A DNA stretch of 64,000 bases from Spirochaetia bacterium (GCA_963677925.2 CAXXYH010000004.1:960001-1024000); one strand, 5' to 3'. Shown: positions 1 through 64,000, counted from the stretch's first letter. A program made the numbers and translations. The notes: a model not told the origin generated them from the letters alone.

Positions 1-467
1 CTTCAATAAAGTCTATTGCACCTCTCTGTTTTCTTCTCATAACTGCAATGACTTTTGCAAGGGTAATGACACTGGCTCACGCACCCCAGGAACTTGCCAG
101 CTTTCTTTCGAGCGCTTTTTCAAATCCGTATATATTTCTGATTGCCGTCAACATTGTTTTCCTGATTATCGGAATGTTTACAGATGTTGCAGGTGCAATC
201 GCGATAACTGCTCCCATGATGATGCCTGTTATTGCTATGTTCGGTATTGACCCTGTGCATTTTGGTGTTGTGCTGGTTGTTAACCTTTCAATCGGACTTA
301 TCTCACCGCCTATCGGTCTGAACCTGTTTGTAGGTGCATCAATGATTGAATCTCAGCCGTCGGCTGTTACCAGACGAATCATTCCATTCGTTCTGGTCTA
401 CATCGTCGCTCTGATGGTCATCACCTATGTACCTCAGGTTTCACTTATGTTAAGCAAGGTTTTATAG
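1..467 (+). CDS. dctM: TRAP transporter large permease (DctM family), 5'-truncated by the window edge
   Basis: Hydrophobic ORF with the DctM C-terminal motif GIDPVHFGVVLVVNLSIGLISPPIGLNLFV; directly upstream of dctP. Confidence 0.9.
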   Translation, partial: SIKSIAPLCFLLITAMTFARVMTLAHAPQELASFLSSAFSNPYIFLIAVNIVFLIIGMFTDVAGAIAITAPMMMPVIAMFGIDPVHFGVVLVVNLSIGLISPPIGLNLFVGASMIESQPSAVTRRIIPFVLVYIVALMVITYVPQVSLMLSKVL

Positions 468-500
468 GAATAGAACCTTAAAAAATATTAGGAGTGTTTA

Positions 501-1532
501 ATGAAAAATGGAAAGATTTTAGGACTAATCTGTATCCTGACTGTTCTGCTCGCCGGAACAGTACTCGCCGGAGGTTCACAGGAAGCTGCTTCATCTGATG
601 AACCCAAAGTAACTATTATCCTCGGTCACGGATCACCGGATAATTCTTTTGCGAATGAGGGTGCAAATCTCTTAAAGAAACTTGCTGCTGAACGCTCAGC
701 AGGTAAAATTGTGATTGATAACTATCCGGCCTTCCAGCTTGGTAATATTATGGAACTCGACCAGAACGTAAAGGGCGGTTCAATTCAGATGGTTATGGGA
801 ACAATAGGCGGAATGATGTCAAGAAAACTGTCTGCTCTGGACCTTCCCAGTACCTTTAATGATATGGATGCTGCACGAAAGGTTCTGTCGGAAGGCGAAT
901 TCATCAAAATGGTTGATGATGTGCTTGCTGAATCCAACCTCAAGCTGATGAGCGGTGTTATTCCGGTTGGTTACAGAGAGGTTTCCAGTAATAAGGAGAT
1001 CAGAACAGCTGATGATCTTAAAGGTCTTAAGATCAGAACTATGGAACACCCGCTTCATATGGCATACTGGAAGGCTCTTGGAGCTAATCCTACTCCTATT
1101 GCTTTCAGCGAACTATATGTCGGACTTCAGCAGGGGCTTGTTGAAGCTCAGGAAAATCCGTTTGATACAATTCTCTCAAGCAAGATCTACGAACAGCAGA
1201 AATATATTGTACTGACACATCATGTAATGTTCTGCAGCGGTTATGTAATGAATCTGGATTTCTATAACAGCCTTCCTGCTGAATACCAGCAGATTCTGAA
1301 AGACGTATTTGTTGAAGTTGATAAATATGTTTATGAAAATTCAATCAGGGTTAATGCAGAATCGCTTGCAAAGCTTCAGGCTGAAGGTCTTGAAGTTATT
1401 GAGTTCAGCGATGCTGATTATGCAAAGATGGCCGAGGCTGCGAAACCTGTAATCGAAATGGTAAGAAAAGATTCAGGCGATCTGATGGTTGATACTCTTC
1501 TCAAGGAACTTGCAGAAGCATCTTCCAAATAA
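501..1532 (+). CDS. dctP: TRAP transporter substrate-binding protein (DctP family)
   Basis: Signal peptide ending LAGGSQE; motifs DLKGLKIRTM, LGANPTPIAFSELYVGLQQGLVEAQENP; RBS AGGAG. Confidence 0.92.
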   Translation: MKNGKILGLICILTVLLAGTVLAGGSQEAASSDEPKVTIILGHGSPDNSFANEGANLLKKLAAERSAGKIVIDNYPAFQLGNIMELDQNVKGGSIQMVMGTIGGMMSRKLSALDLPSTFNDMDAARKVLSEGEFIKMVDDVLAESNLKLMSGVIPVGYREVSSNKEIRTADDLKGLKIRTMEHPLHMAYWKALGANPTPIAFSELYVGLQQGLVEAQENPFDTILSSKIYEQQKYIVLTHHVMFCSGYVMNLDFYNSLPAEYQQILKDVFVEVDKYVYENSIRVNAESLAKLQAEGLEVIEFSDADYAKMAEAAKPVIEMVRKDSGDLMVDTLLKELAEASSK

Positions 1533-1545
1533 ACAGTTTTTAACT

Positions 1546-1592
1546 AAAAGCCCCGGACTTTGTTTTAGGACGTGAAGGTCCGGGGCTTTTTT
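1546..1592. terminator. Bidirectional intrinsic terminator
   Basis: AAAAGCCCCGGAC...GTCCGGGGCTTTT(TT) inverted repeat between convergent genes. Confidence 0.85.
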
Positions 1593-2050
1593 TATCCAAC
1601 CATATAAAAGCTGATACGCACCTTATCCGGAAGCCGTTCACCGCTGCATATAAAATGATTATTTTTCAGCCACATATATTTTTCATCGTATACCTCAAAA
1701 ACAGGTGTTGTTCTGAAATAGTACAATGAAGGATCGATGAACCCGCCATTCAGGACTTTTTCTGCATACTCTTTCGGTACGGTTCTTATGCCGTTATTTT
1801 CTATATATACTCCGCAGCCGTCATCAAATTTCAGGGCATATCTGGCTGAGAGTTCACATCTGCCGTCAGGCCGGATTATCTGACTGTCTACTCCGCCCGG
1901 CAGAACAATTCCTTTAATTTCCGGACCTTCAACTGTTCCGGCGCCAATAGGTATTAGCTGTCTCCTGCCTGAAATCGAATCCTGACCTACGAGTATCGGA
2001 GCTTCAACCTCGACCTCAACCTTGAAAATAAATTTTGATTCTAATGACAT
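1592..2050 (-). CDS. DUF3237 family beta-barrel protein
   Basis: Pattern G.R..IPI.GGTVEGP.I.G.VLPGG.D.Q.IRPDG..EL.ARY.L..DDG..VYIEN.G.R and YFRTTP.FE. Confidence 0.85.
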   Translation of the reverse strand: MSLESKFIFKVEVEVEAPILVGQDSISGRRQLIPIGAGTVEGPEIKGIVLPGGVDSQIIRPDGRCELSARYALKFDDGCGVYIENNGIRTVPKEYAEKVLNGGFIDPSLYYFRTTPVFEVYDEKYMWLKNNHFICSGERLPDKVRISFYMVG

Positions 2051-2181
2051 ACTCTTTCATCCTCCTCCGGGTAAAATATTTTAACACAATACCTTTTTTG
2101 TGCGAATTAGATATTTGAAGATTAGTAATTTAATAGTATAATTTACTTATAATATAAATATAATTATATAAGGAGACTTCA

Positions 2182-3333
2182 ATGAGAAAGAAACCCGAAT
2201 TTAATACAGATTTACTAAGTGAACTGATGAAGAGAGAAGGCCTCGATCTTATTCTTGTTTCCTCCAGGCATAACGTAAGATATCTTACCGGCGGATACTT
2301 TTATCCGCTATTCGTCTGGGATACGCATACCCGTGAAACCCAGTACCTGCCTTATATTGTTATTCCGGGAGCCGGACTTTCAAACGCTTTTTTCGTCGGA
2401 CGTCCCGGAGAAAAGGAAGTAAGCGCTGAATCGGATATCTGGCTTGAAGATTGTGTGGAAAGCCCGAAACTTAATTCAATTTCAGCCTCAGAAACTGCTG
2501 CAAGTGAAATCAAGTCACGTGGACTGGAGTCCGGCAGGGTTGGTGTTGAGATGACAGCTCTTCCTGCTGATGCCTACATATGCCTTAAAAATGAGTTTCC
2601 TCAGGCTGAATTTGTCGATATTACCGGCATGATGGATACCCTGCGGGCGGTAAAATCAGAAAAGGAAATTGAAATAATCAGGCAGGGAACATTGCTCAAT
2701 CTGAAAGGTGTGAATGAATGCCTTGCCGCTGCAGCCCCGGGCATGACAACTATGGATCTTGCTGACATTCTCAAGAAAAAGTTCTCTGAATCCGGACTTC
2801 ATTTTCTGTATGCCCTTGTATGCGCGGGGCCGGAAATGTTCCGGGCGGCTTCTTTGAAAAGGACTTTCAAGGAGGGACATATCCTGCATATAGACACAGG
2901 GGCAATGCTTGGTAACGGATGTATAGCCGAGACCTGCCGTACCGGCCACATTGGAAAACCGACTGCAGAGGCTGAGAAGCTTCTCGGACTTTGTGACGGA
3001 CTGGAGAAGCACATGCTTGATTACCTTGTTCCAGGTGCTGCAGTTTCAGAGATTCAGCTTGAAGCTGATTCTTTTATTGAAAGAACATCTCCGGGGCTGA
3101 ACGGAAAGTTTATAGCGCACGGCATAGGCATGGTTCATCACGAAAAACCGGTGGTCAGCCGCAGCTCATCTGAGAGCCTTCTTGAAGGAATGGTGCTTTC
3201 TCTTGAGATGGAGTATAAGACAAAAGAAACAGGTCATGTTAAGATTGAGGATATGGTTGTCATCAGAAAGGATATTCCCGAAATTATGAGCCCTGACGGC
3301 GGAAAGTGGGTGATAGGAGGAGCTGAAGCCTGA
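2182..3333 (+). CDS. M24 family (Xaa-Pro peptidase/creatinase-like) metallohydrolase
   Basis: Creatinase_N-like N-terminus (HNVRYLTG), LRAVKSEKEIEIIR, HGIG, KIEDMVVI pita-bread fold motifs. Confidence 0.8.
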   Translation: MRKKPEFNTDLLSELMKREGLDLILVSSRHNVRYLTGGYFYPLFVWDTHTRETQYLPYIVIPGAGLSNAFFVGRPGEKEVSAESDIWLEDCVESPKLNSISASETAASEIKSRGLESGRVGVEMTALPADAYICLKNEFPQAEFVDITGMMDTLRAVKSEKEIEIIRQGTLLNLKGVNECLAAAAPGMTTMDLADILKKKFSESGLHFLYALVCAGPEMFRAASLKRTFKEGHILHIDTGAMLGNGCIAETCRTGHIGKPTAEAEKLLGLCDGLEKHMLDYLVPGAAVSEIQLEADSFIERTSPGLNGKFIAHGIGMVHHEKPVVSRSSSESLLEGMVLSLEMEYKTKETGHVKIEDMVVIRKDIPEIMSPDGGKWVIGGAEA

Positions 3334-3334
3334 G

Positions 3335-3553
3335 ATGATTACAGTAAATATCCATGCGCCGATGAACAAAAAAATCAAATCAGGTGCCTGTCGGATTGAC
3401 GAGGGCACTGATATCCGCTCCCTGCTGAAAAAACTCGGTCAACCCTCAACAGAGGATTATCTTTTTGTAGTAAACGGAACAAATGTCCCTGAAGATACAG
3501 TGCTTTCCGATAACGATAAACTCAGTATATTTACTCTTCTCGACGGAGGCTGA
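3335..3553 (+). CDS. MoaD/ThiS family ubiquitin-like sulfur carrier
   Basis: 72 aa, FVVNG...L.D.D.LSIF motif and C-terminal Gly-Gly; starts 1 bp after the M24 stop. Confidence 0.85.
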   Translation: MITVNIHAPMNKKIKSGACRIDEGTDIRSLLKKLGQPSTEDYLFVVNGTNVPEDTVLSDNDKLSIFTLLDGG

Positions 3554-3603
3554 ACTTCGTCATCATTTATCAGCTCTGTTTATTATTCTTTTAAATCAAT
3601 ATA

Positions 3604-4578
3604 ATGATTGGAATGAACAGGAAAAAGTTAATCTTTCCGGCTCTAGTAATCCTCGCAATAGTTAACTTCAGTGCTGCCGTTGCGGGTATAATTATTGTTT
3701 TTATCATCTACATCCTCAATATTTTACGGGCCAGACTTCCCATCGATCCCGGAGGCGAAAACCATCCAGAAACACTTATATATAAAAAGGCTGAAGATGT
3801 GGAGCTTAAACTCGATCTCTGGTCGCCTCCGGAGAAAAACCGTATTCCCGCACTTGTTGTTTTTGCGCACGGCGGAGGCTGGATTAGCGGCTTCAGAAAT
3901 CAGCCGAATAATGTATCCTGGTGCAGGTTTTTATCCTCCCGCGGATTCACTGTGGCCTCTATAGATTACAGGCTCGGATTTAAATACAGAATGTCAGATA
4001 TCCTTGAAGATTATTCTGATGCCGTATACTTCATCAGAGACAAATTTGCCGGCGATGAAGCTTCAGGCAATATCATCCTTATGGGCTTGTCTGCAGGCGG
4101 GCACCTGGCACTGAGTTATGCGGCTTATAATACCTCGCAGAAAAACCATCAGGCAATGAGAGGAATCCTGTCGGTGATAGCCTACTATGCGCCGTCGGAT
4201 CTTAAAGATCTTTATGCTCCCGATGATAAGTCTCTGTTTGTCCGTTTTGCAGCCGGAAGTACGCTTAAGGCCCTGCCTTCCTTTGATGAAGAAGCATATA
4301 TCAGGTATTCTCCTGTAACCTGGCTTTCCCGTGACATGGTTCCTGTCCTGGCGGTTCACGGGATGAAGGATGAAACTGTTCCGTTCCGTTCATCGCTCAC
4401 GCTTGTTCGGAGACTTAAAGAACTGGGCGTACACTGCAGACTGCTTGAACATAAAAACGGCGGACACTGTTTTGAGGTAAAATTACGTGATATCCGTACA
4501 ACACAGATACTAGAACAGACTTTAAGGTTTATCAGAATCCAGCTTAAAAATAATGTAAAAAACAATACATCCGGCTGA
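3604..4578 (+). CDS. Membrane-anchored alpha/beta hydrolase (HSL-like esterase)
   Basis: N-terminal hydrophobic segment, HGGGW oxyanion hole, GLSAGG nucleophile elbow, HGMKDETVP (Asp) and GGHCF (His). Confidence 0.88.
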   Translation: MIGMNRKKLIFPALVILAIVNFSAAVAGIIIVFIIYILNILRARLPIDPGGENHPETLIYKKAEDVELKLDLWSPPEKNRIPALVVFAHGGGWISGFRNQPNNVSWCRFLSSRGFTVASIDYRLGFKYRMSDILEDYSDAVYFIRDKFAGDEASGNIILMGLSAGGHLALSYAAYNTSQKNHQAMRGILSVIAYYAPSDLKDLYAPDDKSLFVRFAAGSTLKALPSFDEEAYIRYSPVTWLSRDMVPVLAVHGMKDETVPFRSSLTLVRRLKELGVHCRLLEHKNGGHCFEVKLRDIRTTQILEQTLRFIRIQLKNNVKNNTSG

Positions 4579-4645
4579 AGTGAAAGATTTAACGTTACTG
4601 CTGAAAATCTTCGATATATAAAAAGTAATGTCACATAAATCTTAA

Positions 4646-4656
4646 TGTGGTATATT
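4646..4656 (+). promoter_or_regulatory. Possible extended -10 promoter (TGTGGTATATT) just before the ATG at 4666
   Basis: TG-n-TATATT ends 9 bp before the likely start ATG; no SD sequence visible. Confidence 0.4.
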
Positions 4657-4665
4657 TTTAAAGAT

Positions 4666-7600
4666 ATGCTGTTCAACCGAAAGAGAATAAAATTACTACT
4701 ATTAACCTCTATATTTAGTATCTGTTTCATAGCCTTTCTATCAGCGGTACCGAATATACAGACAACGGATATGACTATCTCCGGAGCTTCCGGCACAGGA
4801 AGTGTATTTATTACAGGAGATACTATTGTTGTAGAATGGGATAGTACAAATAGTCCTCAAAACTATGCGCCTCCGGCCTCAAATGACATCACCGCTGTAA
4901 GCGTAGATTTTTCTCAGTTCGGCGGAGGTGCTGCTGTTGCTGCAGTTGATGACGGCAGCGGTGATGACACAGCTTCGGGTGACGGTATATGGACAGCTTC
5001 CTATACAATAGTCGCAGGCGCCATAGACAGCGCAGCAGTAAGAATAACAGTTACAGCAACTAACCTGGATGGTACAACTGGACCGGTAGATAACGGTGCC
5101 GATCTTTCCTGTGACAATCAGTCTCCCGCAGTGACCGACGGTAATTTAAGCATAAGCGGAGCTACCGGCACAGGCAGCGTCTTTATATCAGGAGATACCG
5201 TAACAGTAACCTGGAACAATACCGCAGGAGGCGATAATAACGGTGATATCAGCTCTGCGACTGCCGATTTTACAGAGTTCGGAGGCGGGGCTGCGGTTGC
5301 CATGGCTAATGCAGCTGAAACCTGGACAGCAGGTTATGCCCTGCTGGACGGGATCGATACCTCCAATCTGAATGTAAGTATTACAGCAACCGATGATGCA
5401 GGAAACACAACAACAGTTGCAGATACGAGCAATGCTGATGTTGATACAACTGCACCCGCAGGATATACGGTTGCTATTGCTGATGTTGACGGATATATCA
5501 ATGCCTCAGAGGTTGCAAGCCTGGACTTTGATTTCACAGGTGCTGAAGTAGGAGCAGATTACAGCTACACATACACAAGCAGCGGCGGAGGCGGACCTGT
5601 AACCGGCAGCGGAACAATCGCCACAGCAACCGACACCATAAATGATGATTTAAGCACCCTCAATGACGGTACAATAACGCTGACGGTCGCCTTGACTGAT
5701 CCGGCCGGAAACACCGGTGCGGATGCCACCGACACAAGCGTGCTTGATACTGCAGCACCCGGAGCATTTACAGCGGGGACAGTGACTGCTACCGGCGGAA
5801 CAGTTACCGCAAACTACTGGAACTCTACAAATACCGGAATAACCGTAACAATTCCGATAGCAAATGATACAAGCCTCAGCGGCGGAACAGTGCAGCTGCA
5901 GGGCTTTGCGACAGGCGGAGCCTGGGAGAATCTTGCAGGCGCTATAGCAATCGGCGGCGGAGATATAAATACAAACAAGGATCATACAGCAACAGCGGCT
6001 GAGCTGGAAGCTCTTTCCGGTTTCGGCGAAGGCGACACAGTACAGCTTCGTGCGGTTATTACCGATGTCGCCGGAAACTCAACAACCGGCACCGCAAGTG
6101 CAACAACACTTACTGTAGATCAAACCGTACCCGCCGGATATACGGTTGCGATTGCTGATGTTGACGGATATATCAATACCTCAGAAGTTGCAAGCCTGGA
6201 CTTTGATTTCACAGGAGCTGAAGTAGGAGCAGATTACAGCTACACATACAGCAGTGGCGGCGGAGGCGGGCCTGTAACCGGCAGCGGAACGATAGCTACA
6301 GCAACCGATACCATAAATGATGATCTAAGTGCTCTCAATGACGGAACTGTAACTCTGACTGTTGCCCTGACTGATCCGGCCGGAAACACCGGTGCGGATG
6401 CCACCGACACAAGCGAGCTTGATACTGCAGCACCCGGAGCATTTACAGCCGGAGCAGTGACTGCCACCGGCGGAACAGTTACCGCAAACTACTGGAACTC
6501 AACAAATACAGGAATAACCGTAACCATCCCGATAGCGAATGATGCAAGCCTCAGCGGCGGAACAGTGCAGCTGCAGGGCTTTGCGACAGGCGGAGCCTGG
6601 GAGAACCTTGCCGGAGCCATTGCCATAGGTGGCGGAGATATAAATTCAAACAAGGATCATACTGCAACAGCTGTACAGCTGGAGGCTCTTACGAACTTTG
6701 GTGAAGGCGACACGGTCCAGCTCCGCGCGGTTATTACCGATGTTGCCGGAAACTCAACAACCGGCAGTGCAAGTGCAACAACGCTGACTGTAGATCAAAT
6801 TGTACCGACAGCATTCACTGCCGGAGCTGTAACCGCAACCGGCGGAACAGTTACCGCAAACTACTGGAACTCAACCAATACGGGATTAACCGTTACCATC
6901 CCGATAGCAAATGATGCAAGCCTCAGCGGCGGAACAGTGCAGCTGCAGGGCTTTGCGACAGGCGGAGCCTGGGAGAATCTTGCAGGCGCTATAGCAATCG
7001 GCGGCGGAGATATAAATACAAACAAGGATCATACAGCAACAGCGGCAGAGCTGGAAGCTCTTTCCGGTTTCGGTGAAGGCGACACAGTCCAGCTCCGTGC
7101 GGTTATTACCGATATTGCCGGAAACTCAACAACCGGCAGTACGAGTGCGACAACGCTTACTGTTGATCAGGTTCTGCCGACTCTTGCTCCCGTACATATT
7201 CAGTCTGATAATGCTGATACCGCAACCGCCAAGATCCAGGATACAATTACTCTTACATTCACATCGTCTGAAACGCTGTCTGCCCTGCCTGTCGTTACCG
7301 TAACAAGTCTGTTGAGGGCGGCAACTGAATCGTCACTCGGCGGCGACGATTATCAGGCTGATTACCAGCTTCTGCCGGCAGACAGAACAATCGCAGAAGC
7401 AGCCGTTACATTCACTATAGATTTCAGTGATACTGCGGGTAATGCAGGAACACAGGTTACAGCAGTGACAGATGCTTCATCAGTTACTTTTTACCGTGAA
7501 TGCAACTGGGGGGGATCTTCCGGCGGAGGCTGGTCCGTAGCCGGAAACTGGGTTGAGGGCTATGTTCCGGCAGCGGCTGATGATGTTGTAATAGCATCCG

Positions 7601-10600
7601 GCTATCCGGTGCTTTCTGTTGATTCTTCAGGTGAGGATGTAATAGTTTCCGCAGGCGCTGAACTCTGGACCGGTACAAATAACCTCAGCATCAGCTCTAT
7701 TGATCTTCAGGGTACAGCAATCCTGCGCAGATCAGGCGGGACAAATGTTTCCGCTACCGATACAGACAGCGGTACGGTCAGGTATACAGGCGGAGGCGCA
7801 GTTCAGGAATACGGTGTCACCGATTACTTTGATCTTGAATTAAATGCAGCTGCCGCATTTACAGTTGGAACAAGTCTTACTACAGCTGATAACCTGATAA
7901 TTACAAACTCCACCGGTGTTGATTTCGGTGCAGGCGTAACAGTTACATCAGGTTCTAATCAGATAGATATAATCTCTTCAACCGGTACAATCCGTTTTAG
8001 GGAGGCTCTGACTGTTGATAATCTCAATGTGGGAGCTGCTGGATATTCAGTCAGAATGGACAGCGGATGTACAATAACCAACGCTGTTAATTTTCAGAAT
8101 ACAACAAGTGTAATACTTTCCGGTACATGCAATTTTAACGGCGGAATGTCAACAGGCACGTCATTGACGCTCAATGGTGATATTATAACTACTGCTGACA
8201 ATGTTTCGGTTGCGGGTATAAGTCTCACCGGAGCCAGCAGTATCGATACCGGAGCTGCCGGCGGAAATATTCAGATTTCCGGATCTGTTGCCGGCTCAGG
8301 GGCAAATCGTGATTTTACAATTGATGCCGGTACCGGCAGTGTCACTCTCGGCGGAGTACTGACCACAAATATTAATAATCTTATAATCACCGGTACAGGA
8401 GCCGGTATTGCCCTTCCGGCTGTCACGACTGCCGGCGGGCTTACCTGTACTGTCGGAGGAGATATAACCCAGGGAGCAGCCCTGAGCATAAGCGGAGCCG
8501 CTGCTTTTGAAGCCGGAGCCGGAAATGATATTACTCTTATAAACGGCAGTAATGCATTTAATACACTTACTTTCACAAATTCAGCAAATGTAAACATTAG
8601 CGAACCCGCTGCATTTACAGTTGGTGCGGGGGCTTCTGCCTACTCAGGAACTCTTACTCTGAATGCAGGAACTGCATTAACTGTCAGCGGAAATATCACG
8701 GGTTCAGGAGCCGGCACAGTCAGCCTTACCGCCGGAACCGGCGCGATGATCATTAATGACGGCGCTGCAGTTGATGCCGGAAGCGGCACAATTACTGTAA
8801 GTACTGGTACCGATCTTACTCTGGGAAGACTTGTTACAACCAGTGCCGGAGCCCCTGCAATTGACATGACAGTCGGCGGTGAGGTTATAGACGGCGGTGA
8901 TACCGGCGGAAGTGATATAGCTGCAGGCGGAGAACTTCAGATCAATGCTTTGGACGGAATAGGCAGCAGCGGTGCAAACGGTGCGGTTGAGACAGATGTT
9001 GTTTCGCTTGACCTGTCACTCAGCGCCGCCGGTGATATAGATATCATCGAAAACAACGATGTTCTGATTATAGATATTACCGCAGCAAACGGCAATGTAA
9101 CGCTGACAGGCGGCGGGGCGATTACCGTAAATGCTAATGATGCTGTGGCCGATGTTAGTGGAAATACCATAAGTCTGAGCTCAAACGGAGATATCGGAAC
9201 CGCAGCCTCCAGTATCGAGCTTGATATATCAACGGCCCTGAATGCCGATTCAACTTCTGCAAACGGAGATATATACCTTGATTCTCTCGGGGCGTTTCCG
9301 GTCGGCTTGATTGATGCCGGAACCGGAGATGTTGAGGTGACAGCGACCGGCGGTATTACGGATGCGGCCGGAGATGCAGCAGCAGATATAGCTGCAAACA
9401 TATTATGGGTTAATGCCCCGGCATCCTTTGCGCTTGATACTTCTGTTACGGTTATCAGAGGTACAGTCACTGGAAGCTTTACGGTGGATGAAGTGAGTGC
9501 GATACAGCTTGGCAATGCCGCAGGCGGTATTTCAAGCGGAACAGGTGCTTTAAGTATTGAAGCTGACGGATCTATTACCACCGGAAATGCCGTATCAAGC
9601 GGCGCCAATCAGAACCTTACACTCACAACAACGGGGAATGGCGATACGATTACTCTGGGACACGCTGTCAGTGCCGGCGGATCCGGTATTGTGGACATCA
9701 ATTCCGGGGATGATTTCACCCTTAATGACGGCATAGTTCTTGGCAGCGGTACCGGAAATATTACCGTGGATACATTAAACGGAGGGGTTCTGACTGTAAA
9801 CGGGAGTATTACAACTGCCGGTGCAGGTACGATCAATCTCACCTCTGTTGATGCGGTAGTAATGGATACAACATCGCTTATCCAGACTGTGAACGGGCAG
9901 ATAGATGTAAGCGCCGGAGCAACCGGATTAACTGTCGATGTAATTGAGGCTGCCGGAGGTTCTGCCGCTATCAACCTCACAGCTGTCGGCAGCGCTATAG
10001 AGGAAGCTGATAATACAGCCCTTATAGGAGCCGCAGGGAGCACAACCGTTCTTACATTAAGTGCCGGAACAGATATAGGGGCAGGCAGCGCCCTTAATAC
10101 CAACGTTGGAACCCTGGTTGCTTCTGCCGGAGGCATTCTAAGCATCAATGAATCCACGGCGATTATTCTGGGTGCGGGAAGCGGGGTAAGCAGCAGCGGA
10201 GGTGATGTAACTATACAGGCGGCCGGAGCAATGACAACCGGCAACAGCATTACGACGACCGGCGCAAACGGAGCAATAACGCTGACGAGCACCGGAACAA
10301 ATCCCATTACGCTCAGCAATACCGTAACAGCCAATGGTTCGGGTAATATTGATATCAACTCATCATCAGCATTTACACTTGCTGACGGTGTTGTCATGAG
10401 CAGTACAAGCGGTGACCTGACAGTAGATACAACCGGTGCAAACGCTTTACTGATATATGGAAACATCACAACAGGATTGACCGGAACTATAGATATAACC
10501 GGAACAGATGCTGTTACGATGGATGCGTCATCGCTTATCCAGACCGCAGCCGGCCAGATCGATATAAGTGCCGGTGCAAATGGTTTGACGGTGGATGTCG

Positions 10601-13600
10601 TGGAGTCAACAGGAAATGGAGCAATCAATCTTACAGCCGTCGGAAATGCTATTGAGGAAGCTGATAATTCAGCAAGGGTGGGAGCCGTAAATAGTACGAC
10701 TGTACTTACTTTGACTGCCGGTACAGACATAGGCACCCTGAATTCATTAAACACAAATGTAGGAAGTATAACTGCTTCTGCTGCAGCTGCCGGAGATATA
10801 AGCATAACCGAAGCCACGGATGTAACACTCACTTCCATTACAGCTGCAGCAGGCGATGTAAATATCGTATCGACAGCAGGAACTATCAATGTTGCTGCTG
10901 TAAGCGCATCAGGGACTGCTGCACTGACTGCAGCAGCCGGAAGTATCCTTGAGGCTGCCGCAACAGATGCCGCCTCGGATATTACCGCTGATTCAATATC
11001 ACTGACAGTACAGAATGCAATTGGAACTTCGGCAGCCGGAGAGGAGATTGAAATCAATCTCGGCGGCGGAAGCCTTGGGCTCACCACTACTGCAGCAGCA
11101 CCTTCAGGGAATATTTACATCGCCGAGACAAACGGTGTTCTAAGCAGTTCGCAGATTTCTTCGTCCACAGCAGGGGCCTCTGTTCAAACAATAATTATCT
11201 ATAACCGCAATGCCGGAATAACTGTAAATAATGCATGGAATCTTGGAAACGATGATCTCGAGCTGAGAGCCACAACTGCCGGTGATATAGCCTTTGTCGG
11301 CGGTTCTATTACCACAAGCGGTGATGTAAGTCTTGAATCTGCAGCCGGCGGAATTACCGATGATGATGGTACTGCGGATATAATATGCGGAAATCTCATT
11401 ATCGATGCAGATGCTGGTGTCGGAGATGCAAATATACTTGAAACAACAGTTTCTACCATAGACCTGGATAATAACACCACAGGTACAGTTCAGATCACCG
11501 AGAGTAACGGGCTGACAATCAACAAGCTGTATAATGTAAACAGAGCTGAAACCCTTGTTTCAACAGCCGGAAGCATACTCATCGGAAATTCAGTAATTCC
11601 GGCAATAAGCGCCGGTACATCAACTGTAACCCTGACAGCTGCTGCCGGAGAGATCTATGACTCTGCGGCTGCCGATACAGATATCGATATAAATGCGGAT
11701 ACTGTAGATCTTAACGCATCAACAGGAATCGGTGAAACAAACGAAATTGAACTCGCAAGCGTCACAACTCTTACTGCGGATACTTCTTCCGGAAATATCG
11801 ATATTGATCATACTGCCGATGCCGGACTGTCGGTTACAACGATGACAACAGGCGGGGCTTCAGCAATTGATTTTGATCAGATCGGAAACCAGAGCCTGAC
11901 ACTGGTCACTGTCACTGCTTCAAACGGAGATATAACTGTAACGAACACCGGCGGAACCGGTGCAGATACAGGCCTCGGCAGTATTACTGCGGATACAGCA
12001 GATGACACTGTGTCAATATCTGCATCAGGAGCAATTGTTGATTCAACCGCCTCTGATACAACCGCCGATGTCACTGCTGCGGTTATAATACTTTCGGCAG
12101 ATGATTCTGGAATAGGTCAGGATGCAAACGGGGCTGTCGACGTCAGGGCTGCAGTCGGTCTTTCCGCTGACAGTTCTGCAGACGGGAGCGACATCGCGCT
12201 TTATGATCCTGTTGGACCGACACCGGTTGTACTGCTTACAACAGGCGGTACGGGAAATATTGTCCTTACTTCCCTGAATGCGGTCACAGATCCAGGCGGA
12301 AATGCAGAGAATGATATAAGCGCAGCCGATCTTAACATTACCGCCCAGGGCGGAATAAATCTGGATACTGCTGTGTCAACAATGACGCTGAATGCACAGG
12401 CTGCAGGTTCGGTGACTATCAGGGAAACTGATGCAGTTACCTTTACCTCGGTTACGGCTTCAAACGGCCCGGTTACCCTTTCCACAGTTAATGCCGGCAA
12501 TATCGTTCTGACTAATATTGTCAGCAGCAACGATACAGATGTTAACGATATCAGCGTAACCGCAGCTAATGGTGATATTGAGGTTGATACAATTGATGCG
12601 CAGGGAAGTAATGCCGACATTAGCCTGACAACGGTAAACGGGGCAGTTACGAATACCGATTCAACCTCTGATGTAACCGGCGATGTTCTGACCATCAGTA
12701 CTGCAAACGGTACGGGTGTAAGTTTTGGGCAGGCGATCAGCACAACTGTAAATACATTAAATGTGGGTAATTCCGCAGGCGGTGATATCGCGATTGATGA
12801 ATCCGGCGCTGTTACAGTTACGGGACTGACCACAGTTGCAGGTGGAAATATCCGTCTGGATGCCGACGGTACTATTTCCCTGAACGGGGCAGGGGCTTCA
12901 GCCGCAGGTGCAGGAAGTGTAATCCTGACCGGTATAGGCGCCGGAAATAACCTTGACATAAATGCGGCTGTAAACGGAGGTACCGGAGCTGTAACTCTGA
13001 CCGGCGGCACCTCAATCGATACAAACAGCAATGTTACGACCTCAAACAATGCCATCCAGTTTGCAAGCAATACATATATAACTGATGATGCGACTGTTAC
13101 AGTCAGTACAGGTGCAGGCGTAGGCGGAACAATTACTTTCAGCGGAACACTCGATGGCGAGGGTTCTGATTTTACGGACAATCTTACCCTTATTGCCGGA
13201 ACCGGCAATATTGATTTTGATGCCGCTGTTGGAAGCTCGGTCGACATGGGCAATGTATTAATCAGCAGTGCTCTCGATGTGACAGCAGATGCAGCCTTCA
13301 GTGCAAACACTTTAACCCAGACAGCGGGCACAGGCGATACCCAGTTTGACGGTGCTGTAACGCTGCAGGCTGCCGGCGGTATGGATATAACAACCGATAC
13401 CGTAACGATCAACAGTACGATAAATACATTAACAGCCGGAAACGGAGGAACCGTAACAATAACCAATGCCGGTCTGCTTGATATAGCAGCAGGGGCAAAT
13501 ATGAGCCTTGATGGAGCCTTCCTGCAGGATGGTGCCGGAGATGTGGAGACAGCAGGTAATATTACAACTACAGATGATAATATTTATTTTACATCGAATG

Positions 13601-16600
13601 TAACACTTACTGATGACGGGACAGTATCGCTTAATACCGATACGGGTGCAGGAACAATAACTTTCAATGGGACACTCGACGGCGATGATGCCAACTTTGA
13701 TGACGACCTGAGTCTTGCAGCAGGAACCGGTAATATTGATTTTAACGGAATTGTCGGCGGAACAAATGATCTTGGCGATGTAAGTATCAGCAGCGCTGCA
13801 GATGTTACAGCGGATTTTGCCTTCAGTGCAAATACTTTTACTCAGACAGGCGGAACCGGAGACACTCAGTTCGATGGTGCTATAGTTCTTGAAGCCTCAG
13901 GCGGAATGGATATAACAACCAATACAGTTACGATCAACAGTACTATAGACACAGTCGCAGCCTTAAACGGCGGAACTGTAACCATAACCAATGCCGGACT
14001 TCTCGATATAGCACCGGGTGCTGACATATCGCTCGACGGTGCTTTCACACAGGATGGAGCCGGAGCTGTTCAGACTGCCGGAAATGTGACCACGACTCAG
14101 GATGATATCTATTTTACCTCAGCAGTAACTGTTACTGACGATGAGTCTATCGTTTTTGATACTGATATTAATGATACTGGCTCCATACAGGGAGATTTAA
14201 CATTTAATTCAACAGTCGGTACCAGCAGTGCTGATACCGGGATTCTATCTCTGGATTCAGGAATTGGAACCTTAACCCTGAATGGTGTTGTCGGCAGCGG
14301 GCTGATACCATTTCGATATGTGCTCATTCGCGGTGCAGGAAACTGTACATCCACGGCGGCTACGATAGATATGAGCGCACAGGATCTGTATATAGATGCC
14401 AATGGCTACACACTGGTTCTGCAGAAACATCTTTCAGCCGATAATTTAATCTTTTACGACGGAACCCTAAACCTGAATGCAAGAACTCTGACAACAGGTG
14501 GTGATCTTGCTGTATTCGGCGGAACCTACACAGCATTTGATTCTGCCAGAAGCGGAACACATGCTAATAATACCTACTTTGCATACCCAGAAATCAGTAC
14601 GCTTGCATACTATCCTTCAGGTGATGTTTACAATTCTGCTGATGGTCTTTTTTATACTGATGTATTTTATTTAACACAGGTTCTTACAGGTGCTGCCTTT
14701 GCCAATCTTAACGGCTCAACTATTAATGCAGGCGGCAATTTCTATGTTAACGGCGCGGATCTACCGGCAACCGCAGTATGGAATCTTAATATAAATGATA
14801 ATTCCCTGGTAACAGGTCTCGATACAGCTCCGGGCGATAACTTAACCGACTGGCCCTACGGCACAAACTATGCGGTTGTTTTCAGATCCGCTGTGGATTA
14901 CTGTAACGCTTCGAATTGGCTTGGTGTTGATCCCCAGAACGGAAACACGGACGGCGGGAATAATGTTGCAAACGTAGATTCAACCTTTCCCGAGATTTTA
15001 AATTATGAGACTGTCTTTGATAATGTAATAAGAGTTACATTCACAGAGGCAATTGAAAACGATAATGATGAAATATCCGCCGCTGTTTCAAACGTCTATG
15101 TCGACGGAAACTCCGGACTTACTTTCAGTGCCTCATATATTGATGCTGATGATGCTGCTCCGTTTAATTTCACAACCACAGACGGTGCGGGAGATCTTAC
15201 CACCTTCTATCTTCAGATAAACAGAGCCACAGCAACATGGAATACTGACGCAACCGGAACAAGCGACGGTAATGCCGGAAGCTCGGACCGCGAAGGAACC
15301 CATCAGGCAATTTCAGCATCACTGTCAATGCTGAAGGGCTCTTTCTTTGATGCAGATGGTCATAACCATGTCCGGAATTATGGACTTAATACCGAGGATA
15401 TCGCTGACGGATCTACGAATGAAACCTTCGCGGACGAGTGCCGGCCGTCCCTTGTCGCAGTTGTTGCCGGCCGCGTAAACCATCAGGCTGCCGCAGTCGA
15501 TGAAATCTATGACGGCCACAACTTCCTTCACCTGAGATACTCTGAACCTGTTGATATCGGAGATGATGTTAATTATGCAATTAGTGCGGGCGCGCCTCCG
15601 GCAAATGATCGTGCAGATGAGACCTTTGGAACCGGTGAGCACGGAGGTCATATTGTTCAGAATGGTGCAGATGTTGATGTCGTAGGCTACTTCTCATATA
15701 CAGGTACTTTTCAGTCCGGCAGCCGTGACGGTAATCCGGCAATTACTTCGCTCTATAGAAGCGGTGCAGAGAATCCATCCGGAGATTTCGGAATAACTCT
15801 ATATGTAGCGGGCTGGCGAACTGATGATACAGCTCTCTGGCCGGGTTACCTGGGGGATCCTGCAGAAACTCTTTTAAGTCACAGTGTAAATACCGATGTA
15901 TCAGCCGGAGGAGTTTCTATTAACGCACTATCAAACAGTTTTATTATAGATGCGCTAGGAAATGAAATTGAACCCTATGATGAGACATATCGTAATGCAT
16001 CAGTAACTTATCTGACTGATCCTATAGCAGATCCGGTTATCACAACAGCGGTTTCCGATATTCTTGTGAGCGGTACAACAAGTCTGCCGAATATTGATAT
16101 GCCGGCCGACCATATCACAGGATGGGATGTTGAGCCGCCTATTTTTTCGGTCTATGATGATACGGTTACTCCAAATACATATGAAATTATTTCGATAGCC
16201 AACGTGACTACAGGAAAGATTGAAAGACTGGAGTTCTTTATTAGGGATAATGAGACTTCTCAGGGAGGGTTCACCCAGGCTGTTGATGCAGGGATTGTAC
16301 ACCCGGAAGCCGGCGCAAACCTCGGAGTACGCGATGCTACTTGTGCCATTGATGCGGCAAACTCGATTGATCCTTATACCGCATTCTCTATAGCCGATGT
16401 AAATGATGCAGGTTTGACAGCCGGGTATAATACCGGTATTACTACTACGGTTCAGGATGCCTCGATCTTTCTTGGTCCGATTACGGCTGCTGATGATTCA
16501 TACTTTGCACTGACTCTGAATGATCTGCATAACTGGAATACCCGTACAGCTCTTCAGATAAAGTACGATGCATCGATCGGATATATAACCGATCTTGCAG

Positions 16601-17721
16601 GAAACCTCATACCTACCACTTCAATTTCTCTTTCCGGTGTTGAGCGTATTCCTCCGTATATTGAACTGGCCCTCGGTGCAGTCGGAGATAAAAAGATTTA
16701 TATCAGGTTCTCAGAGCCTGTTTTCGGTGCAGGCTTTGTTGATGTTGCAGAAACGGATTTCAGTTTCAGCGGTACAACAAATTCTCTTGATGGAATTACT
16801 GCAATAAGCTATCTAAGCGGAGGACTGCTGGAAGCATGGTTTAACCTTGATTCAAGCCTTACTGCCAATGAAATCCTGCAGGCAAAGATTGTACCCCAGG
16901 CAACTCAGATCTACGATAAGCTGGGTAATGCAATGGAAGTTACATCTATTCACCGCTTCTCCGATATCGGTATCGGAGTTATGAACCCGATATGGGCGGC
17001 TGACAGCCTGCATAATGACTCTCTGTACGGAACAGATACAAGTCTGAGAGTTTTTGACGGTACTGGTTATCTGACAGACAGCAACATTACACTTGAAGCC
17101 TCAATCCTTGCAGACAGTTTTACCGGTCTTTCGGCCAGTCTGTATTATGATGTTGATCCGTCAGACTCTGTTCTCAATGACGGATTCTGGCTTCCAAGCT
17201 ATAACAATGCACTTGTTCCTGCAGCAAATACAGCCGCCAGAGGTCTTAATCCTTACAGCAGCAGTGCCGGTGTAAGAAGATTTACGATTCCATCGGATGA
17301 TTCGGAGATTGAATCGGGTAATGAGGTTCAGTTCCTTCTGAAAGTCGGTGATCTCTTCTGTGCGAATCTTCTTGATAAGGATGATCCCAGAACGATTGTT
17401 CCCTGGAGTTTTTCAATAAAGGATATAAAGAAGCAGGCAGCAGGAGTGACTATACTTAATAATGTCATCAATCCTGTGGAAGGAGAGAAGACCGTTCTTA
17501 CTTATGACCTGCCGAATGCCGGAATGGTTACCGTTAATGTCTTTAATATGGCCGGTGATCTGGTTAAGGTTATTCATCGCGGAGCACAGGGTACCGGCAC
17601 ATACAACTTCAGCTGGGACGGAACAAACCGGGCCGGTAATATCGTTGCCAGGGGGATTTATTTCATAAGAATAGTTGCCCCGGGAATTGATGAGTATAGA
17701 AAGGTTATGATTGTTAAATAG
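4666..17721 (+). CDS. Giant (~4350 aa) secreted repetitive surface protein/adhesin: Ig-like repeats, beta-helix-like stalk, C-terminal FlgD-Ig domain
   Basis: Single uninterrupted ORF (track start 4645; 4666 gives a cleaner Sec signal RKRIKLLLL...LSA). Rich in T/G/A/D/S; Ig-repeat motifs D.TAP...TD.AGN; C-terminal WDGTN.AG..VA.G.Y. Confidence 0.85.
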   Translation: MLFNRKRIKLLLLTSIFSICFIAFLSAVPNIQTTDMTISGASGTGSVFITGDTIVVEWDSTNSPQNYAPPASNDITAVSVDFSQFGGGAAVAAVDDGSGDDTASGDGIWTASYTIVAGAIDSAAVRITVTATNLDGTTGPVDNGADLSCDNQSPAVTDGNLSISGATGTGSVFISGDTVTVTWNNTAGGDNNGDISSATADFTEFGGGAAVAMANAAETWTAGYALLDGIDTSNLNVSITATDDAGNTTTVADTSNADVDTTAPAGYTVAIADVDGYINASEVASLDFDFTGAEVGADYSYTYTSSGGGGPVTGSGTIATATDTINDDLSTLNDGTITLTVALTDPAGNTGADATDTSVLDTAAPGAFTAGTVTATGGTVTANYWNSTNTGITVTIPIANDTSLSGGTVQLQGFATGGAWENLAGAIAIGGGDINTNKDHTATAAELEALSGFGEGDTVQLRAVITDVAGNSTTGTASATTLTVDQTVPAGYTVAIADVDGYINTSEVASLDFDFTGAEVGADYSYTYSSGGGGGPVTGSGTIATATDTINDDLSALNDGTVTLTVALTDPAGNTGADATDTSELDTAAPGAFTAGAVTATGGTVTANYWNSTNTGITVTIPIANDASLSGGTVQLQGFATGGAWENLAGAIAIGGGDINSNKDHTATAVQLEALTNFGEGDTVQLRAVITDVAGNSTTGSASATTLTVDQIVPTAFTAGAVTATGGTVTANYWNSTNTGLTVTIPIANDASLSGGTVQLQGFATGGAWENLAGAIAIGGGDINTNKDHTATAAELEALSGFGEGDTVQLRAVITDIAGNSTTGSTSATTLTVDQVLPTLAPVHIQSDNADTATAKIQDTITLTFTSSETLSALPVVTVTSLLRAATESSLGGDDYQADYQLLPADRTIAEAAVTFTIDFSDTAGNAGTQVTAVTDASSVTFYRECNWGGSSGGGWSVAGNWVEGYVPAAADDVVIASGYPVLSVDSSGEDVIVSAGAELWTGTNNLSISSIDLQGTAILRRSGGTNVSATDTDSGTVRYTGGGAVQEYGVTDYFDLELNAAAAFTVGTSLTTADNLIITNSTGVDFGAGVTVTSGSNQIDIISSTGTIRFREALTVDNLNVGAAGYSVRMDSGCTITNAVNFQNTTSVILSGTCNFNGGMSTGTSLTLNGDIITTADNVSVAGISLTGASSIDTGAAGGNIQISGSVAGSGANRDFTIDAGTGSVTLGGVLTTNINNLIITGTGAGIALPAVTTAGGLTCTVGGDITQGAALSISGAAAFEAGAGNDITLINGSNAFNTLTFTNSANVNISEPAAFTVGAGASAYSGTLTLNAGTALTVSGNITGSGAGTVSLTAGTGAMIINDGAAVDAGSGTITVSTGTDLTLGRLVTTSAGAPAIDMTVGGEVIDGGDTGGSDIAAGGELQINALDGIGSSGANGAVETDVVSLDLSLSAAGDIDIIENNDVLIIDITAANGNVTLTGGGAITVNANDAVADVSGNTISLSSNGDIGTAASSIELDISTALNADSTSANGDIYLDSLGAFPVGLIDAGTGDVEVTATGGITDAAGDAAADIAANILWVNAPASFALDTSVTVIRGTVTGSFTVDEVSAIQLGNAAGGISSGTGALSIEADGSITTGNAVSSGANQNLTLTTTGNGDTITLGHAVSAGGSGIVDINSGDDFTLNDGIVLGSGTGNITVDTLNGGVLTVNGSITTAGAGTINLTSVDAVVMDTTSLIQTVNGQIDVSAGATGLTVDVIEAAGGSAAINLTAVGSAIEEADNTALIGAAGSTTVLTLSAGTDIGAGSALNTNVGTLVASAGGILSINESTAIILGAGSGVSSSGGDVTIQAAGAMTTGNSITTTGANGAITLTSTGTNPITLSNTVTANGSGNIDINSSSAFTLADGVVMSSTSGDLTVDTTGANALLIYGNITTGLTGTIDITGTDAVTMDASSLIQTAAGQIDISAGANGLTVDVVESTGNGAINLTAVGNAIEEADNSARVGAVNSTTVLTLTAGTDIGTLNSLNTNVGSITASAAAAGDISITEATDVTLTSITAAAGDVNIVSTAGTINVAAVSASGTAALTAAAGSILEAAATDAASDITADSISLTVQNAIGTSAAGEEIEINLGGGSLGLTTTAAAPSGNIYIAETNGVLSSSQISSSTAGASVQTIIIYNRNAGITVNNAWNLGNDDLELRATTAGDIAFVGGSITTSGDVSLESAAGGITDDDGTADIICGNLIIDADAGVGDANILETTVSTIDLDNNTTGTVQITESNGLTINKLYNVNRAETLVSTAGSILIGNSVIPAISAGTSTVTLTAAAGEIYDSAAADTDIDINADTVDLNASTGIGETNEIELASVTTLTADTSSGNIDIDHTADAGLSVTTMTTGGASAIDFDQIGNQSLTLVTVTASNGDITVTNTGGTGADTGLGSITADTADDTVSISASGAIVDSTASDTTADVTAAVIILSADDSGIGQDANGAVDVRAAVGLSADSSADGSDIALYDPVGPTPVVLLTTGGTGNIVLTSLNAVTDPGGNAENDISAADLNITAQGGINLDTAVSTMTLNAQAAGSVTIRETDAVTFTSVTASNGPVTLSTVNAGNIVLTNIVSSNDTDVNDISVTAANGDIEVDTIDAQGSNADISLTTVNGAVTNTDSTSDVTGDVLTISTANGTGVSFGQAISTTVNTLNVGNSAGGDIAIDESGAVTVTGLTTVAGGNIRLDADGTISLNGAGASAAGAGSVILTGIGAGNNLDINAAVNGGTGAVTLTGGTSIDTNSNVTTSNNAIQFASNTYITDDATVTVSTGAGVGGTITFSGTLDGEGSDFTDNLTLIAGTGNIDFDAAVGSSVDMGNVLISSALDVTADAAFSANTLTQTAGTGDTQFDGAVTLQAAGGMDITTDTVTINSTINTLTAGNGGTVTITNAGLLDIAAGANMSLDGAFLQDGAGDVETAGNITTTDDNIYFTSNVTLTDDGTVSLNTDTGAGTITFNGTLDGDDANFDDDLSLAAGTGNIDFNGIVGGTNDLGDVSISSAADVTADFAFSANTFTQTGGTGDTQFDGAIVLEASGGMDITTNTVTINSTIDTVAALNGGTVTITNAGLLDIAPGADISLDGAFTQDGAGAVQTAGNVTTTQDDIYFTSAVTVTDDESIVFDTDINDTGSIQGDLTFNSTVGTSSADTGILSLDSGIGTLTLNGVVGSGLIPFRYVLIRGAGNCTSTAATIDMSAQDLYIDANGYTLVLQKHLSADNLIFYDGTLNLNARTLTTGGDLAVFGGTYTAFDSARSGTHANNTYFAYPEISTLAYYPSGDVYNSADGLFYTDVFYLTQVLTGAAFANLNGSTINAGGNFYVNGADLPATAVWNLNINDNSLVTGLDTAPGDNLTDWPYGTNYAVVFRSAVDYCNASNWLGVDPQNGNTDGGNNVANVDSTFPEILNYETVFDNVIRVTFTEAIENDNDEISAAVSNVYVDGNSGLTFSASYIDADDAAPFNFTTTDGAGDLTTFYLQINRATATWNTDATGTSDGNAGSSDREGTHQAISASLSMLKGSFFDADGHNHVRNYGLNTEDIADGSTNETFADECRPSLVAVVAGRVNHQAAAVDEIYDGHNFLHLRYSEPVDIGDDVNYAISAGAPPANDRADETFGTGEHGGHIVQNGADVDVVGYFSYTGTFQSGSRDGNPAITSLYRSGAENPSGDFGITLYVAGWRTDDTALWPGYLGDPAETLLSHSVNTDVSAGGVSINALSNSFIIDALGNEIEPYDETYRNASVTYLTDPIADPVITTAVSDILVSGTTSLPNIDMPADHITGWDVEPPIFSVYDDTVTPNTYEIISIANVTTGKIERLEFFIRDNETSQGGFTQAVDAGIVHPEAGANLGVRDATCAIDAANSIDPYTAFSIADVNDAGLTAGYNTGITTTVQDASIFLGPITAADDSYFALTLNDLHNWNTRTALQIKYDASIGYITDLAGNLIPTTSISLSGVERIPPYIELALGAVGDKKIYIRFSEPVFGAGFVDVAETDFSFSGTTNSLDGITAISYLSGGLLEAWFNLDSSLTANEILQAKIVPQATQIYDKLGNAMEVTSIHRFSDIGIGVMNPIWAADSLHNDSLYGTDTSLRVFDGTGYLTDSNITLEASILADSFTGLSASLYYDVDPSDSVLNDGFWLPSYNNALVPAANTAARGLNPYSSSAGVRRFTIPSDDSEIESGNEVQFLLKVGDLFCANLLDKDDPRTIVPWSFSIKDIKKQAAGVTILNNVINPVEGEKTVLTYDLPNAGMVTVNVFNMAGDLVKVIHRGAQGTGTYNFSWDGTNRAGNIVARGIYFIRIVAPGIDEYRKVMIVK
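5443..7164 (+). repeat. Intragenic tandem Ig-like modules A-B-A-B-B (A=303 bp at 5443, 6118; B=372 bp at 5746, 6421, 6793)
   Basis: Near-identical DNA/protein copies read directly (A: PAGYTVAIADVDGYIN...; B: FTAG.VTATGGTVTANYWNSTNTG...). Confidence 0.95.
9523..10790 (+). repeat. Diverged tandem duplication, ~219-aa period, in the giant protein
   Basis: SLIQT..GQID.SAGA.GLTVDV.E...G..AINLTAVG.AIEEADN.A..GA..STTVLTL.AGTDIG....LNTNVG occurs twice about 657 bp apart. Confidence 0.85.
13081..14133 (+). repeat. Tandem duplication, ~175-aa period, in the giant protein
   Basis: Units start at 13081 and 13609: TDD.TV...GTITF.GTLDG...AGTGNIDF...FSANT.TQT.GTGDTQFDGA...GGMDITT...NGGTVTITNAGLLDIA. Confidence 0.9.
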
Positions 17722-17722
17722 T

Positions 17723-18862
17723 TCAGAACTCTGAGTCAGGGGAATAATAAAGTTCCGGTGTTGATACAAGTATTGACCCTGAATCAATGCCGGAAGCTCC
17801 TGCTGTGATATCACCCGGACTAATCTGCAGTTTGATTACAGCGGTATCCTCCCAGTAGGGTACGGTAATCTGAAGCTCGGCATCTATATAAATCTCTGTC
17901 CATTCGGAAAATGAGGAATAATCAGAAGCACTGAATGCAAGGCTGTTGGCCCGGGATGCAAGTCCTTCATCATCAAGAGAGCTGATTGAAAGCGAAACTG
18001 CATCAGCAGCAAATGTATTCGAAACGCCGGCATTCGGATCGGCCTTGACCCGGACGCTGAATCTGTACCAGCCTGAGATTAAATCAAGTGAGTCGACTCT
18101 GCTTTCATCGTAATATGGTATTTCAATTGAAATGTTCTGATCCTGATCGGATTTTACAATTCTGAAGTTATCAATATACCCTGCCTGGAGGGTTACGTCG
18201 CTGAGGTTGATTTGAAAAATTTCGCTGTCGGCAGTATGTATTAAAAATTCTGTAAGGGATATAGATGAAAAATCGGAAGGAAATGAGAATACAGTATCCT
18301 TCTGAAGAAGGTTTGCCGAATATGTAGTTACATTTCCTGAACCGGATGTGTCTTCAATTCTGAAATAATAGTTTCCGGTGTTATCTCCCGACAGGTCGAA
18401 TCTAAGCAGGTAGTTTGAGTCGGTAATAGCTCCGTCAGATATCGTGTTTACATCGTAAGTAAGGTATTCTCCGATCCCCTCGTCAAACCTCAGAGCTTGT
18501 CCGTCAATAGGGGAGCCCGATTCCACTCCGTCACCTGCATCGGCATTGGAGTTGTCCCAACCTGCAGGAAATGAGTTGGTGTCAGGTGTGGTTGCTTCAA
18601 AATCTCCGTCGGGAACCAGGTTAAGATTTTCAATGCGGTAAATTGCAGCTGCCGCATCAGGAAGCCCGGAGGTTCCGGCAACTGCAGCTGTTACAGTGCT
18701 GTAATCCATGTAGGTAGTGCTGACTGAAAGTGTCCAGTCTGCCAGGCTCAGGTGCTGTATGAGATCCTTGCTGTCATACCTTGTAAAATAATCGTATGAG
18801 CATCCTGTTAACAGTGCCATGAATGAGAATAATGTGACTATCGTAAGGTGTGTTTTTTTCAT
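17723..18862 (-). CDS. Hypothetical lipoprotein with possible carbohydrate-binding jelly-roll domain
   Basis: Lipobox LLTGC after a basic/hydrophobic signal; NLVPDGDFE resembles CBM4/9-type N-termini; acidic and beta-rich. Confidence 0.7.
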   Translation of the reverse strand: MKKTHLTIVTLFSFMALLTGCSYDYFTRYDSKDLIQHLSLADWTLSVSTTYMDYSTVTAAVAGTSGLPDAAAAIYRIENLNLVPDGDFEATTPDTNSFPAGWDNSNADAGDGVESGSPIDGQALRFDEGIGEYLTYDVNTISDGAITDSNYLLRFDLSGDNTGNYYFRIEDTSGSGNVTTYSANLLQKDTVFSFPSDFSSISLTEFLIHTADSEIFQINLSDVTLQAGYIDNFRIVKSDQDQNISIEIPYYDESRVDSLDLISGWYRFSVRVKADPNAGVSNTFAADAVSLSISSLDDEGLASRANSLAFSASDYSSFSEWTEIYIDAELQITVPYWEDTAVIKLQISPGDITAGASGIDSGSILVSTPELYYSPDSEF

Positions 18863-18968
18863 ATTTACTTACATTATATCATTTTCCGGCAAAATATCAT
18901 GCGATTTCAATTAGAAAAATTTTAAGCATTTTTCCGAAATTATGATACATTATATATACGGCAATTTT

Positions 18969-19577
18969 ATGAAAAACAGTTACTTAATATTTTTAACATG
19001 TATAATAGCTTTTGTTTCGGGGTGTTCTGATATAGAGATGCCGGCTGTGACTGCAGATACGTACGAATACAAAGTAAGCGGATTTGACGGAGCTACTGCC
19101 GACATATCATATCGTGATGGAGATAACCTGATAGTTGAACTGACCGGAGAGGAACTGCCCTGGACTTCAGGTGTATTTACTGCAGGTGATGAGTTTACCG
19201 GCCATCTTTACCTGAAAGCTGATGTCGTCAGAGACGCGGTTTTCATCTCCTTTGCCAGCGGCACAGCTGATACCTACGGAGCTGCAAAGCTTATAGATTC
19301 TACCGCGGCATTCACGACTTCCGGAATCGTTGAAGGTGATATCATCTATCAAAGTGCGACATCCATGTCATACGCTAAAGTTCTTTCAATAGATTCAGAT
19401 ACCACACTGTCTCTAAATACCGATTTATTCAGTTCCGTTCCTGAAACTTATTACATCTACCATGTTAAAGACCTTACGGGTCAGATTCTTCAGAATGATG
19501 AAGTGGTCGAGAGTGAGCTGGCAGAAAATGAAAAGGTTCTTTCGGTTTATGTTGTCAAAACCGTGTCTGAAGAATAA
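18969..19577 (+). CDS. Hypothetical lipoprotein
   Basis: Start MKNSY gives a signal with lipobox FVSGC; first gene of an apparent 3-gene operon. Confidence 0.7.
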   Translation: MKNSYLIFLTCIIAFVSGCSDIEMPAVTADTYEYKVSGFDGATADISYRDGDNLIVELTGEELPWTSGVFTAGDEFTGHLYLKADVVRDAVFISFASGTADTYGAAKLIDSTAAFTTSGIVEGDIIYQSATSMSYAKVLSIDSDTTLSLNTDLFSSVPETYYIYHVKDLTGQILQNDEVVESELAENEKVLSVYVVKTVSEE

Positions 19578-19580
19578 TCT

Positions 19581-20492
19581 ATGCCGCTGATATCTGCCAT
19601 AATCCCTGTATACAACCGTCCCGCCCATCTTATAAAGGCTGTCGGAAGCGTACTTTCGCAGTCAATGTCCGACTTTGAGCTCATCATAGCCGATGACGGC
19701 TCTACAGATGAAACACCCTTTATAGCCGACAGGCTTGCGTCTGAGGACAACCGGATAAAGGTTTTTAAGTTACAGCATAACGGGATGCCCGGGGCGGCTA
19801 GAAACCGCGGAGCAGAATCCGCAGAAGGTGAGTATCTGGCTTTTCTGGATTCAGATGACTACTGGTTTCCTGATAAACTTAAGCATCAGTTTGAACTGAT
19901 GCAGGCTGATGCCTTTCAGATATCACATACCCGGGAACAGTGGATGAGAAACGGAAAGGAAGTGAGCCAGAAGGGACAGAAACACCGCCGGGAAGGCAAT
20001 ATATTCAGTGATGCTCTTAAAAAGTGCATAATCGGACCTTCAACTGTAATGATGCGTCGTGATTTTTATTTTGATACCGGTGGGTTCAATGAAAATCTTG
20101 AGATAGCGGAGGACTATGAATACTGGTTACGCATAACCCCCGCTGCAAATGTTGGTTATCTGAATGAAAAACATACATGTAAACAGGCCGGCGACTGGCC
20201 GCAGCTTTCTGAAAAGTACGGCAGAATCGAATGGTTCAGGCTTACGGGGCTTGCCGGTCTTCTGGGTGTGTCCGCTGCATTTAAAGAAATATACCCTGAT
20301 TTTCCAGGGGCAATGTATACTGAAGGCTATAAGTGGGATGGCTTTTCAGGCACGCAGAAGGAAGCTGCCTTCAATGAACTGAAATTTAAATGCAGGGTTT
20401 GGAGTGAAGGCTGCAGGAAGCATGGCAGGCCGGAGGAATCCCAACAGCTTGAAGGCTTAATTAAAAAAATGGAGGCGGATTATGCAGACTGA
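19581..20492 (+). CDS. Glycosyltransferase family 2
   Basis: ISAIIPVYNR, ADDGSTD, AARNRG, AFLDSDD (DxD) and EDYEYWLR motifs. Confidence 0.92.
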   Translation: MPLISAIIPVYNRPAHLIKAVGSVLSQSMSDFELIIADDGSTDETPFIADRLASEDNRIKVFKLQHNGMPGAARNRGAESAEGEYLAFLDSDDYWFPDKLKHQFELMQADAFQISHTREQWMRNGKEVSQKGQKHRREGNIFSDALKKCIIGPSTVMMRRDFYFDTGGFNENLEIAEDYEYWLRITPAANVGYLNEKHTCKQAGDWPQLSEKYGRIEWFRLTGLAGLLGVSAAFKEIYPDFPGAMYTEGYKWDGFSGTQKEAAFNELKFKCRVWSEGCRKHGRPEESQQLEGLIKKMEADYAD

Positions 20493-21540
20493 AATTACCG
20501 AAAAAACTGTACTTCTCGATTCAAGCGGGAATATTGAAACTCCCGGCTGGGCAAGGAAGCCTTTATTCAGTTACGAGAGGAATATGATTAAAGCCCCTGC
20601 ATGGAGAATCAAGGAGTGGGACTACTACTGTGTTATGAATGATACCGACGGTATCGCTCTGACGGTTGCCGATAATGGATATATGGCATTTTATTCTGTC
20701 ACAGTATTTGATTTTAAGAATAAAACCGAAACCAGCGGATCTGTTATGGGGCTTTTTCCTATGGGCGCACTTAATTTGCCCGGTTCTTCTGAGGAGGGGG
20801 ATATTGTTGTAAATGAAAAAGGCATAACAATGAGGTTCCTTCTAAAACCTGATGGAAACAGCCTGATAAGAACTCTTGAGATTGATTTTCCGTCCTTTGA
20901 CAGAGGTAACGGCCTCAGCGGTTCGATTGTTCTTGAACAGCCTCTTTCTGATGACAGTATGGTGATTGCCACTCCCTTTGATAAATCCGGACATTTCTAC
21001 TTCAACCGGAAGATTAACTGTATGAAGGCTGAAGGCAGTCTTATCTGCGGCCGGAAAAGCATCGATTTTAAAAACAATTCAAATAAAAACAGTACTTATG
21101 CAGTCCTTGACTGGGGAAGGGGTGTCTGGACGTATAATAATACGTGGTACTGGGGGTCCGGATCAGGGATTGTTGACGATAAGCGCTTTGGATTCAACAT
21201 AGGCTACGGCTTCGGTGATACCTCGGCCGCAACCGAGAATATCATCTTCTATGACGGCAGGGGGCATAAATTTAATGATATTGTATTCAATATTCCCACA
21301 GATTCAAATGGCCGGGAGCAGTATACGGACCCCTGGACATTCACAAGTTCAGACGGCCGATTTGAAATGGAATTCAGTCCGGTTATAGACCGTTTTTCGG
21401 ACACCAACCTTCTGCTGATAAGGAGCTGCCAGCATCAGGTTTTCGGTAAGTTCAGCGGCAGGGCTGTCCTTGATGACGGAACAGCCCTTGAAATAAAAGA
21501 CTTTATGGGATTTGCTGAGAAGGTTCTCAACCGCTGGTAA
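20482..21540 (+). CDS. DUF2804 family protein
   Basis: PGWARKP, RIKEWDYY, LDWGRGVW.Y...WYW, HQVFGKFSG and C-terminal FAEKV.NRW. Confidence 0.8.
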   Translation: MQTEITEKTVLLDSSGNIETPGWARKPLFSYERNMIKAPAWRIKEWDYYCVMNDTDGIALTVADNGYMAFYSVTVFDFKNKTETSGSVMGLFPMGALNLPGSSEEGDIVVNEKGITMRFLLKPDGNSLIRTLEIDFPSFDRGNGLSGSIVLEQPLSDDSMVIATPFDKSGHFYFNRKINCMKAEGSLICGRKSIDFKNNSNKNSTYAVLDWGRGVWTYNNTWYWGSGSGIVDDKRFGFNIGYGFGDTSAATENIIFYDGRGHKFNDIVFNIPTDSNGREQYTDPWTFTSSDGRFEMEFSPVIDRFSDTNLLLIRSCQHQVFGKFSGRAVLDDGTALEIKDFMGFAEKVLNRW

Positions 21541-21564
21541 ATACGATGCAGATTTACAGGGAGG

Positions 21565-22392
21565 TTATTTCACTTCGCTGCGCAGTACTTCGGCAAGCTC
21601 AGGATCCTGCATTGCATACTTTATAATCGCCTGCAGATAGCCTGCCGGGGCTCCTGTATCAAGTCTCTCTCCCTCTGTTTCGCAGTATACTACGTTTCCG
21701 GCCGACATCATTTTATTAAGGGCGTATGTGTGGAAGTATTCACCGGAAGTATGTTTTGACCATCCCTCTTCCAGTAAGTCGAAAATCTCAGGAGTATAAA
21801 GATATCTTCCTATTGAAGCCTCACAGCTTGGTTCAGTTCCCGGAGCCGGTTTTTCAACGATGTCAGTAACATGCAGCCCGTCGTCGGCCAGCTTGAGAAT
21901 ACCGTAGCGTTCAAGGTTCGGCGGATTATGCAGGGTCGCCATGACGCTGCAGCCGGTTTCCCTGTATTTTTCGATAAGCTGAAGGGCAAGCGGCTTTTCG
22001 CCGAAGTGCAGGTCGTCAGGGTAGGCAACGACAAAGGGTTCACCGTCAAGCATGGGTCTTGCCTGCATCAGCGCATGGCCGGTTCCCATCATTTCCTGCT
22101 GACGTACAAACAGAAATTTCGCGTTATAGGGTTTGATTTTTGCAGCCTTTGCTGCCGAACCCTCTTTGTCAAATACAGACTCCAGTTCGATCTCTCTGTC
22201 GAGGAAGTCTTCCAGACTTTTTTTTCGTCTGGATGTAATGATTAGAATCTCGTCAATTCCGGAATTAATAAACTCCTCAATTATAAAAGCAATTGACGGT
22301 TTATCTATAAGAGGAAGCATTTCCTTCGGGATAGTCTTGGTCACGGGAAGAAATCTGGTGCCGTATCCGGCTGCTACAATAAGTCCTTTCAT
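21565..22392 (-). CDS. galU: UTP--glucose-1-phosphate uridylyltransferase
   Basis: AAGYGTRFLPVTKTIPKEMLPLIDKP, GTGHA, VEKP, IGRY; start moved to MKGLIV at 22392. Confidence 0.9.
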   Translation of the reverse strand: MKGLIVAAGYGTRFLPVTKTIPKEMLPLIDKPSIAFIIEEFINSGIDEILIITSRRKKSLEDFLDREIELESVFDKEGSAAKAAKIKPYNAKFLFVRQQEMMGTGHALMQARPMLDGEPFVVAYPDDLHFGEKPLALQLIEKYRETGCSVMATLHNPPNLERYGILKLADDGLHVTDIVEKPAPGTEPSCEASIGRYLYTPEIFDLLEEGWSKHTSGEYFHTYALNKMMSAGNVVYCETEGERLDTGAPAGYLQAIIKYAMQDPELAEVLRSEVK

Positions 22393-22460
22393 AGGTTTAT
22401 TATGCAGAAATAGAGAGGTCAATTCAAGATTGACTATAGTGTTTATACTTTTATGTAATA

Positions 22461-22490
22461 AAAAACCGGAAGAATAATCTTCCGGTTTTT
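22461..22490. terminator. Intrinsic terminator downstream of the 23591 lipoprotein gene
   Basis: AAAAACCGGAAGA-ATAA-TCTTCCGGTTTTT perfect hairpin with A/T tails. Confidence 0.88.
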
Positions 22491-22517
22491 ATAAATTATA
22501 AAGGATATTGAGGAATA

Positions 22518-23591
22518 TTATTCCGGATATGCTGCAACCGGAGTTCCGGCGCTTGTGATGCTTCCGTCGGCTTCTTCTTCATAGGCTGCTGTAAAAGTGA
22601 CAATGGTTGAAGAGTCCTGATCCTTTACCAGTGTGTTTGAATTAACGGTTTTCTTTCCGGTAGGCAGAATCTCATATCGGATAACTGTTTCGGAAAGAGT
22701 AGCGCCGGCATAATCAAGATCGGTTGTGTTGTCGTTAAACAGTCTCTTTAGAAATACGATGATGTTATCACTGGTTGACTGGTTGGATGAATCCCTTTCT
22801 ATGCATTTTTCATAAGATACGGATGTTTTTGTTATATCAGAACCTGATGTAATCTCCGTATAATATCTTGTTCCGGTAATCAGTCTGTAGTTAGTCCAAA
22901 TCCAGAATCCGCTCTCTTCTTCCTGGATATAGCTGACCATACTGGACCATGTTGCAGTTCCTGTTCCGTCATCGGCAGGCGCCCAGTTTCCATCTGAGTC
23001 GGGAGTCGGAAAACTCAGCTCCCCGTTTATGTCGAATTCTGCGTAATTTGAACTTAATCCGTCGGCTGTTGTTGCAATTATTTCTTCATAACGAATCGTT
23101 CCGTTGTCATATTCTGTCTGGAATGTACTTCTGAGGTTGTCGTTACGCGTCCCTGCCGAATCACAGATATAATCCGCTGATGTATATACTCCATCCTCAT
23201 CTGCATCCAGGATGAAGTATACTTCGGTGGTTGATGAAATAGAATCTTTTTTAGGGTATGTGGTCACTGATGATACTTTGTAAACATTAGTTACGAGGGT
23301 TTTTTCAATTGTAACATCGGTTTTCTGGCCCTTTTCGGGATAATTGTTTTTTCTGCCGGTAGCAGGTGTGGAATCAGTCGGTAAAGTTATGCTGTCCGTA
23401 TAGGCCGGCCATGCCGCACGGCTTTCGGCGATTTCGTCATCGCCCCTTAACATGTAGTATGAACTGAGCAGGTAATCAGCCTGTTCAACGGTGATGCGGT
23501 CGGTAGTCCCGTTACATCCTGATGTAATAATTACTGCCGCTATAATTAAAATAGTGAGCGAAATAGGTCCTGTAATTTTTATCCGCTTCAT
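22518..23591 (-). CDS. Hypothetical lipoprotein
   Basis: RBS AAGGAG, basic-hydrophobic signal, lipobox ITSGC; rich in T/D/S/Y. Confidence 0.75.
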   Translation of the reverse strand: MKRIKITGPISLTILIIAAVIITSGCNGTTDRITVEQADYLLSSYYMLRGDDEIAESRAAWPAYTDSITLPTDSTPATGRKNNYPEKGQKTDVTIEKTLVTNVYKVSSVTTYPKKDSISSTTEVYFILDADEDGVYTSADYICDSAGTRNDNLRSTFQTEYDNGTIRYEEIIATTADGLSSNYAEFDINGELSFPTPDSDGNWAPADDGTGTATWSSMVSYIQEEESGFWIWTNYRLITGTRYYTEITSGSDITKTSVSYEKCIERDSSNQSTSDNIIVFLKRLFNDNTTDLDYAGATLSETVIRYEILPTGKKTVNSNTLVKDQDSSTIVTFTAAYEEEADGSITSAGTPVAAYPE

Positions 23592-23767
23592 ATAACACTC
23601 CTTAAAGGCCGTTAACCTTCGTTACGGCTGCATTATTACAATTATTAGATCTGTATAAAGATATCTCAATATAAGATAATATCAATAAACTTTATTCGTA
23701 TTTGCCTAGTACTATTTTCTGATTTTATAATCGACAAATCAATCGTAGAGCTTGAATTCGGTCAATG

Positions 23768-25099
23768 TCAGGTTTTTGTCAGAATATATCTGTCTGCAAT
23801 TCTTAAATCATTAAAAAGGAGCTTCATGGCAAGCAGTGAGGCTGCGGAAGCCGAGATTAAATATGCTGTTCCCGGCGGAAAGGCTGTTACGAAAACCTGG
23901 ATTACAGCTATTACAGCGTTTGAGGTGAAAAACAGCAGTGAAGAATAATAGGCATGCCTGTACTGCTCTATGTAATAAAGATAATTAAGCAAAGTTAAGA
24001 GCAGAAGGTGTGAGAATACTGCTGCAAGTGTAATCTGCATAACCGGGTTATCAGTGATGATAATAAAAAATCCGGCTGTAACCGCCTGAAGCAGGCTCTG
24101 TTCCTTAAGGCTTTGAACGGTAGTTTTCTTAAGCTTCAGTTTTGCCCTGTTTATATCTGGGTAATGGGAATTTATCAGACGGTGCAGGAAGTGTTTGAGA
24201 GCTATATAGAAATCTGTTTCTGAATATACAACAAAGAAAATGAGTCCTGGAATCATAGTCAGATTAGCAAGATAAACTGGTATATCATACTCTGCAAACA
24301 TCCTGAAAAAAGTTCCTTCAATAGCGGTGCCTTTTGTAAACCAGAATATCAGTTTGTCGGCCCAAATCCCCCAGTAATAGAATAGCCCGGCACCAAGCAG
24401 ATAACGGTATTTGTAAACGAAGCCTGATCTTTTTTCCAGTTCAGGCTTTTGAGGCTTGTAGGCTGAAGCTGAAAGCAGTACAAGCAGTAATACTATTACA
24501 ATATGGCCGGCTGTGAACCCTGCCAGAGCACCTGCTGTTCCGTATGGTTGTATAAGAAGTTTTATCAGAACCAGTGATGATGCAAGCCCTGCGGTATATA
24601 CTACAAGAATCTTGATATACCACTTCAAAACAGATACAAAGAGCATTATGAGCCACAGACAGTTGACTGTCATAAAAAGTACGGCTGCGGATATTTTGAA
24701 TAGAAGAAGATGTTCAATCCCTGTATCAATGGACAGTACTGCGGGAAGTGCGATAACAGCGGATACTCCTGCTACCGGAAGCATGATCAGCAGTACATAT
24801 CCCAGGGCCTGCCTCTCCTGTTTTTCATAAATCAGGTCACTCATTCGCCTGGTGAAAAGGTAGTGTACTCCTCCGAAAATAAACAGTGAAAATGCATAAC
24901 AGTAGATCACTGCACCCATGAAGAGTTCCAGACTGCCGTTGCCTGAAAAATCAACCAGTTTCTGAATAATTGAGATTGTCAGAATTGAAAGAAGCCAGGG
25001 GCCGGCAACGATCATTGCACCGGACATAGCCGTCTGCATAAATGCGCTTACTCCTCCCTTGCTTACAACCCTCCGTAGTTCAAAACCGATGCCGGCCAT
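23768..25099 (-). CDS. pelG: Pel exopolysaccharide transporter PelG
   Basis: N-terminus MAGIGFELRR, AGPWLLSIL, GIWADKLIFW, YDIPVYLA.LT.IPG, ETDFY; multi-pass membrane protein. Confidence 0.93.
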   Translation of the reverse strand: MAGIGFELRRVVSKGGVSAFMQTAMSGAMIVAGPWLLSILTISIIQKLVDFSGNGSLELFMGAVIYCYAFSLFIFGGVHYLFTRRMSDLIYEKQERQALGYVLLIMLPVAGVSAVIALPAVLSIDTGIEHLLLFKISAAVLFMTVNCLWLIMLFVSVLKWYIKILVVYTAGLASSLVLIKLLIQPYGTAGALAGFTAGHIVIVLLLVLLSASAYKPQKPELEKRSGFVYKYRYLLGAGLFYYWGIWADKLIFWFTKGTAIEGTFFRMFAEYDIPVYLANLTMIPGLIFFVVYSETDFYIALKHFLHRLINSHYPDINRAKLKLKKTTVQSLKEQSLLQAVTAGFFIIITDNPVMQITLAAVFSHLLLLTLLNYLYYIEQYRHAYYSSLLFFTSNAVIAVIQVFVTAFPPGTAYLISASAASLLAMKLLFNDLRIADRYILTKT

Positions 25100-26496
25100 T
25101 ATTCAGCATTCCTCCCTGTGGTGGTATAGATTTCTGAATATTTCTTATGCAGGTCTGTCTTGTCGTAGAAGGTTACGGTTTTGTACCGGTTGGATTCTAT
25201 GAGAGACTTTCGTTCATCGGGATGACTGTACAGATAAATTATTGCAGATGCCAGCTTCTGGGCGTCCTTTGGGGCTGATATGAAGCGCTCGTCATAATCA
25301 AGCATCTCCGGAACGTTTCCGACACCGGTTGATACAACCGGAACACCTGCACAGTAGGCTTCAAGTATGACCAGAGGCTGCGCCTCCCGGACGCTTGTCA
25401 GCGCCATCACATCAAGGAATTTATAATAGTTCAGTACATTCTGTCTGCCGGTAAAGATGAAACGGTCTGTTATTTTCAGGCTCTCAGTCAGCATCACGCA
25501 GTCCCTGTAGTAACCGGGATCTTCATCTGTAGGGCCGATGCAGTAAAAAATTGCCTCGGGTATCCGCTCCAGTACAATCTTTGCTGTTGAAATGTAGGTT
25601 TTAATATCCTTTATAGGAACAACTCTGCCCACAAGACCCACATGGAATCCCTCTTTTTCCTCGCGCTCAACCATGAATCTCTGTATATCAATACCATTGG
25701 GAATGACCTCTGTTTTTGCAGGATCGGCGCCAAGTTCATGCTGTTTCCGTCTGTTTTCTTCGAACAGAGAGATGATTTTATCAGCGTGCTTGTAGCAGAT
25801 TGTGCTGAAGTTATTGTAAAGGCCGGTCCACATGTCACGCTGGTAGCCGCGGATGATGTTGGTCTTTCTGATTTCCATTTCGCGTTCTTTGTGGTAAAGA
25901 CCGTGCTCGGTAAGGATGCAGGGTTTGTTGTGCCTTATTGAGGCCGAAATAGCTGCTATTCCGGCAAAGCCTGTTGAAATTGCATGATAAATATCGGCCT
26001 GAGGAGCTCTGCTTCCGATTATTGTAAACAGCATGTCGAAGGCCGATTTCCATGCCCAGTAGTAATCTGTAAACGCATAGATAGGGTTGTTCTTCAGGTT
26101 CCCTTTGATCATTCGCTGCCAGCCGGCCTCGCTGTTTATGGCTTTGTCATATAGAAAATAGCCTTCGGGTATAATGTTGACAAGTTTTCTGAAGCTGCCC
26201 GGATCACCGTACTCTGTGAGATCGTGAGCTATCAAAACTGCGGTATCGGTATCTTTTCGAGAGGGCGGGTGTTCAGTTGATTCGTAGTGCTTATTGAGTA
26301 CTATATCATGGTGCAGAACTACGTTTTCAGGAAGGGTGTAGCGCAGTTCCATGTCCTCTTCGGGTGATATGGTATACAGAATAAAATCAAAATCAGGAAG
26401 ATTCAGGATGAGATCATGAGTCCAGGCTGACACGCCGCCTGTAATATAGGGGTAGGAGCCCTCAAGGACGAGTGCTATTTTTATTCTTCCGCTCAT
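25099..26496 (-). CDS. pelF: Pel glycosyltransferase PelF (GT4)
   Basis: LEGSYPYITGGVSAW, HAISTGFAG, LTEHGLY..ER..EI, GRVVPIKDIKT, EAQPLVILEA (EX7E). Confidence 0.95.
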   Translation of the reverse strand: MSGRIKIALVLEGSYPYITGGVSAWTHDLILNLPDFDFILYTISPEEDMELRYTLPENVVLHHDIVLNKHYESTEHPPSRKDTDTAVLIAHDLTEYGDPGSFRKLVNIIPEGYFLYDKAINSEAGWQRMIKGNLKNNPIYAFTDYYWAWKSAFDMLFTIIGSRAPQADIYHAISTGFAGIAAISASIRHNKPCILTEHGLYHKEREMEIRKTNIIRGYQRDMWTGLYNNFSTICYKHADKIISLFEENRRKQHELGADPAKTEVIPNGIDIQRFMVEREEKEGFHVGLVGRVVPIKDIKTYISTAKIVLERIPEAIFYCIGPTDEDPGYYRDCVMLTESLKITDRFIFTGRQNVLNYYKFLDVMALTSVREAQPLVILEAYCAGVPVVSTGVGNVPEMLDYDERFISAPKDAQKLASAIIYLYSHPDERKSLIESNRYKTVTFYDKTDLHKKYSEIYTTTGRNAE

Positions 26497-27215
26497 TGTT
26501 CCTTCCAGAAGTCAATAAGTTCCAGTGTTTCAGTATCCAGATCCTCACGATGTTTTTCAAGAAGACCAAGGTATCTGTTCACCTCTGCGAAATCTCTTTC
26601 CCTGAAGGCGATTTCAGCTTTCATAAGTATAAATTCAGGAACACCTTTTTCTGCGTCTGCAAGTATTACCTTTGCCTGAAAGGGCAGGTTAAGTTCCAGC
26701 AGGACCCTTGCCATGTTGAGACGGTCCTTACGGATTAGTTCTTTCTTCTTTTGAATCTCCCTGTAGCATCCGAAAGATTCCTGAAGGTAGAAATTTTTAA
26801 GATCCGGAGTCATCTTGTTGATCACAGACATCTGCATGTAAAGATCGGCTTTCAGTCTGAAATTATCATCTGCAGCTTCTTCAATTTTTCGGTTGTATTC
26901 ATTTTCTATAGCATTAATGCTTTCGGCAGCAAACAGCGCAATTTCTTTATCTCTGTTTTTAACAAGTTTATTCAGGATGTCAACAAGCAGACTGTTAGTC
27001 ATGATGTCTCTGTCACGCTGAGCAAGGATTCTTTCTATTTCATACAGATTGTCAGGATTTTCTATCACCGGTTCAATTGATGTTGTCTTGTAGATGAAAA
27101 CTTCAGCGGGGATGAAGCCCTTTCTTGCCGCCTTGTACGCCGCATAGGGAGTTTTAGGTGCAAAGTACTGATCCATGGATTTGATGTAGTCATAGCTGTT
27201 TGCAGACATTTCCAT
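26493..27215 (-). CDS. pelE: PelE-like HEAT/TPR protein lacking N-terminal TM helices
   Basis: Lies between pelD and pelF; IL..L....DKEIALFAAESINAIENEY helix, L..FYL motif, TPR-like C-half ending in FW. Confidence 0.65.
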   Translation of the reverse strand: MEMSANSYDYIKSMDQYFAPKTPYAAYKAARKGFIPAEVFIYKTTSIEPVIENPDNLYEIERILAQRDRDIMTNSLLVDILNKLVKNRDKEIALFAAESINAIENEYNRKIEEAADDNFRLKADLYMQMSVINKMTPDLKNFYLQESFGCYREIQKKKELIRKDRLNMARVLLELNLPFQAKVILADAEKGVPEFILMKAEIAFRERDFAEVNRYLGLLEKHREDLDTETLELIDFWKEQ

Positions 27216-27220
27216 CCTCC

Positions 27221-28621
27221 CTAGATCTTCTGAATTTCAAGGATATGTTCCGCTTCTTTGATAAGTTCTTCTGTATCAGAGGCGTTGTCTCCGAGAGTTG
27301 CATAACCGATTAACAGTTCTGGCTGGACAGCCCGGCCGTCGATTTCCCCCAGTCCATTATTTGCCATTTCCAGTATTTCGAGACAAAGCAGTGATGCTCC
27401 GTCGGAGGACACTCCGGGAATCAGTGCTGCAAACTGGTTCTCAGACTTGAACATAAAGAATTCCGCCATACCTGCAGCAAGAAGCTGGATCTCATTGATG
27501 AAATCAGTGAATACATTCCAGAGTTTCTTCTTCTTGAAGCTTTCGAACAGCTGCTGGTAATTTGCTATCTCAACTATCAGGAGGCTGACTTTCGGCGGTT
27601 CTTCTCCGGCTTCCGGTTTATACTTTTCAAGCATGTTGTAAAGCTGTGAAAACAACGGCAATCCGGTAGTTTTATCAATTTCGTTTTGCTGGGACTGTTT
27701 CTCATAGTTTACAGCTCGTGCAAGTGCAGGTTCGGCCAGGCTTATTATGATTTCAAGTATTTTCTCGGTATAGCTGTTGTATTTTATAAAAGGCATTTCT
27801 TCGATATTAAGAACGCCCCAGACTTTCTTCTGAATGGATATTGGGAGAGTTATTATATTTTCACCGGCGTCCATTTTGCTTAAATGCTCGAAATTGTTAA
27901 TCATCCGGACAGATACCATTCTATTGTTTCTGAAGACCCAGCCTTCAATGCTGTTTTCCATATCAAGGAATTCAGAATTATCTATCTTTCCTGATTTACT
28001 CCTTGAGGCAGCAGGAGAAAGAAAGCCCGGAACATTGGAAGGCGCCCAGATAGATGCCGATGTTGTCTCTGTGAACATTTCAACTGTTTCCAGAAGGATA
28101 TCGAGAGACTTGTTGAGATTCAGGCTGTCCATTCTGTGCATCTGGTTGTAAAGCGAGCTCAGCGAAACCCTCTGGCCTGAAATCCTCTGTTCCAGTTCTC
28201 TTGTTATTTCAAACTGTGCATCAGAAAGACTTTTCAGTCTCTGATTCTCTGCAGCAAGTTCTCTGTGACGGTTTTTAATTTCCTGCATTTTTCTCCGGTC
28301 ATTTGCCCTTAGGGTGCCGAAGATATAAATAAGAACCAGGCCTGTCGCTGCTGGGAAAGCATAACCGGTGATACTGTCTGAAAAAGGTTCACCATTTATG
28401 GAAATTTGAATAAACGCTGCAGCCGCCGAGATCAGCAGTGCAGTGAAGCCGGAAACGCGGTCGTATATAACTGCGCAGATTAGTGATGCAACGATATAAG
28501 GTGTAAACAGAAGGCCTGAGAACCCGGGTCCGCCGAATTTGATGAAAAAATCGACGGCCGCTATAATGATAATGATAGCCGCTGTTTCCATAATATGTTT
28601 GAAGTAGGTTTTCTGCCTCAT
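27221..28621 (-). CDS. pelD: PelD-like protein: TM helices, coiled coil, GAF and degenerate GGDEF domain
   Basis: About 4 N-terminal TMs, ELEQRI...SLSSLY coiled coil, GAF (WGVLNIEEMPF..Y), D..TGLP GGDEF start; first gene of the pelDEFG order. Confidence 0.82.
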   Translation of the reverse strand: MRQKTYFKHIMETAAIIIIIAAVDFFIKFGGPGFSGLLFTPYIVASLICAVIYDRVSGFTALLISAAAAFIQISINGEPFSDSITGYAFPAATGLVLIYIFGTLRANDRRKMQEIKNRHRELAAENQRLKSLSDAQFEITRELEQRISGQRVSLSSLYNQMHRMDSLNLNKSLDILLETVEMFTETTSASIWAPSNVPGFLSPAASRSKSGKIDNSEFLDMENSIEGWVFRNNRMVSVRMINNFEHLSKMDAGENIITLPISIQKKVWGVLNIEEMPFIKYNSYTEKILEIIISLAEPALARAVNYEKQSQQNEIDKTTGLPLFSQLYNMLEKYKPEAGEEPPKVSLLIVEIANYQQLFESFKKKKLWNVFTDFINEIQLLAAGMAEFFMFKSENQFAALIPGVSSDGASLLCLEILEMANNGLGEIDGRAVQPELLIGYATLGDNASDTEELIKEAEHILEIQKI

Positions 28622-28664
28622 TAGTATTATATTATACCGGATAGATTACGGAGGATAAAGAAGA

Positions 28665-31600
28665 ATGTTCAACATTACCAGAGCAGGCAGATTTTTTGGG
28701 ATACTCGCCTGTTTAAGCCTGATGATAATGACTCCGGTCTTCTCCCAGGACGGAAATCCTGAAGGAGATCCCCTTCTTACTCCGGTTTTTGCCCGGACGA
28801 ACCCGGGATTGGTTTTTGTTGAAGGCGAAGCTGCTGTTTCAACCAATTTTGCCGGTGAGCCCGTCTCGAACTACGGATGTTCCGGTTTCAGAAGTCTGCA
28901 GCTTAACAGAACTACCGGCCAGCAGGGCGGTGCAGCCTTCTTTGCGGAATATGTTTTCTACGTTCCTTCCGACGGCCTGTATCAGTTCTGGTACGGAGGT
29001 ACGCCTCCGGGGCCGCAGGATGATCTTCTTCCTTCGTATTCCAGTCCGTTTTCCTATATTCTTGACAATGGTGAGCGGATAAATGTATACCGTGAAAATA
29101 TTACAGTTGTTGAAGGTTATACACCTTCTTACTACTGGAACCGTGTAAATGAAATTGAGCTCACCAAGGGTACACACAGGATAAGGGTTGAAGTTTCAGA
29201 GAAAAGGGGTTTCGACGGAAAGTACTATTTCTATCTCGATTCGCTGTTTTTTCTGAACCCGGAAAACTTTGATTCTGAAAATACACCGTCAGTTTTTCCG
29301 CAGAATACTGAAGATACATCAATTAACAGTTATTTTCTTACTCTCAACGAGTACGACGCATATATCAATACACATCCCGATGATAAGGGAATATATCTAG
29401 AGGTTTCACTTGTATATTCGCTTCTTGGGGACTACCAGAATGCTCTTAAAAATCTTAACAAGGCTATGGCTCTTGATTCCTCAGATCCTGAACCGGTTAT
29501 ACTTTCGGCTAAAAACAGACTGTGGAAGGGGGATGTTAAGGAGAGTCTTGCTCTATATGAAAGGGCTTTGAATTTAGCTCCCGAGGATGCAGCGCTCTGG
29601 TCAGAGGCAGGAAAGGTTGCCGCCTGGACTGCCAACTACTACAAGGCGATAGATTTTTTTACACGTGGTCTTGCGCTTTTTCCCGAGGATCTCAATCTTA
29701 AAGTAAATCTCGGTCTTACATATCTGTGGATGTCCAGTTCTGAAGAAGCAGAACGTATTCTTGATGAAGCCCTTGCCCAGTCTCTTACTGATACAGACAG
29801 TCTTGCAGAACTTGGTAAGATAGAGGAAGCCAACGGCTATGCCGAATATGCACGGGAAGTTTATACCAGAGCCATAGAAAGTCATCCGGAATACCTGGAG
29901 TTTTATCTGCTGCTTCAGCAGTCGTATCTTTCCTCCGGAATGAAGGAAGAGTCGGATCGTATCGGAAGCCTTGTAGAATCAACTTTTGTCCGGAGCCCTG
30001 AACTTGAAACTGAACTGGAAATATATGTTCAGAAGCTCAGAATGAGGGATGATGTTATTAACAGCTACCTTGAAAGGCTTAAAGAGGATCCGGGGAATCT
30101 GATGCTGAGACAGGAACTTGCCCAGACATATTTCTGGAACGGACTTAAAAAAGAGGCTATTGAGCAGATACGCTATGTCCTTACGACATACTCATATCGT
30201 GCAGCATCAGAGTTCACCAGACGGAATGCTGATCTGATTCAGCTCTCGGCAGAAGTTTATTCGCTGCTTGAACTGTTAAAAGGCTATTCTTCATATGCAC
30301 AGGGCGTCAGGCAGAGACTTTCTGCTGCTGCTTCAGCCCTGTCGAAGGCTGTCTCTGCATCATCCAAAGAGCCCGAAGCTCTTTTGCTGAAGCAGGAATA
30401 TGACAATAAGGCCGCTGAATATGCAGGTGCAGTTGATGATTTACGAGATGCTGTTGAGCTTTTTGAGTCATGGACCTCTGAACTTGATTCCTATGAGTCC
30501 TTGATTGAAGAACTTTCGGGTAAAGAAGTTGCAGATGAAGAGGCTTTCAGTGCCGCCGTTTCCGCTTCCGGCTGGGTGTGGAATATTGATGAAGATTTGA
30601 GAGAACTCGAATCGGTTCTGCCTTTCGAGCCTGAGCTGGCCTCATACATGCTTGCATGGCTTTATCGCCAGGACGGCCGTTACCAGGATGCGGCCGCAGT
30701 GCTGTTTGGTGAAAAGGGACAGCTGGACAGTAGTGATTCAGGTATGCATTTTCTCCTTTATGAGAATCTTATGCGGTTTGGTGATGAAACCGGCCGGCTT
30801 GGACTCTATCAGTCCGATGAGCAGATGTTTCTTTCTGAGTATCCCTCAGCAGAAAATATTGAATCCAGGTACCTCACTCTTGCTGCAATGAATCTTCAGG
30901 AAAGCTCCGGCAGCGGAGTGTATTATGAAGGGCTTGAAGAGGAGGCTGGTGAGCTTGTGACCATTCTCGGTGAGCAGCTCGGTATGCTGTCTTCAAGTCT
31001 GCGCAATAATGAGCGCTTCGATCGGCTGGTAAACAGGATTATTCAGGGCCGGCTGAAAAGAGCTGCCTACTATCTGCAGGCTGATACCTACCTCATCCGC
31101 TATGAGCTTGGCGACTATTACCTCGATGAGGGGGAAAATAAAAAGGCCTCGGAGCAGTTCAGGTATGTAATAGCCGTTGATCCCTGGAATATTTCAGCCA
31201 GCTATAAGCTTGGAGTGGTAGAGCAGCGCTACGGCAACTGGTATGAGGCTATGAAGTATTACAAGAAGGTGTATCTGCAGGACCCTGTATATGAAAATAC
31301 TGCCTACTACTATAACCAGCTTGCCAGATCTCATGCAGATACGTTCAGTTCTTCAATGCAGCTGGTGGCCAGCCCGTCAGAGATAAGCCTTCTGGGTGAG
31401 CTTCGTTATCAGTCTGAACTTAACACTGTATTCGGAATCAATGCCGGCTATAAGCTTGATCAGCAGCGGCTGTACCGGGCTTACGGTGACAATAGCCAGG
31501 GCAGTTTTCAGGTTCACAATATTGATGCCGGATTAAGTTTCAGCTTTATAGATATAGGACTCAAAATTACTCCCTGGGGCGGTGTTAATGCGGACAGCCT

Positions 31601-32348
31601 TTATTATTCTACCGATTATGTCTTTGCAGAGGAATCCTTTGTTACCTTTTCCGAGTTTTTTCAGACCATATCGGTATATCCTGTATACGGGGCAAAGCTG
31701 TCATGGGACTATGATTTTCTTGGCCTTGATCTGGACTGGAGATATATAATTGAACCCGATACCTTTTATCCTGATCGGAATGCCGTTTATAAAAATGATA
31801 TAACAGCAGCAGCGGACACATGGTTTGATCTTGACGGCTCGGATATTCTGGGGCCCCTGACAACGCGGACTTACGGAAGACTGCAGTTTATGGATGATGG
31901 AAATCTTAAAGGTCAGATTATGCAGGATGTAAATCTGGGCATATCCTTGTTAAGTTCACCGATATTTAAAATATTTACCGGTGCTCTTTTTAACTACGAA
32001 AACTCTTCCGACACAACAGTAACCGATTACTATGCCCCGTCCAATGTTATCGAGGCAAAGGGCATCCTTCGTGCCGTTCTGACTGCGCCTTCCTCCGACT
32101 GGAGTCAGGCGTTTGAAGGGGCGCTTTGGGGAAGTGCAGGCGGATACTGGTCCGGAGCAGGAAGCAGTGATGTATCATCAAATTTCAAGGCTGAGGGAGG
32201 AGCGGTTCTGACGTGGGTGAAAAACGGAACCTCATATTACCTTAATCTGGGTACCATGGGAACCTTCAGCGGAGGCGGGAATACCTACTGGGAAATGAGC
32301 GTTCTGCTTGGCAGTAATATTACAATGCCGCAGCTTCTTGCACGATGA
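28665..32348 (+). CDS. Secreted TPR protein with N-terminal CBM-like domain and probable C-terminal outer-membrane beta-barrel (PelB/PgaA/BcsC analogue)
   Basis: Signal peptide; VFVEGE...AEYVF.VP..G.Y...LTKGTHRIRV...YLDSL jelly-roll pattern; many TPRs (ALALYERALNLAPED); last ~340 aa have alternating aromatic/Gly strands; RBS GGAGG. Confidence 0.7.
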   Translation: MFNITRAGRFFGILACLSLMIMTPVFSQDGNPEGDPLLTPVFARTNPGLVFVEGEAAVSTNFAGEPVSNYGCSGFRSLQLNRTTGQQGGAAFFAEYVFYVPSDGLYQFWYGGTPPGPQDDLLPSYSSPFSYILDNGERINVYRENITVVEGYTPSYYWNRVNEIELTKGTHRIRVEVSEKRGFDGKYYFYLDSLFFLNPENFDSENTPSVFPQNTEDTSINSYFLTLNEYDAYINTHPDDKGIYLEVSLVYSLLGDYQNALKNLNKAMALDSSDPEPVILSAKNRLWKGDVKESLALYERALNLAPEDAALWSEAGKVAAWTANYYKAIDFFTRGLALFPEDLNLKVNLGLTYLWMSSSEEAERILDEALAQSLTDTDSLAELGKIEEANGYAEYAREVYTRAIESHPEYLEFYLLLQQSYLSSGMKEESDRIGSLVESTFVRSPELETELEIYVQKLRMRDDVINSYLERLKEDPGNLMLRQELAQTYFWNGLKKEAIEQIRYVLTTYSYRAASEFTRRNADLIQLSAEVYSLLELLKGYSSYAQGVRQRLSAAASALSKAVSASSKEPEALLLKQEYDNKAAEYAGAVDDLRDAVELFESWTSELDSYESLIEELSGKEVADEEAFSAAVSASGWVWNIDEDLRELESVLPFEPELASYMLAWLYRQDGRYQDAAAVLFGEKGQLDSSDSGMHFLLYENLMRFGDETGRLGLYQSDEQMFLSEYPSAENIESRYLTLAAMNLQESSGSGVYYEGLEEEAGELVTILGEQLGMLSSSLRNNERFDRLVNRIIQGRLKRAAYYLQADTYLIRYELGDYYLDEGENKKASEQFRYVIAVDPWNISASYKLGVVEQRYGNWYEAMKYYKKVYLQDPVYENTAYYYNQLARSHADTFSSSMQLVASPSEISLLGELRYQSELNTVFGINAGYKLDQQRLYRAYGDNSQGSFQVHNIDAGLSFSFIDIGLKITPWGGVNADSLYYSTDYVFAEESFVTFSEFFQTISVYPVYGAKLSWDYDFLGLDLDWRYIIEPDTFYPDRNAVYKNDITAAADTWFDLDGSDILGPLTTRTYGRLQFMDDGNLKGQIMQDVNLGISLLSSPIFKIFTGALFNYENSSDTTVTDYYAPSNVIEAKGILRAVLTAPSSDWSQAFEGALWGSAGGYWSGAGSSDVSSNFKAEGGAVLTWVKNGTSYYLNLGTMGTFSGGGNTYWEMSVLLGSNITMPQLLAR

Positions 32349-32351
32349 TTT

Positions 32352-33188
32352 TTATTTCTCTAATCCGAACAGCGACCCGCATTCTATGAAGAGTTTGTCA
32401 GCAGTCAGGCTGGAATAGAAATCGTTCCGGTAGTAATGCAGATCTTCATTCTTCATGTTGAGTCTCAGCATGAAGGCCTGAAGAGCCTCTTCGGGAGGTT
32501 CTTCTTTTGAAAAATCCTCGTAAAAGCCTGATATTATATCTGCTGCCGATACTATAAGTATAAGGGTTTTGTGGGGTGAAGTGATATTATATGTCCCATG
32601 CTCCATTGCTGTGTCCACGTATACTTCAGGGAAAGACCATGCATTAAGCACAGCTCCGCCAATTTCCTTGTGATCTGTGTGGTAGATCGTCCTCTCCGAT
32701 TCTGTGTCGGTGATTCTGTAAAAAAGTTCAGAATCTGCCTTATAAAGAGGAACCTTGCCGATATCGTGAAGCAGCCCTGCAAGAAATATCTCGTCGCTGA
32801 GGCGTTTAAACCCGGTCCTTAGTGCAATATTCTGTGAAATGAAAGCCGTCAGAATTGAATGTTTCCAGAAACTCTTGAAGAACTCCTTGCTGTTGTCCTT
32901 TTTGAACATGTTGGATGCGGAAACAAGGAATACCAGACTTTTAATTGTCTTGAACCCGAGGAGTGTTATTGCCGCCTGAAGTGAAGTCACTTCCTTCTGT
33001 CTGGCGTACATCGCTGAATTGGCTACTTTTAAAATCTTTGTCGTAAGACCCGGGTCAACTTTTATCAAATTCTCAAGTTCTTTGAAGGATATATTTATAT
33101 TATCTTCAGGTATGCTGATAATTTTTGCTGCAATGTCGGGCATGACCGGCAGGGCGGACATGTATTTTGTAAAGGTTTCCATGATCAT
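32352..33188 (-). CDS. HDOD domain protein
   Basis: LPVMP, DPGLTTKILKVANSAMY, AITLLG, FWKHS, FLAGLLHDIGK, DH..IG...L..W.FP. Confidence 0.92.
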   Translation of the reverse strand: MIMETFTKYMSALPVMPDIAAKIISIPEDNINISFKELENLIKVDPGLTTKILKVANSAMYARQKEVTSLQAAITLLGFKTIKSLVFLVSASNMFKKDNSKEFFKSFWKHSILTAFISQNIALRTGFKRLSDEIFLAGLLHDIGKVPLYKADSELFYRITDTESERTIYHTDHKEIGGAVLNAWSFPEVYVDTAMEHGTYNITSPHKTLILIVSAADIISGFYEDFSKEEPPEEALQAFMLRLNMKNEDLHYYRNDFYSSLTADKLFIECGSLFGLEK

Positions 33189-33220
33189 ATAGTCGGTAGT
33201 ATATATAAAAATTGTTAATT

Positions 33221-33260
33221 AAAAAAGAACCGCCGGAGAGTCACTTTCCGGCGGTTCTTT
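33221..33260 (-). terminator. Intrinsic terminator of the DUF2089 operon
   Basis: AAAGAACCGCCGGA-N9-TCCGGCGGTTCTTT with a U-tract on the minus strand. Confidence 0.88.
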
Positions 33261-33279
33261 ATGGAAACGTATCAGCTGT

Positions 33280-33705
33280 TTATCTGCAGTAAACCTTGAC
33301 TGTTGAGTCGTCTGAATCAACATCTACTGTAAGCTGTTCAAGTGCACTAAGAATATCCTGCACATTTTCGGGTTTGATGTCGTTCAGATTGAAGTTCATC
33401 CCCTTATCTGCCATTGACGTGTTTATCTTGTCCTGGACATCTTCCGGTATCAGTCCCATGATATTCAGTCCGGCTTTAAGCAGGGCAAACGGTACTTTGA
33501 CAGAAACCCTGTCGGATGATTTTCCGTCCTTTGGATCAACCTGGACGTAAAGAAATTTGCTCTCCAGGGAACTCAGCAGATCTGCTGTTCCGGAGCCGGT
33601 CGGTTCTTCGGTTTTTTCCACCGCATTCAGCAGCTTTTCTGCTTCTTCTGCGCTGATCTTGCCTTCTGCAAGCATATTAAGAATTTTCATTTTATCATCA
33701 GCCAT
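33280..33705 (-). CDS. SHOCT-like (YvlB/LiaX N-terminal) domain protein
   Basis: KILNMLAEGKISAEEAEKLL; V.VKVP..L..AG motif; in operon with DUF2089. Confidence 0.75.
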   Translation of the reverse strand: MADDKMKILNMLAEGKISAEEAEKLLNAVEKTEEPTGSGTADLLSSLESKFLYVQVDPKDGKSSDRVSVKVPFALLKAGLNIMGLIPEDVQDKINTSMADKGMNFNLNDIKPENVQDILSALEQLTVDVDSDDSTVKVYCR

Positions 33706-33719
33706 ATTATCCTCCGTAA

Positions 33720-33992
33720 TTACCTTATATATAGTGTTACATTCGATTTATCCGAATGGGCTATTATTTCGGTTCCTCTTGCTGCAGCTAAAATTTGAGG
33801 AAGCCGAAATACAATCTTCATATATATTCCTGCCTGCGATGCTGTGTTTCCGCTTGCGGCGATAAAGATGTAGATTATGCCGCAGATTAAATATGCCGGA
33901 AGCAGCAGTATATAAATAATGATCAGCGGTATGAAAAGGCTGAATGAAGTATTTTCATCCCTGATTTTCAGTCTTAACAGCATCGGCAGCAT
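33720..33992 (-). CDS. Small hypothetical membrane protein
   Basis: 90 aa with a long hydrophobic segment; translationally coupled to DUF2089. Confidence 0.7.
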   Translation of the reverse strand: MLPMLLRLKIRDENTSFSLFIPLIIIYILLLPAYLICGIIYIFIAASGNTASQAGIYMKIVFRLPQILAAARGTEIIAHSDKSNVTLYIR

Positions 33993-34357
33993 TATTCGAG
34001 CTCCTTCAGTGCATCATTTACATCTATTTCACCGCGTTCAAGTTTTTCAATAACGCTTGAAACACTTGCCTTTATATCAACGGAGATGTCAACAAGTCCA
34101 ATTTTTGATGCAATCTGGTTAAGTCGGTTTTTGACTGTAGGGTATGAGATTCCGAATATGCTCTCCATCTGTTTGATTGATCCGTGGGTTTTAATGAAGG
34201 CCGCAACGAATATCTGCTCCTCCATGCTCAGCCTTCCCAGCGGCGGCAGTTCGAACTCTCCCTCAATGTCTATCTGATCTGAGGGCACCCTCACTTTTTT
34301 TATTATGAACTCTTTTCCGCCTGTCATAGCGTCGAGTTTTTTCCAGCTGTGGATCAT
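33992..34357 (-). CDS. DUF2089 family HTH protein
   Basis: IEGEFELP.L.RLS.EEQ.F...F....GSIK.ME..FGISYPTVKNRL; RBS GGAGG supports a start at 34357. Confidence 0.88.
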   Translation of the reverse strand: MIHSWKKLDAMTGGKEFIIKKVRVPSDQIDIEGEFELPPLGRLSMEEQIFVAAFIKTHGSIKQMESIFGISYPTVKNRLNQIASKIGLVDISVDIKASVSSVIEKLERGEIDVNDALKELE

Positions 34358-34547
34358 CTTAATCCTCCGATGTTTTAAATATAGCACTGCAATATGTTAA
34401 AATCAATAAAAATGTTTATAAAAATTGAAAATATTAATATAGAAGAGGAAATAAATTAAATATATTAATATATAGCCTCTAATAATGCAGGGCCAAGGTC
34501 TGATTTTCCTGAATTTTACAATTTTACCGGTAACTTTCATTTTTGGA

Positions 34548-34577
34548 TTGACGTTTAGTATTAAAAAGTATTACCCT
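34548..34577 (+). promoter_or_regulatory. sigma70 promoter (TTGACG-N18-TACCCT) containing a tandem AGTATTA repeat, candidate RHH operator
   Basis: AGTATTA at 34557-34563 and 34567-34573 (10-bp period), in the spacer and running into the -10 box. Confidence 0.55.
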
Positions 34578-34586
34578 TGATGCAAT

Positions 34587-34835
34587 ATGAAAGAACAGGT
34601 TGTTACATTTAAAGCTGATCCGGAGCTTGTTAAAGCTCTAAACAGCATACCCAATAAATCAGAGTTTATAAGAAATTCGATCAGGGAAGCTCTCGGGAAT
34701 AAATGTCCGCTCTGCAACGGTTCAGGAACGCTGAGTGAAATGCAGAAACAGCACTGGGATGATTTCATGACGCATCACAAGCTGGAAGAATGCAATGAAT
34801 GCCATCAGGTTCATATTAAATGTGAATTGGAATAA
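34587..34835 (+). CDS. Ribbon-helix-helix (CopG-like) regulator with Cys/His metal-binding tail
   Basis: VVTFKAD.EL..AL....NKSEFIR.SI..AL RHH pattern, then CPLC...HW...HH...CNECH..H..C. Confidence 0.8.
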   Translation: MKEQVVTFKADPELVKALNSIPNKSEFIRNSIREALGNKCPLCNGSGTLSEMQKQHWDDFMTHHKLEECNECHQVHIKCELE

Positions 34836-35756
34836 ATGGAGAATAGAATGAAACAGTTGACCGTATTAATGCTGTCACTATCAATATTTGCTCTGGCTGT
34901 TTTTCCTGTGTTTTCATCGGGGAGATCAGAAGAGCCGGAAAACGGTACGGGCTATTCAGTTTTTGTAAGTATTCCGCCGCAAAAGTATTTTGTTGAAAAA
35001 ATTGGCGGTGATCATGTTTCTGTAAGAACGATGGTTCTTCCAGGCCGCAGTCCTGCAACCTATGATCCCAGTCCTTCCCAGGTTATTGCGCTTGGTAAAA
35101 GCCGGGTTTTTTTTACGATTGGTGTAGCCTTTGAGGCTGCATTTCTTCCGGGTATCAGGGATAAGGCGGATAGTCTTCTTATAGTCGATACATCTGAAGG
35201 TATTAAGAAAAGGATGCTGGAGCATCATTTACATGAGGGTGAAGATGACGGGCATGATGAGGATGAGGGTGAAACAATAGACCCTCATGTCTGGATGTCG
35301 CCGGTTTTGGTAATGAAACAGGCTGAGACAATTTACAGGACCCTGGTTTCATTAGATCCGGAAAATGAAGCCGATTATGCAGCCGGGTACAATGAACTTA
35401 TCAGTGAGCTGGAAAATCTTGACTCGGTGCTTGAACTTGACCTGGCTCCCTTTAGAGGGAAAACTCTTTTTGTTTTTCACCCTTCATTTGGATATTTTAC
35501 CGATCGTTACGGTATGCGGCAGTTAGCGATAGAGACAGGCGGCAAGGAGCCTTCTGCAGCGGAGCTTGAAGAAGTTATCGGGCATGCCCGAGAGAACGAT
35601 GTAAAGATAGTTTTTGTACAGCCGGAGTTCTCAAGGCAGAGTGCTGATGCAATTGCCAGGGCTGTCGGGGGTATGGTTATAGTTCTTAATCCGCTTGCAG
35701 AGGATTATATTGATAATATGTATATGATTTCAGAAAATGTCAGGAAGGCATACTGA
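34836..35756 (+). CDS. znuA: Zinc ABC transporter substrate-binding protein (start may be 34848)
   Basis: VSIPPQKYFVEKIGG, SPATYDPSP, His/acidic loop HHLHEGEDDGHDED, DPHVWMSP, FHPSFGYF. Confidence 0.9.
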   Translation: MENRMKQLTVLMLSLSIFALAVFPVFSSGRSEEPENGTGYSVFVSIPPQKYFVEKIGGDHVSVRTMVLPGRSPATYDPSPSQVIALGKSRVFFTIGVAFEAAFLPGIRDKADSLLIVDTSEGIKKRMLEHHLHEGEDDGHDEDEGETIDPHVWMSPVLVMKQAETIYRTLVSLDPENEADYAAGYNELISELENLDSVLELDLAPFRGKTLFVFHPSFGYFTDRYGMRQLAIETGGKEPSAAELEEVIGHARENDVKIVFVQPEFSRQSADAIARAVGGMVIVLNPLAEDYIDNMYMISENVRKAY

Positions 35757-36502
35757 TGGCGGATCCTATGACCGAGCTGCTTAAGGCTGACGATATAACA
35801 TTCGGCTATGATGTTCATCCAGTTATTGAGAACGCAAGTTTCAGTATCAATAAAAATGATATCATAACCATAATCGGTCCCAACGGCGGGGGAAAGACTA
35901 CACTGCTAAGACTTCTGATGGGGCAGCTTAAACCCCAGAAGGGGAATGTCAGAATAAACGGAGATCGGACCAGATTTTTCGGTTATGTGCCGCAGCATTC
36001 CGAGCTTGATCCCTCATACCCTGTTACAGTCAGGGAAGTGGTTCTTTCGGGCAGAATAAAGAGTTTTGGTTTCTATTCCAGGGCAGATAAGGACGCTGCA
36101 GAAGCCTGCCTTCAGCAAGTCGGTCTGGACGGGCTTGGGGGGCGTACGTTTTTTGAACTTTCCGGCGGTCAGCGCCAAAGAGTTCTTATAGCCAGGGCTC
36201 TTGCATCAAGTCCCGAGGTTCTGCTTGCTGATGAGCCTACAGCCAATATTGATACGGATGCAGAGAAGCAGCTTTCCGATCTGCTTCAAAGGCTGAGCAG
36301 TGAGCTTACCATCGTTCTTGTTACCCATGATCTGGGATTTGTTTCAGATATTACAAGCAGGGTTCTATGTGTAAACCGGCGTGTGGTTGAGCATCCGGTT
36401 GAAGAAGTTGATGAAGAGTTGATAAGCGCTTCCTACGGAAGGCAGATGAAGGTTGTAAGGCATGATCATCTTTTGGAAAAAGAGAGGCCGGTAAGTGAGT
36501 GA
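35756..36502 (+). CDS. znuC: Zinc ABC transporter ATPase
   Basis: GPNGGGKTT, GYVPQ, LSGGQRQRVLIARAL, DEPTA, VTHD. Confidence 0.9.
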   Translation: MADPMTELLKADDITFGYDVHPVIENASFSINKNDIITIIGPNGGGKTTLLRLLMGQLKPQKGNVRINGDRTRFFGYVPQHSELDPSYPVTVREVVLSGRIKSFGFYSRADKDAAEACLQQVGLDGLGGRTFFELSGGQRQRVLIARALASSPEVLLADEPTANIDTDAEKQLSDLLQRLSSELTIVLVTHDLGFVSDITSRVLCVNRRVVEHPVEEVDEELISASYGRQMKVVRHDHLLEKERPVSE

Positions 36503-37358
36503 TTTTATAGCGGCATTGTTCAACCCGGATGTTCCCTTTATAAGAATGGCCTTTCTTGCAGGTATAATCGGAAGTATTCCATTCGGTTTCATCGGCAGCT
36601 TTGTCGTTGTGAGAAAGATGAGTTCGGTTGCCGGCGCAGTAAGCCATTCTATCCTCGGCGGTATCGGCCTTGCGCTGTATATGAGTACGGTGCTGGGAGT
36701 TGTCTGGCTGACTCCTACAATAGGGGCTTTTGCATTTGCTCTTATTGCCGCCGGAATTCTCAGTGCAGTAATGACCTTCGGGAAAGAGAGGCTCGATACG
36801 GTTATCGGAGCTGTATGGGCTGTCGGTATGTCGCTGGGACTGCTGTTTATTGCTAAAACTCCCGGCTATATCGACCCCATGAGTTACCTTTTTGGAAATA
36901 TACTGTTAATCAGCAGCGGTGAGCTGCTTACCATAGCGATCTTCTCTCTGGTTGTGCTTGCTGCGGGAATCGTGTTTTACCCCCAGCTTCAGGCTGTTTC
37001 CTTTGATGCTGAGTTTGCTCAGACAAGAGGGCTGAATATCAGAGTCTATCAGACAATAATTCTTATCCTAATCAGTGTTACCGTTGTCCTTATGGTCTCA
37101 CTTGTAGGGACTGTGATGGTTATAGCTTTTCTCACCATTCCGCCTGCAATGGCTTCTGTGTTTTCAAGAAGGCTGTCTGGAATGATATTGTACTCTATTC
37201 TGTTTTCAATCATTCTGTCGATAACCGGTCTGGTGGTTAGTTATCAGCTTGATATGGCTACCGGTTCTGTTACCATTATTCTTGCCGCAGCGGCATATAT
37301 TTTATTAAGAGTATTTAAGATTATTTTTGACAGAATCAGGATGAAGGCTTCTAAATAA
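36495..37358 (+). CDS. znuB: Zinc ABC transporter permease
   Basis: G.FVV.RKM.....AVSH..LGG, SYLFGNIL, SFD.EFA..RG. Confidence 0.9.
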   Translation: MSDFIAALFNPDVPFIRMAFLAGIIGSIPFGFIGSFVVVRKMSSVAGAVSHSILGGIGLALYMSTVLGVVWLTPTIGAFAFALIAAGILSAVMTFGKERLDTVIGAVWAVGMSLGLLFIAKTPGYIDPMSYLFGNILLISSGELLTIAIFSLVVLAAGIVFYPQLQAVSFDAEFAQTRGLNIRVYQTIILILISVTVVLMVSLVGTVMVIAFLTIPPAMASVFSRRLSGMILYSILFSIILSITGLVVSYQLDMATGSVTIILAAAAYILLRVFKIIFDRIRMKASK

Positions 37359-37563
37359 GACCTTCATCCATAGCAAGTTCAAATTCGTCCTGGTAATCAT
37401 CCTGAAATTCTTCCAGATCGTCCAGCAGGACACTTTCCATACTTAGATCCTCGTAATCAGAGTCGATTTCCATTTCTTTGACAGCTCTTTGAGCATCTGT
37501 TTTTGATTGATAAACGTAGATCGGGAACCCCGACTCATAAACAAACCACAATTTCTCAGCCAT
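37351..37563 (-). CDS. Small highly acidic hypothetical protein (70 aa)
   Basis: Start MAEKLW after GGGAG; protein-like composition; stop overlaps the znuB stop. Confidence 0.6.
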   Translation of the reverse strand: MAEKLWFVYESGFPIYVYQSKTDAQRAVKEMEIDSDYEDLSMESVLLDDLEEFQDDYQDEFELAMDEGLI

Positions 37564-37677
37564 GTTGTGGTACTCCCATAACCTGAATAAATAACATAAA
37601 CAAGCAGCGTTAGCATAAAGGGTCCGTCTGTCTGAGGCATACAACCTGATTCTAATTTAATCTTTTTTCCCGATTTG

Positions 37678-39108
37678 TCAATATTTCAGCGGAATCTTAA
37701 TCTCAATACAGGTTCCATCCGTATTTGTGATTTTAATTTCGCCGTTAAGCTGTCTGGTGATATTTCTGATCAGAATTATTCCGAGGCTTGATTCTTTTCC
37801 GTTTAGGTATTCCTCAGGAATACCGGAGCCGTTGTCGCATATCTTCAGTGTCAGTCCCGTTTCGGATTTTTTGACTACGATTTTTATCTCCGGATTATCC
37901 TGACTAACAGCGTATTTTATGCTGTTAGTCACGATCTCGGTAATTATCATTCCCAGATGAACCGTGTAGTCGATATCAAGCTCAATATTCTCAATATTTT
38001 CGCTGAGTTTAATATGAACTGTTTCGTCAAAGCTTTTGATTATCTGGACCGCCAGTTCGTGAATGTAGGTCTGAAGATTTACGGTTGAGAGCCTGTCGTT
38101 AAGGTATAGTTTTTTATGTATAAGATTCATGGACTCAATTCGATTCACACTGTCCAGGATTATCTTTTTAACGCTTTCATCTGAGGTTTTATTAATCTGA
38201 AGGCTCAGCAGTGAGATAATGGTTTGCAGGTTGTTTTTTACACGATGATGTATCTCTTTTATGAGGTAGTTTCTCTCCTCAATGGTTTTTTTCAGCTCCC
38301 TGTTGCTGGCGCTCAGTGCATCAGTCATTTCGGCAAAATGATATACCAGCTTTCCTGCATCTGAATTTTCCCGGTATCCGGATGTATCTATAAAAAAATC
38401 TTCATTAGCGGGATTAAGGCTCATGTACTGATATTTAGCTGTGATGTAGCGGACAGCTTCGAGGATGGGGATTAGTAAAAATCCGCCGATCAGTGATACG
38501 GCAAAGATGAGGCTTATGAGAATGACCGCAGATAATGATGTGAATCGTGAAACTATACTTTTAATGTCGCTGAGGTACATTCCGGTTCCGATGTAGCAGT
38601 TAAATTCCGGAAGACCGTAAACGTAGGAGAGTTTGTCCTGCATTGTTCCACCCTCAGGAGTATAGTATTTGTAGCCGAAAAAACCGGAGCCGCCCCGGGC
38701 TGTTTCTATCAGTTCCCTAATTATGAAAACACCATCCGGATCAATTAGATCAAGCTGGTTTGTGCCGACAAGTTCCGGTTGAAAGGGCTGAACCAGCATT
38801 GTGCCGTCATAAGCGCTCATGAAAATATAATTTTTACCCATAGCTTCATCGTAAGCAAGTCTGCTGACCCGTCTTTGTACTATGCTTAGAGCTTCATCAT
38901 ATTCAATTTTACCATTTGCGTAATCGATCCGGATGTCATTTATGCTGTTAAGAGCAAGAGATACAAGGGTTTTCAGTTCCTGCTTTCTGAATTCCATCAT
39001 CGATTTTTCAAAAAGCCTGCCTTGAAGTATTATAGTGCAGGTTATTGCTGCAAGAAGAAGGAAAATGAGTAAAAATATTTTCTGAATAATGCCTGTAAGC
39101 TTTTTCAT
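37678..39108 (-). CDS. Cache-domain sensor histidine kinase (HisKA_2 type), orphan
   Basis: TM - sCache_2 (YIF...DGTMLVQP..PELVG.N..D..DPDG) - TM; KEIHHRVKNNLQ H-box, EIVTNSIKYA, DNGSGI, SLG. Confidence 0.9.
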   Translation of the reverse strand: MKKLTGIIQKIFLLIFLLLAAITCTIILQGRLFEKSMMEFRKQELKTLVSLALNSINDIRIDYANGKIEYDEALSIVQRRVSRLAYDEAMGKNYIFMSAYDGTMLVQPFQPELVGTNQLDLIDPDGVFIIRELIETARGGSGFFGYKYYTPEGGTMQDKLSYVYGLPEFNCYIGTGMYLSDIKSIVSRFTSLSAVILISLIFAVSLIGGFLLIPILEAVRYITAKYQYMSLNPANEDFFIDTSGYRENSDAGKLVYHFAEMTDALSASNRELKKTIEERNYLIKEIHHRVKNNLQTIISLLSLQINKTSDESVKKIILDSVNRIESMNLIHKKLYLNDRLSTVNLQTYIHELAVQIIKSFDETVHIKLSENIENIELDIDYTVHLGMIITEIVTNSIKYAVSQDNPEIKIVVKKSETGLTLKICDNGSGIPEEYLNGKESSLGIILIRNITRQLNGEIKITNTDGTCIEIKIPLKY

Positions 39109-39206
39109 CTTCCCGGGATCCTTTGCATAAGCTGATTTTTCTCTGTTTTTTTTGAAGTATCGGTTAATATAACATGATTTCAGCTAAATTTATATAAAAA
39201 CTTTGT

Positions 39207-39235
39207 TCGACATTTGCAGCCTGATTTATTAGAAT
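39207..39235 (+). promoter_or_regulatory. sigma70 promoter TCGACA-N17-TAGAAT
   Basis: Near-consensus boxes with ideal spacing, upstream of RBS AAGGAG and ATG 39258. Confidence 0.65.
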
Positions 39236-39257
39236 AAGGTATATCAAGGAGAGTATT

Positions 39258-39419
39258 ATGCAAAAAGAGATTACCATCAAAGAATTTTCCGATGAGCTTG
39301 TTCAGAGGATAGACGGCTCAAAGGGCATTGACTGCTGCAAGGAAGAGATTAAAAAACTTGCCGAGATGGCTGCAAAATCCATGCCCGGCGAAAAGATTCT
39401 TGTAACCTGGAAAGACTGA
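39258..39419 (+). CDS. Unannotated 53-aa small protein MQKEITIKEFSDELVQRIDGSKGIDCCKEEIKKLAEMAAKSMPGEKILVTWKD
   Basis: Translated by hand; strong RBS and its own promoter; fills an intergenic gap; below the ORF-track cutoff. Confidence 0.8.
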   Translation: MQKEITIKEFSDELVQRIDGSKGIDCCKEEIKKLAEMAAKSMPGEKILVTWKD

Positions 39420-39450
39420 CGGTATTCAGTCTGAATATCTAAAGAGTTTA

Positions 39451-41010
39451 TTAATCTGTTCGGTTAGAGTTGCCGCTGCTGCCTCTAACCGCTTTTTTTA
39501 TCCTGTCATTCACAGCGTGTCCTGCGCCGGTCTCCGGCACGAGGTAGGCTATTATTCTTTTCAAATTTCTGCTATCCAGCCGGCGCATAGCTGCGTAAAG
39601 GTTAATTGCCGCTTCTTCGGTGTCTGCCGATGTGCTCAGTATTTCTACCGGTCCTGTGCTTCTGATGTCCTCCGGTTTGAACAGCAGGAGGCCGGTCTCC
39701 GGATCTTCATTATCTGATGGCTGTGCGGCTGAGAGGAACATCGGGGTCACAGGTGAATAGTGGCTTTCAAGCATTCCCGGAGCCTCGGGATGGTCTATTA
39801 CAGTCTTTTCCGGAATGGAAACCGGTCCTATAACCGCTTCTATCTGATCTTTTGATATTCCGCCGGGTCTTAAAAGAAGCGGTCTTTCATGTGCAAGCGA
39901 GATCACTGTTGACTCAACGCCGACTCTCGACGCGCCCCCGTCTATTATTCCGTAACCCTCAGTTCCAAGCTGTTCTATTACATGGAAAGCTGTTGTAGGG
40001 CTTGTTCTTCCAAAGGCGTTGGCGCTTGGTGCGGCAACGGGGGTATCAGCCAGTCTTATCAGTTCCAGCGCCAGAGGGTGTGACGGCATACGGACTGCGA
40101 CAGTGCTGTTGCCGCCGGTAACAATATCAGGAACCCCTGCTTTCTTGTTGAAGACTATTGTAAGTGGACCCGGCCAGAATGCATCCATCAGCTTTCCGGC
40201 AGATTCCGGAATATCATCTGTAAGCCTCTCAATCATCTTTCTGTCCGGAATATGTGCTATCAGGGGATTGAACAGAGGTCTTCCTTTAAGTCTGAATATA
40301 TTTTCTACGGCGGCAGGGTTGAAAACGTCAGCTCCCAGACCGTATACAGTTTCTGTTGGAAAGGCTACAAGCCCGCCCTGCCGGATTATTTCTGCCCCGT
40401 CGGAGATGCTGCAGAAGTTTGCTTTTCCCGGCAGGCTTTCCTGCATAATAAAACGTGCGGCATCGGTCAGAGTGTGAAAGACGCTGATTTCACTTCCCAG
40501 TTCATCAAGATGTTTTGCACCGTGTCCGGTGAGCAGGTAGATACCCTTTGCTCCGCAGGCAAAGGCGGTCTCTACATCGGATGGGTGGTCGCCAAGCATC
40601 CAGGAGTGTTTCAGATTGATGCCGAAATCTTCTGATGCTTTCAGTAAAAAGTACGGCTTTGGTTTACGGCATTCACAGTCGTCTTCTTTGTTATGAATGC
40701 ATACATACCATTCGCGTATGTATATTCCGGCTTCTCTCAGAATGAGATCAAGCCGGCTGTTAACGGCTCTTACTTCAGCTTCGGTTGTAAGTCCTTTTGC
40801 AACTCCGCTCTGGTTTGTTACGACAAAGAGTTCGTGATCTTTCTGCAGCTTCCTAAGCGAGTCGATACAGTCATCAAACAGGCGTATTTTTTCTGGATCC
40901 TTCAGGTATCCTACATCGTGGATGATTGTTCCGTCCCGGTCCAGAAAAACGGCCTGTGATTTTATCGTCTCGTGCAATTTCAAATTCCTGTTACTAAGTA
41001 TCTTAAGCAT
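39451..41010 (-). CDS. Fusion: GmhB/HisB-type HAD phosphatase + Sua5 threonylcarbamoyl-AMP synthase
   Basis: FLDRDGTI, VTNQSG, C.H....C.CRKP, MLGD..SD, then VAFPTETVYGLGA, KGRP..NPLI.H, FWPGPLT, AVRMP, AAPSAN, APGM..SHYSP and the Sua5 C-terminal domain. Confidence 0.9.
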   Translation of the reverse strand: MLKILSNRNLKLHETIKSQAVFLDRDGTIIHDVGYLKDPEKIRLFDDCIDSLRKLQKDHELFVVTNQSGVAKGLTTEAEVRAVNSRLDLILREAGIYIREWYVCIHNKEDDCECRKPKPYFLLKASEDFGINLKHSWMLGDHPSDVETAFACGAKGIYLLTGHGAKHLDELGSEISVFHTLTDAARFIMQESLPGKANFCSISDGAEIIRQGGLVAFPTETVYGLGADVFNPAAVENIFRLKGRPLFNPLIAHIPDRKMIERLTDDIPESAGKLMDAFWPGPLTIVFNKKAGVPDIVTGGNSTVAVRMPSHPLALELIRLADTPVAAPSANAFGRTSPTTAFHVIEQLGTEGYGIIDGGASRVGVESTVISLAHERPLLLRPGGISKDQIEAVIGPVSIPEKTVIDHPEAPGMLESHYSPVTPMFLSAAQPSDNEDPETGLLLFKPEDIRSTGPVEILSTSADTEEAAINLYAAMRRLDSRNLKRIIAYLVPETGAGHAVNDRIKKAVRGSSGNSNRTD

Positions 41011-41111
41011 TATAATATATATTTGCTGGCTATGATCAATACCGGGCCGGTCTGATATAATCCCTTATTACGGCTATTCACTCATAATCCATACTCTGAT
41101 ATTATAGAGCG

Positions 41112-42152
41112 ATGATGGATATTAATACAAACCTCAGGGTCTGCCTCGCTGGATGCGGAATCAATGCCGGTCTGCTGGCCTCTCAGTTTAATTATAATGA
41201 TGATGCGGAACTCACTGCATGTTATGATTCCGATTATGATCGGGCGGCCGGTCTGGCTGAAAGAAATGGAATACATAAAATTTATGATAATTTTAACAGT
41301 ATGCTGGAGGAAGAAACTCCTGATGCGGTTATCATGAATGTCCCTGTAAATGAAAGGACTGAAATCCTTCTTGATGTAATAGGACGGGGTATCAGCTTTA
41401 TCAGTACCGCACCTCTTGCCGCAAGTTATCCGGAGGCGGTTGAGATTGCGAAGGCAGCATCTGAACAGGGTGTCACTGCGATGGTTTATTTCGGAAGATC
41501 GGATATTCCTGCAGTTGCTTCAGCTATCGATTATGTTGCTTCGGGCAAGATTGGGAAGGTGCGGCATTTTGAAGCATCTAACCTTGAAAGCTGGATGGTT
41601 TCCGGAAGTGCCGATCAGTGGGATGAGGATAACCCGCTTATACAGCGGCTTGCGGCCGGAGGAGTTTTAGAGGAATCGGGATCGCAGCTTTACTACCTTG
41701 CCGACCGGTTCTGCGGGGATTTTGCAGATGTTTCTACTATTATAGGGAGTTTTATCAACTTTGAAGAAGGCGGATTCGATCCTAATTCCGGAGATTCATT
41801 CGCAAGCAATATAACCTTTAAAAACGGCGGTATAGGCATTGTTCATGCCAGCCGTGCTGCAGGCGGGACTGATGAGCTGTTTCGTATTTCTGTATACGGA
41901 GATAACGGGATGGTGTCGGTAGTACCGGATTCAGATGAAACCGGATTTCTTTATACGACAGCGGACGGTTCCAGTACCAGTGAGATAAATAATCCGCCGG
42001 CAGAGAGGGTTATCGACCGTTTTATATCTGCATGCCGTGGTGAAGCGCTTCCGTTCCCGGACCTCGAATATGCTCTTAAGATTCAGTATTATCTGGAGCA
42101 GAGCAGATTTTCTGATGAAGGCGGAATCAGGATGCCATTGGATCAGGCTTAA
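41112..42152 (+). CDS. Gfo/Idh/MocA family oxidoreductase-like protein with degenerate active site
   Basis: RVCLAGCG Rossmann start, YDNFNSMLE...DAV, G.IGKV, GGVL; EKP replaced by TAP. Confidence 0.75.
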   Translation: MMDINTNLRVCLAGCGINAGLLASQFNYNDDAELTACYDSDYDRAAGLAERNGIHKIYDNFNSMLEEETPDAVIMNVPVNERTEILLDVIGRGISFISTAPLAASYPEAVEIAKAASEQGVTAMVYFGRSDIPAVASAIDYVASGKIGKVRHFEASNLESWMVSGSADQWDEDNPLIQRLAAGGVLEESGSQLYYLADRFCGDFADVSTIIGSFINFEEGGFDPNSGDSFASNITFKNGGIGIVHASRAAGGTDELFRISVYGDNGMVSVVPDSDETGFLYTTADGSSTSEINNPPAERVIDRFISACRGEALPFPDLEYALKIQYYLEQSRFSDEGGIRMPLDQA

Positions 42153-42212
42153 AACTATCAGTAATACACACGGCCGCCCCGGCGGAGCTCCCGGGACTCA
42201 AACTCAGAGTTT

Positions 42213-42947
42213 TCAGGGACTCTGATCTCCTGTGTAGTCTGAGAAGGTTGACGTTGTGTCAAACCTTTTCTTCATTACTATCAGATTCATGGTTCCTCTG
42301 AATATAAACTTGTCTGCATACCATTTCCCGGATTCTTCCAGCGTGTAGTCAATCCGGATTATTACATTTTCTGTAAACGGGTATTCCGGTGTCAGTGTGT
42401 ATTCCAGGCTGACCGCCGCTCCGTTTGCGGGATTAAGCCAGGCCTTCCCTACAGCTGTATATTTATCATTCAGCAGAAATTCAAACGCCCACACAGAGCA
42501 AAGCTGTCCATTCCTGTATTCTTTATTTCCCGAATCGATTGCTGTTATGCTGTTCTGGAAATCCGGATCGAGGGGGCTTTTGTTGAATTCCTCACCGTCA
42601 CCGCCGCTCCGGCGGTTTCTGCTGGCTCCGGATACCTCTATTTCCTCTTTTTTCTTTTCAGTGATATCAACTCCGTTTTCGATAGCTTTTATCAGCTCTG
42701 TCTCGGGCTGACCTTCAAGGTCATAGCTGAGCATGTAATATTGCGTTTCATCCTTTTCCAGCTTGTCTTTTCTATCGAAGGTTTTCGACTGAACGTGCAT
42801 TGTGCCGGGTCTGAGCCCTTCGTTGGCGGCAAAGTATTCTACGGCTCTTGTCCATAGCGAGTTGCCGGTATTCTCTTGAGCGGAGATGGGAAGTGAAATA
42901 ATAGAAAATAGCAGAATAAGTAATGCCGGTGATATTTTAATTCTCAT
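42213..42947 (-). CDS. Hypothetical secreted protein
   Basis: Sec signal (…LPISA/QE); beta-rich mature part. Confidence 0.7.
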   Translation of the reverse strand: MRIKISPALLILLFSIISLPISAQENTGNSLWTRAVEYFAANEGLRPGTMHVQSKTFDRKDKLEKDETQYYMLSYDLEGQPETELIKAIENGVDITEKKKEEIEVSGASRNRRSGGDGEEFNKSPLDPDFQNSITAIDSGNKEYRNGQLCSVWAFEFLLNDKYTAVGKAWLNPANGAAVSLEYTLTPEYPFTENVIIRIDYTLEESGKWYADKFIFRGTMNLIVMKKRFDTTSTFSDYTGDQSP

Positions 42948-43110
42948 ATTATGTCAGTATACTACTAATACTGCAGGTTTTCCCTTTTGTATTTGTTAAA
43001 AAATGTAACATGCTGCAATGAACTTTATTTTTTTTAAATATACTCCTAAAGAGGTATTCTACACTAAAATGATAGGCAATATAGTTAGATCCATGTTTAG
43101 AGTTTGTCTG

Positions 43111-44124
43111 ATGAGGAAAGCCATTCTGCTTACTGCGTTTTTGTTTATATCCTCTATATACCTGCTCTCTGCTGATGGATTGTCTGCTGAAGAATCCGGT
43201 GTAAATGACGAACTGACCTATGCTGATCTTCTTGTAAACAGTCTGCTGCCGGGTTACTGGCAGCTGAAAACCGGTGATGCTGCTGAAGGCGTGCTGTATA
43301 TGACGTCTCTTCCGCTGACCGGCCTGGGTTTTTACTTTCTGATTGATTACTTTTTTGATGCTGGAGATTTTCAGCAGAATTATACGGATGGTGAGCGGAC
43401 CTATCTTCTGTACTCTGAAAACTGGCAGAACGGAGATAATAGATGGAAGCTGTATGCGGGAGTTCTTTTTTCGGCTGCTGGATCTTTTCTTTCTGCTTAC
43501 AGTAATTATACAGCTGAGGAAGATTTTTACATTCAGCACAACGATGGATATGCAGACATGTATGGTGAAACTCTGACGGCTTTGGAGCTTCTTGCGGCTC
43601 CCTGGCGGCCTGAAAATATTTTAAATTTTGATTTTTTTCCTGCTTACCCGATGTTTGCCCTGTCTGGAGTTGCTGTTGATGAATGGTCTTCGGCAGGAAG
43701 TTTCTTTAGAAGGGATACGGTGCCATTTATGGGTGCTGATATGCATCCTGCGGCCGCAGCATCGCTGGCTCTTCTTTCTTCGGTTCTGCTTGCCAATTTT
43801 TCAACTGTTACCGAAGAAGTCGTTTTTCGCGGACATCTTCTCAGACAGAGCGGTGTACATTTCAGTTCTCTTTATTTCGGTGCTGCACACCTGCCCAATA
43901 TGCTTATGCCCGATACATCGGTTGAGGATACGCTTGTTCAGACTGCCTTTGCCGCCCTGTTCGGTTATTACGCGTCAGTTAAAACTGCTGAAAACGGTTA
44001 TGATTTCAGAAGGATGATTGCTCTTCACTTCTGGCATAATGTTACAGCAATGACACTTGGATATATAGTTGATCCCGAAAGTCCCTTTCTTTTTACAATT
44101 GGGGGCAATTTATCATTAAATTAA
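43111..44124 (+). CDS. CPBP (CAAX/Abi) family intramembrane metalloprotease
   Basis: EEVVFRG, FGAAH, ALHFWHN motifs; start chosen at the MRKAILL signal. Confidence 0.8.
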   Translation: MRKAILLTAFLFISSIYLLSADGLSAEESGVNDELTYADLLVNSLLPGYWQLKTGDAAEGVLYMTSLPLTGLGFYFLIDYFFDAGDFQQNYTDGERTYLLYSENWQNGDNRWKLYAGVLFSAAGSFLSAYSNYTAEEDFYIQHNDGYADMYGETLTALELLAAPWRPENILNFDFFPAYPMFALSGVAVDEWSSAGSFFRRDTVPFMGADMHPAAAASLALLSSVLLANFSTVTEEVVFRGHLLRQSGVHFSSLYFGAAHLPNMLMPDTSVEDTLVQTAFAALFGYYASVKTAENGYDFRRMIALHFWHNVTAMTLGYIVDPESPFLFTIGGNLSLN

Positions 44125-44136
44125 AGGAGTATGCGT

Positions 44137-44559
44137 ATGCCTCTGTGTGAAGTAGTTGTGCCGAAGGAATTTCTTGATGAAGTCTCAAAGCAGAGAATTG
44201 CTGAAAGGATGACGGTAATTCAGCTCAAAGCAGAGAATTTTCCTGATAATGAGGCATCTAGAAATCTCTGCTATCTGAGTTTTTATGAGCCGATTGGGGG
44301 GATTTATACCGGCGGGAAGCCTGCTGATATCGGAAAAATTGTGGTTAAGATATATATACTCAATGAATCACTATCAAAGGAAGATAAATCGGAAATTTAT
44401 CATGAGGTAATGCAGGTTATGACTCAGGAGCTTGGGGCGGCTGCAACAATGGGAGGCCAGAATGTCTGGTGTATGATTATCCCGGTCGGGGATGATTATA
44501 TCTCGTTTGCGGGTAAACCGGTAAATATTCAGCTTGTAAGAGAATTGATAGGAAAATAA
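44137..44559 (+). CDS. Tautomerase superfamily protein (double beta-alpha-beta, Pro-1)
   Basis: RBS AAAGGAG spacing favours ATG 44137, giving M-P-L; two 4-OT-like units (K..IAE.MT; LSKEDK.EI..EV; VWC.I..V......FAG). Confidence 0.7.
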   Translation: MPLCEVVVPKEFLDEVSKQRIAERMTVIQLKAENFPDNEASRNLCYLSFYEPIGGIYTGGKPADIGKIVVKIYILNESLSKEDKSEIYHEVMQVMTQELGAAATMGGQNVWCMIIPVGDDYISFAGKPVNIQLVRELIGK

Positions 44560-44619
44560 TTTTTCTAATTCCTGTTTTGCTGAGATGGTTCTTTTTCCTT
44601 CCGGCGCATTTAAATAAGA

Positions 44620-44655
44620 AGCCCTGCTTCAGGTAATCACTCCAAAAGCAGGGCT
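44620..44655. terminator. Hairpin between convergent tautomerase and gltD genes
   Basis: AGCCCTGCTT-N16-AAGCAGGGCT. Confidence 0.65.
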
Positions 44656-44715
44656 AAAATAGGGTAAAGCAATTTATAGAAACCGGCTGCTGGCGGTAAC
44701 CTGTTCCGGGTTTCT

Positions 44716-46140
44716 TTAATTCAAATAGTCATTCATTGAATCCGCTGCTTCCATTCCTGCGTTAAGCGCTCTTACAACAAGAGATGCTCCTGATGCTGCA
44801 TCTCCTGCGGCAAATACACCTGGAACTGATGTTGAATAAGATGAGTCAATTTTGATGTTTCCTCTTGCATCAAGTTCCGGATCAAGCGATTTAAGAAGCT
44901 CTCCGCCATCAGCGTGAACAAAGCCTGCTGCAATAAGTACCAGCTCGATATCAAGTTCAGTTTCAGAGCCGGGAACCTCTTTCATTACGGTTTTTCCGGT
45001 GTGCGGATTTGTCTTCCATTCAACCTGTGAAAGGTAGGCCTTTTCTACCTTGACACCTCTTCCTGAGAAGTAGGATGTCATGACACTCCATTCTCTTTCG
45101 CATCCTTCAAGGTGTGAACTTGAGGTTCGGAGTATATTGGGCCAGTCAGGCCACTGCGGATTTCTCTTTTCCTTCCAGTCGAGTGGTTTCGGCATTATCT
45201 CAATCTGTCTTACAGACTTTGCACCCTGCCGGATTGCGGTTCCGACACAGTCTGAGCCGGTGTCGCCTCCGCCTACTACCAGTACATTCTTGTCTTTTGC
45301 TGAAATAAGCTTCTCGAATGGGATATCTCCGTGGCAGTATTTGTTGGAAAGGGTCAGATATTCCATGGCAAAGTGAATACCCTCGAGGCCGCGACCTCCG
45401 GCAGGTATGTCCCTGGGTTTTCCGGCGCCTATGGCAATAAGTACTGCATCGAATGAGCGTCTAAGATAGTCAGCTGAAATGTCTTCGCCTATTGATACGT
45501 TTGTCTCAAACCGAATCCCTTCAGCTTCCATTATCTGAAGCCTCCGGTCGATTATTCTTTTTTCAAGTTTGAACTCCGGTATGCCGTAGCGCATCAGGCC
45601 TCCGATTCTGTCGGATTTTTCAAATACGGTAACGGAATGTCCGTATTTTCTGAGTCTTGACGCGGCAGCAAGTCCTGCAGGGCCGGAGCCGATTACTGCG
45701 ACCCGTTTTCCTGTTTCTACTTCCGGCGGATTCGGTTTTACCCATCCTTCCTCGAAAGCCCGCTCGATTATTGCAAGTTCAAGTTCCTGGATCGCTACAG
45801 GCGCATCGTTAATTGCTACTGTGCATGATTTTTCACAGGGCGCGGGGCATATTCTTCCGGTAATCTCTGAAAAGGGTGACGTAAGGGCCAGTCTGTTGTA
45901 TGCTTCTTTCCAGTGACCCTTGAAAACCAGATCATTCCATTCGGGAATCAGGTTTGAAATCGGGCATCCAAGTGCGTGGCAGAAAGGGATTCCGCAGTCC
46001 ATACATCTGGCGCCCTGACCTTCAAGCTCTGAATAGGAGGGTCGTATGGTAAACTCCCGGTAGTGTTTGATTCTGTCTTCTACCGGCTGATATTTCTTTT
46101 CGATTCTGTTTATTTCGATAAATCCTCGTTCGCTTCCCAT
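44716..46140 (-). CDS. gltD: Glutamate synthase small subunit
   Basis: RCMDCGIPFCH..GCP, GRICPAPCE..C, GSGPAGL, GGGDTGSDC. Confidence 0.97.
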   Translation of the reverse strand: MGSERGFIEINRIEKKYQPVEDRIKHYREFTIRPSYSELEGQGARCMDCGIPFCHALGCPISNLIPEWNDLVFKGHWKEAYNRLALTSPFSEITGRICPAPCEKSCTVAINDAPVAIQELELAIIERAFEEGWVKPNPPEVETGKRVAVIGSGPAGLAAASRLRKYGHSVTVFEKSDRIGGLMRYGIPEFKLEKRIIDRRLQIMEAEGIRFETNVSIGEDISADYLRRSFDAVLIAIGAGKPRDIPAGGRGLEGIHFAMEYLTLSNKYCHGDIPFEKLISAKDKNVLVVGGGDTGSDCVGTAIRQGAKSVRQIEIMPKPLDWKEKRNPQWPDWPNILRTSSSHLEGCEREWSVMTSYFSGRGVKVEKAYLSQVEWKTNPHTGKTVMKEVPGSETELDIELVLIAAGFVHADGGELLKSLDPELDARGNIKIDSSYSTSVPGVFAAGDAASGASLVVRALNAGMEAADSMNDYLN

Positions 46141-49100
46141 TATTTGTTCCTCCCTATAGGCATAACTCTTACGAAGGCCGGCGCCATTTCGGTCCAGTCC
46201 TTCAGAATACCTGCTGCATATTCGCTGCCTGTAAGTTCAATGTGCTTTTCAATAAGGCTCTTAAGCCCGTTAAGTTCAAAGGCGTCTGAGATAGGTTCAA
46301 CATTGACCATCTCGAGATTGCACTTGGTGTCAAAGAGCTGGTCTTCATCGAGTACGTAAGCTACACCGCCGCTCATACCTGCTGCGAAGTTGAGTCCTAC
46401 CTTTCCAAGTATTACAACTTTGCCTCCGGTCATGTATTCGCATGCATGATCACCTACGCCTTCAACCACTGCGGTGGCGCCGCTGTTTCGTACGCAGAAG
46501 CGTTCACCTGCCATTCCGCTGATGAATACTTCACCGCTGGTTGCTCCAAACATGCTGACGTTTCCGATGATGATGTTGTTCTGCGACCTGAAGCTTGATT
46601 TTTCAGGGGGGGATATCACAATCTGTCCTCCGGAAAGCCCCTTTCCGAGATAGTCGTTTGCTGTCCCGGAGAGGCTGAACTTGATACCCTGTGCCAGGAA
46701 GGCTCCGAAGCTCTGGCCTGCATGTCCTGTGAAGCGGCAGTTGATTGACCCTTCCGGAAGTCCTGTGTGGCTGTGTTTCTCAGAGACCTTGTAACTTAGG
46801 GTTGCACCAACGCTGCGGTCTGTATTCTGTATTTTGAGATCCATTTCAACAGGAGTTCCGGGTTTGGCGATAACGCCTGCGGCTTTTTTGAGGATCTTAT
46901 TGTCAAGGTGGCTGCTCAGATCCATTACAGACGGCTCTGTGCAGTAGTATTCTTCATGGCTTGCAGCCTCGGGTTTTGCAAGTATTCCCGAGAGGTCTAT
47001 TCCCTGCTGTTTCCATGTCTCAATGGCGTCGTTCATCTCAAGGATTTCAGTCCGTCCTACCATTTCGTCGATGGTTCTGAAACCGAGCTCTGCCATTATT
47101 TCCCTTGTCTCTCTTGCTACGTAGGTCATGTAGTTGATGAGGTGTTCGGGTTTTCCTGCGAACCTTTTTCTGAGTTCGGGATCCTGTGTCGCAACACCGA
47201 CGGGACAGGTGTTCTTGTGACATTTTCTCATCATTACGCAGCCCATGGAGACAAGTGATACTGTTCCGAACCCGAACTCCTCAGCGCCGAGCAGCGCGGC
47301 AATTACAATGTCGCGACCTGTCCGCATCTGACCGTCCGTCTGCAGTCTTACATTCTTTCTAAGTCCGTTAAGAACAAGTGTCTGCTGGGTTTCTGCAAGA
47401 CCGAGCTCCCAGGGCATTCCTGCGTATTTAATGGATGAAATCGGTGATGCTCCGGTTCCTCCGTCTCCGCCGCTTATCAGAATCATTCCGGCCTTGCCCT
47501 TGGCAACACCGGCTGCGATTGTTCCTACGCCTGCCTCTGATACTAGCTTTACTGAAACTCTTGCAGTCGGATTTCCGCATTTGAGGTCGTAGATAAGCTG
47601 AGCAAGATCCTCGATTGAGTAGATGTCATGGTGCGGAGGCGGTGATATGAGCACGGTTCCGGGTTCTGCGTATCTTATGCTTCCGATGAAGTTGTCGACC
47701 TTGTGTCCCGGGAGCTGTCCGCCTTCGCCGGGTTTTGCTCCCTGGGCAATTTTGATCTGCAGCTCCTGTGCATGTGCTAGATAGTTGCTTGTTACGCCGA
47801 ATCGGGCGGATGCAATCTGTTTAACCTTGCTGTTGAGTGAATCACCGTTTTCAAGCGGTGTATATCTTTCGATGTTCTCGCCGCCCTCTCCGGAGTTTGA
47901 CATTCCTCCGAGGCGGTTCATTGCTATTGCGATTGTTTCATGGGCTTCCCGGCTTATTGAGCCGAGAGACATAGCCGAGGAGACAAAGCGTTTAACGATT
48001 TCTTCTTCAGGCTCAACCTCTTCAAGAGGTATCGGTGTCTGTGTTTTGAATTTAAACAGGCTTCTGAGTGTACAGAGCTTTTCCGAGAAGTTGTTTATCT
48101 CGGCAGAGAACTGCTTGTATATTCCATAGTCGCCGTTTCTGATTGCCTTGTGCATCAGAGTCACTGCCTGAGGTGTCATCAGGTGCTTGATCGATTTTTT
48201 GCGGTAGTGAAGCTTTCCGCCGGCATCAAGCTCGGTTGTCTTGTTCAGCTGTACCTGTGAGTATGCAGAGCTGTGTCTCTTGTCTGAGGATTCTGCAATA
48301 CTTTCAAGGCCTATACCGCCTATTCTTGAAGCCGTTCCGCTGAAGAACCGGTCGATGAACTCCCTGTTCAGGCCGACTGATTCAAACAGCTGTGAGCCTC
48401 TGTAGCTTCGCAGGGTGGATACTCCCATCTTTGACATAATCTTCATAATACCGGCCTTGCATGCCGCAATGTAATTTTCGGCCGCAATTTCGAGCTTCAT
48501 GGATTCGGGGAGATTTCCGGAAGTCTGTAGTCCGCTTAAACTCTGGAATACAAGGTAGGGGTTGATGGCGCTTGCGCCGTATCCGAGAAGAAGTGCCATG
48601 TGCATTACATCGCGGGCTTCTCCGGTTTCGATGAAAAGGCCGGCATTCTGTCTGACCTTGTTCTCTACGAGGGCGTGGTGCACTGCCGATATTGCCAGTA
48701 ATGCCGGAACCGGGACGCTGTACTGGCTTACATTTTTGTCGGACAGAATTATAAAGGTAGCACCCTCCGATATCTTTTCAACTGCTTCGGCACTCATTCG
48801 ATCGAGTGCTTTCTTAAGTCCCTCTTCGCCGGTTCCGGCTTCGTAGAGGGAGTCTATTACGGCAGATTTCATATCTTCGTGATCAAGGGTCTTGATTTTC
48901 TGCATATCGTTATTGGAAAGAATCGGATGCTGCAGTTTAAGCTGTCTGCAGTGTTCCGGAGTTTCTGAAAGCAGGTTGCCTTCTTTTCCGATGAAACTCA
49001 TAAGACTCATAACAAGTTTTTCACGGTAGGGATCAATCGGCGGATTGGTTACCTGTGCAAAAAGCTGTTTGAAATAATCGTACATAAGTGCGGGTCTTGC

Positions 49101-50606
49101 TGATAGGATTGCAAGCGCCTCATCGTTACCCATTGATGAGAGCGGCTCAGAGCCGTTAGCGGCCATCGGTGCGATCACCTTTGTGAGTTCCTCATGCGAG
49201 TATCCGAACACTCTCTGAAGTTTTGCGATATTTTCAGGGTCGGTTTCTGCTATTTCAGGAATCTGAAAAAGCTCCCTCAATTCAATTCTGTTTTCATCAA
49301 GCCATCTTCGGTAGGGCTTTGAACGGCTTATTTCAGATTTAACCTCGTTGTCATATCTGACCCGGTGTTTTTCAAAGTCGACGATGATCATCTTACCCGG
49401 AGCAAGCCTTCCGTTTCTCATTACATCTTCGGGTGCAATATCAAGTACTCCTGATTCTGAGGCGAGAACGAATCTGCCGCTTTTTGTAAGTGTCCATCTT
49501 GCAGGCCTAAGTCCGTTTCTGTCCAGACATGCGCCGACTTTAAGGCCGTCGGTAAATACGATAGCTGCCGGACCGTCCCAGGGTTCCATTATTGCTGCGT
49601 GATATTCATAGAATGCACGGCGATCCTGGCTTATATGGTAGGTCTGTCCGAAAGCTTCCGGCATCATCATCATGGCGGCATGTTCAATAGGCCTTCCGCC
49701 TGCCGTAAGAAGTTCCAGGACTGCATCAAAGTTTGCCGAGTCGCTGAGTCTTGAGTCGGTAACAGGAAACAGTTTGCTTATGTCTTTTCCGTAAAATTCA
49801 GAGCTAATATTCGGTTCTCTGGATTTCATTCTGTTGAGGTTTCCGCGCAGGGTGTTGATTTCACCGTTGTGGGCTATTGATCTGAACGGCTGGGCCAGAA
49901 TCCATGACGGAAAGGTGTTCGTGCTGTACCTCTGGTGTACTACGGCAAAAACTGATTTAAATTTTTTGTTTCTCAGATCGTCGTAGAAAGCTTCAAGCTG
50001 CGGGGCTACAAACATGCCCTTATAAACAACTGTTCTGCATGAAAGTGATGCAGTGTAAAGATCTTCCGGTTCGAAGTCTGCAGCAATTGCCTTGTTGTTG
50101 ATGATTTTTCTAATAAGGAAAAGCTTCCGTTCGAGTTTTTCTCCCTTACAGCCGCTTACTCTTATAAATGCCTGACGAATCTCCGGTCTGGATGCTTCGG
50201 CCTTTACGCCGAGACATGATGGGTCGACAGGAACGTTCCTCCATCCAAGGATATCCGCTCCGCATTCGTTGCATGCCTCTTCAATAAACTTCAGGGCTGT
50301 TGTCAGTTTTTTACCGTCTCTGGGAAGGAAAAACATTCCAAGACCGTATTCTCCCTTGGGCGGCAGATCGATTCCAAGAGCTTTGCTTTCGTCTTCAAAA
50401 AAGCTGAAAGGAATCTGGAAGAGCATTCCTGCGCCGTCTCCGGTTGCATCATTGGTCTCAGCGCCTCTGTGAACAAGTTTCTTCAGGATTGTCAGGCCGT
50501 CTGTGAGGATCTGATGTTCGGCCTTGCCTGTTATGTTCGCGGTAAATCCGATACCGCAGGCGTCGTGTTCGTTAATGGGGTCGTATAAACCAAATTTTTG
50601 CTGCAT
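46140..50606 (-). CDS. gltB: Glutamate synthase large subunit
   Basis: EHDACGIGF (Cys1), HQRYSTNT, EPWDGPA, QGAKPGEGGQLPG, CVMMRKCH.NTCPVG; RBS AGGAG supports a start at 50606. Confidence 0.97.
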   Translation of the reverse strand: MQQKFGLYDPINEHDACGIGFTANITGKAEHQILTDGLTILKKLVHRGAETNDATGDGAGMLFQIPFSFFEDESKALGIDLPPKGEYGLGMFFLPRDGKKLTTALKFIEEACNECGADILGWRNVPVDPSCLGVKAEASRPEIRQAFIRVSGCKGEKLERKLFLIRKIINNKAIAADFEPEDLYTASLSCRTVVYKGMFVAPQLEAFYDDLRNKKFKSVFAVVHQRYSTNTFPSWILAQPFRSIAHNGEINTLRGNLNRMKSREPNISSEFYGKDISKLFPVTDSRLSDSANFDAVLELLTAGGRPIEHAAMMMMPEAFGQTYHISQDRRAFYEYHAAIMEPWDGPAAIVFTDGLKVGACLDRNGLRPARWTLTKSGRFVLASESGVLDIAPEDVMRNGRLAPGKMIIVDFEKHRVRYDNEVKSEISRSKPYRRWLDENRIELRELFQIPEIAETDPENIAKLQRVFGYSHEELTKVIAPMAANGSEPLSSMGNDEALAILSARPALMYDYFKQLFAQVTNPPIDPYREKLVMSLMSFIGKEGNLLSETPEHCRQLKLQHPILSNNDMQKIKTLDHEDMKSAVIDSLYEAGTGEEGLKKALDRMSAEAVEKISEGATFIILSDKNVSQYSVPVPALLAISAVHHALVENKVRQNAGLFIETGEARDVMHMALLLGYGASAINPYLVFQSLSGLQTSGNLPESMKLEIAAENYIAACKAGIMKIMSKMGVSTLRSYRGSQLFESVGLNREFIDRFFSGTASRIGGIGLESIAESSDKRHSSAYSQVQLNKTTELDAGGKLHYRKKSIKHLMTPQAVTLMHKAIRNGDYGIYKQFSAEINNFSEKLCTLRSLFKFKTQTPIPLEEVEPEEEIVKRFVSSAMSLGSISREAHETIAIAMNRLGGMSNSGEGGENIERYTPLENGDSLNSKVKQIASARFGVTSNYLAHAQELQIKIAQGAKPGEGGQLPGHKVDNFIGSIRYAEPGTVLISPPPHHDIYSIEDLAQLIYDLKCGNPTARVSVKLVSEAGVGTIAAGVAKGKAGMILISGGDGGTGASPISSIKYAGMPWELGLAETQQTLVLNGLRKNVRLQTDGQMRTGRDIVIAALLGAEEFGFGTVSLVSMGCVMMRKCHKNTCPVGVATQDPELRKRFAGKPEHLINYMTYVARETREIMAELGFRTIDEMVGRTEILEMNDAIETWKQQGIDLSGILAKPEAASHEEYYCTEPSVMDLSSHLDNKILKKAAGVIAKPGTPVEMDLKIQNTDRSVGATLSYKVSEKHSHTGLPEGSINCRFTGHAGQSFGAFLAQGIKFSLSGTANDYLGKGLSGGQIVISPPEKSSFRSQNNIIIGNVSMFGATSGEVFISGMAGERFCVRNSGATAVVEGVGDHACEYMTGGKVVILGKVGLNFAAGMSGGVAYVLDEDQLFDTKCNLEMVNVEPISDAFELNGLKSLIEKHIELTGSEYAAGILKDWTEMAPAFVRVMPIGRNK

Positions 50607-50634
50607 ATGGCTCTCCTGGTTAATAACTGTCATG

Positions 50635-50658
50635 TTTGTGGCAACATATTGCCACAAA
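50635..50658. promoter_or_regulatory. Perfect palindrome TTTGTGGCAA-CATA-TTGCCACAAA overlapping the gltB -10 region (candidate NrpR operator)
   Basis: 10-bp arms; TTGACA on the minus strand at 50675-50670; same half-site repeated at 50699-50708. Confidence 0.75.
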
Positions 50659-50781
50659 AAACTTAAATATGTCAAGAAATCATCAAAAAAGAATGCTTTT
50701 TGTGGCAATGGTTACCATATAATCATTTTTTGAGGTTAAATATTCATTTTCAGTTAAATTTTAGTGGATATTAGCGGTAAA

Positions 50782-51789
50782 TCAAAGAAAATCGTTTATT
50801 TGTTGGGGGAGAGCGGTGAAGTGAAAAAGCCTTGAGAAGTCAATTACATCGGAAACCGCATGAATTTTTGTATTAAAATTCTGCTCGAAAAGGGTGGCAA
50901 GCGGATTGAGACCTCCGATTGCAATTCCGCCGACTCTTCCTACGTTGATTGGAATTTCAAGCAGAGGGTGTTCCGGATAGCTCAATTTGATGATATTTCC
51001 CAGTCCCAGCTTTTCAAGTCTTCCTATTATTCGTGCTGCATCGGTCCTTGCATTTTCGGGTATCTCGAAGAAGTTTGCTCCAATCCGGCCGTTCCCTTTT
51101 TTTTCAATTCCGGAAAAACTGGTCATGCCGCTCTGTATGAATATTTCGAGAGGGTCGATGCTTGTTCCGTCATAGTTTATTATCTGTACAAAGCGCACCG
51201 GTTCATTTTTTTCAATCTGAAGCAGTCCGCCGAATTTTGACTGAATAGGAATTCCCATTTTGATGAGTACTCCGTTAAAGGTGAATGAGCATACTGTTCC
51301 AAGACCAATATAACCGTCGGGCACAAGGTGGTTTCCAACGTATTCGCCCTCTCTGTAAAGGGTGACAAGCTGTCCCATCGAGAAACCAGCTCTGAATACC
51401 GGAGACATCAGTTCTATTGCTGCCGGAAAATCTTCCTTTTTGATGAAACTGATATTAATAATAACAGTTCCTTTCTGAGTCTGTATGTCAAAGTTCATTC
51501 GGCAGGCCATCTGGTCAATCCGGGCATTGAGGAATCCTACTTTTTCGAAGACTCTCGAAGCCTCAATTTCTCTGATACCCTTCTGTGTGATGAATCTTCC
51601 GTGTTTTTCTGAATATTCGGTCAGACCCGCATCGTCCATTGATTTCAGATGGAATCTGATGGTGCGCGGGCTGATGTCATAACCGAGGGTCAGCAGTTCA
51701 TCTGTTATGGTTTTACTTGAAAGTGGTTTTTCAGCATCACGGAGGACTCTGAGTATTGCAAGGCGCTTTTTTTCTATTTTCTCGGTCAT
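50782..51789 (-). CDS. nrpR: NrpR-family nitrogen repressor (wHTH + single NrpR regulatory domain)
   Basis: IL.VL....PLSS..I..EL...GYDIS.RT.RFHL..MD..GLT HTH; G.VIIN.S, GTVCS.T.NG.L...GIP....FGGLL, I.Y.GTSIDPLE.F, GGLNP. Confidence 0.85.
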   Translation of the reverse strand: MTEKIEKKRLAILRVLRDAEKPLSSKTITDELLTLGYDISPRTIRFHLKSMDDAGLTEYSEKHGRFITQKGIREIEASRVFEKVGFLNARIDQMACRMNFDIQTQKGTVIINISFIKKEDFPAAIELMSPVFRAGFSMGQLVTLYREGEYVGNHLVPDGYIGLGTVCSFTFNGVLIKMGIPIQSKFGGLLQIEKNEPVRFVQIINYDGTSIDPLEIFIQSGMTSFSGIEKKGNGRIGANFFEIPENARTDAARIIGRLEKLGLGNIIKLSYPEHPLLEIPINVGRVGGIAIGGLNPLATLFEQNFNTKIHAVSDVIDFSRLFHFTALPQQINDFL

Positions 51790-51893
51790 AGTATTTGACT
51801 TACACCATTAATTCTGGGTTGTAAAGAGAAAATCAGGAACTTTAGCCTAAAACCCCTTAACTTTAGATCTTTTTTTAGATATATTTATAGTAA

Positions 51894-51909
51894 CCTACAG
51901 AAATGTAGG
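51894..51909. promoter_or_regulatory. Palindrome CCTACA-GAAA-TGTAGG upstream of the NifA-like gene (candidate autoregulatory site)
   Basis: Perfect 6-bp arms; same motif occurs three times upstream of amtB. Confidence 0.7.
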
Positions 51910-51928
51910 ATAAGACAAGGAAGACAAA

Positions 51929-53470
51929 TTGGAACAGCTCAAAGATTCTCACTATCGAAGGAAGGTTAAAGAACACTCCGTTCTCTTTGACATCAGCCGT
52001 ATTCTTGATACAAGTACTGATCTTCAGAACAGTATAGCCCCTGTGCTTACCCTGCTTGCCGATGAAATGGATATGAAGCGCGGTATGGTAACTCTTTTAA
52101 ACCGGCTTACAGAAAAAATTCAGATTGAAGCCGCACACGGTCTGTCCGAACAGCAGCAGAGCAGGGGCCGGTATAACCAGGGAGAAGGAATAATCGGACA
52201 GGTGACCCAGACAGGAGAGCCTGCGGTTGTTCAGGATATCAATCAGGACCCGAAGTTTCTTGACCGGACTCAGGCCAGGGGAAGGGTTGAAGGCCGGAAG
52301 ACCGCTTTTATCTGCGTACCCATCAAAATAGAGGGAAAGGTTATCGGCACCCTGAGTATTGATCGCGAATATGCTGAAGAAATTGATTTTGATGATGATG
52401 TCAAACTTTTAAGTATTATCGGTTCAATGATAGCCCAGGCGGTGAAGGTTAGACGTAGGGTCCAGGAAGAAAAGGATAGAAACGAGCAGCTCCAGCAGCA
52501 GCTGAAGAGCAAGTACACACCTTCAAATATGATTGGAAAGGCAAATGCAATGCAGGAAGTCTTCAATCTGATACAGCAGGTTTCCGGCAGTAATGCCACT
52601 GTCCTGATAAGGGGTGAAAGCGGAACAGGTAAGGAGCTGGTTGCCCAGGCTATTCACTACAGCAGTCCCAGGGCTCATAAACCCTTTATTAAAGTAAACT
52701 GTGCCGCCCTGCCGGAGTCTGTAATAGAAAGTGAGCTGTTCGGACACGAAAAGGGCGCCTTTACAAGTGCCATAGCTTCACGAAAAGGCCGCTTTGAGCT
52801 TGCCGACGGCGGGACAATCTTTCTTGATGAGATAGGCGACCTTTCACCGATGACTCAGGTAAAACTGCTGCGGGTTCTGCAGGAAAAAGAATTTGAACGT
52901 GTGGGCGGTACCGAGACCATAAAGGTAAATGTCAGGGTTATTGCTGCAACTAACAGGCCGCTCGAAGAAATGATGAGTGAGTCCAAGTTTCGTGAGGACC
53001 TTTATTACAGGCTGAATGTATTTCCAGTTAATATTCCTCCATTAAGAGACCGGAAAACCGATATAATCCTTCTGGCAGATTACTTCACTGAAAAATATGC
53101 CGAACGCAACGAGAAGGAAATTAAACGTATCTCTACTCCTGCAATTGAACTGCTTATGAGTTATCACTGGCCCGGTAACGTCCGTGAGCTTGAGAACTGT
53201 ATAGAGCGTGCCGTGCTGCTGACTACCGACGGGGTTATACACGGTCACCTTCTTCCTCCCAGCCTTCAAAGCGCCGAATCTACAGACAGCGGTCCCGAGA
53301 ATAATCTCAAATCAGCTATTGAACGGCTTGAAAGAGAGATGCTGGAGGATTCTCTTAAATCTTCCAAGGGAAATATGGCCGCAGCAGCAAGACTTCTTGG
53401 CATTACCGAAAGAAAGATGGGGCTGCGTGTGGCTAAATATGATATCGAAACACGTAAATATAATGTATAA
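51929..53470 (+). CDS. NifA-like sigma54-dependent activator (GAF-AAA+-HTH)
   Basis: GAF (GEGIIGQV...P.FLDRT..R, FICVPI), GESGTGKE, ESELFGHEKGAFTSA, FLDEIG, WPGNVRELEN, Fis-type HTH; TTG start. Confidence 0.92.
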   Translation: MEQLKDSHYRRKVKEHSVLFDISRILDTSTDLQNSIAPVLTLLADEMDMKRGMVTLLNRLTEKIQIEAAHGLSEQQQSRGRYNQGEGIIGQVTQTGEPAVVQDINQDPKFLDRTQARGRVEGRKTAFICVPIKIEGKVIGTLSIDREYAEEIDFDDDVKLLSIIGSMIAQAVKVRRRVQEEKDRNEQLQQQLKSKYTPSNMIGKANAMQEVFNLIQQVSGSNATVLIRGESGTGKELVAQAIHYSSPRAHKPFIKVNCAALPESVIESELFGHEKGAFTSAIASRKGRFELADGGTIFLDEIGDLSPMTQVKLLRVLQEKEFERVGGTETIKVNVRVIAATNRPLEEMMSESKFREDLYYRLNVFPVNIPPLRDRKTDIILLADYFTEKYAERNEKEIKRISTPAIELLMSYHWPGNVRELENCIERAVLLTTDGVIHGHLLPPSLQSAESTDSGPENNLKSAIERLEREMLEDSLKSSKGNMAAAARLLGITERKMGLRVAKYDIETRKYNV

Positions 53471-53490
53471 GGCTTATATTTAATTTTTAT

Positions 53491-53555
53491 TCCTACAAAA
53501 ATGTCGGATCAAAAGGTTCCGCGAACATTTTTGTAGGAAATTTACATTTATGTAA
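53491..53555. promoter_or_regulatory. Three ACA-N4-TGT boxes (candidate enhancer for the amtB sigma54 promoter)
   Basis: TCCTACAAAAATGTCGGA (53491), CGAACATTTTTGTAGG (53522), TTACATTTATGTAA (53542). Confidence 0.72.
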
Positions 53556-53647
53556 TAAAGAACTTTTACTTCCCTGATTTTTTGAAAATTATTTAATTCC
53601 TTTTATAGCAAGCAGATAAAAAATCCTTAAAATATCTTTTCTGAAGT

Positions 53648-53662
53648 TGGCACAGCAGTTGC
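53648..53662 (+). promoter_or_regulatory. sigma54 -24/-12 promoter of amtB-glnK-glnA
   Basis: TGGCAC-AGCAG-TTGC, exact consensus and spacing. Confidence 0.9.
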
Positions 53663-53704
53663 TTTATAGTGGGTGGGTAGAAAAACTTTCTTAAGGAGAG
53701 AAAT

Positions 53705-55045
53705 ATGAAGATTAAGAGGATTTTAATCCTGTCAGCAGCCGGATTGTTAATGTCCGGGGCAGCGTTGTTTGCTGAAGAAATGAGTACAGCTGACACCCTG
53801 GCACTCTACTCAGATGCCTTCGATATGATCTGGCTTGTGCTTGCAGCAGCACTTGTGTTTTTTATGCAGGCCGGATTCGCAATGGTTGAGACTGGTCTTA
53901 CCAGAGCAAAAAATGCCGGTAACATTATTATGAAAAACCTTATGGATTTTTCAGCCGGTGCAGTTGCTTACTGGGCAGTGGGCTGGGCTTTAATGTACGG
54001 AGCCACTAAGGCTGGTGTTATCGGATCCGATCAGTTCTTTCTGAGCGGTGCTGATGCGGCAACATTCAGAGACTGGATGTTCCAGGTTGTTTTTGCAGCT
54101 ACTGCAGCTACCATAGTTTCAGGTGCAATGGCTGAAAGAACAAAATTCACCAGTTACCTTATTTACAGTGTGTTCATCTCTGCAATTATTTATCCAATCT
54201 CAGGACACTGGATATGGAGCGGAGTAGGCTGGTTAGGAAATCTTGGATTCCATGACTTTGCCGGTTCTACAGTAGTGCACTCTGTAGGCGGTTGGGCAGC
54301 TCTTGCAGGTGCCATCATCCTCGGACCGAGAATCGGTAAGTACGTAGTAGTTGACGGTGTGAAGAGAAGAAAGGCTATTCCAGGCCATAACCTTCCGCTT
54401 GCAGCACTCGGTGTATTTATCCTTTGGTTTGGATGGTACGGATTTAATGCCGGTTCAACACTTTCAGGAACTGACATGGGAATCGCACATGTAGCTGTTA
54501 CTACAACACTTGCTGCTTCTACAGGCGCAATCGGTGCTATGCTTACTTCATGGCTTATGTTCGGAAAACCGGACCCAAGTATGTCGCTTAACGGTGCTCT
54601 TGCAGGTCTTGTCGGAATTACCGCACCCTGTGCAGTTGTATCTCCTTTCGGAGCTATTATAATTGGTGTTATAGCCGGTATCCTGGTTGTTCTTTCTGTT
54701 GAGTTTATTGACGGTGTTCTGCATATTGACGATCCTGTTGGTGCTGTTTCTGTACACGGTGTATGCGGTGCATGGGGAACTCTTGCAGTTGGTCTTTTTG
54801 CAACAGCAGACAGCGGTGTAGGCCCCGGTCTTTTCTACGGCGGCGGATTTGCTCAGCTTGGTGTTCAGGCTCTTGGTGTAGTATCCGTTTTTGCATGGGT
54901 TTTTGCTACAGCTTCCATACTGTTCCTTATAATCAAGAAAACAGTTGGTCTGCGTGTTGATCCTAAGCACGAACGTGAAGGTCTTGATACAAGCGAACAC
55001 GGAATGGAATCCTATAGCGGTTTCCAGATATTCAGCAATATGTAG
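53705..55045 (+). CDS. amtB: Ammonium transporter
   Basis: [56 protein letters not shown]. Confidence 0.97.
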
Positions 55046-55057
55046 GAGGGAGGAATA

Positions 55058-55399
55058 ATGAAACTGATAACAGCATTTATTCAGCCGCATGCGCTGAACA
55101 AGGTAAAACAGGAATTATACAAGAATGAAGTTTATAAAATGTCTGTAACCAACACGCTTGGCTGCGGACAGCAGATGGGCTATCATGAGTCATACAGAGG
55201 TGTTGACGTTGAAGTTAATCTGTTAAAGAAAATAAGGCTTGATATAGCCGTAAACGATGATTTCGTTAAACCGACAGTTGATGCAATTGTCGCAGGCGCA
55301 AGAAGCGGCGAAATCGGAGATGGAAAAATCTTCGTAACTCCGATCGAGGAATGTATCCGTATCAGAAACGGAGAAACCGGTCAGATTGCGATTGGTTGA
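55058..55399 (+). CDS. glnK: P-II nitrogen regulatory protein
   Basis: YRG T-loop, [17 protein letters not shown]; linked to amtB. Confidence 0.93.
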
Positions 55400-55483
55400 T
55401 TGTGTGTGTAATGTAAAAACAGAGGTAAAAAAGTTAAGTTTTTTAAAGAATAAATATGGAGTATTTTTTTAAGGAGTTTTCTT

Positions 55484-57607
55484 ATGTACGATAATATTGA
55501 TTTCACAGCAACGCCTCTTTATGACCTTTACGGGTCAAACTGTTTCTCAGATGCTGAAATGAGAATTAGACTTCCAAAAAGCATATACAAAGAGGTAAAA
55601 GCGGTTCAGGAGGGTACAAAACCGCTTACACTCGAAGTTGCAGAAGTTGTCGCCAGCGCAATGAAAGACTGGGCAATTGATAAGGGTGCAACTCACTACA
55701 CCCACTGGTTTCAGCCGCTGACAGGCTGGACAGCAGAAAAACACGATTCATTTATCGCACCTCAGCCGGACGGCAAGGTGATGATGGAATTTTCAGGTAA
55801 AGAACTCATCAAGGGTGAACCTGATGCATCAAGTTTTCCCAGCGGAGGACTCAGGGCAACTTTTGAAGCTCGCGGTTACACAGCATGGGATACTACATCT
55901 CCCGCATTTGTGAGAGAAGATGAATCAGGAGTTACTCTTTGTATTCCTACAGCGTTTGTCTCTTACCATGGAGAAGCACTCGATAAGAAAGTGCCTCTTC
56001 TCCGCTCAATGGATGCGCTTAACAAACAGGCTTTAAGAGTTTTAAGTGCTCTCGGCGTTGAAGCCGGAAAGGTTACACCAAGTGTAGGTCCTGAGCAGGA
56101 ATACTTTCTGGTTAAGAAAGATCTTTTTGATAAACGTTCAGACCTCATGCTTGCAGGCAGAACCCTGTTCGGAAAAATGTCTTCAAAGGGTCAGGAAATG
56201 GATGACCACTACTTTGGAGCTATTAAAGAAACAGCTGCTGCATTCATGAAAGAACTGAACTATGAACTGTGGAAACTCGGAATATCAGCAAAAACTCAGC
56301 ATAATGAGGTTGCTCCCAACCAGTTCGAACTTGCTACTATCTATGATTCAGCCAATGTAGCATCCGACAGAAACCAGCTGGTTATGTCAACAATGCAGAA
56401 AGTTGCAGCAAGACATGGTCTTGTTGCGCTTCTTCATGAAAAACCGTTCGCAGGAGTTAACGGTTCCGGTAAACACAATAACTGGTCAATGGCCACTGAT
56501 ACCGGATTAAACCTGCTTGAACCAGGCGACAGCCCGCAGGATAATGCGCAGTTCCTTCTTTTTGTAGCTGCAGTTATCAAAGCGGTTGATGTATATGCTC
56601 CTATTCTCAGAGCCGCGGCATCCAACTCCGGTAACGACCACCGACTTGGAGCTAATGAAGCTCCGCCAGCAATTATTTCAATTTTTCTTGGAGATCAGCT
56701 TGATGCAGTATTATCAAGCCTCGCCGAAGGTAAGCCTCTCGAGACCTCTACCGGAGATAAACTGGAATTAGGAGTTACAAGTATTCCTGATCTGCCCAGG
56801 GACCTGACCGACAGAAACCGGACTTCTCCCTTCGCATTTACAGGAAACAAATTTGAATTCAGAATGGTGCCTTCATCTCTGTCAATTTCAGGACCGAATA
56901 CTGCAATCAATACCGCAGTAGCTGAAATACTTTCAGAGTTTGCAGACAGGCTTGAAGGGGCCGGCGATAAGAATGCGGAAATCGCCGCTATTGTTAAGGA
57001 AACCTACAAGGCACACAAGAAGGTTATCTTTAACGGAAACGGTTATTCCGATGAATGGGTTGTTGAAGCTGAAAAGCGAGGGCTGCCCAATATTAAATCA
57101 ACTATAGAAGCTCTTCCCGTATTTGAAAGCATGGAATCAGTTGAACTTTTTGGAAAGCACGGTGTTTTCTCCAAAGAGGAACTTGAATCACGTGTTGAAA
57201 TATACCTTGAAGTATATGCACAGCAGATTAATGTTGAAGCCAAGCTTATGGTCGATATTGCAGAACGCAAGATTTATCCTGCAGCTGCAGCATATGTTAA
57301 AGAGCTCAGTGAAACCGCACTGGCATTAAAAGAAGTTGTATCCGGAGCTGATCTTTCAGCCTTTACCGGCACTATCAAGAGCATCAGTGAACAGCTTAGC
57401 GGACTTACTGCTAAGTTCTCTGAACTTAAAGCTCTTATCGAAAAAGCAGGGAATGCTGAAGAGGTTGCAGAATCTGCATCAATCTTCAGAAATGAAGTTT
57501 TTGTTAAAATGGGAGAACTCAGAGAGTATGGAGATGCTCTCGAAGGACTTCTTCCGAAAGAAAAATGGCCGTTCCCTGATTATGAGGACCTCCTTTTCAG
57601 GCTTTAG
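55484..57607 (+). CDS. glnA: Glutamine synthetase type III
   Basis: 707 aa; [72 protein letters not shown]. Confidence 0.96.
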
Positions 57608-57645
57608 GAACTCTCCTGAGCTGTTGATATCTCCATATTTGTCTT

Positions 57646-57673
57646 GCCGGCGCATTGCGCCGGCTCTTTTTTT
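57646..57673 (+). terminator. Intrinsic terminator after glnA
   Basis: GCCGGCGC-ATT-GCGCCGGC followed by TCTTTTTTT. Confidence 0.88.
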
Positions 57674-57738
57674 ATACACTTGATATACGTATATAGCAGA
57701 TATCATTAGGAAATTTTCGAAATCTCCGCTGGAAAAAT

Positions 57739-57787
57739 TTGACAGGTAATGGAAAAAGGGGTTACAATCTATGCACACGTTTGCATA
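57739..57787 (+). promoter_or_regulatory. sigma70 promoter (TTGACA-N18-TACAAT) with LacI-type operator TATGCACACGTTTGCATA
   Basis: Operator 57770-57787 with central CG lies over the expected +1. Confidence 0.85.
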
Positions 57788-57801
57788 AGGTTGATCGCTA
57801 A

Positions 57802-58821
57802 ATGACTATAAAAGAGCTTGCAAAGATTGCCGGTCTCAGTCATTCGACTGTATCACGGAGTCTTAACGACAGCCCTCTGATTTCAGAGGAAACAAAGCAG
57901 AGGGTAAAAAAACTTGCGCAGCAGTACAACTTTGAACTTAATGCAAACGCCAGGGGTTTAATAACCAACCGTACCGGTACAATCGGAATTATTTTTCCTG
58001 CCTTGAATGATAAGTTCCGTAATCTTCAGTACCTTGGCAGCCTTATGAACAGCCTGCGTTATACAATTGAAGAAGACCAGTACGACAGCATTATCACCTT
58101 TCCGAAGAACCCCAAAACCGGAAGAAGCAATATCAGTAAATTAATCAGGCAGAAAAAAGTGGACGGACTTCTTCTTGTTGTTCAGGATATTGAGAGAGAA
58201 GACTGGAGCAGTCTGCAGGAATCGGGACTTCCCTTTGTTTCTCTCCATTTCAAATGGCAGAATGAACTTCAGCGCGGTATCAACTTTGTGTATCCGGATA
58301 ATTATCGCGGCGGATACCTTGCCACAGAATGCCTTTTAAAGGCCGGGCGCAGGAAAATCATGTGCCTCTCAGAGGTAGGCGGACTCTATGAGTTTGTTGA
58401 AAGGGTAAGAGGCTACAAGACCGCACTCAGTGACTGGGGGATTGAGCCAAAAGAATCGGATATCGGCTACGGGATCAGCGGATTCGACTATGGATACAAT
58501 TATATAATCGAACATTCTGACAGGCTTAGAGATTATGACGGTCTTTTTGCCCAGGCAGATATGATCGCAATCGGAGCGATGGAGGCGATGAAAAGTCTTG
58601 GTGTAAATATTCCGGAAGATATTTCGGTTGTCGGATACGATGATATCGATCTTGATTATTTTTTCCGGCCAAGACTGACGACTATTCATCAGCCAAAGGA
58701 GCGGCATACTGAGATAGCCTGCCGCAGACTTATAGAAATGATTGAGAATCCGGAAGCTGAGGGTCTGGTTCAGGAGGTTATTGAACCGACTCTGCTGATA
58801 CGGGAGTCCTGTGTCCTTTAA
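57802..58821 (+). CDS. LacI family transcriptional regulator
   Basis: TIKELAKIAGLSHSTVSRSLN HTH, N..ARGL hinge, IPEDISVVGYDDI, LTTIHQP. Confidence 0.95.
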   Translation: MTIKELAKIAGLSHSTVSRSLNDSPLISEETKQRVKKLAQQYNFELNANARGLITNRTGTIGIIFPALNDKFRNLQYLGSLMNSLRYTIEEDQYDSIITFPKNPKTGRSNISKLIRQKKVDGLLLVVQDIEREDWSSLQESGLPFVSLHFKWQNELQRGINFVYPDNYRGGYLATECLLKAGRRKIMCLSEVGGLYEFVERVRGYKTALSDWGIEPKESDIGYGISGFDYGYNYIIEHSDRLRDYDGLFAQADMIAIGAMEAMKSLGVNIPEDISVVGYDDIDLDYFFRPRLTTIHQPKERHTEIACRRLIEMIENPEAEGLVQEVIEPTLLIRESCVL

Positions 58822-58834
58822 GGAGTAAAGCTGT

Positions 58835-60547
58835 ATGGGTAATGCACACGTTTGCATAGATAAAAAATGGTGGAAACAAGCGGTCGTTTATCAGATCTAT
58901 CCCCGTAGTTTTTATGATTCAAATGGCGACGGAATAGGTGATCTTAGAGGAATAATCGAAAAGATAGATTATATCAGTTCTCTGGGAATAGATGTTATCT
59001 GGCTGAATCCAGTCTACGAATCGCCGAATGATGACAACGGATATGATATAAGCAACTATTTCGGAATAATGCAGGAATTCGGTACGATGAGTGACTGGGA
59101 GGAGCTTCTTTCTGCTGTCCATGAACATGGGATGAAATTGATCATGGATCTTGTAGTGAATCATACCTCAGATGAACATCAATGGTTTGTTCAGTCCCGA
59201 TCTTCAAGGGAAAACCGCTACCGTGACTACTATATCTGGCATGATGCCGTTGATGGACATGAGCCCAGTGACTGGGGATCGCATTTCTCCGGCTCAGCCT
59301 GGCAGTGGGATGAGCAGACCGGACAATACTATCTGCACCTGTTTACCAGAAAGCAGCCGGACCTGAACTGGGAGAATGAAGCGGTACGCAAAGATGTTTT
59401 TACGATGATGAGGTGGTGGCTGGACAAGGGCATTGACGGGTTCCGGATGGATACTATAAACATGCTTTCAAAGATTCCCGGATTTCCTTCGGTTGAAAAG
59501 AAGTTCGACGGTAAATTCCGCTACGCAGGGAAGTATTTTAATAACGGCCCTAGAATTCATGAGTTTTTGAAGGAAATGAACCGGAAAACCCTGTCGGATT
59601 ACGACATCATGACCGTCGGCGAGTGTCCGGATGTATCCCCCGAAACAGCATTGAAGTATGTCGCACCGGAGGAAAAAGAGCTTAATATGCTATTTCAATT
59701 CGAGCATATGAGCGTGGATTATATAAACGGAAGCAAGTGGGATATGATTCCCTTTGATCTGGTTAAATTTAAATCGGTCATCTCAAAATGGCAGACCGGA
59801 ATGCACGGCAGAGGCTGGAACAGCAACTATCTGATGAACCATGATCAGCCCAGGGCTGTTTCGCGTTATGGAAATGAAGGTCGTTATCGTAAAGAATCTG
59901 CGAAAATGCTGCTTGCTTTTACTCTTACACTCGAAGGAACGCCTTATATTTATCAGGGCGAAGAGATTGGTATGATAAATTCAGGTCTGACTGACATCAG
60001 TCAGTATCGGGATGTAGAAGTTAAAAATCATTATAAAGAAGTTCAGGCTGCCGGAGGTGATACCTCTGCTGCAGTAAAAAGATATATGAAAATGAGCCGG
60101 GATAATGCAAGAACCCCTATGCAGTGGTCCGGTTCTCTCAATGCCGGATTTTCAACCGGGACCCCCTGGATTGAACCCGGTCACAGCTGGAAAGAAATCA
60201 ATGTGGAGAAAGATCTTTCAGAGCCCGACTCTGTAATTGAATTCTTTCGAAAAGCAGTGAGTTTGAGAAAGAAGAATGAAGAGCTGATTTATGGAAGCTA
60301 CGAAATTCTTGCAGAGAAACATTCTGCTATCTTTGCCTATCATAGAAAACTCGAAAAGAACATTTCAACAGTTATCCTTAATTTCAGCACGGAAGAAATC
60401 AGTCTTAATACCGATGAACTGATGCAGTTAAAAACTGCAGCCGAAACCGGTGAACTAATGCTCTGCAACTATAGTGATCTGCTTCCGGATGAAAAAACAG
60501 TGATTAGACCCTTCGAAGTAAGGGTATATAAAAAGATCAATAATTAA
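58835..60547 (+). CDS. GH13 alpha-glucosidase (oligo-1,6-glucosidase subfamily)
   Basis: WWK..VVYQIYPRSF.DSNGDGIGDL, DLVVNHTS, QPDLN, DGFRMD, NHDQPR, RDNARTPMQW. Confidence 0.93.
   Translation: MGNAHVCIDKKWWKQAVVYQIYPRSFYDSNGDGIGDLRGIIEKIDYISSLGIDVIWLNPVYESPNDDNGYDISNYFGIMQEFGTMSDWEELLSAVHEHGMKLIMDLVVNHTSDEHQWFVQSRSSRENRYRDYYIWHDAVDGHEPSDWGSHFSGSAWQWDEQTGQYYLHLFTRKQPDLNWENEAVRKDVFTMMRWWLDKGIDGFRMDTINMLSKIPGFPSVEKKFDGKFRYAGKYFNNGPRIHEFLKEMNRKTLSDYDIMTVGECPDVSPETALKYVAPEEKELNMLFQFEHMSVDYINGSKWDMIPFDLVKFKSVISKWQTGMHGRGWNSNYLMNHDQPRAVSRYGNEGRYRKESAKMLLAFTLTLEGTPYIYQGEEIGMINSGLTDISQYRDVEVKNHYKEVQAAGGDTSAAVKRYMKMSRDNARTPMQWSGSLNAGFSTGTPWIEPGHSWKEINVEKDLSEPDSVIEFFRKAVSLRKKNEELIYGSYEILAEKHSAIFAYHRKLEKNISTVILNFSTEEISLNTDELMQLKTAAETGELMLCNYSDLLPDEKTVIRPFEVRVYKKINN
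58842..58858. promoter_or_regulatory. Second, identical LacI-type operator inside the first codons of the GH13 gene
   Basis: ATGCACACGTTTGCATA, identical to 57771-57787. Confidence 0.8.
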
Positions 60548-60557
60548 GGAGTGACAC

Positions 60558-61904
60558 ATGAAAAAGATGAGAGTTTTATGGACCATCCTGGTGATGCTTT
60601 TGACCGTATCCGGCCTTGTATTTGCCGGCGGTTCACAGGAACCTGCAGAGGAAGCACCGGCTGTCGAGGCTGCAGATGGTGGTATGGTAACACTGAATAT
60701 CGCTACAGGAAGCGTTGGAACAGAATACGAACTGCTTCAGAAACAGATTAAACGGTATGAGGCTTCCCACCCCAATATCAAGATCAATGCTCTTGATACT
60801 CCGGACCTTGCAACTGATAGACTCGGCCTGTACCTGCAGTTTTTTGAGGCAAAGAGTTCCGAGCTTGATATCTACATGATAGATGTTATCTGGCCCGGAG
60901 ATCTGGCCGAGCATTTTGTAGATCTGTATAAGTACGGTGCAAAGGCTCAGGCTTCTGAGCATTTCCCCGCAATTGTAAAAAACAACACTGTTGACGGCAA
61001 ACTGGTTGGAATGCCATGGTTTACCGATGCCGGACTTCTTTACTACAGAAAAGATCTGCTTGAAAAATATGGTTACAATAATCCTCCTGCAACCTGGGAT
61101 GAACTGACGGCAATGTCCAAAAAAATTCAGGATGGTGAAAGAAAAGCCGGTAACCAGGATTTCTGGGGATATGTATGGCAGGGTAACGCATATGAAGGAC
61201 TTACCTGCGACGCTCTTGAATGGGTTTATTCAAACGGCGGAGGCACTATAGTAAGCGCCGACAAGAAGATTACAATCAACAATCCGGCTGCGGTTGAAGC
61301 AATTGAAATGGCGGCTTCATGGGTAGGTACAATATCACCTGCAGGCGTTACCGGCTTCGGTGAAGAAGATTCCCGTGCGGTATGGCAGGCCGGAAACGCA
61401 GCATTTATGAGAAACTGGCCCTACGCATACGGACTGGGAAATGCCGATGATTCAGTAATAAAAGGCAAGTTTGATGTTGTACCCCTTCCAAGCGGAAAAT
61501 CAGGCCATGGCGCTGCAGCACTCGGCGGATGGCAGCTGGGTGTAAGCAAGTATTCAAAGAATCCTCAGGCTGCTGTTGATTTCCTCCTCTGGCTCACCGG
61601 GAAGGAAGAGCAGAAATTCAAGGCTATCGAAGGCAGCAACAATCCAACCTTCAAGGCTGTATATGATGATCCTGAACTTGAGCAGAAGATGCCATTTATG
61701 ATCAAGCTTTACGATGTATTTATGAACGCAGCAGCAAGACCATCAACTGCAACAGCACCGAAATATAATGAAACTTCAGTTGCGTTTTTTACCGCAGTAC
61801 ATTCAGTGCTGACAGGTGAAATGGATGCTGCAACTGCTCTGGAAGAGCTTGAACTTGATCTTGAGGATCTGCTCGGTTATCCGACGGGAGCTCCTCAGAA
61901 ATAA
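60558..61904 (+). CDS. Sugar ABC transporter substrate-binding protein (trehalose/maltose-like)
   Basis: FAGGSQE signal; DVIWPG, PWFTDAGLLYYRKDLL, WQGNAYEGLTCDALEW, FMRNWPYAY, LGGWQL. Confidence 0.9.
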   Translation: MKKMRVLWTILVMLLTVSGLVFAGGSQEPAEEAPAVEAADGGMVTLNIATGSVGTEYELLQKQIKRYEASHPNIKINALDTPDLATDRLGLYLQFFEAKSSELDIYMIDVIWPGDLAEHFVDLYKYGAKAQASEHFPAIVKNNTVDGKLVGMPWFTDAGLLYYRKDLLEKYGYNNPPATWDELTAMSKKIQDGERKAGNQDFWGYVWQGNAYEGLTCDALEWVYSNGGGTIVSADKKITINNPAAVEAIEMAASWVGTISPAGVTGFGEEDSRAVWQAGNAAFMRNWPYAYGLGNADDSVIKGKFDVVPLPSGKSGHGAAALGGWQLGVSKYSKNPQAAVDFLLWLTGKEEQKFKAIEGSNNPTFKAVYDDPELEQKMPFMIKLYDVFMNAAARPSTATAPKYNETSVAFFTAVHSVLTGEMDAATALEELELDLEDLLGYPTGAPQK

Positions 61905-61941
61905 AACATTTCCAATACCCTGAATCGGGGCCATTAAAATT

Positions 61942-61970
61942 TCCGGCGGAGGAGCTGATCTTCCGCCGGA
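61942..61970 (+). other. Intercistronic GC stem-loop (likely mRNA-stabilising or attenuating element after the SBP gene)
   Basis: TCCGGCGGA-N11-TCCGCCGGA between SBP and permease. Confidence 0.65.
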
Positions 61971-61990
61971 TAAATTTTCAGGAGAATGGA

Positions 61991-63049
61991 ATGAAAAACA
62001 TGATTAATAAACAGTCAGCCCTTTCGCGCAATGAGGCCAGACTCGCCATAATGCTTCTGGTGCCGACCTTCCTTGTTCTTATTGTAATAGCCTTTTATCC
62101 TCTAGGTTCTGTCTTTGTTACAAGTATGACTAATCGGGTTTTTGCCAGTTCTGAAGAGCAGAATTTTGTCGGTGTACAGAATTATAGAAAACTGATGAGC
62201 ATAACGGTAAAGGTCCTTCCCCGGGTGATTGATGAAAAAACCGGTGAAGAAGTATTTGAACGCCCTGTCAGAGTCCTGCCAAGGGAGCCTTTCAGATACA
62301 AGGAGTTAAAACAGTTCAATTTTCTGGGGAAACGTTATGTTATTGGAGCAACTGACAGGGAATTTGTCCGCTCGGTTACTGATACCCTGACATTTACTGT
62401 TGCATCAGTTCTTATCGAAACAATTCTGGGGCTGGTAGTAGCTCTTGTGCTGAATATGAAATTTAAAGGACGCGGGATTATGCGGGCTGTGATGCTTATC
62501 CCCTGGGCTATACCGACAGCTGTTTCCTCAAGAATTTGGGAGTGGATGTTCGCTTCATCAAGAATCGGTTTTTTCAATGTCCTTTTTCAGTCTCTTGGCT
62601 GGTCTGACGGGCAGTTTGCCTTTATTACAAATTCTGCCAGTCAGCTCTGGGTTATGGTTGCTATTGATGTCTGGAAAACAACCCCCTTCATGGCCCTTTT
62701 AATTCTGGCCGGACTGCAGCTTATGCCGGGACAGATGTATGAAGCGGCAAGAGTGGACGGAGCCGGTAAAATCAGGCAGTTTTTTACACTGACGCTGCCG
62801 TTGCTCAGGCCTACACTGGCGGTTGCCCTGATATTCAGAACCCTTGATGCTCTTCGGGTTTTTGACCTCTTCCAGATTGTGCTTGCCCAGAAAAGATACT
62901 CGATGGCAAGTTTTACCTACTACCAGCTGATTGATAACCAGGCTATGGGATACTCATCAGCCTCGAGTGTTATCATTTTTACAATAATTCTGATATTTAC
63001 CGTTATTTATATAAAAATGGTCGGTGGAGTAGGGGGCAGCAATGACTAG
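61991..63049 (+). CDS. Sugar ABC transporter permease (MalF/ThuF-like)
   Basis: FVG..NY, LIPWAIPT, DVWKTTPFMAL..LAGLQ, YEAARVDGA (EAA loop). Confidence 0.92.
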   Translation: MKNMINKQSALSRNEARLAIMLLVPTFLVLIVIAFYPLGSVFVTSMTNRVFASSEEQNFVGVQNYRKLMSITVKVLPRVIDEKTGEEVFERPVRVLPREPFRYKELKQFNFLGKRYVIGATDREFVRSVTDTLTFTVASVLIETILGLVVALVLNMKFKGRGIMRAVMLIPWAIPTAVSSRIWEWMFASSRIGFFNVLFQSLGWSDGQFAFITNSASQLWVMVAIDVWKTTPFMALLILAGLQLMPGQMYEAARVDGAGKIRQFFTLTLPLLRPTLAVALIFRTLDALRVFDLFQIVLAQKRYSMASFTYYQLIDNQAMGYSSASSVIIFTIILIFTVIYIKMVGGVGGSND

Positions 63050-63908
63050 TAAAGCCGGAAAAATAACCGGAAAGGTTCTTTTCTATATTCTGCTGATATT
63101 TATTTTTATTGAGATGATCTTCCCTTTCTACTGGGCGGTGATCTCCTCGTTCAAGACTGAAGCTCAGTTGATGATGACACCTGCAACAATGCTCCCGCGA
63201 GATCCGGAAACTCTCAGGTTTTCAATGACCTTTCAGAACTTCAGAGCTGTATTCGGTAATAAAGCATTCTTGCGCGGACTTGGAAACAGTGCTGTTGTTG
63301 CAGTTTCAGTAACTGTGCTGTCGCTGTGCTTCGGTTCATTTGCAGCCTTTGCCTTCGGCAAGCTTCGTTTCAGATTCAAGAATGCATCACTTTATGTAAT
63401 TCTTGCTATGACAATGTTTCCGCAGGTTTCGGTTCTTACAGGGCTGTATGCAGTAGTCAGGGCTTTGAATATATCTGCTGTTCCCGGGATGATTTTCACT
63501 TATCTGCTTTTCACATTACCCTTTACTGTATGGGTGCTGACGAACTTCTTCCGCGGCCTTCCTGATTCACTTCTGCAGGCTGCACAGGTTGACGGGGCAA
63601 CCCCATTTCAGAGCTTTTTTAAAATACTGCTGCCCCTTACAGCTCCGGCTCTTGTTACAACCGGACTTCTGGCATTTATTCAGGCCTGGAATGAATACCT
63701 CTTTGCGCTTACCTTTACTTCTTTTGAGCCTGAGTCAAGAACAGTGCCTGTTGTAATAGCTCTTTTTTCGGGTGAGGTTGCCTACCAGCAGCCCTTCGGT
63801 GAAATAATGGCCGCAGCAATACTGGTGACAATTCCGCTGCTTGTTCTGGTTTTTATTTTCCAGAAAAAGATTGTGGAAGGACTCACATCGGGGGCTGTAA
63901 AGGGATAG
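63042..63908 (+). CDS. Sugar ABC transporter permease (MalG/ThuG-like)
   Basis: FPFYW...SSFK, AA.VDGA, AWNEYLFAL, FQKKIVEGLTSGAVKG. Confidence 0.92.
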   Translation: MTSKAGKITGKVLFYILLIFIFIEMIFPFYWAVISSFKTEAQLMMTPATMLPRDPETLRFSMTFQNFRAVFGNKAFLRGLGNSAVVAVSVTVLSLCFGSFAAFAFGKLRFRFKNASLYVILAMTMFPQVSVLTGLYAVVRALNISAVPGMIFTYLLFTLPFTVWVLTNFFRGLPDSLLQAAQVDGATPFQSFFKILLPLTAPALVTTGLLAFIQAWNEYLFALTFTSFEPESRTVPVVIALFSGEVAYQQPFGEIMAAAILVTIPLLVLVFIFQKKIVEGLTSGAVKG

Positions 63909-63910
63909 AA

Positions 63911-64000
63911 ATGAAAAGCGGAACAGACCGAATATCCGGCTTCCCTGTGGAGCCCTGGAAAATAACTGAAACAGAATATATTCCGGAAGCGCTTGAGAAA
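63911..64000 (+). CDS. 5' fragment of the next operon gene, possibly GH65 (maltose/trehalose phosphorylase family)
   Basis: MKSGTDRISGFPVEPWKITETEYIPEALEK...; 'EPWKI.E..Y' resembles GH65 N-termini and fits the operon; only 30 codons visible. Confidence 0.5.
   Translation, partial: MKSGTDRISGFPVEPWKITETEYIPEALEK

Follow-up and report, generated by a model that had tools for sequence, protein, structure and literature searches.

A family of small RHH proteins with a 17-bp box as a probable zinc-dependent repressor of zinc-uptake genes

A widespread family of small RHH proteins, together with a 17-bp DNA box, probably serves as a zinc-dependent repressor of zinc-uptake genes, as comparison of the loci and genomes that carry the family suggests. 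One member heads the znuACB operon in a stretch of 64,000 nucleotides from a Spirochaetia bacterium (the window; source genome G000). The original prediction for this locus, an uncharacterised RHH family with a Cys/His domain and a tie to zinc uptake, is supported. With slightly less confidence we propose an RHH zinc sensor of about 80 amino acids with a dedicated 17-bp operator and a regulon of its own, which would stand in for Zur across about ten phyla, would have arisen when an RHH-zinc-ribbon protein gained an H64/C79 site and a new DNA-reading residue, and would be, after NikR, a second class of metal-sensing RHH protein. A zinc-sensing RHH protein, if true, would add a structural class of metalloregulator, and the 82-aa sensor with its 17-bp operator would be a compact biosensor part. 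Since the protein, the operator, the targets and the candidate ligands are all defined, the proposal is testable in E. coli.

The features of the locus are listed in Table 1. The regulator gene comes first in the operon, followed by znuA, znuC and znuB. The 82-aa reading frame with a Cys/His pattern that had been described as abutting znuA is indeed present, and its stop codon (34833-35) adjoins the first ATG of znuA without a gap; the second ATG at 34848, downstream of GGAG, is the likelier znuA start. The two copies of AGTATTA reported in the promoter were confirmed at 34557 and 34567, between TTGACG (34548) and TACCCT (34572). Only 9 nt separate the -10 hexamer from the start codon, so that the mRNA would be nearly leaderless. 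This promoter is absent from the promoter-scan output for the 64-kb window, and four heptamers recur at a 10-bp period within the same 64 kb, a chance level at which the repeat alone says little.

Table 1. Positions of the predicted promoter elements, operator, genes and protein domains in the window
Feature	Position	Strand	Comment
Predicted sigma-70 -35 hexamer TTGACG	34548..34553	+	from sequence
Operator GTATTAA-AAA-GTATTAC, 17 bp	34558..34574	.	1 mismatch to consensus; spans spacer and first half of -10
Predicted -10 hexamer TACCCT	34572..34577	+	18-nt spacer to -35
82-aa regulator ORF	34587..34835	+	RHH domain and Cys/His domain
RHH domain of regulator	34587-34697		residues about 1-37
Cys/His domain of regulator	34704-34823		C40-C79
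znuA-type solute-binding protein gene	34836..35756	+	Pfam ZnuA 1.5e-66
znuC-type ABC ATPase gene	35756..36502	+	Pfam ABC_tran
znuB-type ABC-3 permease gene	36495..37358	+	Pfam ABC-3 5.5e-59

The solute-binding protein of the window has a His/Asp/Glu-rich loop. Among solved chains the nearest to it is 1pq4, a zinc-uptake binding protein (E 1.1e-59), and zinc-binding proteins head the list. It has Ala where 1pq4 has His (SPATY vs DPHTY), the first His thus being missing, and its NCBIfam matches, among which AztC and MntC score alike, all stay below cut-off, so that Zn and Mn are not separable in this way.

Alignment of the upstream regions of 80 loci, the best 80 of 409 confirmed genome stretches, yielded a box with the consensus GTAWTAC-N3-GTAWTAC. 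With two mismatches at most, 72 of the 80 loci have it in the 300 nt upstream, well above chance, as the same criterion picked out 1 of 910 downstream windows and 5 of 1600 shuffles. The figure of 72 is partly circular, because the consensus had been derived by eye from these same loci; the tests on lone genes and on gene-negative genomes described below stand apart from that circularity. Among 56 Spirochaetia loci, whose genomes partly overlap the 80, the box is present in 50, absent in 5 and not assessable in one. The expectation of GTATTA-like repeats upstream of homologues was borne out. The operator of the window is likewise real, but the tandem AGTATTA repeat is part of a larger element, a 17-bp box made of two self-complementary heptads.

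A heptad reads the same on both strands except at its central base. The four orientations of the half-sites are about equally frequent (30, 30, 25 and 22 among 113 distinct contexts), and a half-site period of 10 nt, seen in 110 pairs, is far above any other spacing. Half-sites that flip freely one helical turn apart would fit two RHH dimers, each with two-fold symmetry. A -35-like hexamer precedes the box by 3-4 nt in 32 of the 113 contexts, and in 29 of these 32 the sixth position of the -10 element, which lies outside the box, is T; other boxes are found over or past the -10 element or over the start region. Judged by these predicted promoter elements, all three placements (the -35/-10 spacer, the -10 element and the start region) are repressor positions.

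The box remains with znuA where the regulator gene is separate from its promoter. At four loci (L075, L126, L145 and L151) the gene follows znuB in convergent orientation, and it is the znuA promoter that has the box. Lone regulator genes devoid of a box of their own provide a further case: five of the seven in the first set of loci were tested, and a box precedes a distant znuA in all five; in five Spirochaetia genomes with such a gene, a one-mismatch box again precedes a distant znuA in 5 of 5. The combined count, 10 of 10 lone-gene genomes tested, points to a trans-acting regulator of a regulon, and the term 'autorepressor' of the original prediction needs to be widened: repression of its own gene is still proposed in G000, but a solely autogenous role does not agree with these distant boxes.

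Of the 94 gene-negative Spirochaetia genomes, 80 were searched; 64 have a znuA gene, and the best znuA locus was examined in 60. A box with at most one mismatch was found at only one of these 60 loci, and with at most two mismatches at three. In the single one-mismatch case a frameshifted remnant of the regulator lies directly behind the box. A TGCAA-N-TTGCA-type box, like that given for Zur_D in PMC545781, is present at the best znuA in 12 of the 60. Genome-wide, exact matches to the box were obtained in 26 of 56 gene-positive genomes (32 sites, 2 for a reversed-pattern control) and in 3 of the 80 gene-negative ones (control 2); since the genomes are related, these counts overstate independence and are to be read as patterns, not probabilities. 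Two of the three exact boxes in gene-negative genomes are inside ORFs, and the third precedes a DUF6290/ParE pair. This DUF6290 antitoxin was considered as possible kin of the regulator and rejected (profile probability 2.5%). Comparative genomics thus indicates that the presence of the box depends on the presence of the gene, and binding of the box by the protein is strongly implied.

Linkage to znuA, foreseen for homologues, is widespread. A znuA-, znuB- or znuC-type gene lies within 3.5 kb downstream in 69 of the 80 loci (best 80 of 409); eight loci have none, and three are at a contig edge. At one of the eight, a COG0523 GTPase gene follows the regulator gene. In a sample of 61 Desulfobulbia genomes (the class of Hydrosulfovibrio) the gene was found in eight, and both znu genes and the box are present at all eight matches.

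In a scan of GTDB, 409 of 466 candidate genome stretches from about ten phyla were confirmed as belonging to the family. The best 80 of the 409 span Spirochaetota, Planctomycetota, δ-proteobacteria, Zixibacteria and Ignavibacteria, and also include Hydrogenedentota, Verrucomicrobiota, Fibrobacteraceae, Bacillota and Bacteriovoracaceae; a separate homologue search added Reinekea to the carriers. Hydrosulfovibrio ferrireducens and Reinekea thalattae are among the carriers that are cultured and non-pathogenic. A profile search for the family gave 2690 clusters at 90% identity, and the nearest relatives of the small protein of the window are from Spirochaetia. Of 151 Spirochaetia genomes sampled, 57 carry the gene, each in a single copy; three of the 57 are partial matches. 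The family is chromosomal, with one copy per genome, and a plasmid collection searched with the small protein gave no match. Database labels of the homologues are 'CopG family' or 'hypothetical', and the top ESM Atlas clusters, which have no Pfam family in common, either lack a name or are called 'putative CopG family'.

Twelve residues are invariant in 124 distinct sequences (F8, K9, N23, S25, F27, I28, R29, C40, P41, C43, G45 and G47), and H56, H64, C69, C72 and C79 are each conserved in 123 of them. A longer sister subfamily from Planctomycetia keeps the RHH part, CPLC and the second CxxC, and in 16 of these long-form proteins C79 occurs in none, H64 in three and H56 in 12. At none of 21 long-form loci did we find a znu gene closer than about 1.5 kb or a box with one mismatch at most, though four of them have one at two mismatches; both short-form loci recovered in the same search have a znu neighbour and the box. 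Residue 7, in the predicted strand, is Ala in 14 of the 16 long forms versus Thr or Ser in 123 of the 124 short forms, a change that goes together with the loss of the box in the sister subfamily.

The small protein passes the cut-off of no Pfam or NCBIfam model, with RHH_1 at E 0.013 and the DnaJ zinc finger at E 0.003; RHH_1 matches, likewise below cut-off, were obtained for 7 of 27 family members. The AlphaFold model (pLDDT 86.5) has the two RHH helices at residues 12-19 and 24-36, followed by another helix (51-61) and by a hairpin spanning 64-79; a second structure model was poor (pLDDT 63). A structure search returned 45 rows, mostly RHH proteins, with low Z scores of 2-3.3, and the best short alignments cover residues 1-36 at an rmsd of 1.3-2 A. 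The N-terminal RHH fold that had been read from the sequence is thus matched by the strand-helix-helix unit of the model and by these mostly RHH rows, with Pfam RHH_1 staying below its cut-off. Foldseek found nothing in the PDB at E <= 0.001 for the small protein, and neither Foldseek against the PDB nor the other structure search gave a convincing match for the Cys/His domain, which does not in itself imply a new fold. All structure models here are of monomers; P0049 is a natural single-chain tandem of two such units.

A segment of about 26 residues, CPLCNGSG followed by a helix, resembles the anti-TRAP zinc ribbon (E 2e-4). Because of this resemblance, and because they are common to the sister subfamily, C40, C43, C69 and C72 probably hold a structural zinc ribbon. 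H64 and C79 begin and end the predicted hairpin and are specific to the znu-linked form, which makes them, together with H56, the candidates for a sensing site. The Cys/His pattern of the proposed metal-sensing tail stands, but the tail as a whole need not be the sensor, as part of its Cys set recurs in the sister subfamily, which has no link to zinc genes.

The 32 exact sites in gene-positive genomes comprise 22 at the RHH/znu locus and 10 elsewhere. Seven of these ten precede znuA (2), an ArsP_1/DUF1980 pair (4) or a COG0523 GTPase gene (1); among the others, one is inside a LacI-like ORF, one is unexplained and one is cut by a contig end. One-mismatch boxes were found at COG0523 genes in two genomes (G132 and G164) and at further znu genes in two others (G044 and G060), and the other distant one-mismatch sites mostly look like chance. 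Boxes are also found inside metK in two genomes. COG0523 genes are described in a passage of a 2024 review as 'often, but not always' Zur-regulated or part of the zinc-starvation response (PMC11672702). No zinc role for the ArsP_1/DUF1980 permeases was found in the literature searched, and it is the gene context that suggests one. A wider regulon in the source genome was considered and is not supported: four sites exceed 17 bits, compared with 4-6 in shuffles, and the other top matches are mostly within ORFs. The evidence from G000 supports only the znuACB operon as a target.

A check of G000 for zur revealed four Fur-family genes, all away from the RHH locus and none past the NCBIfam cut-off. 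One of them is beside a second znuA, in the run ArsP_1 - TIGR03943 - fur - znuA2, where the first gene and znuA2 have a common, different box. This fur gene next to znuA2 with a box of its own suggests that G000 probably also has a Zur-like regulator and that its zinc genes are split between two systems. We detected no Zur, Fur or NikR box in the promoter of the window: in 34388-34600 the best Zur and Fur matches have 4/12, 8/22 and 7/18 mismatches, and the best NikR-type match has 4-6 mismatches of 14. Control independent of Zur, as originally proposed, thus applies to this operon but not to the whole genome.

Neither the family nor the box is described in the literature searched, which lay mostly outside subscription papers, and an earlier prediction may exist. 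In an excerpt of the 2024 review, uptake regulators fall into four families (Fur, DtxR, NikR and Rrf2), among which NikR, a nickel-only sensor, is the sole RHH protein (PMC11672702). The protein described here resembles NikR in its N-terminal RHH part (residues 1-36 align at an rmsd of 1.7-1.8 A, Z 2.2-2.5), in the position of its gene at the head of a metal ABC importer operon, in its presumed metal co-repression, and in a heptad half-site similar to that given for NikR of δ-proteobacteria in part of a 2004 paper (PMC545781). However, NikR is described in the same excerpt of the review as having a central tetramer-forming domain with His3Cys nickel sites (PMC11672702), whereas the domain found here is a Cys5/His2 one of about 40 residues; the half-sites of the δ-proteobacterial NikR form are 13-14 nt apart instead of 3 nt, and the targets here are zinc genes. 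No NikR model of Pfam or NCBIfam matches the small protein, and the structural match to NikR is limited to residues 1-36.

Zur, including Zur_D of Desulfovibrio, has the same targets, znuABC and COG0523, but differs in its unrelated fold (no PF01475, Fur or Zur match to the small protein) and in its box. The two regulators appear to be exchanged between genomes, as ArsP_1/DUF1980 and znuA have the RHH box in some of them, whereas in others a Fur-family gene is adjacent and the box is of the TGCAA type. The protein would work like Zur and NikR, presumably as a metal-co-repressed uptake repressor, but is a member of neither family. The portion of the 2004 paper cited above notes znuABC without Zur and without a Zur box in three δ-proteobacteria (PMC545781), a gap that the family may fill if those species carry the gene.

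With the anti-TRAP (RtpA) and DnaJ-type zinc ribbons the protein has in common the CPxCxGxG and helix segment; anti-TRAP differs in having no RHH part, and the second CxxC, H64 and C79 are outside the match. The Omega, Arc, CopG and antitoxin RHH repressors, which are also small RHH proteins, are not known to carry such a metal domain. Binding of several Omega dimers to heptad repeats is indicated by the title of 2bnw; in contrast to this group, the family here is chromosomal, single-copy and without a match in the plasmid collection. AdcR (MarR) is a non-Fur regulator of zinc uptake according to the review excerpt (PMC11672702). Both AdcR and TroR differ from the small protein in their helix-turn-helix folds, and no similarity to them appeared in the Pfam and NCBIfam searches. 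TroR (DtxR) is a non-Fur regulator of metal uptake.

In the mechanism that we consider most likely, the zinc-loaded protein would bind both heptads when zinc is plentiful and block RNA polymerase, whereas at low zinc it would release the box and allow znuACB to be made; in the source genome it would repress its own gene as well. One RHH dimer would occupy each self-complementary heptad, so that both dimers would sit on one face of the DNA, a helical turn from each other. C40, C43, C69 and C72 would form the structural ribbon, and the sensing site might consist of H64, C79, H56 and one more ligand, possibly H63, H76 or a residue of a neighbouring subunit. Filling of this site would raise the affinity for DNA, perhaps by bridging the two dimers.

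Alternatively, the protein could bind the box with zinc playing a merely structural part, its response to zinc being indirect (through folding and survival, or relayed by a partner) or its role being that of a plain feedback damper. The four ribbon cysteines in a subfamily not linked to zinc genes would agree with such a role, as would the likeness of the CPLCNGSG-helix segment to anti-TRAP and, weakly, to the DnaJ zinc finger; we nevertheless regard it as unlikely, because H64 and C79 are nearly invariant solely in the znu-linked form and znuA appears to be controlled from afar, with no conserved partner gene seen. Somewhat less likely again is a repressor that senses another ion (Co, Ni, Mn or Fe) or the thiol redox state. 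The failure of NCBIfam to separate Zn from Mn binding proteins and the missing first His of the window ZnuA leave room for such a sensor, and so does the likeness of the half-site to that of δ-proteobacterial NikR, as given in part of PMC545781. On the other hand, the nearest solved relatives of this ZnuA bind zinc, the targets include COG0523 and His-rich binding proteins, and genomes lacking the gene often have a Zur_D-like box on the same genes.

It is very improbable that the box belongs to a Fur/Zur paralogue or to NikR and that the RHH gene is merely a regulated passenger. The four Fur-family genes of G000, the lone RHH genes without a box of their own and the exact box before an unrelated DUF6290/ParE pair in a gene-negative genome might be explained in this way, but the znuA box tracks the RHH gene over 136 genomes, the sole exception having a broken copy. 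Moreover, the 3-nt spacer does not correspond to the 13-14 nt of NikR, the Zur-like gene of G000 has a different box, and freely flipping half-sites would suit a two-fold symmetric RHH dimer. The least probable of the alternatives reverses the logic, with the zinc-free protein binding the box and activating transcription. Nothing speaks for it directly, although NikR of H. pylori can also activate according to the review excerpt (PMC11672702), and the boxes in the -35/-10 spacer, over the -10 element or over the start region occupy the positions of a repressor.

Elsewhere in the genome that holds the window, a Fur-family gene lies in a run with a lone second znuA (znuA2), which is 53% identical to the znuA of the window. 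The upstream regions of znuA2 and of the first gene of this run share the box TTGCAAA-N-TCGCATTTAC, and a similar box was found at znuA in 12 of the 60 Spirochaetia genomes scored without the RHH gene. The run with its TTGCAAA-N-TCGCATTTAC box is likely a spirochaete Zur regulon.

In the ZnuA protein of the window, the first metal-binding His is replaced by Ala. Examination of 65 linked binding proteins revealed Ala at this position in 13 and His in 30, the motif being unmatched in 17. The three-gene run divergent from the regulator was not seen as a conserved neighbor.

Features discussed and their positions
Feature	Position	Strand	Content
Fur-family/znuA2 locus (L084)	G000 C3:429212-432296		ArsP_1 permease (split over two ORFs), TIGR03943, Fur-family gene, lone znuA2, then feoAB
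ZnuA	window 34836-35756		
Divergent run	window 33280-34387	-	DUF2089 HTH protein, 90-aa membrane protein, SHOCT-like protein
Antitoxin locus	L245:994-1517		DUF6290 antitoxin/ParE pair
Capsid-like gene region	L251:1-2028 (G132)		small ORFs, capsid-like gene region

A sister subfamily of the regulator in Planctomycetia (loci L286-L305 and L308; proteins P0125 and P0135) has a long form of about 145 aa, in which the RHH domain is combined with CPLC, CxxC, and additional Cys/His motifs. These long-form proteins had no match in a Pfam search, and their loci are not linked to zinc genes. Another protein, P0049 (185 aa), carries two complete RHH-Cys/His units in a single chain. At one locus (L188), the regulator and znuA genes that come after the box each carry a frameshift, reflecting either operon decay or an assembly error.

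Boxes were also noted at other sites. An exact one precedes the DUF6290 antitoxin/ParE pair in a genome lacking the regulator, where a similar half-site is possibly read by an unrelated RHH-like protein. Another exact box adjoins the small ORFs and capsid-like gene region of G132, a genome carrying the RHH gene, with no zinc gene in view. Finally, the box is found within metK of two related spirochaete genomes (L270 and L273, with 0 and 1 mismatch, respectively), in one case directly after TTGAC on the opposite strand.
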